DNA of 64,000 nucleotides from an uncultured Spirochaetota bacterium. GTDB taxonomy: Bacteria; Spirochaetota; UBA4802; UBA5550. Shown one piece after another: positions 1-64,000 of this stretch (position 1 is its first letter; each line of letters starts with the position of its first letter). The notes below the pieces were generated by a model. The model worked only from the letters and a program-made list of their open reading frames with translations. It did not search any database and was not told the origin of the DNA. The stretch is taken from positions 320,001 through 384,000 of the forward strand of contig CAWHAA010000004.1 in the NCBI GenBank assembly GCA_963827275.1. Reading direction: 5' to 3'. Both the position numbers and the translations under genes were made by a program.

Positions 1-41
1 TGGGGAAAATATAGGGTATTTTATAAGCATCGAGGATTATC

Positions 42-476
42 ATGGCAAAGAAAGTTAAAGTTGTTGTAACCGAGATTAAGCTCCAGATACCGGGCGGCCA
101 GGCGAATCCCGCTCCCCCGGTCGGTCCCGCGCTGGGCCAGCACGGCCTGAACATCATGGATTTCTGCAAGTCCTTCAATGAGAGGACGAAGGACCAGATG
201 GGAACGATCCTCCCGGTTGTGATCACGGTATATAATGACCGTACCTATACGTTCATCATCAAGACCCCTCCCGCGGCGGTGCTGATCAAGAAGGCGCTGA
301 AGCTGGAAAAGGGCTCGTCAGAGCCGAACAAGACGCAGGCGGGCACGATCACCAGGAAGCAGCTGGAGGAGATCGCCACGATAAAAATGCCCGACATCAA
401 CGCTAATGATCTTGACGCGGCGGTGAAGATTATAGCCGGGACTGCCCGGTCGATGGGGGTCGGGGTGATTGACTGA
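42..476 (+). CDS. rplK: 50S ribosomal protein L11
   Basis: [15 protein letters not shown] and IAGTARSMG motifs; SD GAGG upstream. Confidence 0.98.
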
Positions 477-520
477 CCTGACGGTCCGCTCCGCAGAATA
501 GAATTCGAGGTACATACGAA

Positions 521-1204
521 ATGAAACGTGGAAAAAAAATAGTGGCAGCCAGGGCCAGGATCGACAGGAACAAGCTTTACAATGTCGAAGAGGCCGTTAC
601 GCTGATGAAGGAATGCAAGTATTCCAAGTTTGATGAAACGGTGGACATCCAGGTGAAGCTGGTCCATAAGAGTTATCAGAACATCCGCGGCAGCGCGAGC
701 CTTCCCGCCGGCACCGGCAAGACGAAGAAGGTTCTTGTTATCTGCAAGGGCGACAAGCAGAAAGAGGCCCAGGACGCGGGCGCCGACTATGTCGGCGCGG
801 AAGACATGATCGAGAAGATCAAGACGGGATGGATCGATTTCCAGGCCGTGGTCGCGACACCCGACATGATGAAAGAGGTCGGCAAGCTCGGCCCGATGCT
901 CGGCAAAAAGGGCCTCATGCCGAAGCCCAAGTCCGGGACCGTCACCGAGGACGTGACGGGCATCATCAAGGAGCTCAAGGGCGGCCGCGTCGAGTACAAA
1001 TCGGACAAGACGGGCGTTATCCACATGGGGATCGGGAAGATCTCCTTTACCGATGACGCCATCATCAGTAATATAAAAGTGTTTTTCAACCAGATATTGA
1101 AGGACAAGCCCTCGGATGCAAAGGGAAATTATATCAAATCGGTGTTCGTCAGCTCATCGATGGGGCCCGGCATTAAACTCAATCATAAGGGGATTGAAAA
1201 GTAA
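521..1204 (+). CDS. rplA: 50S ribosomal protein L1
   Basis: [24 protein letters not shown] and SSSMGPG motifs; follows rplK. Confidence 0.98.
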
Positions 1205-1722
1205 TGGTTAAGCAATATAAAGTAGATGAAGTGGCGGTCCTGGTCGCCAAGCTCAAGGAAAAAGGCAATCTCATCCTGACGAACTATTCAGGTATCCAGG
1301 TCAAGGACCTGAGCAAGCTCCGGAAGACCCTCCGGAGCAAGGGTGCGGAATACCGCGTGGTGAAAAACACGCTGTTCAAACGCGCGCTCAAAGAGGTCGG
1401 CATCGCGGGTCTTGACGACCATCTGAAAGGCCCGGTCGCTGTCGCGTTCGTGAAAAACGAGATCGGCGAGGTGGCCAAGGCCCTGAAGGATTTCGCGAAA
1501 GACGTGGAAAAATTCAGCTATTCGGCCGGCGTCATGGATAACGTGGTGTACGGTCAGGACCAGATAAAGCGGATAGCCGATCTTCCGTCACGAGAGGTTC
1601 TCCTGGCCCAGGTCATGGGGCTGATCAACGGGCCGGCGCGGGGCATCGCCGTCGGGATGAACCAGATAATGGCCTCGCTCGCCCGCGGCATAAAAGCGGT
1701 CGCCGAGGCGCAGAGCAAGTAG
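1204..1722 (+). CDS. rplJ: 50S ribosomal protein L10
   Basis: VVKNTLFKRAL and IADLPSRE motifs; TAATG overlap with rplA. Confidence 0.97.
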   Translation: MVKQYKVDEVAVLVAKLKEKGNLILTNYSGIQVKDLSKLRKTLRSKGAEYRVVKNTLFKRALKEVGIAGLDDHLKGPVAVAFVKNEIGEVAKALKDFAKDVEKFSYSAGVMDNVVYGQDQIKRIADLPSREVLLAQVMGLINGPARGIAVGMNQIMASLARGIKAVAEAQSK

Positions 1723-1946
1723 CAGCGGATATCGCCGGCCGGCGGGGATCTCCCCCGGGCGGCCCGGCAGAAGACGAATTAATAATAGAAAAGGTCCTGT
1801 TTCCAGTGTATATATAATATGCGGATACAATGCCTTTATAGGTTTCTGCGATGATAATCATTGCCGCCGCGCCGGGAGAACGGCAGGGCGGGACGATTGA
1901 AACGCATTAACTTGAAGAAATTCACTAAGTATAAAGGAGATTTACA

Positions 1947-2318
1947 ATGGCTAACGTACAAGAATTATTGGATGCGATCGGCAGTCTGACCCTCCTGGAA
2001 GCGGCCGAACTCGTAAAGGCGATGGAAGATAAATTCGGCATATCAGCCGCCGCTCCGGTAGCGGTCGCCGCTGCCGCAGGCCCCGCCGCCGAAGCAGCCG
2101 ATGAGCAGGTTGAATTTGACGTCGTTCTCGCAGGTTTCGGCGACAACAAGGTCGCGGTCATCAAGGAAGTCAGGACCATCACCGGCCTCGGGCTTAAAGA
2201 GGCCAAGGAACTCGTCGAGGCTGGCGGCAAAACGGTCAAGGAAAAAGTATCCAAGGAAGAAGCCGAGAAGATCAAGCAGCAACTGGCCGCGGCTGGCGCG
2301 ACAGTTGAGGTTAAATAA
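1947..2318 (+). CDS. rplL: 50S ribosomal protein L7/L12
   Basis: EKFGISAAA hinge and [29 protein letters not shown]. Confidence 0.98.
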
Positions 2319-2349
2319 TCTGGCGAGTGATTATCATTTTTTTCCACAA

Positions 2350-2399
2350 GTAACGGGCAGCAGGTTTGGTTGTTATCAATCAAACCTTTTGCCGTTTAC
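2350..2399 (+). promoter_or_regulatory. Long imperfect hairpin in the rplL-rpoB spacer (possible attenuator or RNase III site)
   Basis: GTAA-CGG-GCA..AGGTTTGGTTG-TTAT-CAATCAAACCT..TGC-CG-TTTAC. Confidence 0.45.
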
Positions 2400-2426
2400 A
2401 AACATCCAGGTAAAGGTTTAACATCC

Positions 2427-5961
<3,535 letters not shown>

Positions 5962-5997
5962 TAGTTATTCGCGATACACTATTTTCGAGGAAACAAC

Positions 5998-10246
<4,249 letters not shown>

Positions 10247-10253
10247 ACCGGTC

Positions 10254-10277
10254 GCGCCGCGCAGGGGTGCGCGGCGC
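10254..10277 (+). terminator. GC-rich hairpin after rpoC (no clear U-tract)
   Basis: GCGCCGCGCA-GGGG-TGCGCGGCGC, perfect 10-bp stem. Confidence 0.45.
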
Positions 10278-10404
10278 AGGCAATTAATATCAAATTAATA
10301 ACTTGACAAAAAATCGTCATAATTCACAAATACCATTCAATGGTATCTGATATAACATGGTTGATTATATGCGATATTATCAGTAATCAGGAACAGGAGT
10401 CAGA

Positions 10405-10780
10405 ATGCCAACGATCAACCAGTTAATCCGACAGGGACGGGAACAAAAAAGGAAGAAAACGAAATCCCCGGCCCTGAAAAGCTGCCCGCAGAAACGCGGA
10501 GTCTGCACCAGGGTCATGACCTTTACCCCGAAAAAACCGAACTCCGCCCTGCGGAAAGTCGCGCGGGTGCGCCTCACCAACGGCATTGAGGTGACGGCAT
10601 ATATACCCGGGAGTCGGCCACAATCTCCAGGAGCACAGCGCGGTGCTCATACGGGGCGGCCGGGTCAAGGACCTGCCGGGCGTGCGGTACCACATCATAC
10701 GGGGTACGCTCGACACCCTCGGCGTTGACGACCGGAGAAAGAGCCGCTCGAAATACGGGACAAAGCGGCCCAAGGCGTAA
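10405..10780 (+). CDS. rpsL: 30S ribosomal protein S12 (one apparent +1 frameshift near 10610)
   Basis: MPTINQL and [10 protein letters not shown], then [30 protein letters not shown] in the shifted frame. Confidence 0.97.
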
Positions 10781-10794
10781 TCATTCGATAGTGA

Positions 10795-11271
<477 letters not shown>

Positions 11272-11280
11272 GATGATTAT

Positions 11281-11312
11281 CACGCCCCCGCATTCGCGGG
11301 GGCGTGCTGTTT
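11281..11312 (+). terminator. Probable intrinsic terminator after rpsG
   Basis: CACGCCCCCGC-ATTC-GCGGGGGCGTG followed by CTGTTT. Confidence 0.65.
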
Positions 11313-11327
11313 AATAAGACGTTATTC

Positions 11328-11353
11328 GAAATACCAGGCATGCCTGGTATTTC
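11328..11353. repeat. Perfect 26-bp palindrome
   Basis: GAAATACCAGGCA|TGCCTGGTATTTC. Confidence 0.9.
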
Positions 11354-11429
11354 TTGTTTATTACACGATCGATTTTTCTCTATACGTACATGAGACGGCG
11401 CTCATTTTGCAGAAGTCTGCGGCGGTTTC

Positions 11430-11531
11430 GGCGGCACATATCTCACTCGCTCCGCCTCGTATTTACCTCCGTGTAAGCACTCGGCTGTCGGCGCCTTCCG
11501 TGGCGCCTGCTCGTTGAGATATGGTGCCGCC
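11430..11531. repeat. About 100-bp element bounded by inverted repeats (REP/MITE-like or structured RNA)
   Basis: GGCGGCAC-ATATCTCA ... TGAGATAT-g-GTGCCGCC encloses two small hairpins with loops CTCCGT and TTCCGT. Confidence 0.55.
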
Positions 11532-11572
11532 TAATACACGTTTGTTACGTCAAAAGGTCATTGAAGGTCACT

Positions 11573-13664
11573 ATGCCACGGGAACTGCCCCTAAACAGGA
11601 CGCGCAATATCGGCATCATGGCGCACATCGATGCGGGCAAGACCACGCTCACCGAGCGCATACTCTTTTACACCGGCAAGACCCACAAGATGGGCGAGGT
11701 CCACGAGGGCACCGCGGAGATGGACTGGATGGTGCAGGAAAAGGAGCGGGGCATCACCATCACCGCGGCCGCCACGACCTGCTTCTGGAAGAATACGATA
11801 ATAAACATCATCGATACGCCCGGGCCATGTCGATTTCACCATGGAGGTCGAGCGGAGCCTCAGGGTGCTCGATTCGGCCATCGCGGTGTTCGACGGTGTC
11901 GCCGGTGTCGAGCCGCAGTCGGAAACCGTGTGGCGGCAGGCGGACCACTATCATATCCCGCGCATCTGCTTCGTGAACAAGATGGACCGGGTGGGCGCCG
12001 ATTTCGAGCGGTGCCTCGACGATGATCAGGGAGCAGCTCAACGCGGTGCCGCTGCCGCTCCAGATGCCGCTGGGACTCGAGGACAGCCACCGCGGCGTCG
12101 TTGACTTCGTCGCCATGAAGGCGTACGTGTGGGCGGACGAACTGGGGACGGAGATACGAGAGACCGATATCCCGGAAGAATACAGGGAGAAAGCCCGCAG
12201 CTACCGGGAGGCGCTCCTTGAAACGATAGCCGAGCATGACGATGCACTCATGCACAAATACCTGGAGGGGATCGAACCTGACGAGCAGGAGATAAAGGAC
12301 GGTATCAGGAAGGCAACCGCTACCGCGGCGGTGTTTCCGGTCCTTTGCGGCTCGGCCCTGCGGAACAAGGGCGTCCAGCCCGTCCTCGACGCAATCGTCG
12401 ATTACCTCCCGTCGCCGCGGGACATCAGGCCGGTCGAGGGGCATAATCCGAAAAACCCTGACGAGATACTTCACCGGGAAGCGAACGACAAGGAGCCCTT
12501 CTGCGGCGCTGGTGTTCAAGCTTATGAGCGATCCCTACGTCGGCAAGCTTTCCTACCTGCGCGTCTATTCCGGCCACATGAAGACCGGCGACCAGGTGTA
12601 CAACGTCACCACCGGCAAGAAGGAGCGTGTCCAGCGCTTCCTCCGCATGCACGCAAACGACCGCTATGACATCAAGGAGGTGTACACCGGGGACATCATC
12701 GCCGTCGTGGGCCTGCGAAGCGCGCGCACCGGCGACACCCTCGCCGACGAAACGCAGCCGATCCTGCTGGAAAAGATGGAGTTCCCGGACCCGGTCATTT
12801 CGGTGGCGATAGAGCCGAAGACGAAGGCTGACCAGGAGAAGCTCGACGCGGCCCTGCAGCGCCTGGTCGATGAGGACCCAACGTTCCACGTGCATGCTGA
12901 CTCGGAGTCGGGCCAGACGCTCATCTCGGGGATGGGGGAGCTCCACCTCGAAATCATCGTCGACCGTCTCACGCGTGAATTCAACATCCACGCCAATGTC
13001 GGGAAGCCGCAGGTTACCTACAAGGAGACCATCACGAAGCCCGTCGATTCTGAATTCCGTTACGAAAAGCAGATCGGCGGCAAGGACCAGTCGGGCCACG
13101 TGGTCATTCGCATGGAGCCGGGCGGTCCCGGTACGGGCTTCATGTTCAAAAACGCGCTCAAGGGCGCGGAGATCCCGACGAATTTCTAAAGGACATCGAG
13201 GCGGGCCTGTCTGACGCAATGCAGGTCGGGCGTTATAGCCGGGTACCGCATGGACGGATATCACGGTCACCCTGACCGGCGGATCATATGATGAGGCGAC
13301 CTCGATCGGCATGGGGTACAGGATCGCCGCAGGCACGGCCCTCAGGGAGGGAGCGCGGAAGGCATCGCCGACCCTCATGGAGCCTGTCATGAAACTTGAG
13401 GTCGTATGTCCCGACGAGTACATGGGGGATGTGATCAACGATATCAATTCCCGCCGCGGCAGGATCGAAAATATCAATATTCGCGGCATGATGAAGGTCA
13501 TCGACGCCTTCGTGCCGCTTTCCGAGGTCTTCGGGTACTCGACGAGCGTGCGCTCCATGAGCCAGGGAAGGGCGACGCATACCCTCCAGATATCCCATTA
13601 CGAGGTGGTGCCGAAAGATATCACCGACCGGATTGTCGGGAGAATGACGGGAGCTTTCTATTGA
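11573..13664 (+). CDS. fusA: Elongation factor G with divergent domain IV (about 6 apparent frameshifts near 11822, 12020, 12508, 13176, 13230, 13253)
   Basis: [37 protein letters not shown] and LMEP motifs across frames; str-operon position. Confidence 0.93.
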
Positions 13665-13731
13665 TTTTTTTGGTAAGAGGGCAATTTTTTTAAATTAATA
13701 TCCAATTTTGAATAATTTTTTCATTAATTTG

Positions 13732-13759
13732 TTGACAGAATAAGCACATTTTTTTTAAT
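13732..13759 (+). promoter_or_regulatory. Putative sigma70 promoter for tuf
   Basis: TTGACA-N16-TTTAAT within a 350-bp AT-rich spacer. Confidence 0.4.
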
Positions 13760-14014
13760 TCAAAAACCCGCAATTTATATGGGCAAAATTTACTGGCACG
13801 CCGAAAAGTTGCTTTTTTCGTTCAATTTTCAAATAGAAAAAAGCTTTTTTTTCCTTTTATAAGTGCCACTAGGGAAACATCCTAAACAGGTATTATCAAG
13901 AGTTTCCTTAATAATATTTATAATTTATATATAAATATTTACTGTCACTATTTACCTGAATTGGTGATCAGTAAGATAAAACATGAAGGAATAATAATTA
14001 AGGAGTGAAATCCA

Positions 14015-15229
14015 ATGGGTAAAGAAAAATTTCAACGGACAAAACCGCACGTAAATGTTGGCACGATTGGTCACATTGATCATGGCAAGACTACGTTGAC
14101 ATCAGCAATCACGAAATGCTTCTTCCTGAAATATGGGCTGGGCAAGCCTGTTGAATTTGACCAGATCGATAATGCTCCGGAGGAAAAGGCCCGGGGTATA
14201 ACGATTGCCACTTCGCACCAGGAATACGAGACACCGAAGCGTCACTATGCGCACGTCGACTGCCCGGGTCACGCTGACTATATAAAGAACATGATCACCG
14301 GCGCCGCCCAGATGGACGCCGCCATCCTCGTCGTGGCCGCCGGCGACGGCGCCATGCCGCAGACCAAGGAGCACGTCCTCCTCGCGCACCAGGTCAACGT
14401 TCCGAACATGATCGTTTTCCTTAATAAAGTTGATATGATAGACAAGTCCGAACGCGACGAGATGATCGAGCTTGTTGAAATGGAGATCAGGGAGCTGCTT
14501 TCCAAGTATGAATTCCCCGGCGACGAGGTTCCCATTATCCCCGGCTCGGCCCTCAAGGCCCTCGAAGAAGCCGAGGCAAAAAAGACAGACGGCGAATGGT
14601 TTAACAGCGTTATCAAGCTCGGCGAAGCCATGGATGCCTATATCCCCGAGCCGAAGCGCGCGACGGATAAACCCTTCCTTATGCCGATAGAAGACGTTTT
14701 CTCCATCACCGGCCGCGGCACCGTTGTGACCGGCAGGATCGAGCGGGGTATTGTCAAGACCGGCGAAGAAGTCGAGATCATCGGCATCACTGAAACCAAG
14801 AAAACGGTATGTACCGGTGTCGAAATGTTCCGGAAGATCCTGGACGAAGGTCAGGCCGGTGACAACGTCGGCTGCCTCCTCCGCGGTACCGGGAAAGACG
14901 AGGTCATGAGGGGCCAGGTTCTCGCGAAACCGGGTTCAATAACGCCGCATAAAAAATTTCTTGGTAAAGTTTACATTCTGAAGAAAGAAGAAGGCGGACG
15001 TCATACCCCGTTCTTTGGAAACTACCGGCCGCAGTTCTATTTCAGGACAACAGACGTGACCGGTATAGTCACGCTCCCTGCCGGAGTCGAGATGGTCATG
15101 CCCGGAGACGACATTGACATGACCGTCGAGCTTATCACCCCGATCGCCATGGAAGAAGAACTCAGGTTCGCCATCCGTGAAGGCGGGAAAACGGTGGGCG
15201 CCGGGGTCGTTACCAAGGTCATTGAGTAA
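14015..15229 (+). CDS. tuf: Elongation factor Tu
   Basis: [31 protein letters not shown] and [13 protein letters not shown] motifs. Confidence 0.99.
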
Positions 15230-15264
15230 CGATCTCTCCAGCGTGAATTGAACAGTGCAATCAA

Positions 15265-15304
15265 AGGTCAGACCATCATACTGATGGTCTGACTTATGTA
15301 TTTT
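15265..15304 (+). terminator. Hairpin between tuf and rpsJ (terminator or attenuator)
   Basis: GTCAGACCATCA-TAC-TGATGGTCTGAC, 12-bp stem followed by TTATGTATTTT. Confidence 0.55.
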
Positions 15305-15334
15305 AATGATAAAATAATCTATCAGGTATAAAAA

Positions 15335-15652
15335 GTGGCAAAGCCTACAGGACAACGTATAAGGGTAAAGCTAAGATCGTTCGACGCGAAGTTGTTGGAC
15401 CAGTCAGCCGAAAAGATCGTCGCGACCACGAACAGAAGCGGCGCGAAAGTCGCGGGTCCAATACCGCTGCCGACAAAGATCGAGAAGTTCTGCGTTCTCA
15501 GATCACCTCATGTCAACAAAAAGTCCCGTGAGCAGTTTGAGATACGGACACACAAGCGTTTGATCGACATTATTGATCCGAATTCAGATACGGTTGAAGC
15601 ATTGATGAAGCTTGAGCTTCCGGCCGGCGTTTCGGTTGATATCAAGTCCTGA
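15335..15652 (+). CDS. rpsJ: 30S ribosomal protein S10
   Basis: GPIPLPT and [24 protein letters not shown] start. Confidence 0.98.
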
Positions 15653-15713
15653 TCTTGCATGTTCTCAATCTTAGTATCCTTGTCAGCTATCATTTAATGG
15701 ATGGAAACGGGTG

Positions 15714-16331
15714 ATGAAAAAGGCGCTTATAGGCAGAAAAATCGGGATGACCCAGTTTATACAGGAGGACGGCACGACGCTGCCCGTAACCGTCTGTGAA
15801 CTTGGCCCCTGCGTCGTAGTGCAGAAAAAGAACGTCGAGAAGGACGGATACGCTGCGCTTAAACTGGGCTTCATTGATGTTAAAGAGGGCCGCCTCACCA
15901 AGCCCATCCTCTCTGATCTTAAAAAGAAGGGGATCAGGCCTCTCCGGGTGTTCGGCGAAGTAAACGTTTTTGACGATACGCTTGATGTCGGGAGCGAGAT
16001 TAAATGCTCCATCTTCGCGGAAAACACCATGGTGAACGTCACCGGCATATCGAAAGGAAAGGGCTTCGCGGGCGTTGTCAAGCGGTATGGCTTCGGCGGC
16101 GGACGTGAAACGCACGGTTCGACCTTCCACCGTGCGCCCGGTTCGATCGGCGCATGCGCGTTTCCGAGTGAAGTATGGAAGGGCCAGCGGATGCCGGGCA
16201 GGATGGGTTTCCGGACCGTCACCACGAAAAATCTTAAGATTGTCAAGGTGTTCGAAGATAACAATATAGTGCTCATATCCGGTGCCGTACCGGGCAGGAA
16301 AAATACACTGATTACTGTTTACGAAAGATAG
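15714..16331 (+). CDS. rplC: 50S ribosomal protein L3
   Basis: GRKIGMTQ, SKGKGFAGVVKR and HRAPGSIG motifs. Confidence 0.98.
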   Translation: MKKALIGRKIGMTQFIQEDGTTLPVTVCELGPCVVVQKKNVEKDGYAALKLGFIDVKEGRLTKPILSDLKKKGIRPLRVFGEVNVFDDTLDVGSEIKCSIFAENTMVNVTGISKGKGFAGVVKRYGFGGGRETHGSTFHRAPGSIGACAFPSEVWKGQRMPGRMGFRTVTTKNLKIVKVFEDNNIVLISGAVPGRKNTLITVYER

Positions 16332-16342
16332 GTAGGCGGGCG

Positions 16343-16969
16343 ATGAAAGTTGATAAATATTCGATAGACGGTAAGGTCGTGGGGTCAGTAGAGCTGTCCG
16401 ACACTGTTTTCGGGGCAGAGGTGAATGATAAGCTGATCTACGAATTGATAAAGGCCGCAAATGCGAACCAGCGCCAGGGCACGCACAAGACCAAGGAGCG
16501 CGGGGAAGTGAGCGGCGGCGGTATCAAGCCATGGAAACAGAAAGGAACCGGCCGCGCCCGCGCGGGATCGAGTCGCTCCCCGATATGGAAAGGCGGCGGC
16601 ACCGTGTTCGGTCCCCGTCCGCGGAGCTACCGGATCGACCTCCCGCGTTCGCTCAAGCGGTCGGCATACCGGGCGCTCCTCTCTCTCAAGGCGAAGCAGG
16701 GAAGCATAAAGGTGCTCGAGGACTTCAGCTCGAAGGGAAAGACCAAGGAGGTCGCGGGTATCGGCAAGGCGCTTTCCGTGTCGAAGGGCGTCCTGATTGC
16801 CGGCGGCGATGATCTTCTCCTGAAGCGCGCGGTCAAGAACATACCCTGGCTCCTGTACAACAACGTGAACAGGATATCGAGCAGGGACATTTTCAGCTCG
16901 AAGGCGCTTATCATAACCGAGAGCGCTGTCAAGCTCCTGAATGAACGATATGCGGAAGGCGGCAAGTGA
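16343..16969 (+). CDS. rplD: 50S ribosomal protein L4
   Basis: KPWKQKGTGRARAGS and GGGTVFGPRPR motifs. Confidence 0.98.
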   Translation: MKVDKYSIDGKVVGSVELSDTVFGAEVNDKLIYELIKAANANQRQGTHKTKERGEVSGGGIKPWKQKGTGRARAGSSRSPIWKGGGTVFGPRPRSYRIDLPRSLKRSAYRALLSLKAKQGSIKVLEDFSSKGKTKEVAGIGKALSVSKGVLIAGGDDLLLKRAVKNIPWLLYNNVNRISSRDIFSSKALIITESAVKLLNERYAEGGK

Positions 16970-17253
16970 TGAATTCGAACGATATCATTTTAAAACCGGT
17001 GATTTCAGAGAAGACCACCGAGTTAATGGGAATAAACAAGTACGTGTTCCGGGTTTCAATGAAGGCCAACAAGCTCATGGTTTCGCGCGCGGTGAAGGAG
17101 CTGTTCGGCGTTGAACCGGAGAAGGTGAATGTTCTCACGGTGCGGGGCAAGGACCGCAGGCTCAGGTTCCGGACGGGAAAGCGGAGCGCGTGGAAGAAGG
17201 CCATCGTAACGCTCAAGCCCGGCCAGAAGATCGAGCTCTTTGAAGCGCAATAA
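16969..17253 (+). CDS. rplW: 50S ribosomal protein L23
   Basis: PVISEK and WKKAIVTL motifs. Confidence 0.97.
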   Translation: MNSNDIILKPVISEKTTELMGINKYVFRVSMKANKLMVSRAVKELFGVEPEKVNVLTVRGKDRRLRFRTGKRSAWKKAIVTLKPGQKIELFEAQ

Positions 17254-17295
17254 CCGGCAGCGGGAAGCGGATTTTCCAGTTTAAAGGTAACGATT

Positions 17296-18123
17296 ATGGG
17301 ATTGAAAAAATTTAGACCGATAACGCAGACGACACGATACAAGACCGTGCTGGATTTCTCCGAGATCACGGAGGAAACGCCGCACAAGCCGCTGACGAAA
17401 GGGCGGACCGAATACTCCGGCCGCGGCTACAAGGGCCATATTTCCGTGCGCCGGCGCGGCGGCGGCCATAAGCGCCGGTATCGCAGCATCGATTTCAAGA
17501 GGGACAAGTACGGCATTGCCGGGCGTGTTGATACAATAGAATATGATCCCAACAGGTCGGCAAATATAGCCCTGGTCACCTACATCGACGGCGAAAAGCG
17601 CTACATCGTAGCGCCCGAATCCCTCAAGGTGGGGGACGCGGTCATATCCGGCGACAATGCTGAGATAAAAACGGGGAATGCGTTGCCCCTTAAGAATATT
17701 CCCCTCGGCACCAATATATACAATATAGAGATGACCCGCGGCAAGGGCGGCCAGCTGGTGAGATCGGCCGGCGTATCAGCCGTAATCACCGCGAAGGAAG
17801 GCGCCTACTGCCTGATAAAGCTGCCTTCAGGCGAGATACGGAAAATTCACCAGGAATGCTACGCCACCATCGGTGAAGTCGGCAACAAGGACTTCGGACT
17901 GGTGACGATAGGCAAGGCGGGAAGGTCGCGCTGGCTGAACAAGCGGCCCAAGGTCCGGGGTGTTGTCATGAACCCGGTAGACCATCCCCTCGGCGGCGGT
18001 GAAGGAAAATCATCCGGCGGCCGTCACCCGTGTTCGCCGACCGGGATGCCCAGCAAGGGATACAAGACGAGGAAAAAGCACAAGATCAGCGATAAATATA
18101 TTGTTAATCGAAGGAAGAAGTAA
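17296..18123 (+). CDS. rplB: 50S ribosomal protein L2
   Basis: IEYDPNRSA and [17 protein letters not shown] motifs. Confidence 0.99.
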
Positions 18124-18407
18124 TGGCTCGGTCAGTAAAAAAAGGTCCGTTCGTAGACATTAAGTTGTTCAAGAAGATTGAGGACATGAATTCCTCAAAT
18201 TCGAAAAAGGCCGTAAAGACATGGTCGCGGCGATCGACAATATTCCCGGAAATGATCGGCCATACGCTCATGGTCCACAACGGGAAAAACTTCATCCCGG
18301 TTTACGTCACGGAGAACATGATTGGACACAAGCTGGGTGAATTCGCGCCCACCAGGACCTACCGTGGCCACAGAACCAAAGATGATAAAACAGCCAAGAG
18401 GAAATAA
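18123..18407 (+). CDS. rpsS: 30S ribosomal protein S19
   Basis: KTWSRRS and [11 protein letters not shown] motifs. Confidence 0.98.
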
Positions 18408-18410
18408 CTG

Positions 18411-18749
18411 ATGGAAGCGCTTGCTTTTTCTAAAATCAACAGGGTATCAGCCTCCAAGGCGAGGCTGGTGGCGAATGAAGTACGGGGCGAAGAGCTCCCG
18501 TACGCCATTGAAATTTTGAAAGCGATGCCGCAGAAGTCGGCCCGCCTCATTCTTAAAACGCTGTATTCGGCCGGCGCCAACGCGAAATTCAAGAAGCCTG
18601 ACATAATGGACAAGAGCCTGTATATAAAGAAAATCACCGTGGATGTCGGGCCGACCATGAAGCGGTTCCGCCCCCGGGCGCGCGGCCGGGCGAACCGGAT
18701 CAAGAAAAGGACGAGCAGCATCCTGATTGTGCTGTCTGACGAAAGCTAG
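18411..18749 (+). CDS. rplV: 50S ribosomal protein L22
   Basis: KRFRPRARGRA motif; S10-operon order. Confidence 0.97.
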   Translation: MEALAFSKINRVSASKARLVANEVRGEELPYAIEILKAMPQKSARLILKTLYSAGANAKFKKPDIMDKSLYIKKITVDVGPTMKRFRPRARGRANRIKKRTSSILIVLSDES

Positions 18750-18818
18750 AAATACGCCGCGGTCATGAGGGCGAAAGAATAGAGCAGCAAATAATTTAAC
18801 AAAGGGTATCAATTTATT

Positions 18819-19499
18819 ATGGGCCAAAAGGTTAATCCAGTAGGATTCAGGGTGGGAGTCAACAGGACGTGGGACTCCATATGGTATGAAGACAAGAAGA
18901 ATTACGCCAAATACCTTCACGAGGATCTTGCCATAAAGCAATTTGTCGAGAAGGAGAAGAAGTCCGCGGGGATATCCAGGGTCGCCATTGACCGGTTCCC
19001 GGACAGGGTGAACGTCAACATCCACGCGTCACGGCCCGGCGTGCTGATCGGCAAGAAAGGCTCCGATATCGAGGCCCTCAAGGAAAAATTGCAGAAGATT
19101 GCCACTAAAAATGTATATATAAACATCATCGAGGTGAAAAAGCCGGAAAAGAACGCCGCCCTGATAGCGCAGCAGATAGCGCAGCAGGTCGAGGGCCGTT
19201 TTCCTTACCGCAGGGCGGTCAAGCAGGCGATCACCAACGCTATGAGGACCGGCGCCCTCGGGATCAAGGTGGTATGCTCGGGACGTCTGAATAATGCTGA
19301 AATGGCGCGCCAGGAAGCGTACAAGGAAGGGCGGATCCCTCTCCACACCCTCCGCGCCGATATTGATTACGGGTTTGCAGAGGCATTGACCACGTTCGGT
19401 TTGATCGGTGTGAAGGTATGGATTTACAACGGGAACGTGATGTCGCAGGACCTGGAAGATGAGGAAGATAAATACACCGTCAAACGTAAAACAAAGTGA
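18819..19499 (+). CDS. rpsC: 30S ribosomal protein S3
   Basis: MGQKVNP and GRIPLHTLRADIDYG motifs. Confidence 0.98.
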   Translation: MGQKVNPVGFRVGVNRTWDSIWYEDKKNYAKYLHEDLAIKQFVEKEKKSAGISRVAIDRFPDRVNVNIHASRPGVLIGKKGSDIEALKEKLQKIATKNVYINIIEVKKPEKNAALIAQQIAQQVEGRFPYRRAVKQAITNAMRTGALGIKVVCSGRLNNAEMARQEAYKEGRIPLHTLRADIDYGFAEALTTFGLIGVKVWIYNGNVMSQDLEDEEDKYTVKRKTK

Positions 19500-19515
19500 G
19501 TAAGGGATAGCCGCC

Positions 19516-19926
19516 ATGTTAATGCCGAAACGACAGAAATTCAGGAAAGTGCAGCGTGGAAATATGCGCGGGAAGGCGATGCGCGGTTCCACGATCGCCT
19601 TCGGGGAGATAGGACTCAAGGTCATCGAACCCGGCGAGATTACCGCACGGCAGATTGAGGCGGCCCGGGTCGCCATTACGCGTAAGGTAAAGCGGGGCGG
19701 GAAGCTCTGGATCAGAATCTTCCCCGACCGCCCGTTCACCAAGAAGCCGGCGGAGACCAGGATGGGCAAGGGAAAGGGCAACCCCGAAGGGTTTGTCGCC
19801 AGGATAAAGCCCGGCAAAGTGATTTTTGAAATCGCCGGTATCGACCAGGTCCTCGCGAAGGAAGCGCTGACCAATGCAGCGTTCAAGATTCCCTTGAAGA
19901 CCAAGATTGTCACGATAAACGACTAG
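19516..19926 (+). CDS. rplP: 50S ribosomal protein L16
   Basis: [22 protein letters not shown] motif. Confidence 0.98.
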
Positions 19927-19946
19927 ATGACGCGAGGAATCGAACA

Positions 19947-20159
19947 ATGAAAGGAAAACTCGAAGAACTGACAACTGAAGAGCTGGAGCGCAGCCTCAAT
20001 GAAACGAAGGAAAACCTCCGCAAGGAGCGTTTCAAGGCAGTCACCAGCAAGGTTGATAATCCGAAGAAGATTAAGGAACTGAAAAAGCATATAGCGAGAA
20101 TACTGACCTTGAAACGGCAGTATGCGCTCGGAATCAGGCAAAAAAAGGCATCGAGATAA
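19947..20159 (+). CDS. rpmC: 50S ribosomal protein L29
   Basis: NPKKIKELKKHIARILT; operon position. Confidence 0.93.
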   Translation: MKGKLEELTTEELERSLNETKENLRKERFKAVTSKVDNPKKIKELKKHIARILTLKRQYALGIRQKKASR

Positions 20160-20183
20160 TTTAACGGGAGAGCCGATCGAACC

Positions 20184-20435
20184 ATGGCAAAGAACAAAAA
20201 GCAACTAATCGGGAAAGTAGTAAGTGACAAGATGGACAAAACGATTGTCGTCGAGATCGAGAACCTTGTCATGCATCCTCTCTATAAAAAGTCGGTCCGC
20301 AGGACAAAAAAGCTGAAAAGCCATGATGAGAAAAACGAGTGCGCGATCGGAGACATGGTCAGGATAGAGGAAACGAGGCCGTTATCAAAAGAGAAGAGAT
20401 ACAGGCTGATTGAGATAGTAGAAAAAGCCAGGTAG
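20184..20435 (+). CDS. rpsQ: 30S ribosomal protein S17
   Basis: [11 protein letters not shown] and ETRPLSK motifs. Confidence 0.98.
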
Positions 20436-20445
20436 AGGAAAAGCA

Positions 20446-20838
20446 ATGATCCAAGTTCAGACGATGCTGGAAGTGGCCGATAACAGCGGCGTAAAGCGTG
20501 TTCAGTGCATCAAGGTGCTGGGCGGCACGAGGCGGCGGTACGCCACGGTCGGCGATATCATCGTCGTGGCCGTCAAGGACGCGCAGCCGTCATACGGTCT
20601 GAAAGACACGATGGGGAAAAAGGTGCACGGCAAGGCGGTCCTCAGGGCCGTTGTTGTCCGCACGACGAGCCCGGTGCGGCGGAAAGACGGGTCACTGATC
20701 AGATTTGACGATAACGCGGTCGCTATCATCGATGCCAAGGGTGAGCCGAGGGGCTCCCGTATTTTCGGCCCGGTGGCGCGCGAACTGCGGGACAAGAATT
20801 TTCTGAAGATCGTTTCCCTGGCGCCAGAGGTTTTATAG
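20446..20838 (+). CDS. rplN: 50S ribosomal protein L14 (130 aa, internal insertion)
   Basis: [17 protein letters not shown] and SLAPEVL motifs. Confidence 0.98.
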
Positions 20839-20851
20839 AAGGATATATGCC

Positions 20852-21181
20852 ATGAAACAAGAAATTAAAGTCACACGCATAAAGGCGAATGATAACGTAG
20901 TCGTGAATACGGGCGCCGATCGCGGCAGGCGGGGCAAGGTGCTGAAGGTCAGCACCAAGAACGGACGCGTCATTGTCGAGGGTATCAATAAAAAGAACAA
21001 GTATCTGAAGCCGGGACCGGAACAGCCCAAGGGCGGAAAAGTGAACGTGGAATTTCCTATCGATATATCCAATGTCATGATATTCTGCGATAAGTGCAAG
21101 AAGGGCGTCCGCATCGGCATTCAGTACAAGGATAAAACCAGGATCAGGGTCTGCAAGAAGTGCGGGAAGAACCTGGACTAG
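20852..21181 (+). CDS. rplX: 50S ribosomal protein L24
   Basis: KOW motif, VIVEGIN, PIDISNV and a CxxC pair. Confidence 0.97.
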   Translation: MKQEIKVTRIKANDNVVVNTGADRGRRGKVLKVSTKNGRVIVEGINKKNKYLKPGPEQPKGGKVNVEFPIDISNVMIFCDKCKKGVRIGIQYKDKTRIRVCKKCGKNLD

Positions 21182-21213
21182 TCACAAACAAGAATTGAAA
21201 AAGGACACGAGCG

Positions 21214-21756
21214 ATGGCCGCAAGATTAAGAGAAGATTACAATAAGAATATAAAAAAGAAGCTGATGGACCAGTTCAGGTACGGCTCTGTCATGGAAGTT
21301 CCGAAACTTGAAAAGATCGTCCTGAATGTCGGCATGGGCGACGGACATGCCAACCCGAACGGCATGAAGGCCGTCATCGAGGAGCTGACGAACATCACCG
21401 GGCAGCGCGCCGTTAAGACGCTATCGAAAAAGTCGATCGCGAACTTCAAGATCAGGGACGGCATGGAAGTGGGGTGCAGGGTCACCCTCCGCGGCGACCG
21501 GATGTATGAGTTCCTTGACCGCCTTATTAACGTGTCGCTCCCCCGGGTGCGTGACTTCAAGGGGCTTTCGCCGAAATCATTTGACAACTTCGGCAATTAT
21601 AACTTTTCCGTCATGGAACAGATCATTTTCCCTGAAATAGATTTCGACAAGGTCGAAAAAATTCACGGTATCAATATAACCATTGTGACAACAGCGAAAA
21701 AGAAAGAGGCTGCTAAAGCGCTGTTGGATGAATTCAAAATGCCATTTAGATCATAG
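21214..21756 (+). CDS. rplE: 50S ribosomal protein L5
   Basis: [20 protein letters not shown] and EQIIFPEI motifs. Confidence 0.98.
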
Positions 21757-21767
21757 GAGATAACACT

Positions 21768-21953
21768 GTGGCACGGACAAGCTTATGGGCAAAACAGGAA
21801 CGCGGACCGAAATACAAGGTACGGTGGCACAACAGGTGTAAAATATGCGGAAGGTCCCGCGGATATTTGAGAAGGTTTGAAATGTGCAGGATTTGCTTTC
21901 GGAAGTTGGCGAGCGAGGGCAAGGTCCCCGGCGTCATTAAGTCATCTTGGTAA
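21768..21953 (+). CDS. rpsN: 30S ribosomal protein S14, short Zn-binding type
   Basis: 61 aa; RCKICGR and CRICFR motifs. Confidence 0.97.
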
Positions 21954-21979
21954 AAAATTAACTGTTCAGGATAGAACAC

Positions 21980-22381
21980 ATGAGTGCTATTACAGATCCA
22001 ATTGCTGATATGCTCACCAGAATACGGAACGCCGTCAAGGCTGGGCATTTGATCGTCGATGTTCCATCTTCGAAAATGAAGGTATCCATCGCGAAGATAT
22101 TGAAAGATGAAGGATTTATAAAAAATTTCAAGTTGAATGATGATAACCGCCAGAAGGTTTTGCGGATATACCTCAAGTACACCGACCAGAACCAGCCGGC
22201 AATTCTCAATCTGACGAGGATAAGCAAGCCCGGACGGAGGGTTTACATACAGGCAGAGAATATTGTTCCGATTTACAACAATATCGGGATCTGGATCATA
22301 TCGACATCGAAAGGGATAATTACAAATAAAACCGCGAAAAAACTGAATGTCGGCGGTGAAGTTCTTTGCGAAATTTCATAA
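21980..22381 (+). CDS. rpsH: 30S ribosomal protein S8
   Basis: DPIADMLTRIRNA and RISKPGRRVY motifs. Confidence 0.98.
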   Translation: MSAITDPIADMLTRIRNAVKAGHLIVDVPSSKMKVSIAKILKDEGFIKNFKLNDDNRQKVLRIYLKYTDQNQPAILNLTRISKPGRRVYIQAENIVPIYNNIGIWIISTSKGIITNKTAKKLNVGGEVLCEIS

Positions 22382-22397
22382 CAGGATAGTAGCGGCA

Positions 22398-22940
22398 ATG
22401 TCACGAGTAGGGAAAAAACCGGTTCAATTACCGAAAGGCGTAACAGTCGATTATAAAGACCGGGTGCTTGCAGTTAAGGGGCCCCTGGGTGAAGAAATTT
22501 TGACCCTGACGGACGGCGTTGAACTTGAGATCAAGGACAACATCCTCACTCTTTCCGCGAAAAGCGCGGATGAAGATCAGGCGATTAATGCTGCATCGGG
22601 CCTCATGAGGGCCCTCATCAGCAATATGGTCACCGGCGTATCAAAGGGGTTCGAGAGAGAGATGGAGATCGTCGGGGTCGGCTACCGCGTGGCCCAGCAG
22701 AACAAGGACGTTCAGTTCCAGCTTGGATATTCGCACCCGATCGTTTTTTCACCGCCCGAGGGGATATCGATCGAGGTCATCGAGGCGACCAAGTTTAAAA
22801 TCAGGGGCGTAAACAAGCAGCAGGTGGGACAGGTGGCGGCCGATATACGCAAGCTCCGTCCGCCCGAGCCCTACAAGGGGAAGGGCATCCGGTATAAAGA
22901 CGAACGTGTCAGGAAAAAAGCGGGAAAGACAGGTAAATAG
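22398..22940 (+). CDS. rplF: 50S ribosomal protein L6
   Basis: MSRVGKKP and RPPEPYKGKGIRY motifs. Confidence 0.98.
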   Translation: MSRVGKKPVQLPKGVTVDYKDRVLAVKGPLGEEILTLTDGVELEIKDNILTLSAKSADEDQAINAASGLMRALISNMVTGVSKGFEREMEIVGVGYRVAQQNKDVQFQLGYSHPIVFSPPEGISIEVIEATKFKIRGVNKQQVGQVAADIRKLRPPEPYKGKGIRYKDERVRKKAGKTGK

Positions 22941-22942
22941 CA

Positions 22943-23308
22943 ATGGATAAGATCGCTTTAAAAAAGAAACGGATCACAAGAAGAAGATTCATCATCAAAA
23001 AGAAAATACGGATGAACAAGGACGTCCTGCGTCTTTGCATCAACAAGTTCAACAGCAACATATATGTCCAGATAATAGACGATGGGAAACAGGCCACGGT
23101 CGTAGCGATGTCCACGCTGGCAAAGGAATTTCCCGATATGAAAAACAGGGCGAACAAAGAAGCCGCGAAGGTGCTTGGCAAGCTGTTTGCAGAAAAGGCC
23201 GTTAAGGCGGGATTCAAGAAGGTTGTTTTTGACAGGAACGGGTTCAAGTACCACGGCAGGGTGAAAGCGTTTGCCGACGCGGCGAGAGAAAATGGCCTGG
23301 AGTTCTAG
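22943..23308 (+). CDS. rplR: 50S ribosomal protein L18
   Basis: [28 protein letters not shown] motif. Confidence 0.97.
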
Positions 23309-23319
23309 GAGACGCTATA

Positions 23320-23832
23320 ATGAAAATTAAAAGAAAGAAAGTCGCTCCCACTGAATTGGAGCTCGCGGAAAAAATCGTGACGATAAACCGGGTCGCCAAG
23401 GTCGTTAAGGGCGGGAGGCGGTTTTCCTTCAATGCGCTTGCGGTCCTGGGTGACGGTAAGGGGCATGTGGGGATAGGTTTCGGCAAGGCCAATGAGGTCC
23501 CCGATGCCATTGACAAAAGCAAGGAAGACGCCAAGAAGAACATCTTCAAGGTGAACGTGCATAAAAACACGATCCCCCACCAGGTCATTGGCAAATTCAA
23601 ATCAGCGAAGGTGATCCTGAAGCCGGCCGCACCCGGTACCGGGATCATCGCCGGGTCGTCGGTGAGGGCGGTGCTGGAACGGGCAGGCGTCAGCGACGTT
23701 CTTTCAAAAGCGCAGGGCTCGAGAAATCCGGTAAACCTGGTGAAGGCGACGCTGGACGGGCTGCTCCAGTTGCGGAGCTACGAGGAAGTCGCGAAGATGC
23801 GGGACATTCCTCTCAGTAAGTTATGGGAATAG
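23320..23832 (+). CDS. rpsE: 30S ribosomal protein S5
   Basis: [14 protein letters not shown] and [11 protein letters not shown] motifs. Confidence 0.98.
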
Positions 23833-23844
23833 TTGGGTGACATC

Positions 23845-24033
23845 ATGGCAAAGAAGCTGTTAGTTACGCAGATAAAAAGCAGTATCGGCACTCTGCCGAA
23901 GCAGAAGGCGACACTCAGGGCTCTGGGATTGCGCAGGATATCCGCCGAGCGACTTCATGATAATACCGCGGTTGTCAGGGGCATGATCGACAAGGTGTGC
24001 CACCTGGTGCGCGTGAAAGAAATTGACCAGTAG
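23845..24033 (+). CDS. rpmD: 50S ribosomal protein L30
   Basis: QKATLRALGLRR and RGMIDKV; operon position. Confidence 0.95.
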   Translation: MAKKLLVTQIKSSIGTLPKQKATLRALGLRRISAERLHDNTAVVRGMIDKVCHLVRVKEIDQ

Positions 24034-24045
24034 AGAGATGTAACC

Positions 24046-24507
24046 ATGGAAGAGATCTATACACTGAAAAAACCCGAAACATTCAAGAAAAGAAAACGGG
24101 TAGGACGCGGGAACGGCAGCGGGCGTGGAAGCCAGTGCGGCAAGGGACATGACGGCCAGCTCAGCAGGGCCGGCAAGAAGCACTATGCATGGTTCGAGGG
24201 CGGGCAGATGCCGCTCCAGCGCCGGATCCCCAAGCGCGGATTCAATAATTACACGAAAAAGGATTTCCAGGTGGTGAATATCGCCACACTAGAAAGATTG
24301 GGCGTTTCAGAAGTAAATCCCGAGCAGTTGAAAAAAGCCGGCCTGATTGCGAGAACGGAGCGGCTCATCAAGGTCCTTGGCAAGGGTGAGATCGGGAAAC
24401 CGGTCAAAGTTGTAGCCGACGCCTTTTCCGCTAGTGCCATTGAAAAGATTAAGAAAGCCGGCGGTGAGGCGATTGTACGCAAGTTGCCGGTTTCGGAAGA
24501 GAAATAA
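24046..24507 (+). CDS. rplO: 50S ribosomal protein L15
   Basis: RVGRGNGSG and FEGGQMPLQRRIPKRGF motifs. Confidence 0.98.
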   Translation: MEEIYTLKKPETFKKRKRVGRGNGSGRGSQCGKGHDGQLSRAGKKHYAWFEGGQMPLQRRIPKRGFNNYTKKDFQVVNIATLERLGVSEVNPEQLKKAGLIARTERLIKVLGKGEIGKPVKVVADAFSASAIEKIKKAGGEAIVRKLPVSEEK

Positions 24508-24529
24508 AAGGGTATTGCCAGGGTAAATA

Positions 24530-25867
24530 ATGGCCAACGTTGTCGTAAACATATTCAAAATTCCCGATTTAAGAAAGCGGATCCTGTTCACCCTGGTCAT
24601 GCTGGTTGTATACAGGATCGGCGCGCATATACCGATTCCGGGGATCAATGTTCAGGCCCTTTCGTCGTATTTTACGCAAGCGCAGAGTTCAGGGATGCTG
24701 GATTTCTTCGACCTGTTTTCGGGCGGAGCGTTCAAACGCTTTACGATATTCGCGCTCGGCATAATGCCCTATATATCGGCATCTATTATAATCGATCTTT
24801 TAAAAGTGGTGTTTCCCGCCCTGGAACGACTTGCGAAGGAAGGGCACGAGGGCCACAAAAAAATTACCCAGTATACCAGGTACGGAACTGTGGTACTGAC
24901 CGCCGCACAGTCCTTCGGGCTCACCTTCTGGATGAGATCAATGAAGACCACGGCAGGCGGGTCCGTTGTTCCGGATGATGCCGGCATCGGTTTCATCATC
25001 ATTGCGGTGACGACCATAACGACGGGCACCATGGTCCTGGTCTGGCTCGGCGACATCATTACTGAACGGGGCATCGGCAACGGGATATCCCTTATCATCA
25101 TGGCGGGTATCGTCGTGCGGGCGCCAAACGCATTCCAGGCGACGTTAAAAAAGATCGGGGACACGGGTGAGCCGATCGTCGGTGTCATAATGCTGGTCCT
25201 ATTTCTGGGTGTCGTGGCAGCGTCAATACTATTGACTCTGGGGCAGCGGAGGATACCGGTACAGTACGGGAAGAAACAAACGGGCAGGAGCATGGTGCAG
25301 CGGAGCGCGCAGTATATCCCGCTCCGGGTCAATGCAGCCGGCGTCATTCCCATAATCTTTGCTGCCGCGATCATAACGTTTCCGGCGCAGATAATAAGCT
25401 TTGCCGGCGGCACCAGTTCGGGCGTATTGAATAAGATCCAGTTCTGGCTTTCGCCGGGGCACGTGCCGTACATGATTCTGTACAGCGGACTTATAATATT
25501 TTTCTGTTTTTTTTACACGGCGATCCGTTTCAATCCGACCGAAATAGCGGACAACCTGAAGAAATACGGCGGATTTATCCCGGGCATACGGCCGGGTCAG
25601 AGTACCGCGGAATATATAATGAGCATATTGAACAAGATCAACCTGTCGGGGTCAATTTTTCTGGCATTCATCGCAATCATCCCGGACCTGGTCCTCGGCA
25701 TCTGGCCGGAACAGATAGCGCCGGAGATGGCGCATCTCATGGGGGGCACCTCGCTGCTCATCATTGTCGGGGTTGCCCTTGACACACTGCAGCAGATCGA
25801 GTCACAACTGCTCATGAGGCATTATGACGGCTTTATGAAAGGGGCCCGGATGAAGGGCCGGCATTAA
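24530..25867 (+). CDS. secY: Preprotein translocase subunit SecY
   Basis: About 10 TM segments; IFALGIMPYISASII, GIGNGISL, FIPGIRPG and GGTSLLI motifs. Confidence 0.98.
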   Translation: MANVVVNIFKIPDLRKRILFTLVMLVVYRIGAHIPIPGINVQALSSYFTQAQSSGMLDFFDLFSGGAFKRFTIFALGIMPYISASIIIDLLKVVFPALERLAKEGHEGHKKITQYTRYGTVVLTAAQSFGLTFWMRSMKTTAGGSVVPDDAGIGFIIIAVTTITTGTMVLVWLGDIITERGIGNGISLIIMAGIVVRAPNAFQATLKKIGDTGEPIVGVIMLVLFLGVVAASILLTLGQRRIPVQYGKKQTGRSMVQRSAQYIPLRVNAAGVIPIIFAAAIITFPAQIISFAGGTSSGVLNKIQFWLSPGHVPYMILYSGLIIFFCFFYTAIRFNPTEIADNLKKYGGFIPGIRPGQSTAEYIMSILNKINLSGSIFLAFIAIIPDLVLGIWPEQIAPEMAHLMGGTSLLIIVGVALDTLQQIESQLLMRHYDGFMKGARMKGRH

Positions 25868-25905
25868 AAGGCGCGGGGTAATAACATTAATCAGTACGTG
25901 AGTAT

Positions 25906-26127
25906 ATGGCAAAAGAAGAACCGATTGAAGTAGAAGGTGTGGTGGTTGAGCCGCTCCCGAACGCTATGTTCAGGGTGAAGCTCGAAAACGGGCATGTGGT
26001 GCTCGCGCATATCTCGGGAAAGATGAGGATGCACTACATCCGGATACTGGCGGGAGACAAGGTCACTGTTGAACTATCGCCCTATGATTTAAGCCGGGGC
26101 AGGATAATATACCGCTCTAAAAACTAG
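25906..26127 (+). CDS. infA: Translation initiation factor IF-1
   Basis: AHISGKMR and VELSPYDL motifs. Confidence 0.98.
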
Positions 26128-26180
26128 GATGTCACAACGGGCGTTTGCAGAGTACGGTAACGGGTCATGAGAGGAAAAAG

Positions 26181-26315
26181 ATGAAAGTACGAGTGTCGGT
26201 AAAAAAAATATGCAATGAATGCAAGGTCATCAAACGTCATGGCGTTGTGCGGGTCATATGCTCCAACCCGCGTCATAAACAGCGCCAGAAAGTGCGGACC
26301 GTGAAAAAACATTAA
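26181..26315 (+). CDS. rpmJ: 50S ribosomal protein L36 (absent from the ORF track; 44 aa)
   Basis: Manual translation: [50 protein letters not shown]. Confidence 0.95.
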
Positions 26316-26338
26316 GGTAATAGTACCACGAGGAAAAT

Positions 26339-26722
26339 ATGGCACGTATAGCGGGCGTTGATTTACCAAGTAATAAAAGAATTGAAGTCGGATTGACGTA
26401 TATTTACGGCATCGGCCCGTCGATATCAAAAAAAATTCTCGCGGATGCCAAGGTGGACCCCGACAAGAGGGTCAAGGATCTGGCGGATGAAGAGATCAAT
26501 GATATACGAAAGGCTATAGAAAAAACTGCAAAGGTTGAAGGCGATCTGCGCACGGAAATCGCCATGAATATAAAACGCCTTCAGGATATCGGTTGCTACC
26601 GGGGAGTCCGGCACCGGAGGGGCCTGCCGGTACGGGGGCAGAACACGAAGAACAATGCACGCACCCGGAAGGGAAAACGCGGCACGCCGGTGGGCAGCAA
26701 GAAGAAAACTCTATCTAAATAA
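26339..26722 (+). CDS. rpsM: 30S ribosomal protein S13
   Basis: MARIAGV and [11 protein letters not shown] motifs. Confidence 0.98.
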
Positions 26723-26732
26723 GGAGTAGATT

Positions 26733-27125
26733 GTGAAAGGGAAGAAAGTTAAAACCCGGAAAAAAGAGAAGCGGATAGTGCCGATAGGCAAGGCATTTGT
26801 CCAGGCCACATATAATAATACAATAATCACGCTGACCGACATGCAGGGGAATGTCATTGCATGGGCGTCCTCCGGTGGAGAAGGCTTCAAGGGCTCCCGT
26901 AAATCCACCCCCTTTGCCGCGCAGATGGCGGCCAAGACAGCGGCGCAAAACGCGATCAGTAATGCCGGGCTGCAGAATGTAGAGGTGTTTGTCAAGGGTC
27001 CTGGAATCGGCAGGGAGGCTGCTGTCCGCTCGCTGTTTCAGGCCGGGTTGAATATTACCAAGATTAAGGATGTCACCCCGGTGCCGCATAACGGGTGCAG
27101 GCCTAAGAAGAGAAGAAGAGTATAA
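26733..27125 (+). CDS. rpsK: 30S ribosomal protein S11
   Basis: SRKSTPFAA and [12 protein letters not shown] motifs. Confidence 0.98.
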
Positions 27126-27139
27126 TGGAGTGATGCAGT

Positions 27140-27772
27140 ATGGGAAGATATACCGGTCCACGGTGCAAGTTGTGCCGGCGTGAAATGACGCCGCTGATGT
27201 TGAAAGGCCAGAGATGCCTGACTGATAAATGCCCGATCAAGGGCAAGAAAAAGTATCCTCCCGGCCCGCCGCGGAAGAGACGCGCCAAGTTGTCGGACTA
27301 CGCGGTCCAGCTGCGTGAAAAGCAGAGGATCAAGCGGAGTTATGGCATGCTTGAAAAGCAATTCAGGCTTGTCTTCCATGACGCCTTGAGAATGAAGGGC
27401 GTAACGGGCGACAACCTCATGTCTCTTCTCGAGCGGCGGCTGGACAATGTCGTATACCGGATGGGGTTTGCGTCTTCGAGGACGCAGGCGCGCCAGCTGG
27501 TGATGCACAAGCATGTGACGGTAAACGGCCGCGTGGTGGACATCCCGTCGTACCGCGTTGCCGAAGGCAATGATGTCGCCATGAGAGAGAATTACGCGAG
27601 CAACGTAATGCTCGAGGATTCTATAAAACTGGCAAAGGCGATCGATTCGATCCCCGGCTGGATCCAGGTCGATTTTGAAAAACGAAGCGGAAAAATTGTC
27701 CGCATGCCGTTACGCGAAGATTTGACTTCGAACTTTAATGACCAGCTCGTCGTTGAGCTGTATTCGAAATAG
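27140..27772 (+). CDS. rpsD: 30S ribosomal protein S4 (Cys-containing N-terminus)
   Basis: LLERRLDNVVYR, ARQLV and VVELYSK motifs. Confidence 0.98.
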   Translation: MGRYTGPRCKLCRREMTPLMLKGQRCLTDKCPIKGKKKYPPGPPRKRRAKLSDYAVQLREKQRIKRSYGMLEKQFRLVFHDALRMKGVTGDNLMSLLERRLDNVVYRMGFASSRTQARQLVMHKHVTVNGRVVDIPSYRVAEGNDVAMRENYASNVMLEDSIKLAKAIDSIPGWIQVDFEKRSGKIVRMPLREDLTSNFNDQLVVELYSK

Positions 27773-27787
27773 CATTCTGCCTGGCGT

Positions 27788-27894
27788 GGTGCAGCCACTG
27801 ATCAGTTTGTCCGCGCAAGAGCGGATGCCCTGATCGCTTGCGGCTGCGCCCGGAAGGGAGCACTGTACAGTCTGTCTGTTCCCTTATTTGTTTT
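27788..27894 (+). promoter_or_regulatory. Two-hairpin structured element upstream of rpoA
   Basis: Nested stems GGTGCAGCC/GGCTGCGCC, GATCAG/CTGATC and TCCGC/GCGGA, then AAGGGAGCA/TGTTCCCTT with a U-rich tail. Confidence 0.5.
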
Positions 27895-27914
27895 GCATTG
27901 AAATGGAGGTGAAA

Positions 27915-28880
27915 ATGGCCCCACGAAACCTGCTCAAGGGCTTTAAAAGACCAAGTAAAATTACATTCGAACACGATGAGTTACAGCCGAATTATGGTCG
28001 CTTTGTCGCTGAGCCTTTTGAAAAGGGCTATGGGTTGACTATAGGAAATTCACTGCGGCGCGTATTGCTGTCGTCGATAGAAGGCGCGGCGATAACCGCC
28101 ATCAAGATTGAGGGCGTTCCTCATGAATTTTTCACCATCCCCGGCGTGTTCGAGGATGTCACGAGGATAATACTCAATCTGAAAAAGCTGCGGTTCAAGT
28201 ACGCCGGCGAGCTTCAGAAGGTGCTGCACGTCAAGAAGACGGGCCCCGGGGAGCTGAAGGGGGAAGACTTCAGCGTGGATTCTGAAATCGAGATCATGAA
28301 CCAGGAACAAATTGTCGCCACCCTCAACGATTCAGGCGTGATCGACATGGAAGTGCAGATCGAGCGCGGCAGGGGTTATGTCCCGGCCGAGGTGAATAAA
28401 TCCAACACCGAGACCGTGGGCGTTATCCCGATTGACTCCATATTTTCACCGGTAAAAAAGGTGAACGTGAAGGTGGAAGATACCCGCGTCGGACAGCGGA
28501 CCGACTTTGACAAGCTGATCCTCGAGATATGGACTGACGGCTCCATAACGCCCGATGACGCGCTCGCGCACGCGGCGAAGATAATCAAGGACCACATGAC
28601 GATCTTCATCAATTTTGAAGAGGAAGTCGAGGAAGAGATAGAGGAAGTAGATGAAAATATCGAGAAGATGAGGTCCCTCCTGGCCAAATCGATCGATGAG
28701 ATAGAGCTTTCGGTTCGGTCGTATAACACGCTGAAGAGCCAGGATGTGTCCACGCTGGAACAGCTGGTGAAGAAGACCGAAGATGAGCTGAAAAAATCAA
28801 AGCATTACAGTGATCTGGTTCTTCATGAAATTAAATCGAAGCTGGATTCACTGCATTTAAGCTTGGGATTAAAGGATTAA
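27915..28880 (+). CDS. rpoA: RNA polymerase alpha subunit
   Basis: EPFEKGYGLTIGNSLRRVLLSS, TRVGQRTDFDKL and ELSVRSYN motifs; SD GGAGGT. Confidence 0.98.
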   Translation: MAPRNLLKGFKRPSKITFEHDELQPNYGRFVAEPFEKGYGLTIGNSLRRVLLSSIEGAAITAIKIEGVPHEFFTIPGVFEDVTRIILNLKKLRFKYAGELQKVLHVKKTGPGELKGEDFSVDSEIEIMNQEQIVATLNDSGVIDMEVQIERGRGYVPAEVNKSNTETVGVIPIDSIFSPVKKVNVKVEDTRVGQRTDFDKLILEIWTDGSITPDDALAHAAKIIKDHMTIFINFEEEVEEEIEEVDENIEKMRSLLAKSIDEIELSVRSYNTLKSQDVSTLEQLVKKTEDELKKSKHYSDLVLHEIKSKLDSLHLSLGLKD

Positions 28881-28892
28881 ACGGGAACGGAC

Positions 28893-29432
28893 ATGAGGCA
28901 CAAGAATAGCGTAAAACAGCTGGGTAGGACGCATGCGCACAGGAAGGCGATGTTTGGCAACATGGTCACTTCCTTGTTCAGGCATGAAAGGATCGTGACG
29001 ACGAAAGAAAAAGGGAAAGAGCTAAAGCGGATCTCGGAACGCCTGATCACCAGGGCCAAGAGAAACATGGACCTGCCCGCCGCAGAAGACGGGAAGAAGC
29101 TGCATAATAAACGCGAGGTCATGAAAGTGGTGAAGGACAGGGAAGTCCTTACAAAGCTATTCGAGGACATCGCCCCGCGCTTCAAGGACAGAAAAGGCGG
29201 TTACACGAGAATATACCTTCTCGGCAAAAGGGCCGGTGATGCGGCGGAAATGTCGATTGTTGAGCTGGTTGACAGGAAGATTGTTGAGAAAAAGCCGGCT
29301 GAAAAAGAAAAGGACAAGGACGCCAAGAAAGAGAAAAAGCCGAAAAAAGAAGTGAAGAGCAAAGAAGAAAAAAAAGAGAAACCGAAGAAAGAGCCTAAAG
29401 AAAAGAAGGCAAAGAAAAAAGAAGATAAATAA
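28893..29432 (+). CDS. rplQ: 50S ribosomal protein L17 with Lys/Glu-rich tail
   Basis: MRH..LGR, GGYTRI and RAGDAAEM motifs. Confidence 0.97.
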
Positions 29433-29441
29433 AAGCGAGAG

Positions 29442-29473
29442 AAAAAAACCGGGCATTCAGCCCGGTTTTTTTT
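29442..29473. terminator. Bidirectional intrinsic terminator
   Basis: A7-CCGGGC-ATTCA-GCCCGG-T8 between convergent genes. Confidence 0.9.
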
Positions 29474-29485
29474 GCTGTTCTCCTG

Positions 29486-30355
29486 TCATCCCTCGCCGGT
29501 TCCGCCCTGGTTCTTTTTGAGTTTACGCAGTTCAACTGAATGGATGAGCCGCATGTTGTCGTTGGCGTCAACCTTGTATTGCTCCGGTATCCTGTCGTCG
29601 AAAACCGGGATGATTGAGCCATGGGAGGTATTGTATTTGAGCATGCTTTTGCCGAGCTGGTTTATGTTTTTGACCCGGTGGATCTCGATCCCGGTCTCCT
29701 TTGCCTCGCGGCAGAGAGTCACCACCCTTGAATAGCTGTGAATGATGTAGTTTATGTTCTGCGTGGTGAGGGTTGTCTTTTTCCTCAAAATCGCCGTCTC
29801 CGGGTCCTCAAAGATATTTTTCGCGGCGTGATATTTTTTGTATCCCTCGCGGAGGTATGACTCTATCTTTTCCCTGTCGTGGAAAAGGTGGTATTTATCA
29901 GGGTCATAGGGCTTGATGTCTTTCATCGGGTCATAGGGCCTGGCGAAATACATTGCAAGCCCGCTTTTTTTACTGTATTCGATGAGGTTGTCAAAGGCGT
30001 CCTTTGACGTGGAGTCGAGTATATCTTTTGTACGCTTCAGATAAATGTCATCGATAGTTTCGAGGAGCGATATCATCTCCATCTTTAATTTTTTAAATTT
30101 CGAGGTGGAAATGGTGAAATTCTGTCCGTAATAATTTTCTCCCGCATCCTGAAATTGTACCTTCAGGTCGGAAAATCGTTTTTTTAACGCCTCGTCGCCG
30201 AAATTTTCGACCATGACCCTGATTTCCCGGAGCTTGGTCATGGTCAGGCCGTAATCCTGGTAGGACTTGACCGTCGGGGAGATAGCGTGCAGGGCCCCTG
30301 GTGAAAGGGCCATCATAAAAAATGTACTTGCCAGTAACAGCGTTAATCTTTTCAT
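29486..30355 (-). CDS. Exported helical hypothetical protein (recalled resemblance to the Leptospira LIC11274 family)
   Basis: Signal peptide ending ALHA; 289-aa ORF; LCREAK and VFDDRIPE segments. Confidence 0.75.
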   Translation of the reverse strand: MKRLTLLLASTFFMMALSPGALHAISPTVKSYQDYGLTMTKLREIRVMVENFGDEALKKRFSDLKVQFQDAGENYYGQNFTISTSKFKKLKMEMISLLETIDDIYLKRTKDILDSTSKDAFDNLIEYSKKSGLAMYFARPYDPMKDIKPYDPDKYHLFHDREKIESYLREGYKKYHAAKNIFEDPETAILRKKTTLTTQNINYIIHSYSRVVTLCREAKETGIEIHRVKNINQLGKSMLKYNTSHGSIIPVFDDRIPEQYKVDANDNMRLIHSVELRKLKKNQGGTGEG

Positions 30356-30642
30356 GACATTTTCCTTGATAATGTATTAGGCATAGTAGCATGCTATTCA
30401 AATCAGATCCGGCCCAGAATTTAAGCAATCTGCAACCCCATATAAATTTTCGACAGGAAATATTGAAATCTTTACGATTATATTGGCCCGTTCAGGAGGG
30501 ACGGAATCTTGATTGAGGGCACGGGCACACGAAGAAAATATATGACGCATTTTATCCCCATTATTAAAAAGGTTATTGATTAATTTTAATTACATTTTAT
30601 AATGATATTGTTGGATGGTCAGAACAGTATTCGGAGTGCGGC

Positions 30643-31521
30643 ATGGATAAAGATTTAAAGTTATCATTCCGGCAGAAGAATCCGTCGGTTTGCCCGGTAT
30701 GCTCATTTGAGTTTCATCGTGAAGAATTGCTGTCGGGCGGCGGCAGATTGATCGCGGGCAAATTGACGGATGAATTGAAGCGAAATTATGATGTGAGTAA
30801 AAAATACGGCAGGGTATACCCGCTTGCCTATGTGTTGACCGTATGTCCGAGTTGCTATTATTCGGCCTTTCCCAAGGACTTTGAGACGCTGGACAATGGC
30901 GAAGTCGACAAGATCCGCGAGCTCACTCCGGCGAGAAAAAATGTCATAAAAAAATTTTTTGGCGACCTCGATTTTAACGGGAACCGCGAGCTGAAAACCG
31001 GCGCCGCTTCGTACATGCTGGCGGTCGACTGTTACAGCTACAGGAACAGGAAAATCGCTCCCACGTTCAAGATCGCGCTGTCGTCGTTACGCGCGGCGTG
31101 GCTGTTCAACGATCTTGCGAAGGAGCAGCCCGATGGCTCCTTTGGAAAAATTGCGGTGTTTTTCTATAAGAAGGCGTATCAGTCATATGTTAAACTGATC
31201 GATATTTTGCAGACCGGCGCTGAGCCGGTCGAGGCGGCCGGCAACCTGGGACCCGATACCGATAAGAACTGGGGCTACGAGGGGGTCCTGTACCTTACTG
31301 CGGTCCTGACCCTCAAAGTCGGCGCCAAGGAAACAGACCCGAAAAAGAGGATGGAAGACTTCGAAAAATGCAAGCGCTACCTCAGCCGCCTGTTCGGTTC
31401 CGGCAAGACATCGAAGTCGAAACCGAGCGAGTTGCTGGACAAGACAAAAGACGTGTATGATAAAATAAATCAGATGATAGATGAATGGAAACAGGGAGAG
31501 GGACAGACAACAGAAGGCTAG
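30643..31521 (+). CDS. DUF2225-like protein (Zn ribbon plus TPR-like helices)
   Basis: CPVC and VCPSCYYSA..DF; LRAAWL motif. Confidence 0.8.
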   Translation: MDKDLKLSFRQKNPSVCPVCSFEFHREELLSGGGRLIAGKLTDELKRNYDVSKKYGRVYPLAYVLTVCPSCYYSAFPKDFETLDNGEVDKIRELTPARKNVIKKFFGDLDFNGNRELKTGAASYMLAVDCYSYRNRKIAPTFKIALSSLRAAWLFNDLAKEQPDGSFGKIAVFFYKKAYQSYVKLIDILQTGAEPVEAAGNLGPDTDKNWGYEGVLYLTAVLTLKVGAKETDPKKRMEDFEKCKRYLSRLFGSGKTSKSKPSELLDKTKDVYDKINQMIDEWKQGEGQTTEG

Positions 31522-32279
31522 CCCTCGAGGTACAGTACGACGGGACAAGTTTCAACGGGTGGCAGGTCCAGAACGGGGGAAGAACGGTACAGGGTGAAAT
31601 TGAAAAGGCGATCCGTATATTACTCAGGGAGGAGAAACGGGTTGTCGCGTCCGGGAGGACCGACACCGGGGTCCATGCCATCTGCCAGATCGTTCATTTT
31701 GATACCACCAGCGAGATCGGGCTCCAGCGCGCCTGCATCGGGCTGAACGGGATTCTGCCCCGCGACGTATCAGTGAAAAACGTTTATCATGTCCCCGGCG
31801 ATTTCCATGCGCGTTTCGGCGCGGTTGCGAGGAGGTACCGCTATTGTATATACAACCATCCGTCGAGGACCCCGTTCATGCAGCACCGCGCAATGTGGGT
31901 TCATGAACGGCTGGATGTCGAATACATGAAGCGGGTTGCGTCGCACCTGGTCGGGGAGAGGGACTTTTCCTCGTTCTGCAAAAAGCGGGAATCAAAAAAG
32001 ATCAATACCGTCAGGCGGATCACGGGCATCGACATACGAAGGAAAGACGCCCTCATTATGCTCGACATCACGGGGAATGCGTTCCTCCATAACATGATCC
32101 GCATCATGGTCGGGACGATGGTTGACATGAACAAGGCGAATGCGGACCCAAAACAGATCATGGATATCCTTGCGAAATGCGACCGGGTATATGGCGGCAG
32201 CACCGCGCCCCCCTACGGCCTTTACCTGATGGAAGTCTCGTATGATCCCGGTCTTTCCACAATGGAATCAGCTTTTTAA
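31485..32279 (+). CDS. truA: tRNA pseudouridine(38-40) synthase
   Basis: YDGTSFNGWQ, SGRTDTGVHA, FHARF, FLHNMIR and APPYGLYL motifs. Confidence 0.97.
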   Translation: METGRGTDNRRLALEVQYDGTSFNGWQVQNGGRTVQGEIEKAIRILLREEKRVVASGRTDTGVHAICQIVHFDTTSEIGLQRACIGLNGILPRDVSVKNVYHVPGDFHARFGAVARRYRYCIYNHPSRTPFMQHRAMWVHERLDVEYMKRVASHLVGERDFSSFCKKRESKKINTVRRITGIDIRRKDALIMLDITGNAFLHNMIRIMVGTMVDMNKANADPKQIMDILAKCDRVYGGSTAPPYGLYLMEVSYDPGLSTMESAF

Positions 32280-32425
32280 CCGGGGTCCGCACCCGGCGGG
32301 CAGGCCGCACCGGGTACCATGAAAATAGTATTTAATTTATTGACATAAATAACCCTTGGTAAACTATTACCAGATATCGGATGTAACAATTTCCCGGCAT
32401 CTTTTACAAATTATTAAAATCATTT

Positions 32426-32992
32426 ATGAAAAAAACCGGTTTATACAGTGCGTTGACTGTCGTGATATGCCTGCTGTTCCAGGACATAACCTATGCATAT
32501 AAGGAGCGGAAGGATAATTTTTCGAAACCGCAGGTCGGGGCGTGGTTCGGACCAGTCACGCCGCTGGGCGAAACCGGGAAGCGCGTGGAGACAAACCTCG
32601 GGGGAGGCGGCTTTGCCAGATTCACCTTTCCCTGGCCGTTCCTGAAAATCGGGGTGGATGCGTCATACCAGAAATTCAAGTCCAAGGGCGTGAATGAATT
32701 GCAATTTGTCCCGGTATATGGAAACCTGCTCTTCCAGATCCCGGTCGATTTTCCTGTCAGGTTCCAGTTCAAGGGCGGCGCCGGGGCCGGCTGGCTGTCG
32801 GTGAAGCCCGATAATAAAACACAGTGGGACCCGATTTTTATGGCTGGTTTTGAGGTCTCGTTCCCGGCGGGGAGGATCGTCAATATCGGTTTGCGGATCG
32901 ATTACATTTATATATATGAAGGGTATATAAAGGGATCAAAAAACGGCGGTCATATCCTCAATACGGGTATACAGCTCTATTTCAATATATAA
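32426..32992 (+). CDS. Small outer-membrane beta-barrel protein
   Basis: Signal peptide; alternating hydrophobic strands; aromatic-rich C-terminus GIQLYFNI. Confidence 0.75.
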   Translation: MKKTGLYSALTVVICLLFQDITYAYKERKDNFSKPQVGAWFGPVTPLGETGKRVETNLGGGGFARFTFPWPFLKIGVDASYQKFKSKGVNELQFVPVYGNLLFQIPVDFPVRFQFKGGAGAGWLSVKPDNKTQWDPIFMAGFEVSFPAGRIVNIGLRIDYIYIYEGYIKGSKNGGHILNTGIQLYFNI

Positions 32993-33024
32993 TAATACGC
33001 GCTGCCTTCCGCAGCAGGTTGAGT

Positions 33025-34536
33025 ATGATGATAGTTAAACGCATCATGGCATTCATCGGTATTTGCACCGCTTCGCTCATTATGGGGTGCGGTACAGATC
33101 CGCTCCTTACCAATATCGGGACAAACCAGCTCCTCGTGGTGCTGAAGGGCACCTATGAATCAAACAGCCCCATGCCATGGTCGATGCCTGACCCCTGCCA
33201 GGCGTATGCAGAGCGTGTACCGGGTGATCCAGCCAGCGTTGCCTGTTCCGCATACACGGCAGCCCACACGACCACTGTCCAGGATGATTCGGTCATCGAG
33301 TGCGACGGCAGCAATCCCGGACCGTACGGAAAGGATGACACCAATCCCGGCGCGTTCCTGATGGACATCTCGGAAATAAAGCTCGTGGATTATAATGGGG
33401 ATACCCATAAATTTGCAAATTATCGCCAGACCTATGCGTTCGGAATGAATGAAGTCGATCCGTTTTTCAGCGGGGTCGGCTATCTTCTTGATAATGATGA
33501 TGCGCCGTCAAAGGCCTACGCGGCCATCCTCCTGTATGTCAGAAAGATGCTTGTTGACGGCGCGAAAAGATACACGCCAGATGCAAAGGGCTGGCGGTCG
33601 GAGCTGGTGTGGGATGTTTTTTCAGAAACGGAATTGCCCACTTTCAATTTCAACAAGTTCCAGATGCATTCCTATTACGACACCCTGCGCTATGAAAGCG
33701 CCTACCTGAACAGGGTCTATCCTATCATAATTCCGATCAGCGACCTGAAGGGAATGATTTTTTCTAACGAGTTCCCCTATACGGTCCTCGAAATACGGAT
33801 TGTCGTAAAAAACTTCATTAAAAAGTACGAGCAGATAGGGGTCAACGGCAACCTCACCACTGCGACGCATTATTACGCGCTTTCCGATTGGCTCCAGGAT
33901 GTTCAGCCGGGTGACAGCGTAATCGGTGGGAATATACTTACCGTTGCCAGATCATACGTGCCCGGACTTGTCGGAAGTATCAGCGGCACAATCCCGCTTG
34001 GGTCCGGTTCGCCCGGCCGGCATGTCATTGCGATACCAGAAGGTGCCAGTATTAATGAATACACCATCCCGTTAAATCCGCGGAGCCTGAACAACTGCAA
34101 TCTGCCGACCGCCCCCGGGCTCTCCCTGTCGACGAACATCGTTGACATGATGGCATATTACCTGAAACTTGAAAAATTCAACAATGACTGGAACCTGTGG
34201 GTCCCGGGCATATGCACGACGTTTGACACCTTTACAACAGAGGCGTCAAAGGCCCATACCTACATACTGGAGTGGGACAAGTTTGCCGGCGAAATAGGTA
34301 TGTATAATTTTAAGATACCCCACTACGCCGTTTTCGCCGGGATCGATCCGGCCGCCACTCCCCCGCTTACCGGCGCGTTCACCATCGATAATGTATCGCC
34401 GGGGTCATATAACCTCTACATCGCGAATGTCGCCCCTACCTACGGCATGCTTTACAACGACGGGCAATTTACGCCATATTCGGGCAATCCCGTGGCCGTA
34501 TCAATCGGGTCGAATACCGTTGTAACATTCCCCTGA
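33025..34536 (+). CDS. Putative surface lipoprotein (recalled resemblance to the Leptospira LIC11270 family)
   Basis: Lipobox-like LIMGC; LLVVLKGTY and GGNILTVARSY segments; beta-rich C-terminus. Confidence 0.7.
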   Translation: MMIVKRIMAFIGICTASLIMGCGTDPLLTNIGTNQLLVVLKGTYESNSPMPWSMPDPCQAYAERVPGDPASVACSAYTAAHTTTVQDDSVIECDGSNPGPYGKDDTNPGAFLMDISEIKLVDYNGDTHKFANYRQTYAFGMNEVDPFFSGVGYLLDNDDAPSKAYAAILLYVRKMLVDGAKRYTPDAKGWRSELVWDVFSETELPTFNFNKFQMHSYYDTLRYESAYLNRVYPIIIPISDLKGMIFSNEFPYTVLEIRIVVKNFIKKYEQIGVNGNLTTATHYYALSDWLQDVQPGDSVIGGNILTVARSYVPGLVGSISGTIPLGSGSPGRHVIAIPEGASINEYTIPLNPRSLNNCNLPTAPGLSLSTNIVDMMAYYLKLEKFNNDWNLWVPGICTTFDTFTTEASKAHTYILEWDKFAGEIGMYNFKIPHYAVFAGIDPAATPPLTGAFTIDNVSPGSYNLYIANVAPTYGMLYNDGQFTPYSGNPVAVSIGSNTVVTFP

Positions 34537-34660
34537 CGGTTTTAAAAATTTATCGTTCCCGGCATTAATGTAATTGACCTTGCCGCCCCCTCTCCTTAAT
34601 TAGGATTGACTACCATAAACCACGGCCGCGCGCCGTTGTATGAATGTGCGGGGAGATCCT

Positions 34661-35890
34661 ATGTCAAAGCTGAAAATCATCGTTCAAAAGTATGGCGGGA
34701 CAAGCGTCGGTACGCCGGAGCGCATCAAGGCGGTGGCCGAGCGGATCAAGGGCTACACGGGCAAAGGGTATTCAGTCGTGGTGGTCGTATCCGCCATGGG
34801 CAAGACAACGGATGAGCTGATTACGCTCGCGGGGCAGATAACAAAAAACCCGAATAGCAGGGAAATGGACATGCTGCTGTCCACCGGGGAGCAGGTGTCG
34901 ATATCGCTCCTGGCGATGGCGCTGCATGATATCGGCATCGACGCCATCTCCTACACCGGCTCCCAGATCAAGATGATGACCGATGGGAATTTCTCAAAGG
35001 CCAAGATCGAGAGCATCGCGACCAACCGCATCATGAAGTCGCTCGAAGACAACAAGGTCGTCATTGTCGCCGGGTTCCAGGGGATCGATACGGACGAAAA
35101 CATCACCACCCTGGGACGGGGCGGGTCGGACACCTCGGCGGTCGCGCTCGCCGCAGTGCTCGGAACGCGGGACTGCGAAATATATACTGACGTAAACGGA
35201 GTATTCACGGCAGACCCGCGCATCATAGCGAACACGGAAAAGTTGAAGGAAGTCAGCTACGATGAGATGCTCGAGCTTGCGCGGCTCGGGGCGGCGGTGC
35301 TCCACTCCCGTTCCGTCGAGTTTGCTAAGAAATACAATATTCGACTGCATGTCAGGTCGAGTTTCAATTATGAAGAAGGCACAATCGTGATGCCAAAGGA
35401 GGAGATGATGGAGAAGTATGTTATCAGCGGCGTGACCGCGAAACGCGATGAAGCGAAGATCACCATATGGGACATACCCGACCATCCGGGCATTGCCGCG
35501 CGGTTGTTCAGCATAATGGGACAGAACAAGCTGTATGTCAACATGATCGTGCAGTCCACCGGCAAGGATAACAGGGCGTCCATCTCCTTCACGGTGCTGA
35601 AAAGCGACCTTGATAAAGCGATGAAGCTGTGCGACGATTTCAAGAAGGAGCTCGGCGCGAGCGGCGTTGAGGCAAAGAAGGATATCGCGATCGTGTCCGC
35701 GGTAGGGGTCGGGATGCTCTCTTCCTACGGCGTCGCGGGCAGGATCTTCCAGGTGCTCTCGGACCAGAAGATCAATATTGAAATGATCTCCACTTCCGAG
35801 ATCGGCATCTCCTGCGTCATAGACGACATATACGCGGAGCTCGCGCAGAAGGTAATCCACAAGGCGTTCATCGAAGCGGAGCAGAAATAA
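34661..35890 (+). CDS. lysC: Aspartate kinase
   Basis: [21 protein letters not shown] and [11 protein letters not shown] motifs; two ACT domains. Confidence 0.95.
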
Positions 35891-36990
35891 TGCTGACCGT
35901 CGGGGTCCTCTTCGGCGGCCGCTCGGGCGAGCACGATGTGTCGCTCTGCTCGGCGGCATCTGTCGTTTCCGCGCTGGACCCCGCGAAATACGCGGTCGTT
36001 GCGATCGGCATCGACCGCGACGGCCGCTGGTACGTGCAGGACAGGCCGGTCATCGTCGATGACAGGGACTTCGGCCGCGTTTTGAAGCTGGAGAGAAAGG
36101 GAAACTGGCTCGTCAACCACTTCGAAGAGAACGGCAGACTCGTTCTGCATGACATTGAAACCGGCAAAAGCGTTGCCGTGGACGTCGTGTTCCCGGCGGT
36201 GCACGGCACCTACTGCGAGGACGGCACGCTCCAGGGCCTGCTCGAGCTTGCCATGGTCCCGTATGTCGGGGCGGATTCAGTCGGGTCGTCGATCGGCATA
36301 GACAAGGACGTGACGAAGCGCCTGCTCCGTGACAGCGGCATACCGGTGGTCCCCTGGGAGACGGTTGCCCGGGAGGACTGGGACCGCGATGCGCCGCAGA
36401 TCCTCGACAGGATCGGGAAGGGACTGCGCCTGCCGCTGTTCGTCAAGCCGGCGCGGACCGGTTCCTCGGTCGGGGTGATGAAAGTCAAGGCGGCGGATGA
36501 GCTTGCCGGGGCCATTGAATTCGCCTTTCAGTATGACACCCGGCTGCTGGTGGAAGAGGGGATCAACGCGCGGGAGATCGAATGCGCGGTCCTCGGCAAC
36601 AACGACCCCGAGGCTTCGGTGCCGGGCGAGATCATCCCCCGGCATGAGTTCTATTCCTACGAATCAAAATACATCGACCCGAACGGCGCGGAGCTGTCGA
36701 TACCCGCCCGGCTCGATGAAAAAATTGCCGCCTCGATCCGGGACGCTGCCGTCAGGGGCTACCGGGCGCTCTGCTGCAGCGGCATGGCGCGTGTCGATTT
36801 CTTCCTCGATAAAACCACGGGCGACTACTACCTCAATGAAATCAACACTCTCCCCGGGTTCACCAGCATAAGCATGTATCCAAAGCTATGGGCGCATACG
36901 GGACTTGAATACGCGCGCCTGATCGATACCCTGATCGATCTTGCGCTGGAGCGCCATCGCGCCAGGATGAAGATCCGGACCGATCGATGA
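35890..36990 (+). CDS. ddl: D-alanine--D-alanine ligase
   Basis: FGGRSGEHDVSL, HGTYCEDG, GSSVG, FYSYESKY and NEINTLPG motifs. Confidence 0.97.
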   Translation: MLTVGVLFGGRSGEHDVSLCSAASVVSALDPAKYAVVAIGIDRDGRWYVQDRPVIVDDRDFGRVLKLERKGNWLVNHFEENGRLVLHDIETGKSVAVDVVFPAVHGTYCEDGTLQGLLELAMVPYVGADSVGSSIGIDKDVTKRLLRDSGIPVVPWETVAREDWDRDAPQILDRIGKGLRLPLFVKPARTGSSVGVMKVKAADELAGAIEFAFQYDTRLLVEEGINAREIECAVLGNNDPEASVPGEIIPRHEFYSYESKYIDPNGAELSIPARLDEKIAASIRDAAVRGYRALCCSGMARVDFFLDKTTGDYYLNEINTLPGFTSISMYPKLWAHTGLEYARLIDTLIDLALERHRARMKIRTDR

Positions 36991-37649
36991 GACTTCATGC
37001 CGTTCTCTTCGATATGGACGGGGTCGTCGTCGATTCCATGAGGTTCCATGCCGCGGCGTGGAAGCAGGTCCTCGGCGAGCACGGCCTTGCGGTGGAGGAA
37101 ATCGAAATTTACCTGCGCGAAGGGATGTCCGGACGCCAGTCCATCGAGGACATTTTTGCGGATCATGGCCGGCCGTTCCCCTGCGAGGACCGCTTCCAAA
37201 AGCTCATTGCAAAAAAACACGCGCTGTTTGAACGGAACACGATCGGGCTCTTCCCGTCGGTTGTCCCCATGCTTGAGTGGGTGAAGGCGAGGGGCGCGTG
37301 CGCGGCCCTGGTGACCGGCTCGGCACGGCGGTCAATCGACCACATGATGCCGGAAAGGGTCCTTTCCCTGTTTGACGCGGTCATCGGCGCCGAGGACGTT
37401 GCGAAAGGGAAGCCGGACCCCGAGCCGTACAGGCGGGCCCTTGAAAAGCTCGGTGCGGACCCTGCCGCGGCCCTCGCGATAGAAAACGCGCCGATGGGAA
37501 TCCGCTCCGCAAAGGGCGCCGGCGTCACCTGCTACGCGATCGAGACCACGCTCCCCCGGCAGTATCTTTCCGCGGCTGACCTGATTTTCGGCGATCATGC
37601 CTCGCTTTTCGAGTATTTCAAATCATGCGGCGAGACCGGGAGGCGGTGA
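36987..37649 (+). CDS. HAD-family phosphatase (beta-PGM-like)
   Basis: FDMDGVVVDS, KGKPDPEPY and IENAPMG motifs. Confidence 0.9.
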   Translation: MRLHAVLFDMDGVVVDSMRFHAAAWKQVLGEHGLAVEEIEIYLREGMSGRQSIEDIFADHGRPFPCEDRFQKLIAKKHALFERNTIGLFPSVVPMLEWVKARGACAALVTGSARRSIDHMMPERVLSLFDAVIGAEDVAKGKPDPEPYRRALEKLGADPAAALAIENAPMGIRSAKGAGVTCYAIETTLPRQYLSAADLIFGDHASLFEYFKSCGETGRR

Positions 37650-37776
37650 CCCCCCCGGGCGGCCATTTTTTTATTGACACTGCCCGTTTCATCGCATTTA
37701 TATGATTATCCGTACAAGGTCCTTCCGGGCAGCATGCGCGGTACGGGCGGTATCCTACAAAGAGTCAGGTAAGCAT

Positions 37777-38664
37777 ATGGCGACACGGCCTTCGGAAAAA
37801 CGGATCCAGAAAAAGGCGCAGCGGCAGATGGCGCGAAGCGAGAAACGGGCGACCCGGCACGGGCGGTCGGGGAAAACACGCCGTGCGATCGGCGACTTCA
37901 TCATCCAGAAGCGGTCCATCGTGCCGAACATGATCACCATGTCGAACATGACCATGGGGTTTTTCGCCATCATCATGGCGAGCAGGGGCGACAATTTTTC
38001 CCTGGCGGTTGCGGGGGTGATGATTTTTCTGGGCACCATTTTTGACGCGGTGGACGGCGCGGTGGCGCGCGCAATGCATGTGGCGAGCCCGGTCGGGGTC
38101 CAGCTCGATTCGCTCGCCGACGGGATCGCGTACGGGATCGCTCCCGCGGTAATCGCCTACCAGGCGTATCTCAGGAAGCTGCCGTCAGGCGTCACCATAA
38201 TCGACTTCGGGATGCTCATCGCGCTCATCTACCCGATCTGCGCAATATACCGGCTCGCGCGCTTCAACGTCGGCGCCGAGGATGACGACCACACCAGGTT
38301 CAAGGGCCTCCCTTCGCCTGCCGCGGGCATAATCATCGCCTCCATACCGGTGTTGATGGTCCCCGATTTTCTTTCCGTCCTGAAAACGACGATGGTGATT
38401 CCCGGGGAGATTTTTATCGCCATCTACGTTCTCGTCAGCATCCTCATGGTGTCCCGCGTCGATTACAGCAAGGTTTTCCCGGATATCCAGCGCATAGGCG
38501 GCAGGCCGGCACTGGTGGTGTCGATGATACTGGGTCTCCTGTGCCTGGGGCTCTTCAGCGCATGGTTTGTATTCGGCTTCATGATGACCTACATGATCAT
38601 AGGAATCATTGCATACGTTATAAAGCTGGCCAGGCGCAAAAAAAAATCCTCCGCTAGCGCGTGA
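37777..38664 (+). CDS. pssA: CDP-diacylglycerol--serine O-phosphatidyltransferase
   Basis: DAVDGAVAR..G.QLDSLAD, YRLARFN and FKGLPSPAA motifs; basic N-terminal extension. Confidence 0.85.
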   Translation: MATRPSEKRIQKKAQRQMARSEKRATRHGRSGKTRRAIGDFIIQKRSIVPNMITMSNMTMGFFAIIMASRGDNFSLAVAGVMIFLGTIFDAVDGAVARAMHVASPVGVQLDSLADGIAYGIAPAVIAYQAYLRKLPSGVTIIDFGMLIALIYPICAIYRLARFNVGAEDDDHTRFKGLPSPAAGIIIASIPVLMVPDFLSVLKTTMVIPGEIFIAIYVLVSILMVSRVDYSKVFPDIQRIGGRPALVVSMILGLLCLGLFSAWFVFGFMMTYMIIGIIAYVIKLARRKKKSSASA

Positions 38665-38685
38665 TGGTTATTTCATTCATACAGG

Positions 38686-39885
38686 ATGGTGCAGATGGCT
38701 ACCAGCAATATTATCATAATCGGCGCTTCGGCCGCGGGCATATCGGCAGCGCGGGAGATACGGGCCGTTGATGGCGCCATACCCGTCAGTATCTTCACGG
38801 AAGAAATGCATTATCCCTATTACCGGCCCATGCTCACCGAATATATCGGCGACAGGGGCGTTGAAAAAAAAGCCAACTTCCTCCTCAATCCTGAAAAATG
38901 GTATGAGGAAAAGAAGGTGGAGCTCCTCCTCGGCACGAAGGTCGCGTCGATAGATCCCGCGGGGAAGTCGATCCAGACCGTTTCCGGCGACACGCACCGG
39001 TTCGGCGCCCTGATACTTGCAAACGGGAGTTCGCCCTTCGTGCCCTTCAAGGACGCCGCGGGGAAGAAAAATGTTCATTCCGTAAGGACGCTGGATGACG
39101 CACGGGCGGTCGAGTCGCAGGCGGAACATATTAAGAACGCCGTCGTTATCGGCGGGGGGCTGCTCGGGCTCGAGGCGGCCAATTCGCTGATGAACCGGGG
39201 CATCGGGGTGACGGTGATAGAAGGGAGCGACCGCATCCTGCCGCGCCAGCTTGACCCGCAGTGCTCGGCGATCCTGTATGATTTGATTGTGAAAAAGAAC
39301 GTTGCCCTCATGCTGGGCAAATCGATAGAAGGGATCGCGGGCGGAGAAACCGCGACGGGCGTCAGGCTCGCGTCCGGGGAAACGGTGCCGGCCGAGATGA
39401 TCGTCATATCGATCGGCGTGCGCCCCAATGTCGACCTTGCCAGGCAGTGCGGCGTGCAGGTGAACAGGGCCGTCGTTGTGAACGAGCGCATGGAGACCTC
39501 GGTCCCGGGGATCTATGCCTGCGGCGACGTGGCGGAATTCAACGGGAAATGCATCTCGCTCTGGATGCCGGCGATGCGCCAGGGCAAGGTGGCTGGATCA
39601 AACGCGGCGGGAAGGCCGGCACAGTTTGCCGACGAGGCATATCCCGCGGTGCTCAATTCGTTCGGGACCAGGATCTTTTCCTCCGGCGATCTCTGTCTGG
39701 AAAGAAAGGAGGGGGAATACCGGACGCATTTTGCGCAGGACGAGGCCAGGGGCAGCTACAAAAAGCTGTTTTTCGTCAATGAACGGCTTGCCGGGTTCAT
39801 ACTGATCGGCGATATCGCGGAATCGCAGAAGCTGAACGCGGCATTGAAGGCCGGGACAACGTTCTCTGAAATCGTTAAAGAATGA
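38686..39885 (+). CDS. NAD(P)/FAD-dependent oxidoreductase (NADH:rubredoxin oxidoreductase or NirB N-terminal-like)
   Basis: IIGASAAG, YYRPML, GGGLLGLE and TSVPGIYACGD motifs. Confidence 0.88.
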   Translation: MVQMATSNIIIIGASAAGISAAREIRAVDGAIPVSIFTEEMHYPYYRPMLTEYIGDRGVEKKANFLLNPEKWYEEKKVELLLGTKVASIDPAGKSIQTVSGDTHRFGALILANGSSPFVPFKDAAGKKNVHSVRTLDDARAVESQAEHIKNAVVIGGGLLGLEAANSLMNRGIGVTVIEGSDRILPRQLDPQCSAILYDLIVKKNVALMLGKSIEGIAGGETATGVRLASGETVPAEMIVISIGVRPNVDLARQCGVQVNRAVVVNERMETSVPGIYACGDVAEFNGKCISLWMPAMRQGKVAGSNAAGRPAQFADEAYPAVLNSFGTRIFSSGDLCLERKEGEYRTHFAQDEARGSYKKLFFVNERLAGFILIGDIAESQKLNAALKAGTTFSEIVKE

Positions 39886-39895
39886 CGGAGAAACA

Positions 39896-40387
39896 ATGAT
39901 GGAATTTTCCCATTATTCAAAGGACGGCACCCCCGTCATGGTCGATATATCCCAGAAGAAGGTGACCATGCGCACCGCCAGGGCCGCCGGTTTTGTCCGC
40001 CTCCAGCCGGCCACGCTCGACCTGATTGAGAAGCGCCTTCTTCCCAAAGGGGACCTTTTCCAGATCGCAAAGGTTGCCGGTATCATGGCGGCCAAGAGGA
40101 ACGCGGAGCTGATTCCAATGTGCCATCCCCTGGCCCTTTCATTTATCGACGTTACCATTGTCATGGACCGCGGAAAGGGCGGCGTGGCGGTCAATTCCGA
40201 GGTGCGGCTCGAGGGGAAAACAGGGGCTGAAATGGAGGCGTTGATGGCGGTGTCAATCGCCGCACTCACTGTCTATGACATGTGCAAGGCGGTGGATAAG
40301 ACGATGGTTATCGAAGATATTAAAGTGACAGAAAAAACCGGCGGGAAATCTGACCCGTCACTGCGCCCTGATGCCAGCCAGAAGTAG
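39896..40387 (+). CDS. moaC: Cyclic pyranopterin monophosphate synthase
   Basis: MVDISQK, LIPMCHP, TGAEMEAL and YDMCKAVD motifs. Confidence 0.97.
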   Translation: MMEFSHYSKDGTPVMVDISQKKVTMRTARAAGFVRLQPATLDLIEKRLLPKGDLFQIAKVAGIMAAKRNAELIPMCHPLALSFIDVTIVMDRGKGGVAVNSEVRLEGKTGAEMEALMAVSIAALTVYDMCKAVDKTMVIEDIKVTEKTGGKSDPSLRPDASQK

Positions 40388-40530
40388 TTAGCTTTCACTC
40401 AAATTCCCTTGATTTTACCAAATCGTTGAAAATTCAATGGATTGGTATTTTAATTTAAAATAATTTTTAATAATTGACAAAAAAAGGCTATAATTGAACT
40501 TGATTAATTGTAAAAATATATATATTAATA

Positions 40531-40566
40531 TATTGTTAGCACTCTTTTTAATGAGTGCTAACAATA
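40531..40566 (+). promoter_or_regulatory. CIRCE element (HrcA operator)
   Basis: TTAGCACTC-N8-GAGTGCTAA with arms extended to 14 bp, upstream of groES. Confidence 0.9.
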
Positions 40567-40684
40567 ATATAAAAAATATATTTTAATATATTAATTAAAA
40601 TATATGTCTATTCTTCAATAATTAGAAGAATTTCCTCTTTTTACGAGGAAAAAAATAATCACTGAGTCCATAAGGAGGAAGGAA

Positions 40685-40969
40685 GTGGCATTAAAACCTA
40701 TAGGCGATCGTGTCGTCATCGAATTACTGGAACAGGAAGCGGAGAAAGTCGGGTCAATCTATGTTCCTGATACCGCGAAAGAAAAGCCCCAGCAGGGAAA
40801 AATTATCGCAGTCGGTCAGGGCAAACGTGATGGCAAGGATCTCATTCCCATGACGGTAAAGGTTGGAGACACCGTTCTCTTCAGCAGGTACGGCGGAATG
40901 GAAGTCAAACATGGCGGCAAGGATTATCTAATCCTGTCAGAAGGCGACGTGCTGGCTATCGTTGATTAA
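40685..40969 (+). CDS. groES: Co-chaperonin GroES
   Basis: KPIGDRV and PDTAKEKPQQG motifs; SD AAGGAGG; GTG start. Confidence 0.98.
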   Translation: MALKPIGDRVVIELLEQEAEKVGSIYVPDTAKEKPQQGKIIAVGQGKRDGKDLIPMTVKVGDTVLFSRYGGMEVKHGGKDYLILSEGDVLAIVD

Positions 40970-41008
40970 TTCCGGCGTCCAATTCAGTTACGACAACAAA
41001 ATATTTAA

Positions 41009-42661
<1,653 letters not shown>

Positions 42662-42701
42662 GATACTGCCAACGCCCGAACCATTATTCGAGTCAAACCT
42701 G

Positions 42702-42736
42702 CGGCCGGGGCCCATATCCCCGGCCGTTTTATTTTT
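42702..42736 (+). terminator. Intrinsic terminator after groEL
   Basis: CGGCCGGGG-N7-CCCCGGCCG followed by TTTTATTTTT. Confidence 0.85.
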
Positions 42737-42922
42737 CACCTGCCCCTCACCCGCCCGGCGGCCGCGGCGGTCCCGCATGCTCACGGAAAACATGGCGTCG
42801 CTGTCAAAAAAGAAATAATTCAGATAAATGAGCGATATTCCGATCATTGATACGGGGAATCGTGAAACATTGCAGGCGGAGTCCCCGGGGAAGCCGTGTG
42901 CAAAAAAAGTCAATATGGATGT

Positions 42923-43807
42923 ATGATGGATACCGTTCCGCTCGTGCTGCCGAACAGGCTTAAAGACACGTATGATTTTGAATACGTGATAGATATGCAG
43001 GACGCAATATACGGCCAGGCCGCAGGGCTTGACCTGTCGCGCATATCCTTCATAGAGCCGTATTCAATGCTCTCGCTGCTGCTTCTCGGCAGGAACTATT
43101 TGAGGAAAAGCGGCAACAAGCTCAGGCTGACCGGCATCCCGATCAATATCCACCAGTACCTTCACCGGATGGATTTCTTCAAAACAGGGGTCTTCGACGT
43201 GCCCGAGCGCCTTAACGAGAAGCTCCTGCTGAAGCGGAGCACGTTCAGCAACCGGGTGCTCGAGATCACCGAGATCCCGAACAAGGAGCGGGAAAGCGTC
43301 CGCATCATATCAGGGATCGTCGGCGTTTTCAGGAAGCGGGCCGAGCACATATTGAAGTACTGGCTTTCGGACCGCATTACGGATTATTTCGTCACGGTGA
43401 TCTCCGAGATCTGCCAGAATATATACGAGCACAGCCTCGACTCGGGCTACCTCGCGATGCAGACGTATTCGGTGGGCAAGGAAAATATCGTGCGGCTGTC
43501 GATCGGCGATTCGGGCATCGGTATATTGAAGAGCTTTGAAAACAACGGCGTGCGGTATGACTCGCCCGCCCACCTGATTGAGCTGGCGGTCACGACGCCC
43601 ATATCGAGCAAGCGGGAGTTCGGCTACGGGCTCTGCCAGGTGAACGCCATCGTGGAGAAGCTGAAGGGGTCGATATTTTTACGGTCGGGAAACGCGTCGG
43701 TATCGACGCTGTATCAGAAAAAGTCGGCAGGCTCTTCCTACCTGTTCCAGAAGAACGACCTGCGTCCCTTCGACGGGACGCAGATTTCAATATCATTGAC
43801 GGGATAG
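42923..43807 (+). CDS. STAS-like plus GHKL/HATPase protein (RsbW/SpoIIAB-like Ser kinase fold)
   Basis: N-terminal LDLSRISFIEP..YLHRMDFF; N-box EICQNIYEHS, G1 IGDSGIGI, G2 GYGL and GTQISI; no recognisable H-box. Confidence 0.8.
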   Translation: MMDTVPLVLPNRLKDTYDFEYVIDMQDAIYGQAAGLDLSRISFIEPYSMLSLLLLGRNYLRKSGNKLRLTGIPINIHQYLHRMDFFKTGVFDVPERLNEKLLLKRSTFSNRVLEITEIPNKERESVRIISGIVGVFRKRAEHILKYWLSDRITDYFVTVISEICQNIYEHSLDSGYLAMQTYSVGKENIVRLSIGDSGIGILKSFENNGVRYDSPAHLIELAVTTPISSKREFGYGLCQVNAIVEKLKGSIFLRSGNASVSTLYQKKSAGSSYLFQKNDLRPFDGTQISISLTG

Positions 43808-43819
43808 AGAATATTCAAC

Positions 43820-44368
43820 ATGGTAATCAGCATAAATAAAAAAGCTCAGGAGCTCAGGCTCAAAACCCCGGACCTGATCACCCGGCATGTCGGCCGCGTC
43901 ATGTATGATTCGATCAGGAAGACCGTTGAGGCCGTCAATGACGGCGAGACACTGGTGCTCGATTTCGGGGGGATCAAGGTCATTGATTCGTCGTTTATCG
44001 ACGAGATGCTGGTCAGGCTGATACTCGATTCGCGTTCGCCGGAGCGGCCTTTCTTCGTGAGGCTGAAGAACGTATCTGAAATCGCTGAAATCAACATAGA
44101 CCTCGTGTTCCGCTCCTATTCAAATTATAAAAATAAAAAAATAGTTGTAATAACCGAAAACATCTGTCAGAATAATTCGTTCTTTATCGGGCCGCTGTCG
44201 GACCGGGAACGGGACATTCTGGCATACCTGAGGGTGAACAAGTCCATTACCGTGGATGACGTTGCCGCTTTTACCGGACGACCCGGGGAAGAAGCAAAAA
44301 AAATAATGGACGAGCTGTACGCGATGCGCGCGGCGAGGGACCTCGACGGCGTGTATTTTTCGGTATAG
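43820..44368 (+). CDS. STAS-like (DUF4325-type) domain fused to a C-terminal winged HTH
   Basis: LVLDFGGIKVIDSSFIDE; C-terminal LSDRERDILAYL..SITVDDVA..GEEAKKIMDEL. Confidence 0.7.
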   Translation: MVISINKKAQELRLKTPDLITRHVGRVMYDSIRKTVEAVNDGETLVLDFGGIKVIDSSFIDEMLVRLILDSRSPERPFFVRLKNVSEIAEINIDLVFRSYSNYKNKKIVVITENICQNNSFFIGPLSDRERDILAYLRVNKSITVDDVAAFTGRPGEEAKKIMDELYAMRAARDLDGVYFSV

Positions 44369-44404
44369 CCCGGTGCGGTCCGGAGCATCCCTTACGAAAA
44401 ACGG

Positions 44405-44914
44405 GTGGAGCAGCGGATGAAGCCGCAAGAAAAAAACATCAGCAGGGTAAAAGACGACAGCCTCTACGGGCTCCTCTCCTCCTATAAATCAAATTATACC
44501 TATTTCCGGATCCTTGTCTCCGAGGCGGATGATTCGATCCTGGTCCAGCTGACCGACAATCCGAAGAATTTCGAGCCGGCGCCGGGAGAACGGTATGTAA
44601 ACTACCGGCCGCTCAGAAGGCTCGAGGTTGGCGTGACGAGGCTGTTCCTGAAATACCTGGTGCCGGCAAACCTCGTCGCGGTACTGGGCCCGCTCCTGGA
44701 ATTCAACATCCCGCCGGACAGGGTCGTGATCACCGACAGCATCAGGAAAAGCGGCATCTACGCCATTGAAACGAATGTGAAGCACAGGATGAAGATCATT
44801 CAGGGGGTGCGCAAAATCCTCAACATGAGCCCCCAGAAAAAATATGAGATAGTGGAAAAATATCTTTCCGGCAACCAGGAAAAACACCATGACCGAACAG
44901 AACGATTCATTTAG
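44405..44914 (+). CDS. Hypothetical protein
   Basis: 169-aa ORF with host-like codon usage; overlaps the next gene. Confidence 0.7.
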   Translation: MEQRMKPQEKNISRVKDDSLYGLLSSYKSNYTYFRILVSEADDSILVQLTDNPKNFEPAPGERYVNYRPLRRLEVGVTRLFLKYLVPANLVAVLGPLLEFNIPPDRVVITDSIRKSGIYAIETNVKHRMKIIQGVRKILNMSPQKKYEIVEKYLSGNQEKHHDRTERFI

Positions 44915-45911
44915 CGAGAAATCCCGGCAGGTCGACAGGGCGATGAGGTATACCCACGGGGACATCATCAAGGCCAAGGAGATGGTTTCCGGCCAGTACC
45001 TTGATGTCATGGTGGTGAAGGGGAAATTCCTTATTGAAAAGAAGGGGATATCCGGCATGTTTCTGGCGTTTTTCAACTATATCCAGGAGTATATCCCCTG
45101 CGTGGAAGCAATCATATCGTCCAAGCCGGTACTGTTCGAGAAGACGCGGATCTTCGACGACTGGAAGGTCCTCAACAAGGACATCGAGGCCTACAAGGGC
45201 AGCCCCGACATGATGGATTCGCATAATTTCACCTATTTCCTGATAGATTCATTCATCGGGTACGACGTATTTCCTGATGTGCAGGAGAATAATATCGCGG
45301 GCCTGACGAAAACAATCACGGAGATCATTGCCAGGTCGTTCAATGCCGCTGCCATCAAATGCCAGGTCGAGACGGAAACCTCCAGCTCGCTTGCGCTCGA
45401 CCTTGCCGGGGTGACCATCGAGCTGCCCGGCGCCGAGGCCCAGGAGGAGAAGGTCCTCACCGAGGAAGACCAGCGCATCGTGAATATCGAGAAGGAGGCG
45501 AAGTATGTCGTCGAGGGTAAGGCCATCCTCTCGCCGGTCCGCGGGAAAAACGCGAGCGACCTGGCCCCCGGTGACAAGATCAGGGTCATGCTTTCCGGGA
45601 ACGACCTGGTGACGGCAAAAATTCTGAAGCTGCTGAATGCGTATGATCCAGACGGCTCGCGCCTTCCGATCACCGGCAGGATAAAGGCGCGGGTGCCGAT
45701 GGAAAAGGGAGGCTACATGCTGTACGCGTTCGTGGCCAAGGGGGCCCTGGCGAAGATATTCGAGGAGGAGAATGTCAAAATTATGGTCGATGCCCCGCAG
45801 GATGAATTCGCGCAAACCACCCCCCGGTTTGACAGGTGGCTGATATATGTCCTCGCCCTGCTGCTCGGGCTCATCGTGCTGAGCGGAATAGTCCTCCTGC
45901 AGATACTGTGA
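44889..45911 (+). CDS. Hypothetical tail-anchored membrane protein
   Basis: 340-aa ORF; single C-terminal TM segment WLIYVLALLLGLIVLSGIVLL. Confidence 0.8.
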   Translation: MTEQNDSFSEKSRQVDRAMRYTHGDIIKAKEMVSGQYLDVMVVKGKFLIEKKGISGMFLAFFNYIQEYIPCVEAIISSKPVLFEKTRIFDDWKVLNKDIEAYKGSPDMMDSHNFTYFLIDSFIGYDVFPDVQENNIAGLTKTITEIIARSFNAAAIKCQVETETSSSLALDLAGVTIELPGAEAQEEKVLTEEDQRIVNIEKEAKYVVEGKAILSPVRGKNASDLAPGDKIRVMLSGNDLVTAKILKLLNAYDPDGSRLPITGRIKARVPMEKGGYMLYAFVAKGALAKIFEEENVKIMVDAPQDEFAQTTPRFDRWLIYVLALLLGLIVLSGIVLLQIL

Positions 45912-45913
45912 GC

Positions 45914-46801
45914 ATGACCATGGACGGGAAGGCCGCGCGCGCACTCCTGTTTTTCCTCCTTCCGGCGCTTTTCGCGCAGATGCCGGACTGGAAGTACTTC
46001 AGGGACCGGCAGGGCAACGCCTATTTTTTTGACCAGGCGGGGAAGATCCATATCACCGATGCCGTTGAGTACAGGTACCGGCCGGTATCTCCGGCGGGCA
46101 TCGATTATTTCCTGGAGTATGCGACCACCCTCATCAATGAGCACCGCCCCGCCGAGGGGATCTCCGTGCTCAAGTCGATATGCGCGCTCCCGGCCGGCAA
46201 CAACCGGATCGTGCGGGCGCAGAAGCGGGCAGCGGAGCTTCTCAACGCCTTGAAAAGGAGAAATGGCCCGCGGTTTGACGCGATGAATGAATCGTCGTCG
46301 CTGATCCTTTACAGCCTTGACGGCGCCACCACGGTCATCAATGACCGGATGCGGTATTCATTCAGGGCCCCCGAACGGATCGATGTCGTCCGGAAGCGCG
46401 ACCGGCGGCGCCTTGAATACCGGTACTCGGGGATACAGTTCGGCGTCCGGACAGCGGGAAATGCCGCCGCGTCCGGCGGCGCCTATGATTTCCTTGTTGC
46501 GGTGGACAGCGAGAAGTTTTCCGTCCCCCTGCGGGACCTGTCCGAGGCGGTTGACGTGTGGAGGGGAACTATCGGGCACCAGGGCCTTACGCGTGAGGTG
46601 CTGGAGCAGGCGGCGGACCGGGTCCTGTACCTCTTCAAAAGCGGCGATCGTCCCGATTACGCGGGTATCGAGGGGATTATTTTCAACGGGAAGTACAGCC
46701 ATTACGTCCGCATCATCGCTTCCGGTCCGGGCTACCGCGAATACGGCGGGCTCATGCGGACAATGATACGCGGGTTCACAACCGTTTCCGGCGAGCGGTG
46801 A
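45914..46801 (+). CDS. Hypothetical exported protein
   Basis: Signal peptide ALLFFLLPALFA-Q; start region abuts the upstream stop codon. Confidence 0.7.
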   Translation: MTMDGKAARALLFFLLPALFAQMPDWKYFRDRQGNAYFFDQAGKIHITDAVEYRYRPVSPAGIDYFLEYATTLINEHRPAEGISVLKSICALPAGNNRIVRAQKRAAELLNALKRRNGPRFDAMNESSSLILYSLDGATTVINDRMRYSFRAPERIDVVRKRDRRRLEYRYSGIQFGVRTAGNAAASGGAYDFLVAVDSEKFSVPLRDLSEAVDVWRGTIGHQGLTREVLEQAADRVLYLFKSGDRPDYAGIEGIIFNGKYSHYVRIIASGPGYREYGGLMRTMIRGFTTVSGER

Positions 46802-46806
46802 GCGCC

Positions 46807-47274
46807 CTATGCGCCGGTATATTCAAGCGCGCTCTCATTGCAGGTTTCCTGCCTCGTGCAGTTGATGCAGTCCTTCCAGATTTTTTCCGGCAGCGTGTCC
46901 ATGTTGATGGCGGAAAACCCGTTTTTTTCGAAGAACGCGGGCGCGTAGGTGAGGACAAAGATTTTCGGATTGTTCCCGCCCGTGAGCCCCGCTATGAGCC
47001 TGTGCAGAAGCGCTGACCCGATGCCGCGCCGCAGGTATTTCTTTGCAACGGCGAGGGAGCGGACCTCTTTTAAATGGTCCCCGTAGTCATAAAACGTGAT
47101 AACGCCTGCGACCGCCCCGTGTATATCGGCGACAAGGTAATTATGCAGGTTGTCGTGTATATCGTCAATGCTGCGGGAGAGAAGAATGCCTTCCTCGGCG
47201 TAGGAGTCTATGATCCGGTATATGGAATCGATGTCCCCCGCGACGGCGTTCCTGACTGAGACGGTTGATTTCAA
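46807..47274 (-). CDS. GNAT N-acetyltransferase, short ArgA-like
   Basis: YAEEGILLSR, EVRSLAV..RRGIG, FVLT..FF and LPEKIWKDC..C motifs. Confidence 0.88.
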   Translation of the reverse strand: MKSTVSVRNAVAGDIDSIYRIIDSYAEEGILLSRSIDDIHDNLHNYLVADIHGAVAGVITFYDYGDHLKEVRSLAVAKKYLRRGIGSALLHRLIAGLTGGNNPKIFVLTYAPAFFEKNGFSAINMDTLPEKIWKDCINCTRQETCNESALEYTGA

Positions 47275-47382
47275 TAATGATCCCTTCGCTTGTTTTACAG
47301 CGTCCGCCGGCGGGCGCGGCCGGCCACTATTTTCAGGTCCGGTCGAGGCCGGGCAGGAGCATCGCTCTGAAAATGAGTGATG

Positions 47383-48000
47383 CTACCTTTTTATAATCAG
47401 GGTGTTTTCCGCAAGCGAATATTTCTTATAACCGGAAATTTTTTTGAGGGCTTCTTTGGCGTCCTCCCCGCTCCGGTAGGGACCGACATATATGCGGTAG
47501 AGGGACTTGTTCCTGGAGAGGATGACCGTGTGGCCCCTGCGGCTGAGGAACCCGGCTATCTTTTTGGACATGTCCCTGTCGTGCTCACTGGTCACCCGGA
47601 TGACATAGGGATAGCTCGTTTTGGGGAAGAGGTTGTCCTGCTGCGCCGGTACGGAGGGCGCTTCATTCGCGAGGAGAGAGAAGTTTCTGCCGATGTCCGC
47701 CACCGCATTGAAGGTCTTCTTGTCGACAATCTCGCGCTGGGCGCCGCCGGTGAATTTGATGCCGATCACGATACCGGCGGTAAATGATATGATGCAGAGC
47801 GCCGTGATGAAGAAGAACGTCCTGCTTGCCTTCTTCCTGATCCGTTCCGCCTCCCGCGGGGTGTTCTGGGCGACCCGGGGAAAATATTCCGGGTCAAAGT
47901 CGTCGGCGAAATGCGGCGGTACGGTCCGTATATTTTTTCTTTCATAAAAGTCGATATTTTGCATGATCATGGCCTCATCAGGATGATATCCGGGCGACAT
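47383..48000 (-). CDS. SPOR-domain membrane protein
   Basis: One TM segment; C-terminal YRIYVGPY.S.EDA..AL; SD AAAGGAG before the ATG at 48000. Confidence 0.8.
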   Translation of the reverse strand: MSPGYHPDEAMIMQNIDFYERKNIRTVPPHFADDFDPEYFPRVAQNTPREAERIRKKASRTFFFITALCIISFTAGIVIGIKFTGGAQREIVDKKTFNAVADIGRNFSLLANEAPSVPAQQDNLFPKTSYPYVIRVTSEHDRDMSKKIAGFLSRRGHTVILSRNKSLYRIYVGPYRSGEDAKEALKKISGYKKYSLAENTLIIKR

Positions 48001-48162
48001 ATTCTCCTTTAAAATTCGACATTGTTGGATAATTGCATAAGAAATAAATTTCTGTCCCGGACAAAATGACTGGCGCACGGCGGGAAGCGGGTGCGGTATA
48101 AATTCCAGGACACAGGTTTTTTTTCTTGATTCGCAGGGGGTTTGTTCTATAAGATTGGCGTC

Positions 48163-48516
48163 ATGATTGAAATTACCGATAACGGCTCATATTTCACGAT
48201 ATCGATCAAGATCGAGGAACTGGATTTCATCAAGACCCCGAAGTTCTCCGACTACATGAAGGAGAAACTGAATGAGATGAGCTATCCCAACATCATTCTC
48301 GACCTCGAAAAGCTGTATTATATCGATTCGACGGGATTGAGCTTCCTGATCAATATCAGCCGCAAGATCAGGGAGAGCAGCAATGAAATGGTGGTGGTAT
48401 GCTCCAGCGCAAAGATTCTGCAGCTTTTTGATATAGCGAAAATAGGCATGTTTTTTAAAATATTCGACACAATTGAAAACGCGGAGATGTATCTGGTTTC
48501 AAGAAAGGGGATATAA
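48163..48516 (+). CDS. STAS-domain anti-sigma factor antagonist
   Basis: ELDF, IILDLEKLYYIDSTGL and LFDI motifs. Confidence 0.88.
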   Translation: MIEITDNGSYFTISIKIEELDFIKTPKFSDYMKEKLNEMSYPNIILDLEKLYYIDSTGLSFLINISRKIRESSNEMVVVCSSAKILQLFDIAKIGMFFKIFDTIENAEMYLVSRKGI

Positions 48517-48542
48517 TCAAGCGTTCACCCCGCCTGTCGTGG

Positions 48543-49265
48543 TTACAGTCCCGCCATTTTTCTTAGCGTCCTCAGCTCGGCTTCAGTCAAAACCCGGCAC
48601 GATCCCTTTCGCAGCCTGCTCATCCTGAGAGAACCATACGCGGTCCGTTCGAGGCTCTTTATCCGGTACCCGAGGTTTGAGAAGGTGTAGCGTATCTGAC
48701 GGTTTTTCCCCTCGGTCAGCACGATCCTGACCAGCAGGCGTCGCTCGTCAACGCATTCCGCCTCGGCCGGCCGTGTCTTTATGTCAAGCTGGGGGATATA
48801 GATTCCCTTGCAGATGGCGAGGCGGTCAGCGTCCTCGAGGGGACGGTCAATCTCGGCCAGGTACTCTTTTGGAATGTGAAAATCAGGCTTCGTGAGGCGA
48901 TAGGCGAGATCGCCGTCGTTTGTCAGGAAGAGCAGCCCCGAGGTGTCGCGGTCAAGCCGCCCGACCGGATACACGCCCGAGCGCTTGAATTTTTCCGGGA
49001 CCAGGTCCATGACCGTGGGCCGGTTCTTTTCGTCGCTGACCGTGGTTATGTAGCCGCGCGGCTTGTTCAGGAGGAGGTAGTGGCGCCGCTCGAACGGCGC
49101 GACCGGAGAGCCGTCCAGCGTGACGCGGTCGCCCGGGAGGACGACCGTCGACAGGACCGCCTTCGCGCCGTTGACGCGGACCCTGCCGGAGGTGATCAGG
49201 GCCTCAACATTCCTCCTGGACCCGAGGCCGCACGACGCGAGATATTTATTCAGGCGTGTTTCCAT
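48543..49265 (-). CDS. rRNA pseudouridine synthase (RsuA/RluB family)
   Basis: S4 domain; LNKPRG, VGRLDRDTSGLL and EGKNRQIR motifs. Confidence 0.93.
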   Translation of the reverse strand: METRLNKYLASCGLGSRRNVEALITSGRVRVNGAKAVLSTVVLPGDRVTLDGSPVAPFERRHYLLLNKPRGYITTVSDEKNRPTVMDLVPEKFKRSGVYPVGRLDRDTSGLLFLTNDGDLAYRLTKPDFHIPKEYLAEIDRPLEDADRLAICKGIYIPQLDIKTRPAEAECVDERRLLVRIVLTEGKNRQIRYTFSNLGYRIKSLERTAYGSLRMSRLRKGSCRVLTEAELRTLRKMAGL

Positions 49266-49989
49266 TAACGGTGGCCCCCTTTTTCGGCGGGGCCGTCTTG
49301 GTTATTTCAGGCTCCGGGCTGACCTCCATTGATATCTTGGTGAACCTGAGCTCGAAGTCCTTCATTCCTTTCTTTATGATAAAATCATTACCGCGCTTCA
49401 CCAGGTCAAGGTTGCTTTTGAATGAAGTCCCGCCGGAGAATTCGATCTCGTTTTTTTTGAAATTGACCTTATAAGTGCCAGTGAGTTGCCGCTCTTCGCC
49501 GCCCTTCAGGTATGACCGGTACGCGCCACTGTCGTATATCTCAAGGCAGTGCTCGGTGAAATCGCCGAACTCGTTTGTGCTCCACCATTTTCCCGCGAGG
49601 TAGTGCCGGATCCTGGTCATCTCGCCTTCCATGAAACTGGAGACTTCCCGGTCCATGGCGTCCCTGCCGGCGGAATAGTGTATCGAGATATTCTGGCCGA
49701 AGACCCATCCCGTGCTGCTGTCCTTTACGCGTATCCTGTACCAGTAATCACTTGACCGGCCGACCCAGCCCTTTTCCCTGGATTTCTCGAGCACCTGGAC
49801 GCTTGTTCCCTTGCCAAGCGTTGTGACGATACCGGCGAAGATCATCGGGTCGATCCTTACCGCGGTGTTTTCCTTCAAAACAATGCCGTAGGTGTCTTTT
49901 GTGATTACAGCGTCCCTGTTCCCGCAGGAAAGGGAGAGTACGAGCGCAAGCAGCGCCGTGATCGCTATCCAGTTTTTTCCGGTTCTCAT
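49246..49989 (-). CDS. SH3b-domain lipoprotein
   Basis: Lipobox LSLSC; WYRIR..GWVFG motif. Confidence 0.8.
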   Translation of the reverse strand: MRTGKNWIAITALLALVLSLSCGNRDAVITKDTYGIVLKENTAVRIDPMIFAGIVTTLGKGTSVQVLEKSREKGWVGRSSDYWYRIRVKDSSTGWVFGQNISIHYSAGRDAMDREVSSFMEGEMTRIRHYLAGKWWSTNEFGDFTEHCLEIYDSGAYRSYLKGGEERQLTGTYKVNFKKNEIEFSGGTSFKSNLDLVKRGNDFIIKKGMKDFELRFTKISMEVSPEPEITKTAPPKKGATVNGNTPE

Positions 49990-50260
49990 GGTGTTCACGT
50001 CCTTTTATCCAGCCGGTGTTTATAAAAATCCGTGTCAGCCTAATTTTCAAGTATTTTCTTCCAAGCGCTCTTTTTTATTGATTAAAATGGGAGACCGGGA
50101 TTTTTTATTGCGGGCGGTCAATTATGGCATGTCCCTGTTGAAATTCTCTTGACGACTGGCGCTCATGTTGTACATATAATCAACGGGATGTACCATGCGC
50201 GCGGCATGACGCCGGTGCGGATACGACTGTTATCATCTGGGGGAATGGATAGATACGGCA

Positions 50261-50851
50261 ATGCAGGTACGGGAAATTTTCAAGGACAGAATCTTCACCA
50301 TCTCGAATATGCTGACGGCGCTTCGAATTGTTTTGGGGCCGCTCCTTGGATATTTTATCTACAAGGAATCGGTCACCGGCGATCCCTTCTATCTCAAATG
50401 TGAAGTGGCGGTGGTGGTCGGCATCATCCTCTCGGATTTCTTTGACGGAAAGCTCGCACGGTGTATGAACCAGGTGACGAAACTGGGACAGTACATGGAT
50501 CCCATTGCCGACAAGTTCGCCGCGCTCATAGCCATGACGTTCCTTGTCCTGTTCAAGGGATTCCCCCTCTGGGTATACATCTTCGCCCTCGCGCGCGAGA
50601 TTCTTGCCGTCATCGCAGGGATATTGCTCTACATGAAAAGGGACATCGAAGTCAGGCCGAATATTTTTGGCAAGCTCTGCGCGGGCGCCCTGGCCTTTTC
50701 CGGCGCCGTCTATGTGATGAACCTTGACTACGCGGTCGGCGGCGTCACCCTCAAACAATTCTCCATTTTTCTGGTCGTCATGTTTTACGTGCTTGGAGGG
50801 GTCCTGTACGTAAAGACCTATGCGCGGAGCCGTCGTGAAAAAAAGGCTTAG
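50261..50851 (+). CDS. CDP-alcohol phosphatidyltransferase (PgsA-like)
   Basis: SNMLTALR and SDFFDGKLAR..T.LG..MDPIADK motifs. Confidence 0.9.
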   Translation: MQVREIFKDRIFTISNMLTALRIVLGPLLGYFIYKESVTGDPFYLKCEVAVVVGIILSDFFDGKLARCMNQVTKLGQYMDPIADKFAALIAMTFLVLFKGFPLWVYIFALAREILAVIAGILLYMKRDIEVRPNIFGKLCAGALAFSGAVYVMNLDYAVGGVTLKQFSIFLVVMFYVLGGVLYVKTYARSRREKKA

Positions 50852-52007
50852 AAGCGGTTTCTTCCTGGCGCTTTTTTTCCTTCTCGCACTCCCGGCATAT
50901 CCCGAATCGGAACGTATCGGCATCATACGCTTCCAGAATCATGAGTACCTCGCCCTGGATGAAATCGTAGCGCGATCGGGATTCGAGCATTCATTTGACA
51001 TGATTTCCGGGAAGGGTCGGCTCTACCTGAAAAATCATCACGCGGTGTATGGCGTCGGGCTGTCGGTGGTGCTGGTCGATGGCGGCCTGTACAAGTCCTC
51101 CGTGCCGGTGTGCCGCAGGGCGGGGCGTGTCCTTATCCCGGTGGATGCCGCGCAGGAGATACTACAAAGCTTCCGGCCGGGGGTCCGGGTGAGGCGGGAC
51201 CGTTCGGCATTATACGCGGATCTCTTACAGGAAGAGAAAGCGCCGCAGGGCGGGAAAGAGGAGAGGGCCGTCCCCGCATCAAATGACCGGATCCGCTTTA
51301 TCGTCATCGACGCGGGCCATGGAGGCAAGGACCCCGGTGCGGTCGGTAAGGGCGGCCTCAAAGAGAAGGATATAACCCTTGCGGTGGCGAAACTCGTTGA
51401 GAAAAAAATAAAAAAGGATTACCCGGACCTGAAGGTCGCGGTCACGCGCCGGGATGACCGGTTTGTGGAGCTTTCACGGCGGACGGATATCGCCAACAGG
51501 CTGCTGAAGAAAAGCGATAACGGGCTTTTCCTGAGCATCCACGTCAATTCGTCCCTCTCAAGCCGCATAGCCGGCTACGAGACATATTTTCTCTCCCAGA
51601 ACCCCACCAACGAGGAGGCGAGGAATACGGCCGCACTGGAAAACAATGTCATTGTCCTCGAGAAAAAACCGGTGGGGAAAAAATCCCGCGATGACGTCGA
51701 TTACATCGAGGCCATGATGATCACGACCCAGATCCAGAAAGAAAGCTCGGCCCTTGCGGCATCCATACAGAACGGCCTTGCGAAAAAAATAAGGGCCTTC
51801 GGGTCGCGCGGGGTGAAAAAGGCCGATTTTTTCGTGCTGCGCGGTGTGCTGATGCCGGCTGCCCTGGTTGAAATCGGGTACATCTCAAACCAGAAAGAGG
51901 CCCGCTATCTGAAAAAGGACGCGCACCGGCAAACGGTCGCTGACGGGATCGCGGAGGGCGTGGGGCTGTTCATTAAAAAATACAACAGCCTTATAAGGGT
52001 AAATTGA
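50835..52007 (+). CDS. N-acetylmuramoyl-L-alanine amidase (Amidase_3)
   Basis: IDAGHGGKDPGA, EKDITL, SIHVN and LVEIGYISN motifs; signal peptide. Confidence 0.95.
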   Translation: MKKRLRSGFFLALFFLLALPAYPESERIGIIRFQNHEYLALDEIVARSGFEHSFDMISGKGRLYLKNHHAVYGVGLSVVLVDGGLYKSSVPVCRRAGRVLIPVDAAQEILQSFRPGVRVRRDRSALYADLLQEEKAPQGGKEERAVPASNDRIRFIVIDAGHGGKDPGAVGKGGLKEKDITLAVAKLVEKKIKKDYPDLKVAVTRRDDRFVELSRRTDIANRLLKKSDNGLFLSIHVNSSLSSRIAGYETYFLSQNPTNEEARNTAALENNVIVLEKKPVGKKSRDDVDYIEAMMITTQIQKESSALAASIQNGLAKKIRAFGSRGVKKADFFVLRGVLMPAALVEIGYISNQKEARYLKKDAHRQTVADGIAEGVGLFIKKYNSLIRVN

Positions 52008-52050
52008 ACGATGCCGCCGCAATCCCGTCCGCCCGTAACAGAAAAAATCC

Positions 52051-52079
52051 TTGATTCCGGAGGGGGAGTTTCCTACAGT
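52051..52079 (+). promoter_or_regulatory. Putative sigma70 promoter
   Basis: TTGATT-N17-TACAGT. Confidence 0.4.
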
Positions 52080-52099
52080 ACCGGAAACAGGTGGATGGA

Positions 52100-52786
52100 A
52101 TGACATTTGACAAGAACAGCATGCGCGCCGTCGCGGAAAGGATACAGCAGGCGGCGTCACGAGCGGGGAAACGGGCCGTCGTTTTTTATACGGGCCAGGT
52201 GAAGACCCGCGTCGGGCGCCTGGTTGCCCTGGTGCGGGCCGGGATCGTCGATTACCCGGATAAAAGGGAACGCACCCGGCGGGTAATACTCCTGTTCGCC
52301 TTCCTGTTTTTTTTCGATTACCTGATGTATTGCCTCCATACCGATAAAAACGTCGTCGATATTTTTCCGGAGATCACGCCCCTTGAGCAGGGAAAGAAGG
52401 TCAACGTGTATCTGCCGGACCTGGACGGCGTTACCATCCTTACCGAGCGCCGGTGGATCCCCGCGTACGACAGCGATGAGAAGACAGCGCGGGCGCTGTT
52501 CGAAATAGTGGTCAAGGGATCGATATTCGACAACACGTCTATGGCGGTACCGGGAGGGCTGTTCCTGAGAAAGGTCTGGATACACGGGAAACCGAAGGGG
52601 AAGGACCGGGCCTGCATCTTTGACCTGGAACCGGTTGAGCTCGGCGTGAAAGCCGCGGTCGTGCAGAACTCGGAGGCGCTGTTCCGCCGCGCACTCGAGA
52701 AAACGGTCAGAGAAAACCTGCCATCAATACAGTCTGTCGTGCTGCTGGAAAAAGGCGTCCCCGGGACGCCCCTCTGGGAGCTCTAA
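52100..52786 (+). CDS. Hypothetical membrane-anchored protein, possibly GerMN-like
   Basis: One TM segment; V.VYLP..L..E.R pattern; lies after the amidase, a common context for GerMN proteins. Confidence 0.6.
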   Translation: MTFDKNSMRAVAERIQQAASRAGKRAVVFYTGQVKTRVGRLVALVRAGIVDYPDKRERTRRVILLFAFLFFFDYLMYCLHTDKNVVDIFPEITPLEQGKKVNVYLPDLDGVTILTERRWIPAYDSDEKTARALFEIVVKGSIFDNTSMAVPGGLFLRKVWIHGKPKGKDRACIFDLEPVELGVKAAVVQNSEALFRRALEKTVRENLPSIQSVVLLEKGVPGTPLWEL

Positions 52787-53622
52787 CCCGGCCACTCGCC
52801 GCTGAACACACTCATCGCCGGGCCGGTCAGATAGATGCAGTTGTCCCCGTCCCGCCATTCGGTCTTCAGGTCGCCCCCCCTGAGATGTATCAGGATGGAC
52901 CGCTCGGTCAGCCTGTTCATGATGCATGCCGCGGTCACTGCGGACGCGCCGGTGCCGCACGCCAGGGTCTCGCCGGTGCCGCGCTCCCATGTGCGCTGGA
53001 CGACTTCTTTCCGGTTGAGCACTTTTACGAATTCAACGTTTGTCCTGTTCGGGAAGAGCGGGTGGTTTTCCACCAGGGGTCCGTATTTTTCAATCGGGAA
53101 TTTTTCTATCTCCTCGACGAAGATCACCACGTGCGGGTTGCCCATGGATACCGAGGTGATCACGAACTTGGTGCCGTCGTCAAGGTGGAGGGTCTCCCCG
53201 ATGACCATCCCCTGCTCGCCGATCATCGGGATCTTGTCGCGCCGCAGTATCGGCTCGCCCATGTTGATCATGACGCCGGTGACCTTCCTGCCCTTGACCA
53301 TGAGGCTCAGCTTTTTTATCCCAGCGGCGGTTTCGATTTCAAGCTGTTTCCTGGCGGTTATCCTGTTGTCATACAGGTACTTGGCGAAGCAGCGGATGCC
53401 GTTTCCGCACATCTCCGCCTCGCTCCCGTCCGGGTTGAATATCCTCATCCTGAAATCCGCCTCTTTCGAATCGAGGAGAAGGAGAATGCCGTCAGCGCCG
53501 ATCCCGAAATGGCGGTCGCACATCGCGACCGCAAGCTTTTTCGGTGCGGTTATCTTTGACTTCCTGCAATCGATCATGATGAAATCGTTGCCGGTCCCGT
53601 GCATTTTGGTGAATGTGATCAT
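52783..53622 (-). CDS. dapF: Diaminopimelate epimerase
   Basis: KMHGTGNDF, EMCGNGIRC, GNPH and ERGTGETLACGTG motifs. Confidence 0.98.
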   Translation of the reverse strand: MITFTKMHGTGNDFIMIDCRKSKITAPKKLAVAMCDRHFGIGADGILLLLDSKEADFRMRIFNPDGSEAEMCGNGIRCFAKYLYDNRITARKQLEIETAAGIKKLSLMVKGRKVTGVMINMGEPILRRDKIPMIGEQGMVIGETLHLDDGTKFVITSVSMGNPHVVIFVEEIEKFPIEKYGPLVENHPLFPNRTNVEFVKVLNRKEVVQRTWERGTGETLACGTGASAVTAACIMNRLTERSILIHLRGGDLKTEWRDGDNCIYLTGPAMSVFSGEWPG

Positions 53623-53825
53623 GGCTGGTTACCTCTTGCGGGCGGATGAACCGCCGTCCGACGTTGCTCCTCTGCGCCCTGTCTGAGGGGAGCGGCTGTT
53701 AAATTTACATAGACGTACCACACGGGGCATAAAATGTAAAGCCATAAAATTCGATTTCTTACCGCATTTAATCGTTGAGTTGACGGGATGGATTGTACGA
53801 TAGGAATAGTAATGTATACCGCGCT

Positions 53826-54641
53826 ATGAAAAAGAACATGCTCATACTCATGGCCTCGCTCTCCCTTTCGCTGGCGGCGGCGCTCTTCCTGCTTCTCGAT
53901 GATTCCGGCGCCTTTTCACGGAGCACGATGGTCTGGCTGCACAAGGACAGGGAGACCAGGTCGCGCCTCCTGGCCATCCCCATCCTGCTCTACCATAATA
54001 TAGACGGCAAGGGCCCCTTCTCCATCGACGCCGATGTCCTGCGACAGCACTTTCAGCTTATCAGGGAGCGCGGGATACGGGTCATTCCCCTGCGCGAGCT
54101 GGTCGGGCGGCTTGAGCATCCAGCGCCGTACAGGGACCGGGTGATCGTGATCACCTTCGATGACGGGTACGGATCGATGCATTCAAAGCTGCTGCCGCTG
54201 GTGCGTGAGTTCGGGTACCCGGTGACCCTTTTCGTTTATGCAGACATAGTATCGACCAGGTCCAGCAAGAACCTGACCTGGGACCGGGCGCGGGCGATGG
54301 ACCGCCTGGGGATAGACATCCAGGCGCATTCGATATCGCACGCGGACCTTGCGGAGCTGTCCAGGCAAAATGATCCTGAGTCACGGAAGCGCCTGTTCGA
54401 GGAACTCTACCTTGCAAGGAGATTGATGGAATTGCGCATGAATAAGAAGATCGATTTCTACGCTTTTCCCTACGGCAGATACAATCTCGCTGTCGTGGAC
54501 ATGGCACTCAAGGCAGGATACCGGCGGGTATTCTCCACCGACTATGGCTCGAATGTCATAACACGGGATAACTTCTGCCTGCGGCGGCAGCATATTAAAA
54601 GCAGCTATTCGATAGATTATATAGAGACGCTGATCAGATAA
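53826..54641 (+). CDS. Polysaccharide deacetylase (CE4/NodB)
   Basis: ILLYH, ITFDDG, HSISH and AFPYG motifs; N-terminal anchor. Confidence 0.92.
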   Translation: MKKNMLILMASLSLSLAAALFLLLDDSGAFSRSTMVWLHKDRETRSRLLAIPILLYHNIDGKGPFSIDADVLRQHFQLIRERGIRVIPLRELVGRLEHPAPYRDRVIVITFDDGYGSMHSKLLPLVREFGYPVTLFVYADIVSTRSSKNLTWDRARAMDRLGIDIQAHSISHADLAELSRQNDPESRKRLFEELYLARRLMELRMNKKIDFYAFPYGRYNLAVVDMALKAGYRRVFSTDYGSNVITRDNFCLRRQHIKSSYSIDYIETLIR

Positions 54642-54785
54642 CTGCGAAAAGGGGCGTCTTGTAACGGCGGTCTTTAGCCGTGAATGTTCATTAACACGCG
54701 TAATTGTCGTGAATACAATATACAAGACAAAACATGATTGACGGCCTCATGGTGGTAAATCGATTGTATCGGCGATATTTTTTTA

Positions 54786-54815
54786 TTGACAAATACGTCA
54801 AATGTTGATTAATAT
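54786..54815 (+). promoter_or_regulatory. Putative sigma70 promoter
   Basis: TTGACA-N18-TAATAT. Confidence 0.5.
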
Positions 54816-54893
54816 TGTCATCTTCGTCTAGTTTGTCTTCTGCATATATAAAAAATAAAAATAGAAAGACGTAATCAAGGAGTGGACGCAGCA

Positions 54894-55622
54894 ATGAGAA
54901 GCATATTCGGCACGGCTATTTTATTATTTTTTTTATGCGGTGCTTCCTTTGCCGAGGAAGTGATACAGGTTGATAACCAGTATGTCCAGGAATATAAAGG
55001 ACGCCTCGGCGCATGGACCGTAGTTGAATCCCAGGCAAAGCTCAATTCTTTGATCAGCAGGTCGGGGATTACCCTGAAAGAGGTGCAGGACCTGAACGGA
55101 GCGACGATCAGCTGGGGTTCCTTTGTGTTTATCCCTTATTCGGAGAAATACATCCAGGAACTGGAAGCCCAGGGGGTCAAACGCGACACCGTGGTGAGCC
55201 AGAAAAATGATTTCATATGGCCCATATCACGCGTGACAAACATCTCGTCCGCGTTCGGACCGCGCAACGGCGGCCTTCATACCGGCACAGACATGCCCGC
55301 CACGAGGGGGATGCTCATCGTCGCCGTCATGGACGGGAGAATACTCTCAACCGGCTGGGCAGGGGGCCTCGGTAAATGCATCCTGATAGAGCACCGCGAT
55401 AACTTTTACACCCGCTACGCGCATTGCGATCAATTGCTGGTGAAGTCTGGCGATTACGTCAAGAAAGGCCAGGTAATCGGCATGGTCGGGAATACGGGCC
55501 ATTCCACCGGCAACCACCTTCATTTTGAGATCAGGTACAATGATATACCGCTTAACCCGCTCGATTTTCTGCCGTTCAAGCAGAACCTGGTCCAGCCGCA
55601 CATGTTCAGGAACTGGAAGTGA
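54894..55622 (+). CDS. M23 metallopeptidase with a degenerate LysM-like segment
   Basis: HTGTD, YAH and STGNHLHFEIR motifs; signal peptide. Confidence 0.93.
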   Translation: MRSIFGTAILLFFLCGASFAEEVIQVDNQYVQEYKGRLGAWTVVESQAKLNSLISRSGITLKEVQDLNGATISWGSFVFIPYSEKYIQELEAQGVKRDTVVSQKNDFIWPISRVTNISSAFGPRNGGLHTGTDMPATRGMLIVAVMDGRILSTGWAGGLGKCILIEHRDNFYTRYAHCDQLLVKSGDYVKKGQVIGMVGNTGHSTGNHLHFEIRYNDIPLNPLDFLPFKQNLVQPHMFRNWK

Positions 55623-55635
55623 CATGTTCCAAATG

Positions 55636-55675
55636 GCAAAAAAAAGCGGCTTCGAAAAGAGCCGCTTTTTTTTGC
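55636..55675. terminator. Bidirectional intrinsic terminator
   Basis: GC-A8-GCGGCT-N8-AGCCGC-T8-GC between convergent genes. Confidence 0.9.
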
Positions 55676-55701
55676 TGCAGGGTTAACCGGTTCCGGTCCG
55701 A

Positions 55702-56664
55702 TTATTTTTTTCCGCTTGTGCCCCTGTTGTCGATCCCCTCTTCAATGTTTATGTTGTTTTTTTTCAGGAACCGGGCCGTTTCCGCATCGATGTTGTACAG
55801 CGTATCGATCATCGAGTTTATTTTATCAGGCGTCGGGAAGGTTTTCTTTATGATCTGCTCTTCTTCCGGGGAGCCGTTGTACGCGAGGTTCGTAAGCGTC
55901 CCGATGATGTTTTTAATGTCTTCCTGCGTGTTGCGCAGTATGCACACGACGTTGGGCCCGGACCTGAATCCCCAGTTGAACCCGTCGCTGCAGTTGACGG
56001 TAAAGGTTTCGGTAACGCCGTCTCCGTCCGCGTCCTCTGCGTAGTAAACAGTGCCGCCATCGGGGGTCCGCCCCGATACCGTGGTGGTATACCGCACCTG
56101 CTCGCCGTCGGATATTTTCCTGGGCTGCCGCTTCCGTTCCACCGCGATCTCGGCCTCCCTTCTGTTGACAATCAATGAGAGAAAAATGGCGACATGCCTT
56201 TTCAGGAACTTTTCCCTCACGCTTGCGTAAAATTCCTTGTAGTTGGAGGAGACCCACTCCTTCGTCGTGTTCTTCTGTATCTCGATTTTGCGGTCGGTAA
56301 CGACGATGTAATCGGGAACGGCGTCGATCTTGTTCGTCCAGATATCGGGCAGGGACTGGCCCCCCTTGTCGTATACGGCCTTGTTCATCATTGCCTGCTC
56401 GGCGCTGTCATAGCCGTCCCTGAAGAGATACACCTTCTTGTCCTTTACCACCATCAGTGAGGCCACTGAATTGTCCTGCTGTTCGTCCGAAAACTCGCTG
56501 TGCGGTGTTTCTATGTGCTGGTACATGACGCGGTCATCGTCATACCTGCTTAATTTCGTTATGTTGATCGTCATGTATTCAAGGTCGCGCGAGTAGAGGG
56601 CTGGTTGAATGAAGAAAGACAGGGCAATGATGTATGCCAGCGATCTTCCGATTTTGTGTTTCAT
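55702..56664 (-). CDS. Hypothetical exported protein with a DxDxDG loop
   Basis: Signal peptide; EDADGDGVTE; SD GGAGG. Confidence 0.8.
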   Translation of the reverse strand: MKHKIGRSLAYIIALSFFIQPALYSRDLEYMTINITKLSRYDDDRVMYQHIETPHSEFSDEQQDNSVASLMVVKDKKVYLFRDGYDSAEQAMMNKAVYDKGGQSLPDIWTNKIDAVPDYIVVTDRKIEIQKNTTKEWVSSNYKEFYASVREKFLKRHVAIFLSLIVNRREAEIAVERKRQPRKISDGEQVRYTTTVSGRTPDGGTVYYAEDADGDGVTETFTVNCSDGFNWGFRSGPNVVCILRNTQEDIKNIIGTLTNLAYNGSPEEEQIIKKTFPTPDKINSMIDTLYNIDAETARFLKKNNINIEEGIDNRGTSGKK

Positions 56665-56759
56665 TGAAGTTCCTCCGTGAGTGGGATGGGACAGAAGGGC
56701 GTCCCGCCAGTATGTACCGCTGGAAGGATAGCAGTTATCGGCAATTTGTCAAATGTTTT

Positions 56760-58028
56760 TCACGGCTCGTCGTTTTTGTCCCTCTGTTTTCTTTCTTTCC
56801 GCCAGCGGGCCTTGTCGAGCTTGGTCCAGCTCTCCACCGCGTGCCGGGACAGCGCTTTTTCCTTTTCGGAGCGGGTCGGGGGCGGCGCTTTCGGCTTTTT
56901 TTTGACATGCCTGAGCCGCGCGCGGAGCTCCTCCTGTTCCTTGGCGGTAAGCGAGTACTCGGATCGGATGAATTCGCCGGCGAGCCGGGAGGCATCGGCG
57001 TTCGCGCGGAGCGAATCCGCAAGCATGAGCAGCTTCTTCCGGTTGACGAGGTTTCTGAGCAGCCGGTCCGGTATCACGGATTCATGGCAGCAGGCGCCGA
57101 TCGCGCCGGCCAGGGCGGCGAGCGGGGCGGTTGACCCGCCCTGGGCCACCGCGTGAAAGAGCAGGGTGGCGCCGTCCCCGTGGAACGCGCAGATCGCCAG
57201 GGCGAAGGGGAGCAGGGCCCCGGGGAGGCCGACCGTGGCCCGCGTGACCGGCGTTGCGAGCCCCCTGTTGACATGCGCGCAGATCGTGCGCTCGGCGTCC
57301 TCGAACGATCCGGCGCCGGCCATTCCCGCCAGCAGGCCGGCAAGGCCGCGCAGCTCCCCGGCCAGAGGACCCGGATTGATGCCATGCCCGAACAGGCCGG
57401 CAGAATTCGCTTCGACGTCTCCGGCGAGCGCGCCGGCGGTTTCAACGGACACCGGCAGGAGGGCGGCGGGTGACGCGCTGCGTTCGATGAGAACCGGGAG
57501 GAGGGACGCGAGAAACAGGCTCATGGCCATGGTGGCGGGATCAAGGGTGAAGAGGCGTATGACCGGAATGATATCCGCCATCAGCTCCCCCGGGGCTTTG
57601 TTCCTGAGCCCCAGCACCGCCATGGCGGGAAGGATCCTGGCCGTGGGGGATAGCGCCGGTCCCGTGAGGGGGGTGCCGGCGTTTACCCGCTCAATAAAGC
57701 TTCTTTCCACTGCGTCAGGGTTGCGGAAGATGCCGTACCCGCTCCCGCCGATGGCGGCGGCGCAGTGCCTGAGGAATTCGTCCCTGCAGGGGCCCCGGTG
57801 TAAGCCGGCCAGGGCGCAGATGAGCATGAATTGCGATATCGAGGAATAGAGCCCCGGCTTGCGCCATCGGTCCATCTTTCCTTTCAGGGCCGGTTCCGGA
57901 TCGATATAATCGTCGATTGTCCTGAAGTGCGTGCGTATATGCCCCTTGCCGAGGCCGTCGACCGGGGTCCCGAGCGCGTCCCCGACCAGGGCGGCGAGGA
58001 TTATGTTTCGGCTGCTTCTGTCCATCAT
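56760..58028 (-). CDS. ADP-ribosylglycohydrolase-family homologue with degenerate catalytic motifs
   Basis: ALVGDALG, RxxP, T at the TH position and GGxTxxxAALAGAIG follow the ARH/DraG layout; TDD and DxDT are absent. Confidence 0.75.
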   Translation of the reverse strand: MMDRSSRNIILAALVGDALGTPVDGLGKGHIRTHFRTIDDYIDPEPALKGKMDRWRKPGLYSSISQFMLICALAGLHRGPCRDEFLRHCAAAIGGSGYGIFRNPDAVERSFIERVNAGTPLTGPALSPTARILPAMAVLGLRNKAPGELMADIIPVIRLFTLDPATMAMSLFLASLLPVLIERSASPAALLPVSVETAGALAGDVEANSAGLFGHGINPGPLAGELRGLAGLLAGMAGAGSFEDAERTICAHVNRGLATPVTRATVGLPGALLPFALAICAFHGDGATLLFHAVAQGGSTAPLAALAGAIGACCHESVIPDRLLRNLVNRKKLLMLADSLRANADASRLAGEFIRSEYSLTAKEQEELRARLRHVKKKPKAPPPTRSEKEKALSRHAVESWTKLDKARWRKERKQRDKNDEP

Positions 58029-58236
58029 GTGTCGGAAAATGCGCCATAACGGGTTCAATAGATCGCGAACTGGCGCAATTAATATGTATAAGCCGCGCCG
58101 TGCTCCTAAATTTCAAATAATATTTTTTAATTTTGTTGTATTATCGTCCGTTTTATATGTATATTCAGACTGTTGTATGCCGGCCCGCGTAGTACCCGCG
58201 CTGGATGTCGCATGTAAAAGAGGAGGTATGGTGACG

Positions 58237-59322
58237 ATGAAGAAGTTAATCCTGGTAGTGATTGCGGTAATGGTGTTTCCGTTCGGCTGTACCCGCGAGA
58301 CAGTTGACGAGTATTCGATGATTACGTTCATGATCGGCAATGTCACGAAAAACGGCGGGCAGGCCCGGATTGGGGATATATTAAAGGAAAAGGACGTCAT
58401 TAAGACCGGGAAGGACTCGTTCTGCGATGTCAAGATCGGGGATTCTCTCATCAGGGTAAAGCAGATGACAAACGTTGTCCTCTCCGTCCTTGTCAGGAGC
58501 GGCAACCTGGACAATACGACACTCGACATGGATTCCGGAAAGATGCTCTGCAAGCCGAAAAAGCTCATCAAGTCAGAGACCTTTTTCATAAAGACGCCGA
58601 CCGCGGTCGCCGGTGTGCGCGGGACCCAGTTCACAGTGGAGGCGGACACGAAAGGCACGTCGCGCATAAAGGTGTTCGAGGGCAGCGTGAAGGTCGCCAA
58701 GAGGGTCAAGCAGCTTGACGCGAACACCCTGGAGGTGTTGAGCTACGCTCCCGAGGTCATCAAAGAAGAGAAGGTGGTCATTACCAGAGATGATGCGGCA
58801 CAGGCCGAGCAGGCCGTGCGGCGGATAATGAAGACCGAATCAGCGGGAGGACGGCAGGCCTCTATCGAAGCGGTCATAAAAAAAGCCGGGAAGGACGTGA
58901 CGGTGAACAGGAAGAACGTTGAAAAGTTCGCCGTCAAGGATTTTGAGAAAGATAACAAAGAGATCATAGAGGTGAAGAAGAGGCCTGACGCGGTCATCAG
59001 GGAGATCGGCAGGATACTGGATGAAGAGAAGGCCGCGCCGAAGCCGAACGGGCGTCTCCTGGTCACGCAGTATGAAGTGTACCTGATCATGAACGGCACC
59101 ATCGCGTGGGAGGGCCAGGTCGTTGAGGAGCCGGTGCGGCAGGGCGACAGGCTCTACGTTGCCTCGGGCGACTTCGTCTTCTGCGCGTCCGCTGACGGTC
59201 CGGTGATCTGGAAGCAGCAGGTCGCCAATGACGGAAGGCTCGAACTGCGGGAAAATGCGCTCGTTGTTTCCGGGCAGGAAGGGGAGACGAAGCTGAACCT
59301 CAGGACCGGTCGAAAGCTGTAA
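58237..59322 (+). CDS. FecR-domain lipoprotein (LipL45-like) with a short PQQ-like beta C-terminus
   Basis: Lipobox PFGC; D.IKTG.DS and TPTAVAGVRGTQF.V motifs; SD AGGAGG. Confidence 0.8.
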   Translation: MKKLILVVIAVMVFPFGCTRETVDEYSMITFMIGNVTKNGGQARIGDILKEKDVIKTGKDSFCDVKIGDSLIRVKQMTNVVLSVLVRSGNLDNTTLDMDSGKMLCKPKKLIKSETFFIKTPTAVAGVRGTQFTVEADTKGTSRIKVFEGSVKVAKRVKQLDANTLEVLSYAPEVIKEEKVVITRDDAAQAEQAVRRIMKTESAGGRQASIEAVIKKAGKDVTVNRKNVEKFAVKDFEKDNKEIIEVKKRPDAVIREIGRILDEEKAAPKPNGRLLVTQYEVYLIMNGTIAWEGQVVEEPVRQGDRLYVASGDFVFCASADGPVIWKQQVANDGRLELRENALVVSGQEGETKLNLRTGRKL

Positions 59323-59330
59323 CACGAATA

Positions 59331-59354
59331 ACGCGCGGCCTCCCGGCCGCGCGT
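59331..59354. terminator. Hairpin between convergent genes
   Basis: ACGCGCGGCC-TCCC-GGCCGCGCGT. Confidence 0.6.
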
Positions 59355-59368
59355 CGCCACGCTTGTGT

Positions 59369-60475
59369 TCATCCCGCAATTTCAATGATCGACAGGACCG
59401 TCATGGTCCCGTTGACCAGATCGCGCACCATGACGTACTCCTTCGTGCTGTGGACGTTCCGCATGCCGGCCGACAGGTTGATCGCGCTGATGCCCGCCCT
59501 GTTCAGTATGTTCGTGTCGCTGCCCCCGCCGGAGACCTCGAAGCTGGGGAGATGCCGACGCGCTCCATCGCGTCCGAGGCGATGCGCGCGATCCTGTCCT
59601 CGCGCCTGATCGAGAAGCCCGAGTATTCGAGAGTGCGCTTGATGGAGCAGCGGGCGCCCCATTTCGCCGCGGTCTTTCTTCGCGGTGTCACGGATCTGCG
59701 CTTCCTGCGCCTCCATCTTCCGGCGGTCCAGCGACCTGACTTCGAGCACGCAGGCGGCCTGTTCCGCCACAATGTTGGTAGCGCGCCCGCCGGAGATGGT
59801 GCCCACGTTCGCGGTCGTCTCCCTGTCGATGCGCCCGTTCGGGATCCGCGTGATCAGGTCGGCAGAGGACATTGATCGCGTTGATGCCGCGCTCCGGCTC
59901 CATGCCGGCGTGGGCCGCCCTGCCCCTGACCGAGATGGTCATGGTCGCGTGGTAGGGGGCGCGGAGTATGATCTTCCCCACCGGCCCGTCGCTGTCGAAC
60001 ACGAACCCCTGCTTCGATTTCAGAAGCGATGTGTCGAACTCCCGCATCCCCCGGAGCCCCACTTCCTCGGCGCAGGACAGCAGCAGCTCCACCGGGCCGT
60101 GGGGCATGCCGGTTTCGGCGATGTGCCGCAGCGCTTCAATGAACATGGCGATGGCCGCCTTGTCGTCGCTTCCCAGTATCGTTGTGCCGTCGGCGGTGAT
60201 CTTCGTCGGCGTCACGACCGGCCGTACGTTCTCGCACGGCGTCACCGTGTCCATGTGCGCGGAAAAGAGGACGGGCCTTCCTTTTCTGCTCTCCCTTCAG
60301 AGTGATGAGCAGATTGTTCGATTCGCCGCAGGGCACTTTCCTGGTGGTGACCCCGGGGAGCGCAACAGCGCGGAGGATATAATCGAGAACTTCCGTCTTC
60401 TTTCCATGACGGCGATGATATTTTCGCCATGTCGGTAAAGGTTCTGACCAGTCGTTTCGTGTTGATTCGGTACAT
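59369..60475 (-). CDS. M20-family peptidase (peptidase T-like); several apparent frameshifts
   Basis: HMDTV, LGSDDKA, EEVG, AHAG.EPERGINAI, GGGSD and VHST.E motifs over several frames. Confidence 0.88.
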
Positions 60476-60491
60476 TGCCGGGACCTCGTCT

Positions 60492-62992
60492 CTACAAGCC
60501 GCTCATGAATTTTCGTATCTTGGCGCTGTATTCCTCGATGATGGCGTCGCGCGCCTCGGTTGAATCCCCGTCCCCGTACAGGTGGAGCGCGGGTGGGACG
60601 CATCGGGGAGCACCAGCACCCAGGCATGCTCCTCGTTTATCCGATGCCGTCAATCACTTCAACATTTTTTTGGCGGCGTCCTCGGAAAGCGTCCGCATGA
60701 CCGCGGCCTTTTCGTCGGTGGTGCAGTATATGGAGGTGTGGAGATGTTCCCCTTCGGGAGGCGTCGGCTTTATCTCGTGCAGCGAGGCGTTTTCCAGGGT
60801 CGAGGAATTCAAGCAGCCGGAGGAAGACGATCATGGGATCGTACCGGAGCTCCAGGAAAGGGAATGCTTCCCCGTGGCCGTCCAGGAAAATATCGCGTCA
60901 CGCCTCCGGGCGCCCGGAGGGCGGTGCTCGGTGCGCGCTCCATCCTGCCGCCGCCGTCCCGTGATCATCCGCTCGAGGGTCATGGAGGCGTCACGGGCAC
61001 GTTTATGATCCGGTCTCGTTCCGGTGTTTCAGGTGGTAGCGGCAGAGGATCGCGATGATGTCCTCGTCGGTGAGGATCTGCCCCGTCTCGTCCACCACGA
61101 TGATGTGGTTGCTGTGCGGGCCCACGATCACGCCGATCTCGCGGTTCATCCGCGACATCTTCGTGATGTTTTCTATTGCGTCGCGGGTGTCGGATTTCGT
61201 CTCTTCCTCGCTCGTGAATTCCCTGATCTGCCCGCGCAGGACCATCGTCTCGCAGCCGTAATCAGTCAGGAGCTCCGGGAAGCACGCGCGAGGCGGTCCC
61301 GTTGAAGCAGTCCGCGATGACCTTGCGCCTGTTTCCCGCCGGGAGGGCCCCGCGCAGGTAATGTCGCGCGTTCTGTATGTAGGATTCCACGTGATGGCTC
61401 GGGTAGACGAGCTTGCCGGTGTCGAAGGCCTCCTTGCTCGGGTAAGTCGCCGCGGAAGAAGATGTTTTCGATCTTTTTCTCGTCACCCAGCGATACCTGG
61501 AAGCCGTGCCGGTCGAAGAGCCGTATCTGGATGAACTGGAGTTCGGTGAGCGGCGCTATCTGGATGTAGGCGCCCATGTCGGCGTTCAGGAATCTGGTGC
61601 GTATAGCGGTTCACCGGCACGGACTCGATTTCCATGTCGTACACGTCGACGCCCATGGAGAGGAGCCCGGCGGTGAAGGCGCGCATGATGAGGCGCGCCG
61701 CCGATCGTGGTGTCGCGGCTCACGGTGATCTTTGCGTTCCTGCCGAGGAATGCGCCGATGGCCGCGCCGAGCTTCGAGGCGAATTCCGGGGTGATCTTGA
61801 CGTTGAAGGTGCCGACGATGCCCTCTGCGCCGAAGAGCGTCTTCTTCTCGCGCTGGCCCCATACGATGTCCTCGGAGAGCTTCGTCCCCTGCTCGATGTA
61901 CTTGTCGGGCCATATCCGGATGCCGCTCGCGATCTCCACTCCCTCCGCCGATGCGGCAGTCGTCGCTGATCACGCAGCCTTCGTAGACCGCCACGTGCTG
62001 CTCCAGGACGCAGCGCTTCCCGATCACGGCGCCGCGGAGCTCGCATCCGGGGGCCGATGACGGTGTTGTGGAGTATGATCGACTTTGCGGACTGACGCGT
62101 TCTCCTCGACCACGCAGTTGTCCCCGACCACCGATGACTCGGAGATTTCAGCCCCCTCCTTGATCTTCACGAAGTCGCCGATTATCACCGGTCCCCTGAT
62201 GACCGCGCCGGGATGGATCTCCACGTCCCTGCCGACCCATATGTCAGGGGCTATTTTTTTTCCGGGGAATTCGATGCCGACCCTGCCCCCGAGGATGTCG
62301 TTGTGGACGTCGGTGTAGGCGGAGAGGGTGCCGATATCGCACCAGTATCCGTCGGCAATGTAGCCGTACAGTGGAATGCCGATCCCCTGGAGACGGGGGA
62401 AGAGGTCAAGGGAAAAATCGTACTTCGTTTCATCCGGCACATGCTCGTGGATGACGGCGGCATCCACGATATACAGCCCCGTGTTGGCCGTGTCGCTGAA
62501 CACTTCGCTCCACGACGGCTTTTCAAGGAAACGCTCGATCCGGCCGTCCTCCGCGGTGATGACGATCCCGTATTCGGTGGGCGTGCTCACCCTCTTTAAA
62601 ACAATGGTAAACACTGACCCGGTGCGTTTATTGAATGCGAGGATGTCCGCGAGGTTGAAATCGATGATCCCGTCGCCGGACAGCACCAGCACCGTACCGG
62701 AAAAATCGCCGATCGCTTTTTCGACGCCGCCGGCGGTGCCGAGCGGCGTCTCTTCCAGGGAATAGGATATCGAGACGCCCCATTCCGAGCCGTCGCCGAA
62801 GTAGTTCTGTATATTTTCCGGCAGGTAGTAGAGGCTGATGACGATGTCTCTGATGCCGTGGCGTTTCAGAAGATTTATGGTATGCTCAAGCACCGGCTTG
62901 TTGATGACCGGGACCATCGGCTTTGACCGGTTACAGGTGAGCGGCCTGAGCCGCGTGCCTTCCCCTCCCGCCATGATGACCGCTTTGACCAT
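60492..62992 (-). CDS. Mannose-1-phosphate guanylyltransferase / LbH / phosphomannomutase-like fusion; heavily frameshifted 3' part
   Basis: AVIMAGGEGTRLRPLT, EKP and YWCDIG motifs; hexapeptide repeats; LFGAEGIVG..ITPEFASKLG..VSRD. Confidence 0.85.
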
Positions 62993-63186
62993 TAACCCGC
63001 TCCTCGTCAGTGTAGTGCCGCGTATTGGAACCGGAAGCCGGAAAGACCGTGACATGTTCATGCAAAGGACGCCCTGACAGGGACGCACGGTTTGTGCAGG
63101 ACGCAACGCCTGGAGAAATTAGTCTGTCAGGTTGATACGGAATGTCAACCAGATTCTTACGCTGAAAACGCGCGGAACGGGGGACC

Positions 63187-63702
63187 TCAGTACCGGTATA
63201 CCACCCTGCCTATCACGGCATCGCCCGGTATCGCACCGAGGGCCCGGCTGTCAAATCCGCCGTCAAGGGTATCGCTCAGCACGAAATAGCTGTTCCTGGC
63301 CATTTTCACGGCCGGCATGTTGTCCCTGAAGGTAACATTCATCGGGAACACCCGGCTGTCAGCGGACCTCGTTTTCCAGGGGAAATTGAACCTGCTGTTG
63401 TTGACGAGGAACGCCTTGTTCCTGATCTCCACCGTGTCGCCTTCCGCGGCGGCGATCCTCTTGATGAGCACGCGCCCCGGCTCAGCCGGGCTCTCGAGCA
63501 GGACGATATCGCCCCGCTTCGGCGTGATGTGCTTGAGGATTATCACCCGGTCTCCCGCTTTCAGGTTCGGCTCCATGGAGGAGTCCGCGACCCGGAAGGG
63601 CATGAAGAAGAGGCGGCAGACAAGGAAGCCAGCGATGATGCCGCCGGCCGCGGAGAGTATCTTGATGAGTATGCCCGTCCCCTGTTGTTCCTTCTGGTAC
63701 AT
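63187..63702 (-). CDS. lepB: Signal peptidase I
   Basis: SSMEPNL (catalytic Ser), IKRI (catalytic Lys) and DSR motifs; N-terminal TM segment. Confidence 0.9.
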   Translation of the reverse strand: MYQKEQQGTGILIKILSAAGGIIAGFLVCRLFFMPFRVADSSMEPNLKAGDRVIILKHITPKRGDIVLLESPAEPGRVLIKRIAAAEGDTVEIRNKAFLVNNSRFNFPWKTRSADSRVFPMNVTFRDNMPAVKMARNSYFVLSDTLDGGFDSRALGAIPGDAVIGRVVYRY

Positions 63703-64000
63703 GTCTGCTCCCGGTGCGAGTGGTGGTGTGAATATGGATAACGATAACGGCGCCGTGAAATAAATCAATACAAAATCAGGAGAGGATTATGTCATGATAC
63801 ATAATGCAACATGGTCACCGGCAGTACTATATCCCAAGAATGCACTCCCTTATACATTAATTTCTTGACAAGTATGCCAAAATTATATTATTTATTATTC
63901 AAATAGCTGATTATTTTTACTATTCATAACAGGATAGTACATCCGATTTTTTATGGCCGTACCGGCTCCATACTTTATATTTTATACTAAATTTTAACTA

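What the first reader, a model, noticed from the sequence alone, without database searches (positions are those of the whole stretch)
42923..44368. Candidate partner-switching module whose STAS target is fused to a winged-helix domain
Seen: gene 1 has an N-terminal STAS-like segment and a complete GHKL ATP-binding fold with no histidine-kinase H-box. Gene 2 starts 12 nt later and has a STAS-like domain (IDSSF) followed by a wHTH-like tail. Established: SpoIIAB/RsbW kinases phosphorylate the Ser in the D-S-[ST]-G motif of SpoIIAA/RsbV and normally act through a sigma factor. No sigma factor, PP2C phosphatase, PIN toxin or PRTase is recognisable nearby. Inference: a sigma-independent Ser-phosphorylation switch that directly controls a DNA-binding protein. 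The groEL terminator insulates it from groESL.
Basis: partly seen in the sequence, partly recalled or inferred. Interest (0 to 1): 0.7.

Follow-up and report, generated by a model that had tools for sequence, protein, structure and literature searches.

The report
CapK/CapS-like kinase switch, spirochaete core operon
These two adjacent genes encode a serine-kinase-like protein and its predicted substrate, distant chromosomal relatives of the CapK/CapS switch published in 2026, so the kind of switch is already known; here the pair heads a conserved housekeeping operon of uncultured spirochaetes, and the substrate's DNA-reading helix looks degenerate, so it likely acts on proteins, not DNA.

Summary
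Gene 1 (42923-43807) is an N-terminal STAS fold joined to a SpoIIAB/RsbW-type GHKL domain, with no histidine-kinase dimerisation/H-box part. Gene 2 (43820-44368) starts 12 nt later and is a STAS fold plus a winged helix.

The idea of a sigma-independent Ser-phosphorylation switch acting on a wHTH protein is no longer new. It is the CapK/CapS mechanism (Chambers et al., EMBO J 2026, PMC13373217). Gene 2 is a full-length but remote CapS homologue, and its invariant Ser58 aligns with the family's conserved serine.

Differences from CapK/CapS:
- The kinase lacks CapK's N-terminal HTH.
- No defence genes lie nearby.
- The pair is single-copy and co-occurs in all 42 genomes of five families of one spirochaete order.
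- It heads a conserved block K-S-d1-d2(-d3) behind its own promoter-like box.
- The wHTH recognition helix is the least conserved part of the protein and is slightly acidic, whereas in CapS-like relatives it is the best conserved and basic.

I read it as a CapK/CapS-derived phospho-switch whose output is probably protein contacts (inferred), with a repressor role as the main rival. The scan had already reported this operon on another genome (e1-715415).

The parts
42701..42737 (+). Intrinsic terminator of groEL (10-bp G+C-rich stem, then a T run). It separates groESL from the K-S operon.
   Evidence: stem 42701-42727, tail TTTATTTTTC; sequence read
42810..42849 (+). Conserved promoter-like boxes: AAGAAATAATTCAG (42810-42823), a 15-nt spacer, then TCCGATCAT (42839-42847). 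The CCGAT box resembles the -10 element of sigma-28 promoters. That consensus is recalled from memory, not taken from a call.
   Evidence: Alignment of 11 same-genus loci. CCGAT lies within 150 nt upstream of K in 77 of 107 loci, against 864 of 5399 background windows (16%); the antisense form occurs in 14 of 107. It is the top enriched 6-mer family.
42923..43807 (+). K: 294-aa STAS (res 1-96; 42923-43210) + SpoIIAB/RsbW-type GHKL domain (res 109-294; 43247-43804). The N-box Asn166 codon is 43418-43420.
   Evidence: single copy in the genome
43820..44368 (+). S: 182-aa STAS (res 1-112; 43820-44155) + winged helix (res 124-182; 44189-44365). The invariant Ser58 codon is 43991-43993, in the motif D-x-S-F-x-D-E.
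   Evidence: single copy
44405..44914 (+). d1: 169-aa protein of no known family. It begins 36 nt after S and overlaps d2 by 26 nt.
44889..45911 (+). d2: 340-aa protein with a hydrophobic C-terminus. It is a weak LIC10486-family / DUF4899 match and belongs to a phylum-wide, multi-copy spirochaete family.
45836..46801 (+). d3: conserved third downstream gene. The ORF as listed starts at GTG 45836. Homology begins near residue 48 and an internal Met precedes a hydrophobic, signal-like stretch, so the true start is probably near 45914.
   Evidence: (present in 68 of 80 loci)

Best explanation
The two genes are a chromosomal CapK/CapS-type pair. K, a STAS-fused kinase of the anti-sigma (SpoIIAB/RsbW) structural type, is predicted to phosphorylate the invariant Ser58 on the STAS domain of S and thereby likely switch what S binds.

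Shown:
- the domain folds of both proteins;
- intact ATP-binding motifs in K;
- full-length homology of S to CapS;
- strict adjacency and co-occurrence of K and S;
- a conserved gene block K-S-d1-d2(-d3) with its own promoter-like box behind the groEL terminator.

Inferred:
- that K phosphorylates Ser58;
- that phosphorylation disrupts an S dimer or an S-partner complex, as it does in CapS and VapS;
- that the output here is protein contacts, most plausibly with the co-operonic d1/d2 proteins as in VapK-VapS-VapC, and not operator reading, because the recognition helix of the winged helix has lost the CapS-family motif on the recognition helix, is the least conserved part of S and is slightly acidic.

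The signal that activates K is unknown. It is ssDNA for CapK.
For: Folds:
- K residues 109-294 match SpoIIAB (Z 12.5), RsbW (Z 11.0) and UsfX (Z 10.2), above most histidine-kinase CA domains (Z <= 8; LvrC 9.2). K residues 1-96 match STAS (Z 8.9).
- S residues 1-112 match STAS and residues 124-182 match a winged helix.

Motifs:
- Asn166, D196-G198-G200 and G234-G236 are invariant in 25 K sequences.
- Ser58 is present in all 101 full-length S homologues that hold the region, and in all 95 of the 108 locus translations that matched the motif pattern.

Homology:
- The S profile against a 40-sequence profile of 180-205-aa relatives gives hhalign probability 99.9, E 1.3e-34, over 171 columns.
- That second profile hits the CapS structures 9z71 (E 2.8e-23) and 9z72 (E 8.4e-23) over their full length, and VapS 9z7o at 1e-3.
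- The shared motif D-x-S-F-x-D-E places Ser58 on the family's conserved serine.
- CapS Ser54 phosphorylation by CapK, the resulting dimer loss and de-repression, and VapS release from VapC are experimental results of PMC13373217 (sections read).

Linkage:
- S follows K in 79 of 79 loci with room. d1 is present in 78 of 80 loci and d2 in 77 of 80.
- The order K-S-d1-d2 holds in 28 of 28 further loci.
- The K and S profiles hit the same 42 genomes: f1 21/21, f2 9/9, f3 6/6, f5 2/2, f6 3/3, plus the window's own.

Output:
- In S, the recognition helix has entropy 2.59 bits against 1.52 for STAS, charge -0.6, and the C-terminal domain has charge -1.5 (126 sequences).
- In the CapS-like relatives the figures are 1.85 against 2.56, +2.3 and +2.0 (40 sequences).
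- The gaps are only 12 nt (K-S) and 36 nt (S-d1; median 33 nt in 106 loci). That leaves no room for the internal operators that CapS uses.
Against: - No kinase assay and no complex model exist. Complex prediction never ran, so neither K-S docking nor any S-d1/d2 contact was tested.
- VapS, the precedent for a protein output, has no winged helix. S keeps a confidently folded one (pLDDT above 90), which would be odd if the domain were idle.
- One locus (L101) has K-S without d1-d2. Family f4 has d1-d2-d3 without K-S. The two parts can therefore exist apart.
- The direct sequence link of S to CapS is weak (profile against 9z72 E 0.024, against 9z71 E 1). The homology rests on an intermediate family.
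- The K model has only moderate confidence (pLDDT 74.4).
- A fast-evolving recognition helix could also mean co-evolving operators and not loss of DNA binding.
Confidence: 0.45

Rival explanations
1. CapS-like repressor. S would bind DNA through its winged helix and repress its own operon (K-S-d1-d2-d3) from the upstream promoter. K would phosphorylate Ser58, break the S dimer and de-repress the operon, exactly as in CapK/CapS.
For: S is a full-length homologue of CapS, a proven DNA-binding repressor (PMC13373217). Its wHTH fold superposes on MarR/ArsR/CadC at rmsd 1.1-1.8 A. The pair sits upstream of a conserved operon, as capKS does. The blocks around the promoter-like boxes are conserved over more bases than typical -35/-10 hexamers.
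Against: The recognition helix is the least conserved part of S, and the wHTH domain is net acidic on average. The N-x-A-S-x-R-L motif on the recognition helix of CapS-like proteins is replaced by variable or acidic residues. The unbiased 6-mer enrichment upstream of K in 106 loci gives the CCGAT box and A/T runs but no palindrome. There is no room for the capK-capS and capS-downstream operators (gaps of 12 and 36 nt).
Confidence: 0.3
2. Classical partner switching in trans. K would be an anti-sigma factor that holds a sigma factor encoded elsewhere, and S its antagonist. The candidate is sigma-28, given the CCGAT box, which would feed back on the operon as sigma-B does on rsbV-rsbW.
For: K's GHKL domain is structurally closest to the anti-sigma factors SpoIIAB, RsbW and UsfX. 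The promoter box resembles a sigma-28 -10 element (consensus recalled). FliA is encoded in the genome (289 bits). The genome carries a large partner-switching set: 36 SpoIIE/PP2C and 27 HATPase_c_2 matches.
Against: No sigma factor lies in or next to the operon in any of the loci examined. A FlgM anti-sigma-28 homologue is present (50 bits). In the related CapK and VapK systems no sigma factor takes part (PMC13373217). K carries its own STAS domain, unlike SpoIIAB and RsbW.
Confidence: 0.1
3. K is not a protein kinase for S. K would act as an ATPase or ligand sensor whose own STAS domain (invariant Ser48 in the motif E-P-Y-S-M at the start of helix 2) serves as a pseudo-substrate, and S would be a structural partner whose conserved serine has a non-phospho role.
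For: K's own STAS domain keeps an invariant Ser48 at the position where STAS proteins are phosphorylated. No phosphorylation has been shown for this clade.
Against: Ser58 of S is invariant in every homologue examined and aligns with the family's conserved serine, which the paper shows to be the phospho-acceptor (CapS Ser54). All ATP-binding motifs of K are invariant.
Confidence: 0.08

Closest known systems
CapK + CapS (Chambers, Rani, Min, Villa, Corbett; EMBO J 2026, PMC13373217; CapS structures 9z71, 9z72, 9z73)
   Same: A GHKL kinase carrying its own STAS domain is followed at once by a STAS-wHTH protein of about 184 aa, with a conserved serine at the start of STAS helix 2 in the motif D-x-S-F. 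No sigma factor takes part. The pair sits upstream of the genes it goes with. S is a full-length homologue through an intermediate family.
   Different: K lacks CapK's N-terminal HTH. No immune operon or other defence gene lies nearby (PADLOC found nothing for four proteins; the Pfam scan of 48 window ORFs shows housekeeping genes). The pair is single-copy and vertically conserved in one spirochaete order, not scattered. The intergenic gaps are too short for the two CapS operators. The CapS-family motif on the recognition helix is missing and that helix is unconserved and acidic. Direct sequence similarity is marginal.
VapK-VapS-VapC (same paper)
   Same: The kinase has STAS + GHKL and no HTH, like K. 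It is followed by a STAS protein and then by the protein that the STAS protein controls by direct binding, all in one tight operon. The S profile hits VapS 9z7o at E 0.0012.
   Different: VapS is short (about 116 aa) with a C-terminal helix and no winged helix. The third gene there is a PIN toxin, whereas d1 matches no family. Relatives of the same order also keep d1-d2-d3 without K-S, so d1-d3 are not toxins that need S.
SpoIIAB-SpoIIAA and RsbW-RsbV partner-switching modules
   Same: These give the best structural matches for K's kinase domain (Z 12.5 and 11.0) and for S's STAS domain (Z 7.3-7.4). The phospho-serine position at the start of helix 2 is the same.
   Different: There is no sigma factor and no PP2C in the operon. 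The kinase is fused to a STAS domain, and the substrate is fused to a winged helix.
Chromosomal K/S-like pairs in metagenomes (nearest non-spirochaete relatives, loci L114-L193)
   Same: A STAS-wHTH protein lies downstream of a 280-321-aa STAS+GHKL kinase that matches the K profile over its full length (E 1e-15 to 1e-44). None of the 52 downstream ORFs scanned (of 137 candidates; Pfam only) hit a defence-specific family; most are housekeeping, and L155 carries a DNA methylase.
   Different: They keep the conserved, basic recognition helix. Their downstream genes differ: rmuC, cinA-recA, Cys/Met enzymes, Mrp/NUBPL, flagellar rod genes.

Membership tests
CapS | N-terminal STAS domain followed by a C-terminal wHTH, about 184 aa | tested here: met
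   182 aa. The model has pLDDT 91.2. STAS Z 7.3-8.3 and wHTH Z 5.1-5.8 at rmsd 1.1-1.5 A. Profile-profile probability 99.9 over 171 columns to a family that hits 9z71 and 9z72 at about 1e-23.
CapS | Absolutely conserved serine on STAS helix 2 (E. roggenkampii Ser54) | tested here: met
   Ser58 is invariant in 101 of 101 full-length homologues. It aligns with the conserved serine of the D-x-S-F motif. That it is phosphorylated was not tested.
CapS | Conserved DNA-contact residues on the recognition helix and wing (N145, K151, G169-G170 in the paper) | tested here: not met
   The N-x-A-S-x-R-L motif of CapS-like proteins aligns with variable or acidic residues (E157...D164-E165). The helix is the least conserved segment and is slightly acidic.
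CapS | Binds palindromic operators in its own promoter and in the downstream promoter | tested here: inconclusive
   No palindromic 6-mer is enriched upstream of K in 106 loci. The gaps are 12 nt and 36 nt. Binding itself cannot be tested here.
CapK | HTH-STAS-GHKL architecture | tested here: not met
   STAS begins at residue 1 and GHKL at about residue 109. There is no N-terminal HTH in the 294 aa. STAS+GHKL alone is the VapK-type architecture.
CapK | Kinase gene immediately followed by the STAS-wHTH gene | tested here: met
   79 of 79 loci with room, 28 of 28 further loci, and the same 42 genomes for both profiles.
CapK/CapS | Encoded upstream of an anti-phage immune operon | tested here: not met
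   PADLOC gives no hit for K, S, d1 or d2. The neighbours are groESL, d1-d3, GNAT, SPOR and rluB.
CapK | Kinase activated by single-stranded DNA (W68, K237, K239) | not testable with these tools
VapK-VapS-VapC | Third gene encodes a VapC/PIN toxin held by the STAS protein | tested here: not met
   d1 and d2 have no PIN match. Pfam finds nothing for d1 and a PDB profile search finds nothing.
SpoIIAB/RsbW-type partner switching | Anti-sigma-type GHKL Ser kinase fold | tested here: met
   1l0o_A Z 12.5, 6m36_A Z 11.0, 8ih8_C Z 10.2. HATPase_c_2 matches weakly in 22 of 25 homologues.
SpoIIAB/RsbW-type partner switching | Cognate sigma factor and PP2C phosphatase in the module | tested here: not met
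   Neither is among the window ORFs scanned. There are 36 PP2C matches elsewhere; the nearest listed is C4:302657, about 17 kb before the start of the window.
Pfam DUF4325 (PF14213) | Score at or above the gathering cut-off of 23 bits | tested here: inconclusive
   22.9 bits for the protein and 24.1 bits in the six-frame genome search. Many homologues carry PF14213 in the precomputed column.

The most novel reading that the evidence does not exclude
In this spirochaete order a CapS-derived protein has given up reading DNA. The K-S phospho-switch acts at the protein level on the spirochaete-specific d1-d2-d3 (DUF4899/LIC10486-type) module. The whole operon is driven from a sigma-28-type promoter, which ties an unknown signal (possibly ssDNA, as for CapK) to a motility- or envelope-linked function. 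That would show that the CapK/CapS module is a general signalling device of bacteria, with outputs beyond transcription and toxins.
Probability: 0.25. Interest if true: 0.6.

Novelty: new variant of a known kind. Interest (0 to 1): 0.4.

Why it matters
CapK/CapS was described in 2026 as a regulator of anti-phage operons. This locus, together with the metagenomic relatives next to rmuC, recA and metabolic genes, suggests that the same kinase-substrate module is also fixed in core genomes far from any defence system. Here it has been kept for the whole history of a spirochaete order.

It would also give a first experimental handle on a widespread spirochaete protein family of unknown function (LIC10486/DUF4899).

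For the scan itself, the result is mainly a re-filing.

Tried and rejected
- **Complex prediction (K + ATP + S).** The queue was full, and the calls in between were not sent on. Nothing was folded, so docking of Ser58 at the ATP site and any S-d1/d2 contact remain untested.
- **CapS structures in the fold libraries.** 9z71-9z73 did not appear in the Foldseek or VIA-align lists. The fold libraries may not hold them (the Foldseek copy ends 2026-04-08). This says nothing about the fold.
- **Direct S profile against PDB sequences.** Only marginal hits came back (9z7o 0.0012, 9z72 0.024, 9z71 1). The link to CapS needed the intermediate family.
- **K profile against PDB sequences.** Only weak histidine-kinase hits (E 0.03 and weaker).
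- **d1 and d2.** ESM Atlas gave no usable hit. PDB profile searches found nothing. Pfam found nothing for d1 and weak DUF4899 in 8 of 19 d2 sequences. Both structure-prediction jobs had gone to K and S, so d1 and d2 were not folded.
- **Genome-wide scan for a TTCA/TACA-N14-17-CCGAT pattern.** It gave 57 hits, apparently mostly inside coding sequence, which was too loose to define a regulon. Flagellin upstream regions showed no clear canonical box, so the sigma-28 reading of the CCGAT box stays an inference.
- **groESL as the regulated target.** Rejected, because groEL lies upstream in only 31 of 74 loci with room and is cut off by a terminator.
- **Defence island.** Rejected.
- **An SOS-substitute role.** Not supported, because LexA is present.
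- **Expression.** No RNA holder was listed for 42600-46900, and no reads were laid.
- **The search for related loci with the 40-sequence alignment on viral contigs.** A 5-sequence subset was used on metagenome contigs instead.
Full report
**What is there.** The window is a core chromosomal stretch of a spirochaete genome assembled from a metagenome (G000: 4.13 Mb, 11 contigs, 92% complete). It carries rpoBC, the ribosomal protein cluster, secY, rpoA, moaC and groESL, and further on cell-wall genes (SPOR, amidase, M23, deacetylase). After groEL (41024-42661) comes an intrinsic terminator at 42701-42727 with a T run. Four tightly packed + strand ORFs follow:
- K, 42923-43807;
- S, 43820-44368, 12 nt later;
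- d1, 44405-44914, 36 nt later;
- d2, 44889-45911, overlapping d1 by 26 nt.

A fifth ORF, d3, runs to 46801.

**Check of the observation.** K matches Pfam HATPase_c just over the cut-off (26.7 against 26.4 bits), and so do all 25 aligned homologues. The ATP-binding motifs are invariant in those 25 sequences: N-box Asn166, G1 D196/G198/G200 and G2 G234/G236. The AlphaFold model of K (pLDDT 74.4) was compared with about 48,000 PDB representatives.
- Residues 109-294 match the anti-sigma serine kinases best: SpoIIAB 1l0o_A Z 12.5, rmsd 2.5 A over 130 of 141 residues; RsbW 6m36_A Z 11.0; UsfX 8ih8_C Z 10.2; the RsbW domain of Rv1364c Z 10.1.
- Most histidine-kinase ATP-binding (CA) domains score at or below Z 8; Leptospira LvrC (9qih_B) scores Z 9.2.
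- Residues 1-96 match STAS domains (Z 8.9, rmsd 2.7-2.9 A over 92 residues).
- Foldseek alone gave only generic GHKL matches.
- No dimerisation/H-box domain is present.

S scores 22.9 bits on DUF4325 ('STAS-like') against a cut-off of 23, and 24.1 bits in the six-frame search. Its model is confident (pLDDT 91.2, pTM 0.86). Residues 1 to about 112 match STAS: the first 22 rows are all STAS proteins, at Z 5.9-8.3. Residues 124-182 match winged helices of the ArsR/MarR/CadC kind, at rmsd 1.1-1.8 A over 55-63 residues. One correction applies. In 'IDSSF' the invariant serine is the second one, Ser58. Position 57 is S, P, T, A or L.

**The idea is already in print.** A profile of S searched against PDB sequences gave marginal hits to 'Escherichia VapS' (9z7o, E 0.0012) and to two 184-185-aa wHTH regulators (9z72 E 0.024, 9z71 E 1). 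A text search on those names led to Chambers et al., EMBO J 2026 (PMC13373217). I read its abstract and sections 7, 9-14 and 17. I did not open its datasets or supplements, so I cannot say whether any spirochaete pair is listed there. The paper reports the following:
- CapK (HTH-STAS-GHKL) phosphorylates the conserved Ser54 of CapS (STAS-wHTH) when ssDNA is present.
- Phosphorylation breaks the CapS dimer and releases it from TTAA palindromes, which de-represses an adjacent immune operon.
- A sister system, VapK-VapS-VapC, uses an HTH-less kinase and a short STAS protein that holds a PIN toxin until it is phosphorylated.

Two further searches found no other paper on such pairs. 'DUF4325' occurs in three papers, once in each by the search listing's occurrence count. 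I saw only that listing.

**Is S a CapS homologue?** A profile search of 1.84 billion representatives gave 259 hits at E <= 1e-3. Of these, 29 fall at or below 1e-30 (the spirochaete family itself). A second tier of 180-205-aa proteins then matches over nearly the full length at E 1e-14 to 1e-5. I aligned 40 of them.
- They share the motif D-x-S-F-A-D-E and a conserved helix of the form N-x-A-S-x-R-L.
- Their profile hits the CapS structures 9z71 (E 2.8e-23) and 9z72 (E 8.4e-23) over the full length.
- The S-family profile aligns to it with probability 99.9, E 1.3e-34, over 171 columns.

S is thus a full-length, remote member of the CapS superfamily, and Ser58 falls on the family's conserved serine. 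In metagenome loci of these second-tier proteins, an ORF matching the K profile over its full length (E 1e-15 to 1e-44; 280-321 aa; 396 aa in L164/L165) lies upstream on the same strand. It sits within 400 nt in 27 of 50 loci with at least 900 nt of upstream room, further off in some loci, and was not found in others. The kinases share the motifs P-[YF]-G/S-[ML], Y..R..FF, SE.CQNI.EH, D.G.G, G.GL, RSG.A and F.G.QI with K. No CapK sequence was on hand for a direct test.

**Distribution and linkage.** In 301 sampled genomes of the phylum, the S profile gives strong, single, full-length matches in 41 genomes plus the window's own: families f1 21/21, f2 9/9, f3 6/6, f5 2/2 and f6 3/3. It gives none in f4 (0/4), and only weak partial matches outside the order (7 genomes, E 7e-7 to 4e-4). 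The K profile at E <= 1e-15 hits the same 42 genomes, plus two weak partial matches in f14. Both genes are single-copy in G000.

Gene order is as follows:
- K-S-d1-d2 holds in 20 of 20 and in 8 of 8 loci taken from these genomes.
- Among 80 loci found through K in species-representative genomes (all labelled Spirochaetes, Spirochaetota or Leptospirales MAGs, except one 'uncultured bacterium' (L110) and one titled Leptospira biflexa (L091)), S follows K in 79 of 79 with room. d1 is present in 78 of 80, d2 in 77 of 80 and d3 in 68 of 80.
- The one real exception, L101, has K-S-d3.
- The two sets of loci overlap in genomes and the genomes are related, so these counts show conservation and are not independent events.
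- groEL lies upstream in only 31 of 74 loci with room, so the groESL neighbourhood is a feature of family f1.
- Family f4 keeps d1-d2-d3 without K-S, behind unrelated genes (M23/LysM, bactofilin, DUF327).
- d2 belongs to a phylum-wide, multi-copy family (227 of 301 genomes). It is a weak LIC10486 match and a weak DUF4899 match (8 of 19).
- d1 has no match in any library tried.

K-S is therefore an order-specific regulatory add-on placed in front of an older spirochaete gene set.

**Promoter.** Upstream of K, 11 same-genus loci share two blocks, AAGAAATAATTCAG and (T)CCGATCAT, 15 nt apart (window 42810-42847). CCGAT occurs within 150 nt upstream of K in 77 of 107 loci, against 864 of 5399 (16%) background windows and 14 of 107 for the antisense word. 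Its median position is -71. It also heads an unbiased 6-mer enrichment, in which no palindrome appears. Loci of family f3 read TAAATGTT-N12-TCCGATAT. From memory, the sigma-28 consensus is TAAA-N15-GCCGATAA, so I read the box as a sigma-28-type -10 element. This is an inference. FliA is encoded in the genome, but flagellin upstream regions gave no clean box.

**How it most likely works.**
- Shown: the folds, the intact ATP site, the invariant Ser58, the homology to CapS, the strict linkage of K and S, and the conserved operon.
- Inferred with fair confidence: K phosphorylates Ser58 and this changes what S binds.
- Open: the output.

Against a CapS-like repressor:
- In 126 S-family sequences the recognition helix (156-168) is the least conserved segment (entropy 2.59 bits against 1.52 for STAS).
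- It carries a mean charge of -0.6, inside a C-terminal domain of -1.5.
- In the 40 CapS-like relatives the same helix is better conserved than STAS (1.85 against 2.56) and basic (+2.3; domain +2.0).
- The N-x-A-S-x-R-L motif aligns with E157...D164-E165 in S.
- The K-S and S-d1 gaps (12 nt and 36 nt; median 33 nt) leave no room for the two operators that CapS uses.

For a repressor, the winged helix is kept and folds confidently, and the linker plus helix 1 (F121-S142) is highly conserved.

I therefore favour a VapS-like protein output on d1/d2 (confidence about 0.45 for the whole statement). The autoregulating repressor is the main rival (0.3). An anti-sigma role in trans is less likely (0.1), because FlgM is present. 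A non-kinase role is least likely (0.08). The activating signal is unknown. The genome has LexA, so the pair is not an SOS substitute.

**Verdict.** That mechanism was published in 2026, and the 'DNA-binding' end of it is the weakest point in this clade. This is a new variant of a known kind: chromosomal, order-wide, without defence genes, without an HTH on the kinase, and with a degenerate recognition helix.

After reaching this reading I looked up earlier notes of the scan. Note e1-715415 reports the same spirochaete five-gene operon on another genome with the same conclusion. Several other notes report core-genome CapK/CapS-like pairs in Gemmatimonadota.

Noticed in passing
window 7400-13700: rpoC, rpsL and fusA are each spread over several reading frames. 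rpoC domains 1-3 lie in 5965-7812, domains 3-5 in 7439-8938 in another frame, and the end of domain 5 in 9595-10194. Only half of rpsL is in frame. fusA is in three pieces. Breaks in essential genes most likely mean indel errors of the assembly in this G+C-rich stretch. K and S are intact.
   Followed up: partly
window 48142-48516 (+): A canonical single-domain STAS anti-sigma-factor antagonist (PF01740 55.8 bits; TIGR00377 62.5 bits) stands alone between a SPOR-domain gene and rluB, 3.8 kb downstream of S. The genome holds 36 SpoIIE/PP2C and 27 HATPase_c_2 matches, so it has a large conventional partner-switching network.
   Followed up: partly
loci L114-L193 (metagenome contigs): The nearest non-spirochaete relatives of S are also chromosomal K/S-like pairs. 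Recurrent downstream genes are rmuC (8 loci), cinA-ligT-recA (L150), a UvrD/PD-(D/E)XK helicase-nuclease (L146), Cys/Met PLP enzyme + AI-2E + ABC (7 loci), Mrp/NUBPL (4 loci), GalT + heptosyltransferase (4 loci) and flgB-flgC-fliF (L118). The DNA-repair neighbours fit the ssDNA sensing reported for CapK. Only 52 of 137 candidate ORFs were scanned.
   Followed up: partly
window 42810-42849 and upstream of K in L002-L110: A sigma-28-like CCGAT box is conserved upstream of K across five families, but I could not find the same box upstream of the genome's flagellin genes. Which sigma factor reads it is open.
   Followed up: partly
window 42923-43210 (K residues 43-49): K's own STAS domain carries an invariant F-I-E-P-Y-S-M motif, with Ser48 at the start of helix 2, the position phosphorylated in STAS substrates. 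The P-[YF]-[GS]-[ML] core is shared with the metagenomic K-like kinases. It could be a pseudo-substrate or a ligand site.
   Followed up: no
L101 (genome contigs locus): This is the only locus where K-S is followed directly by d3, without d1 and d2. It is a natural deletion that could tell whether S needs d1/d2.
   Followed up: no
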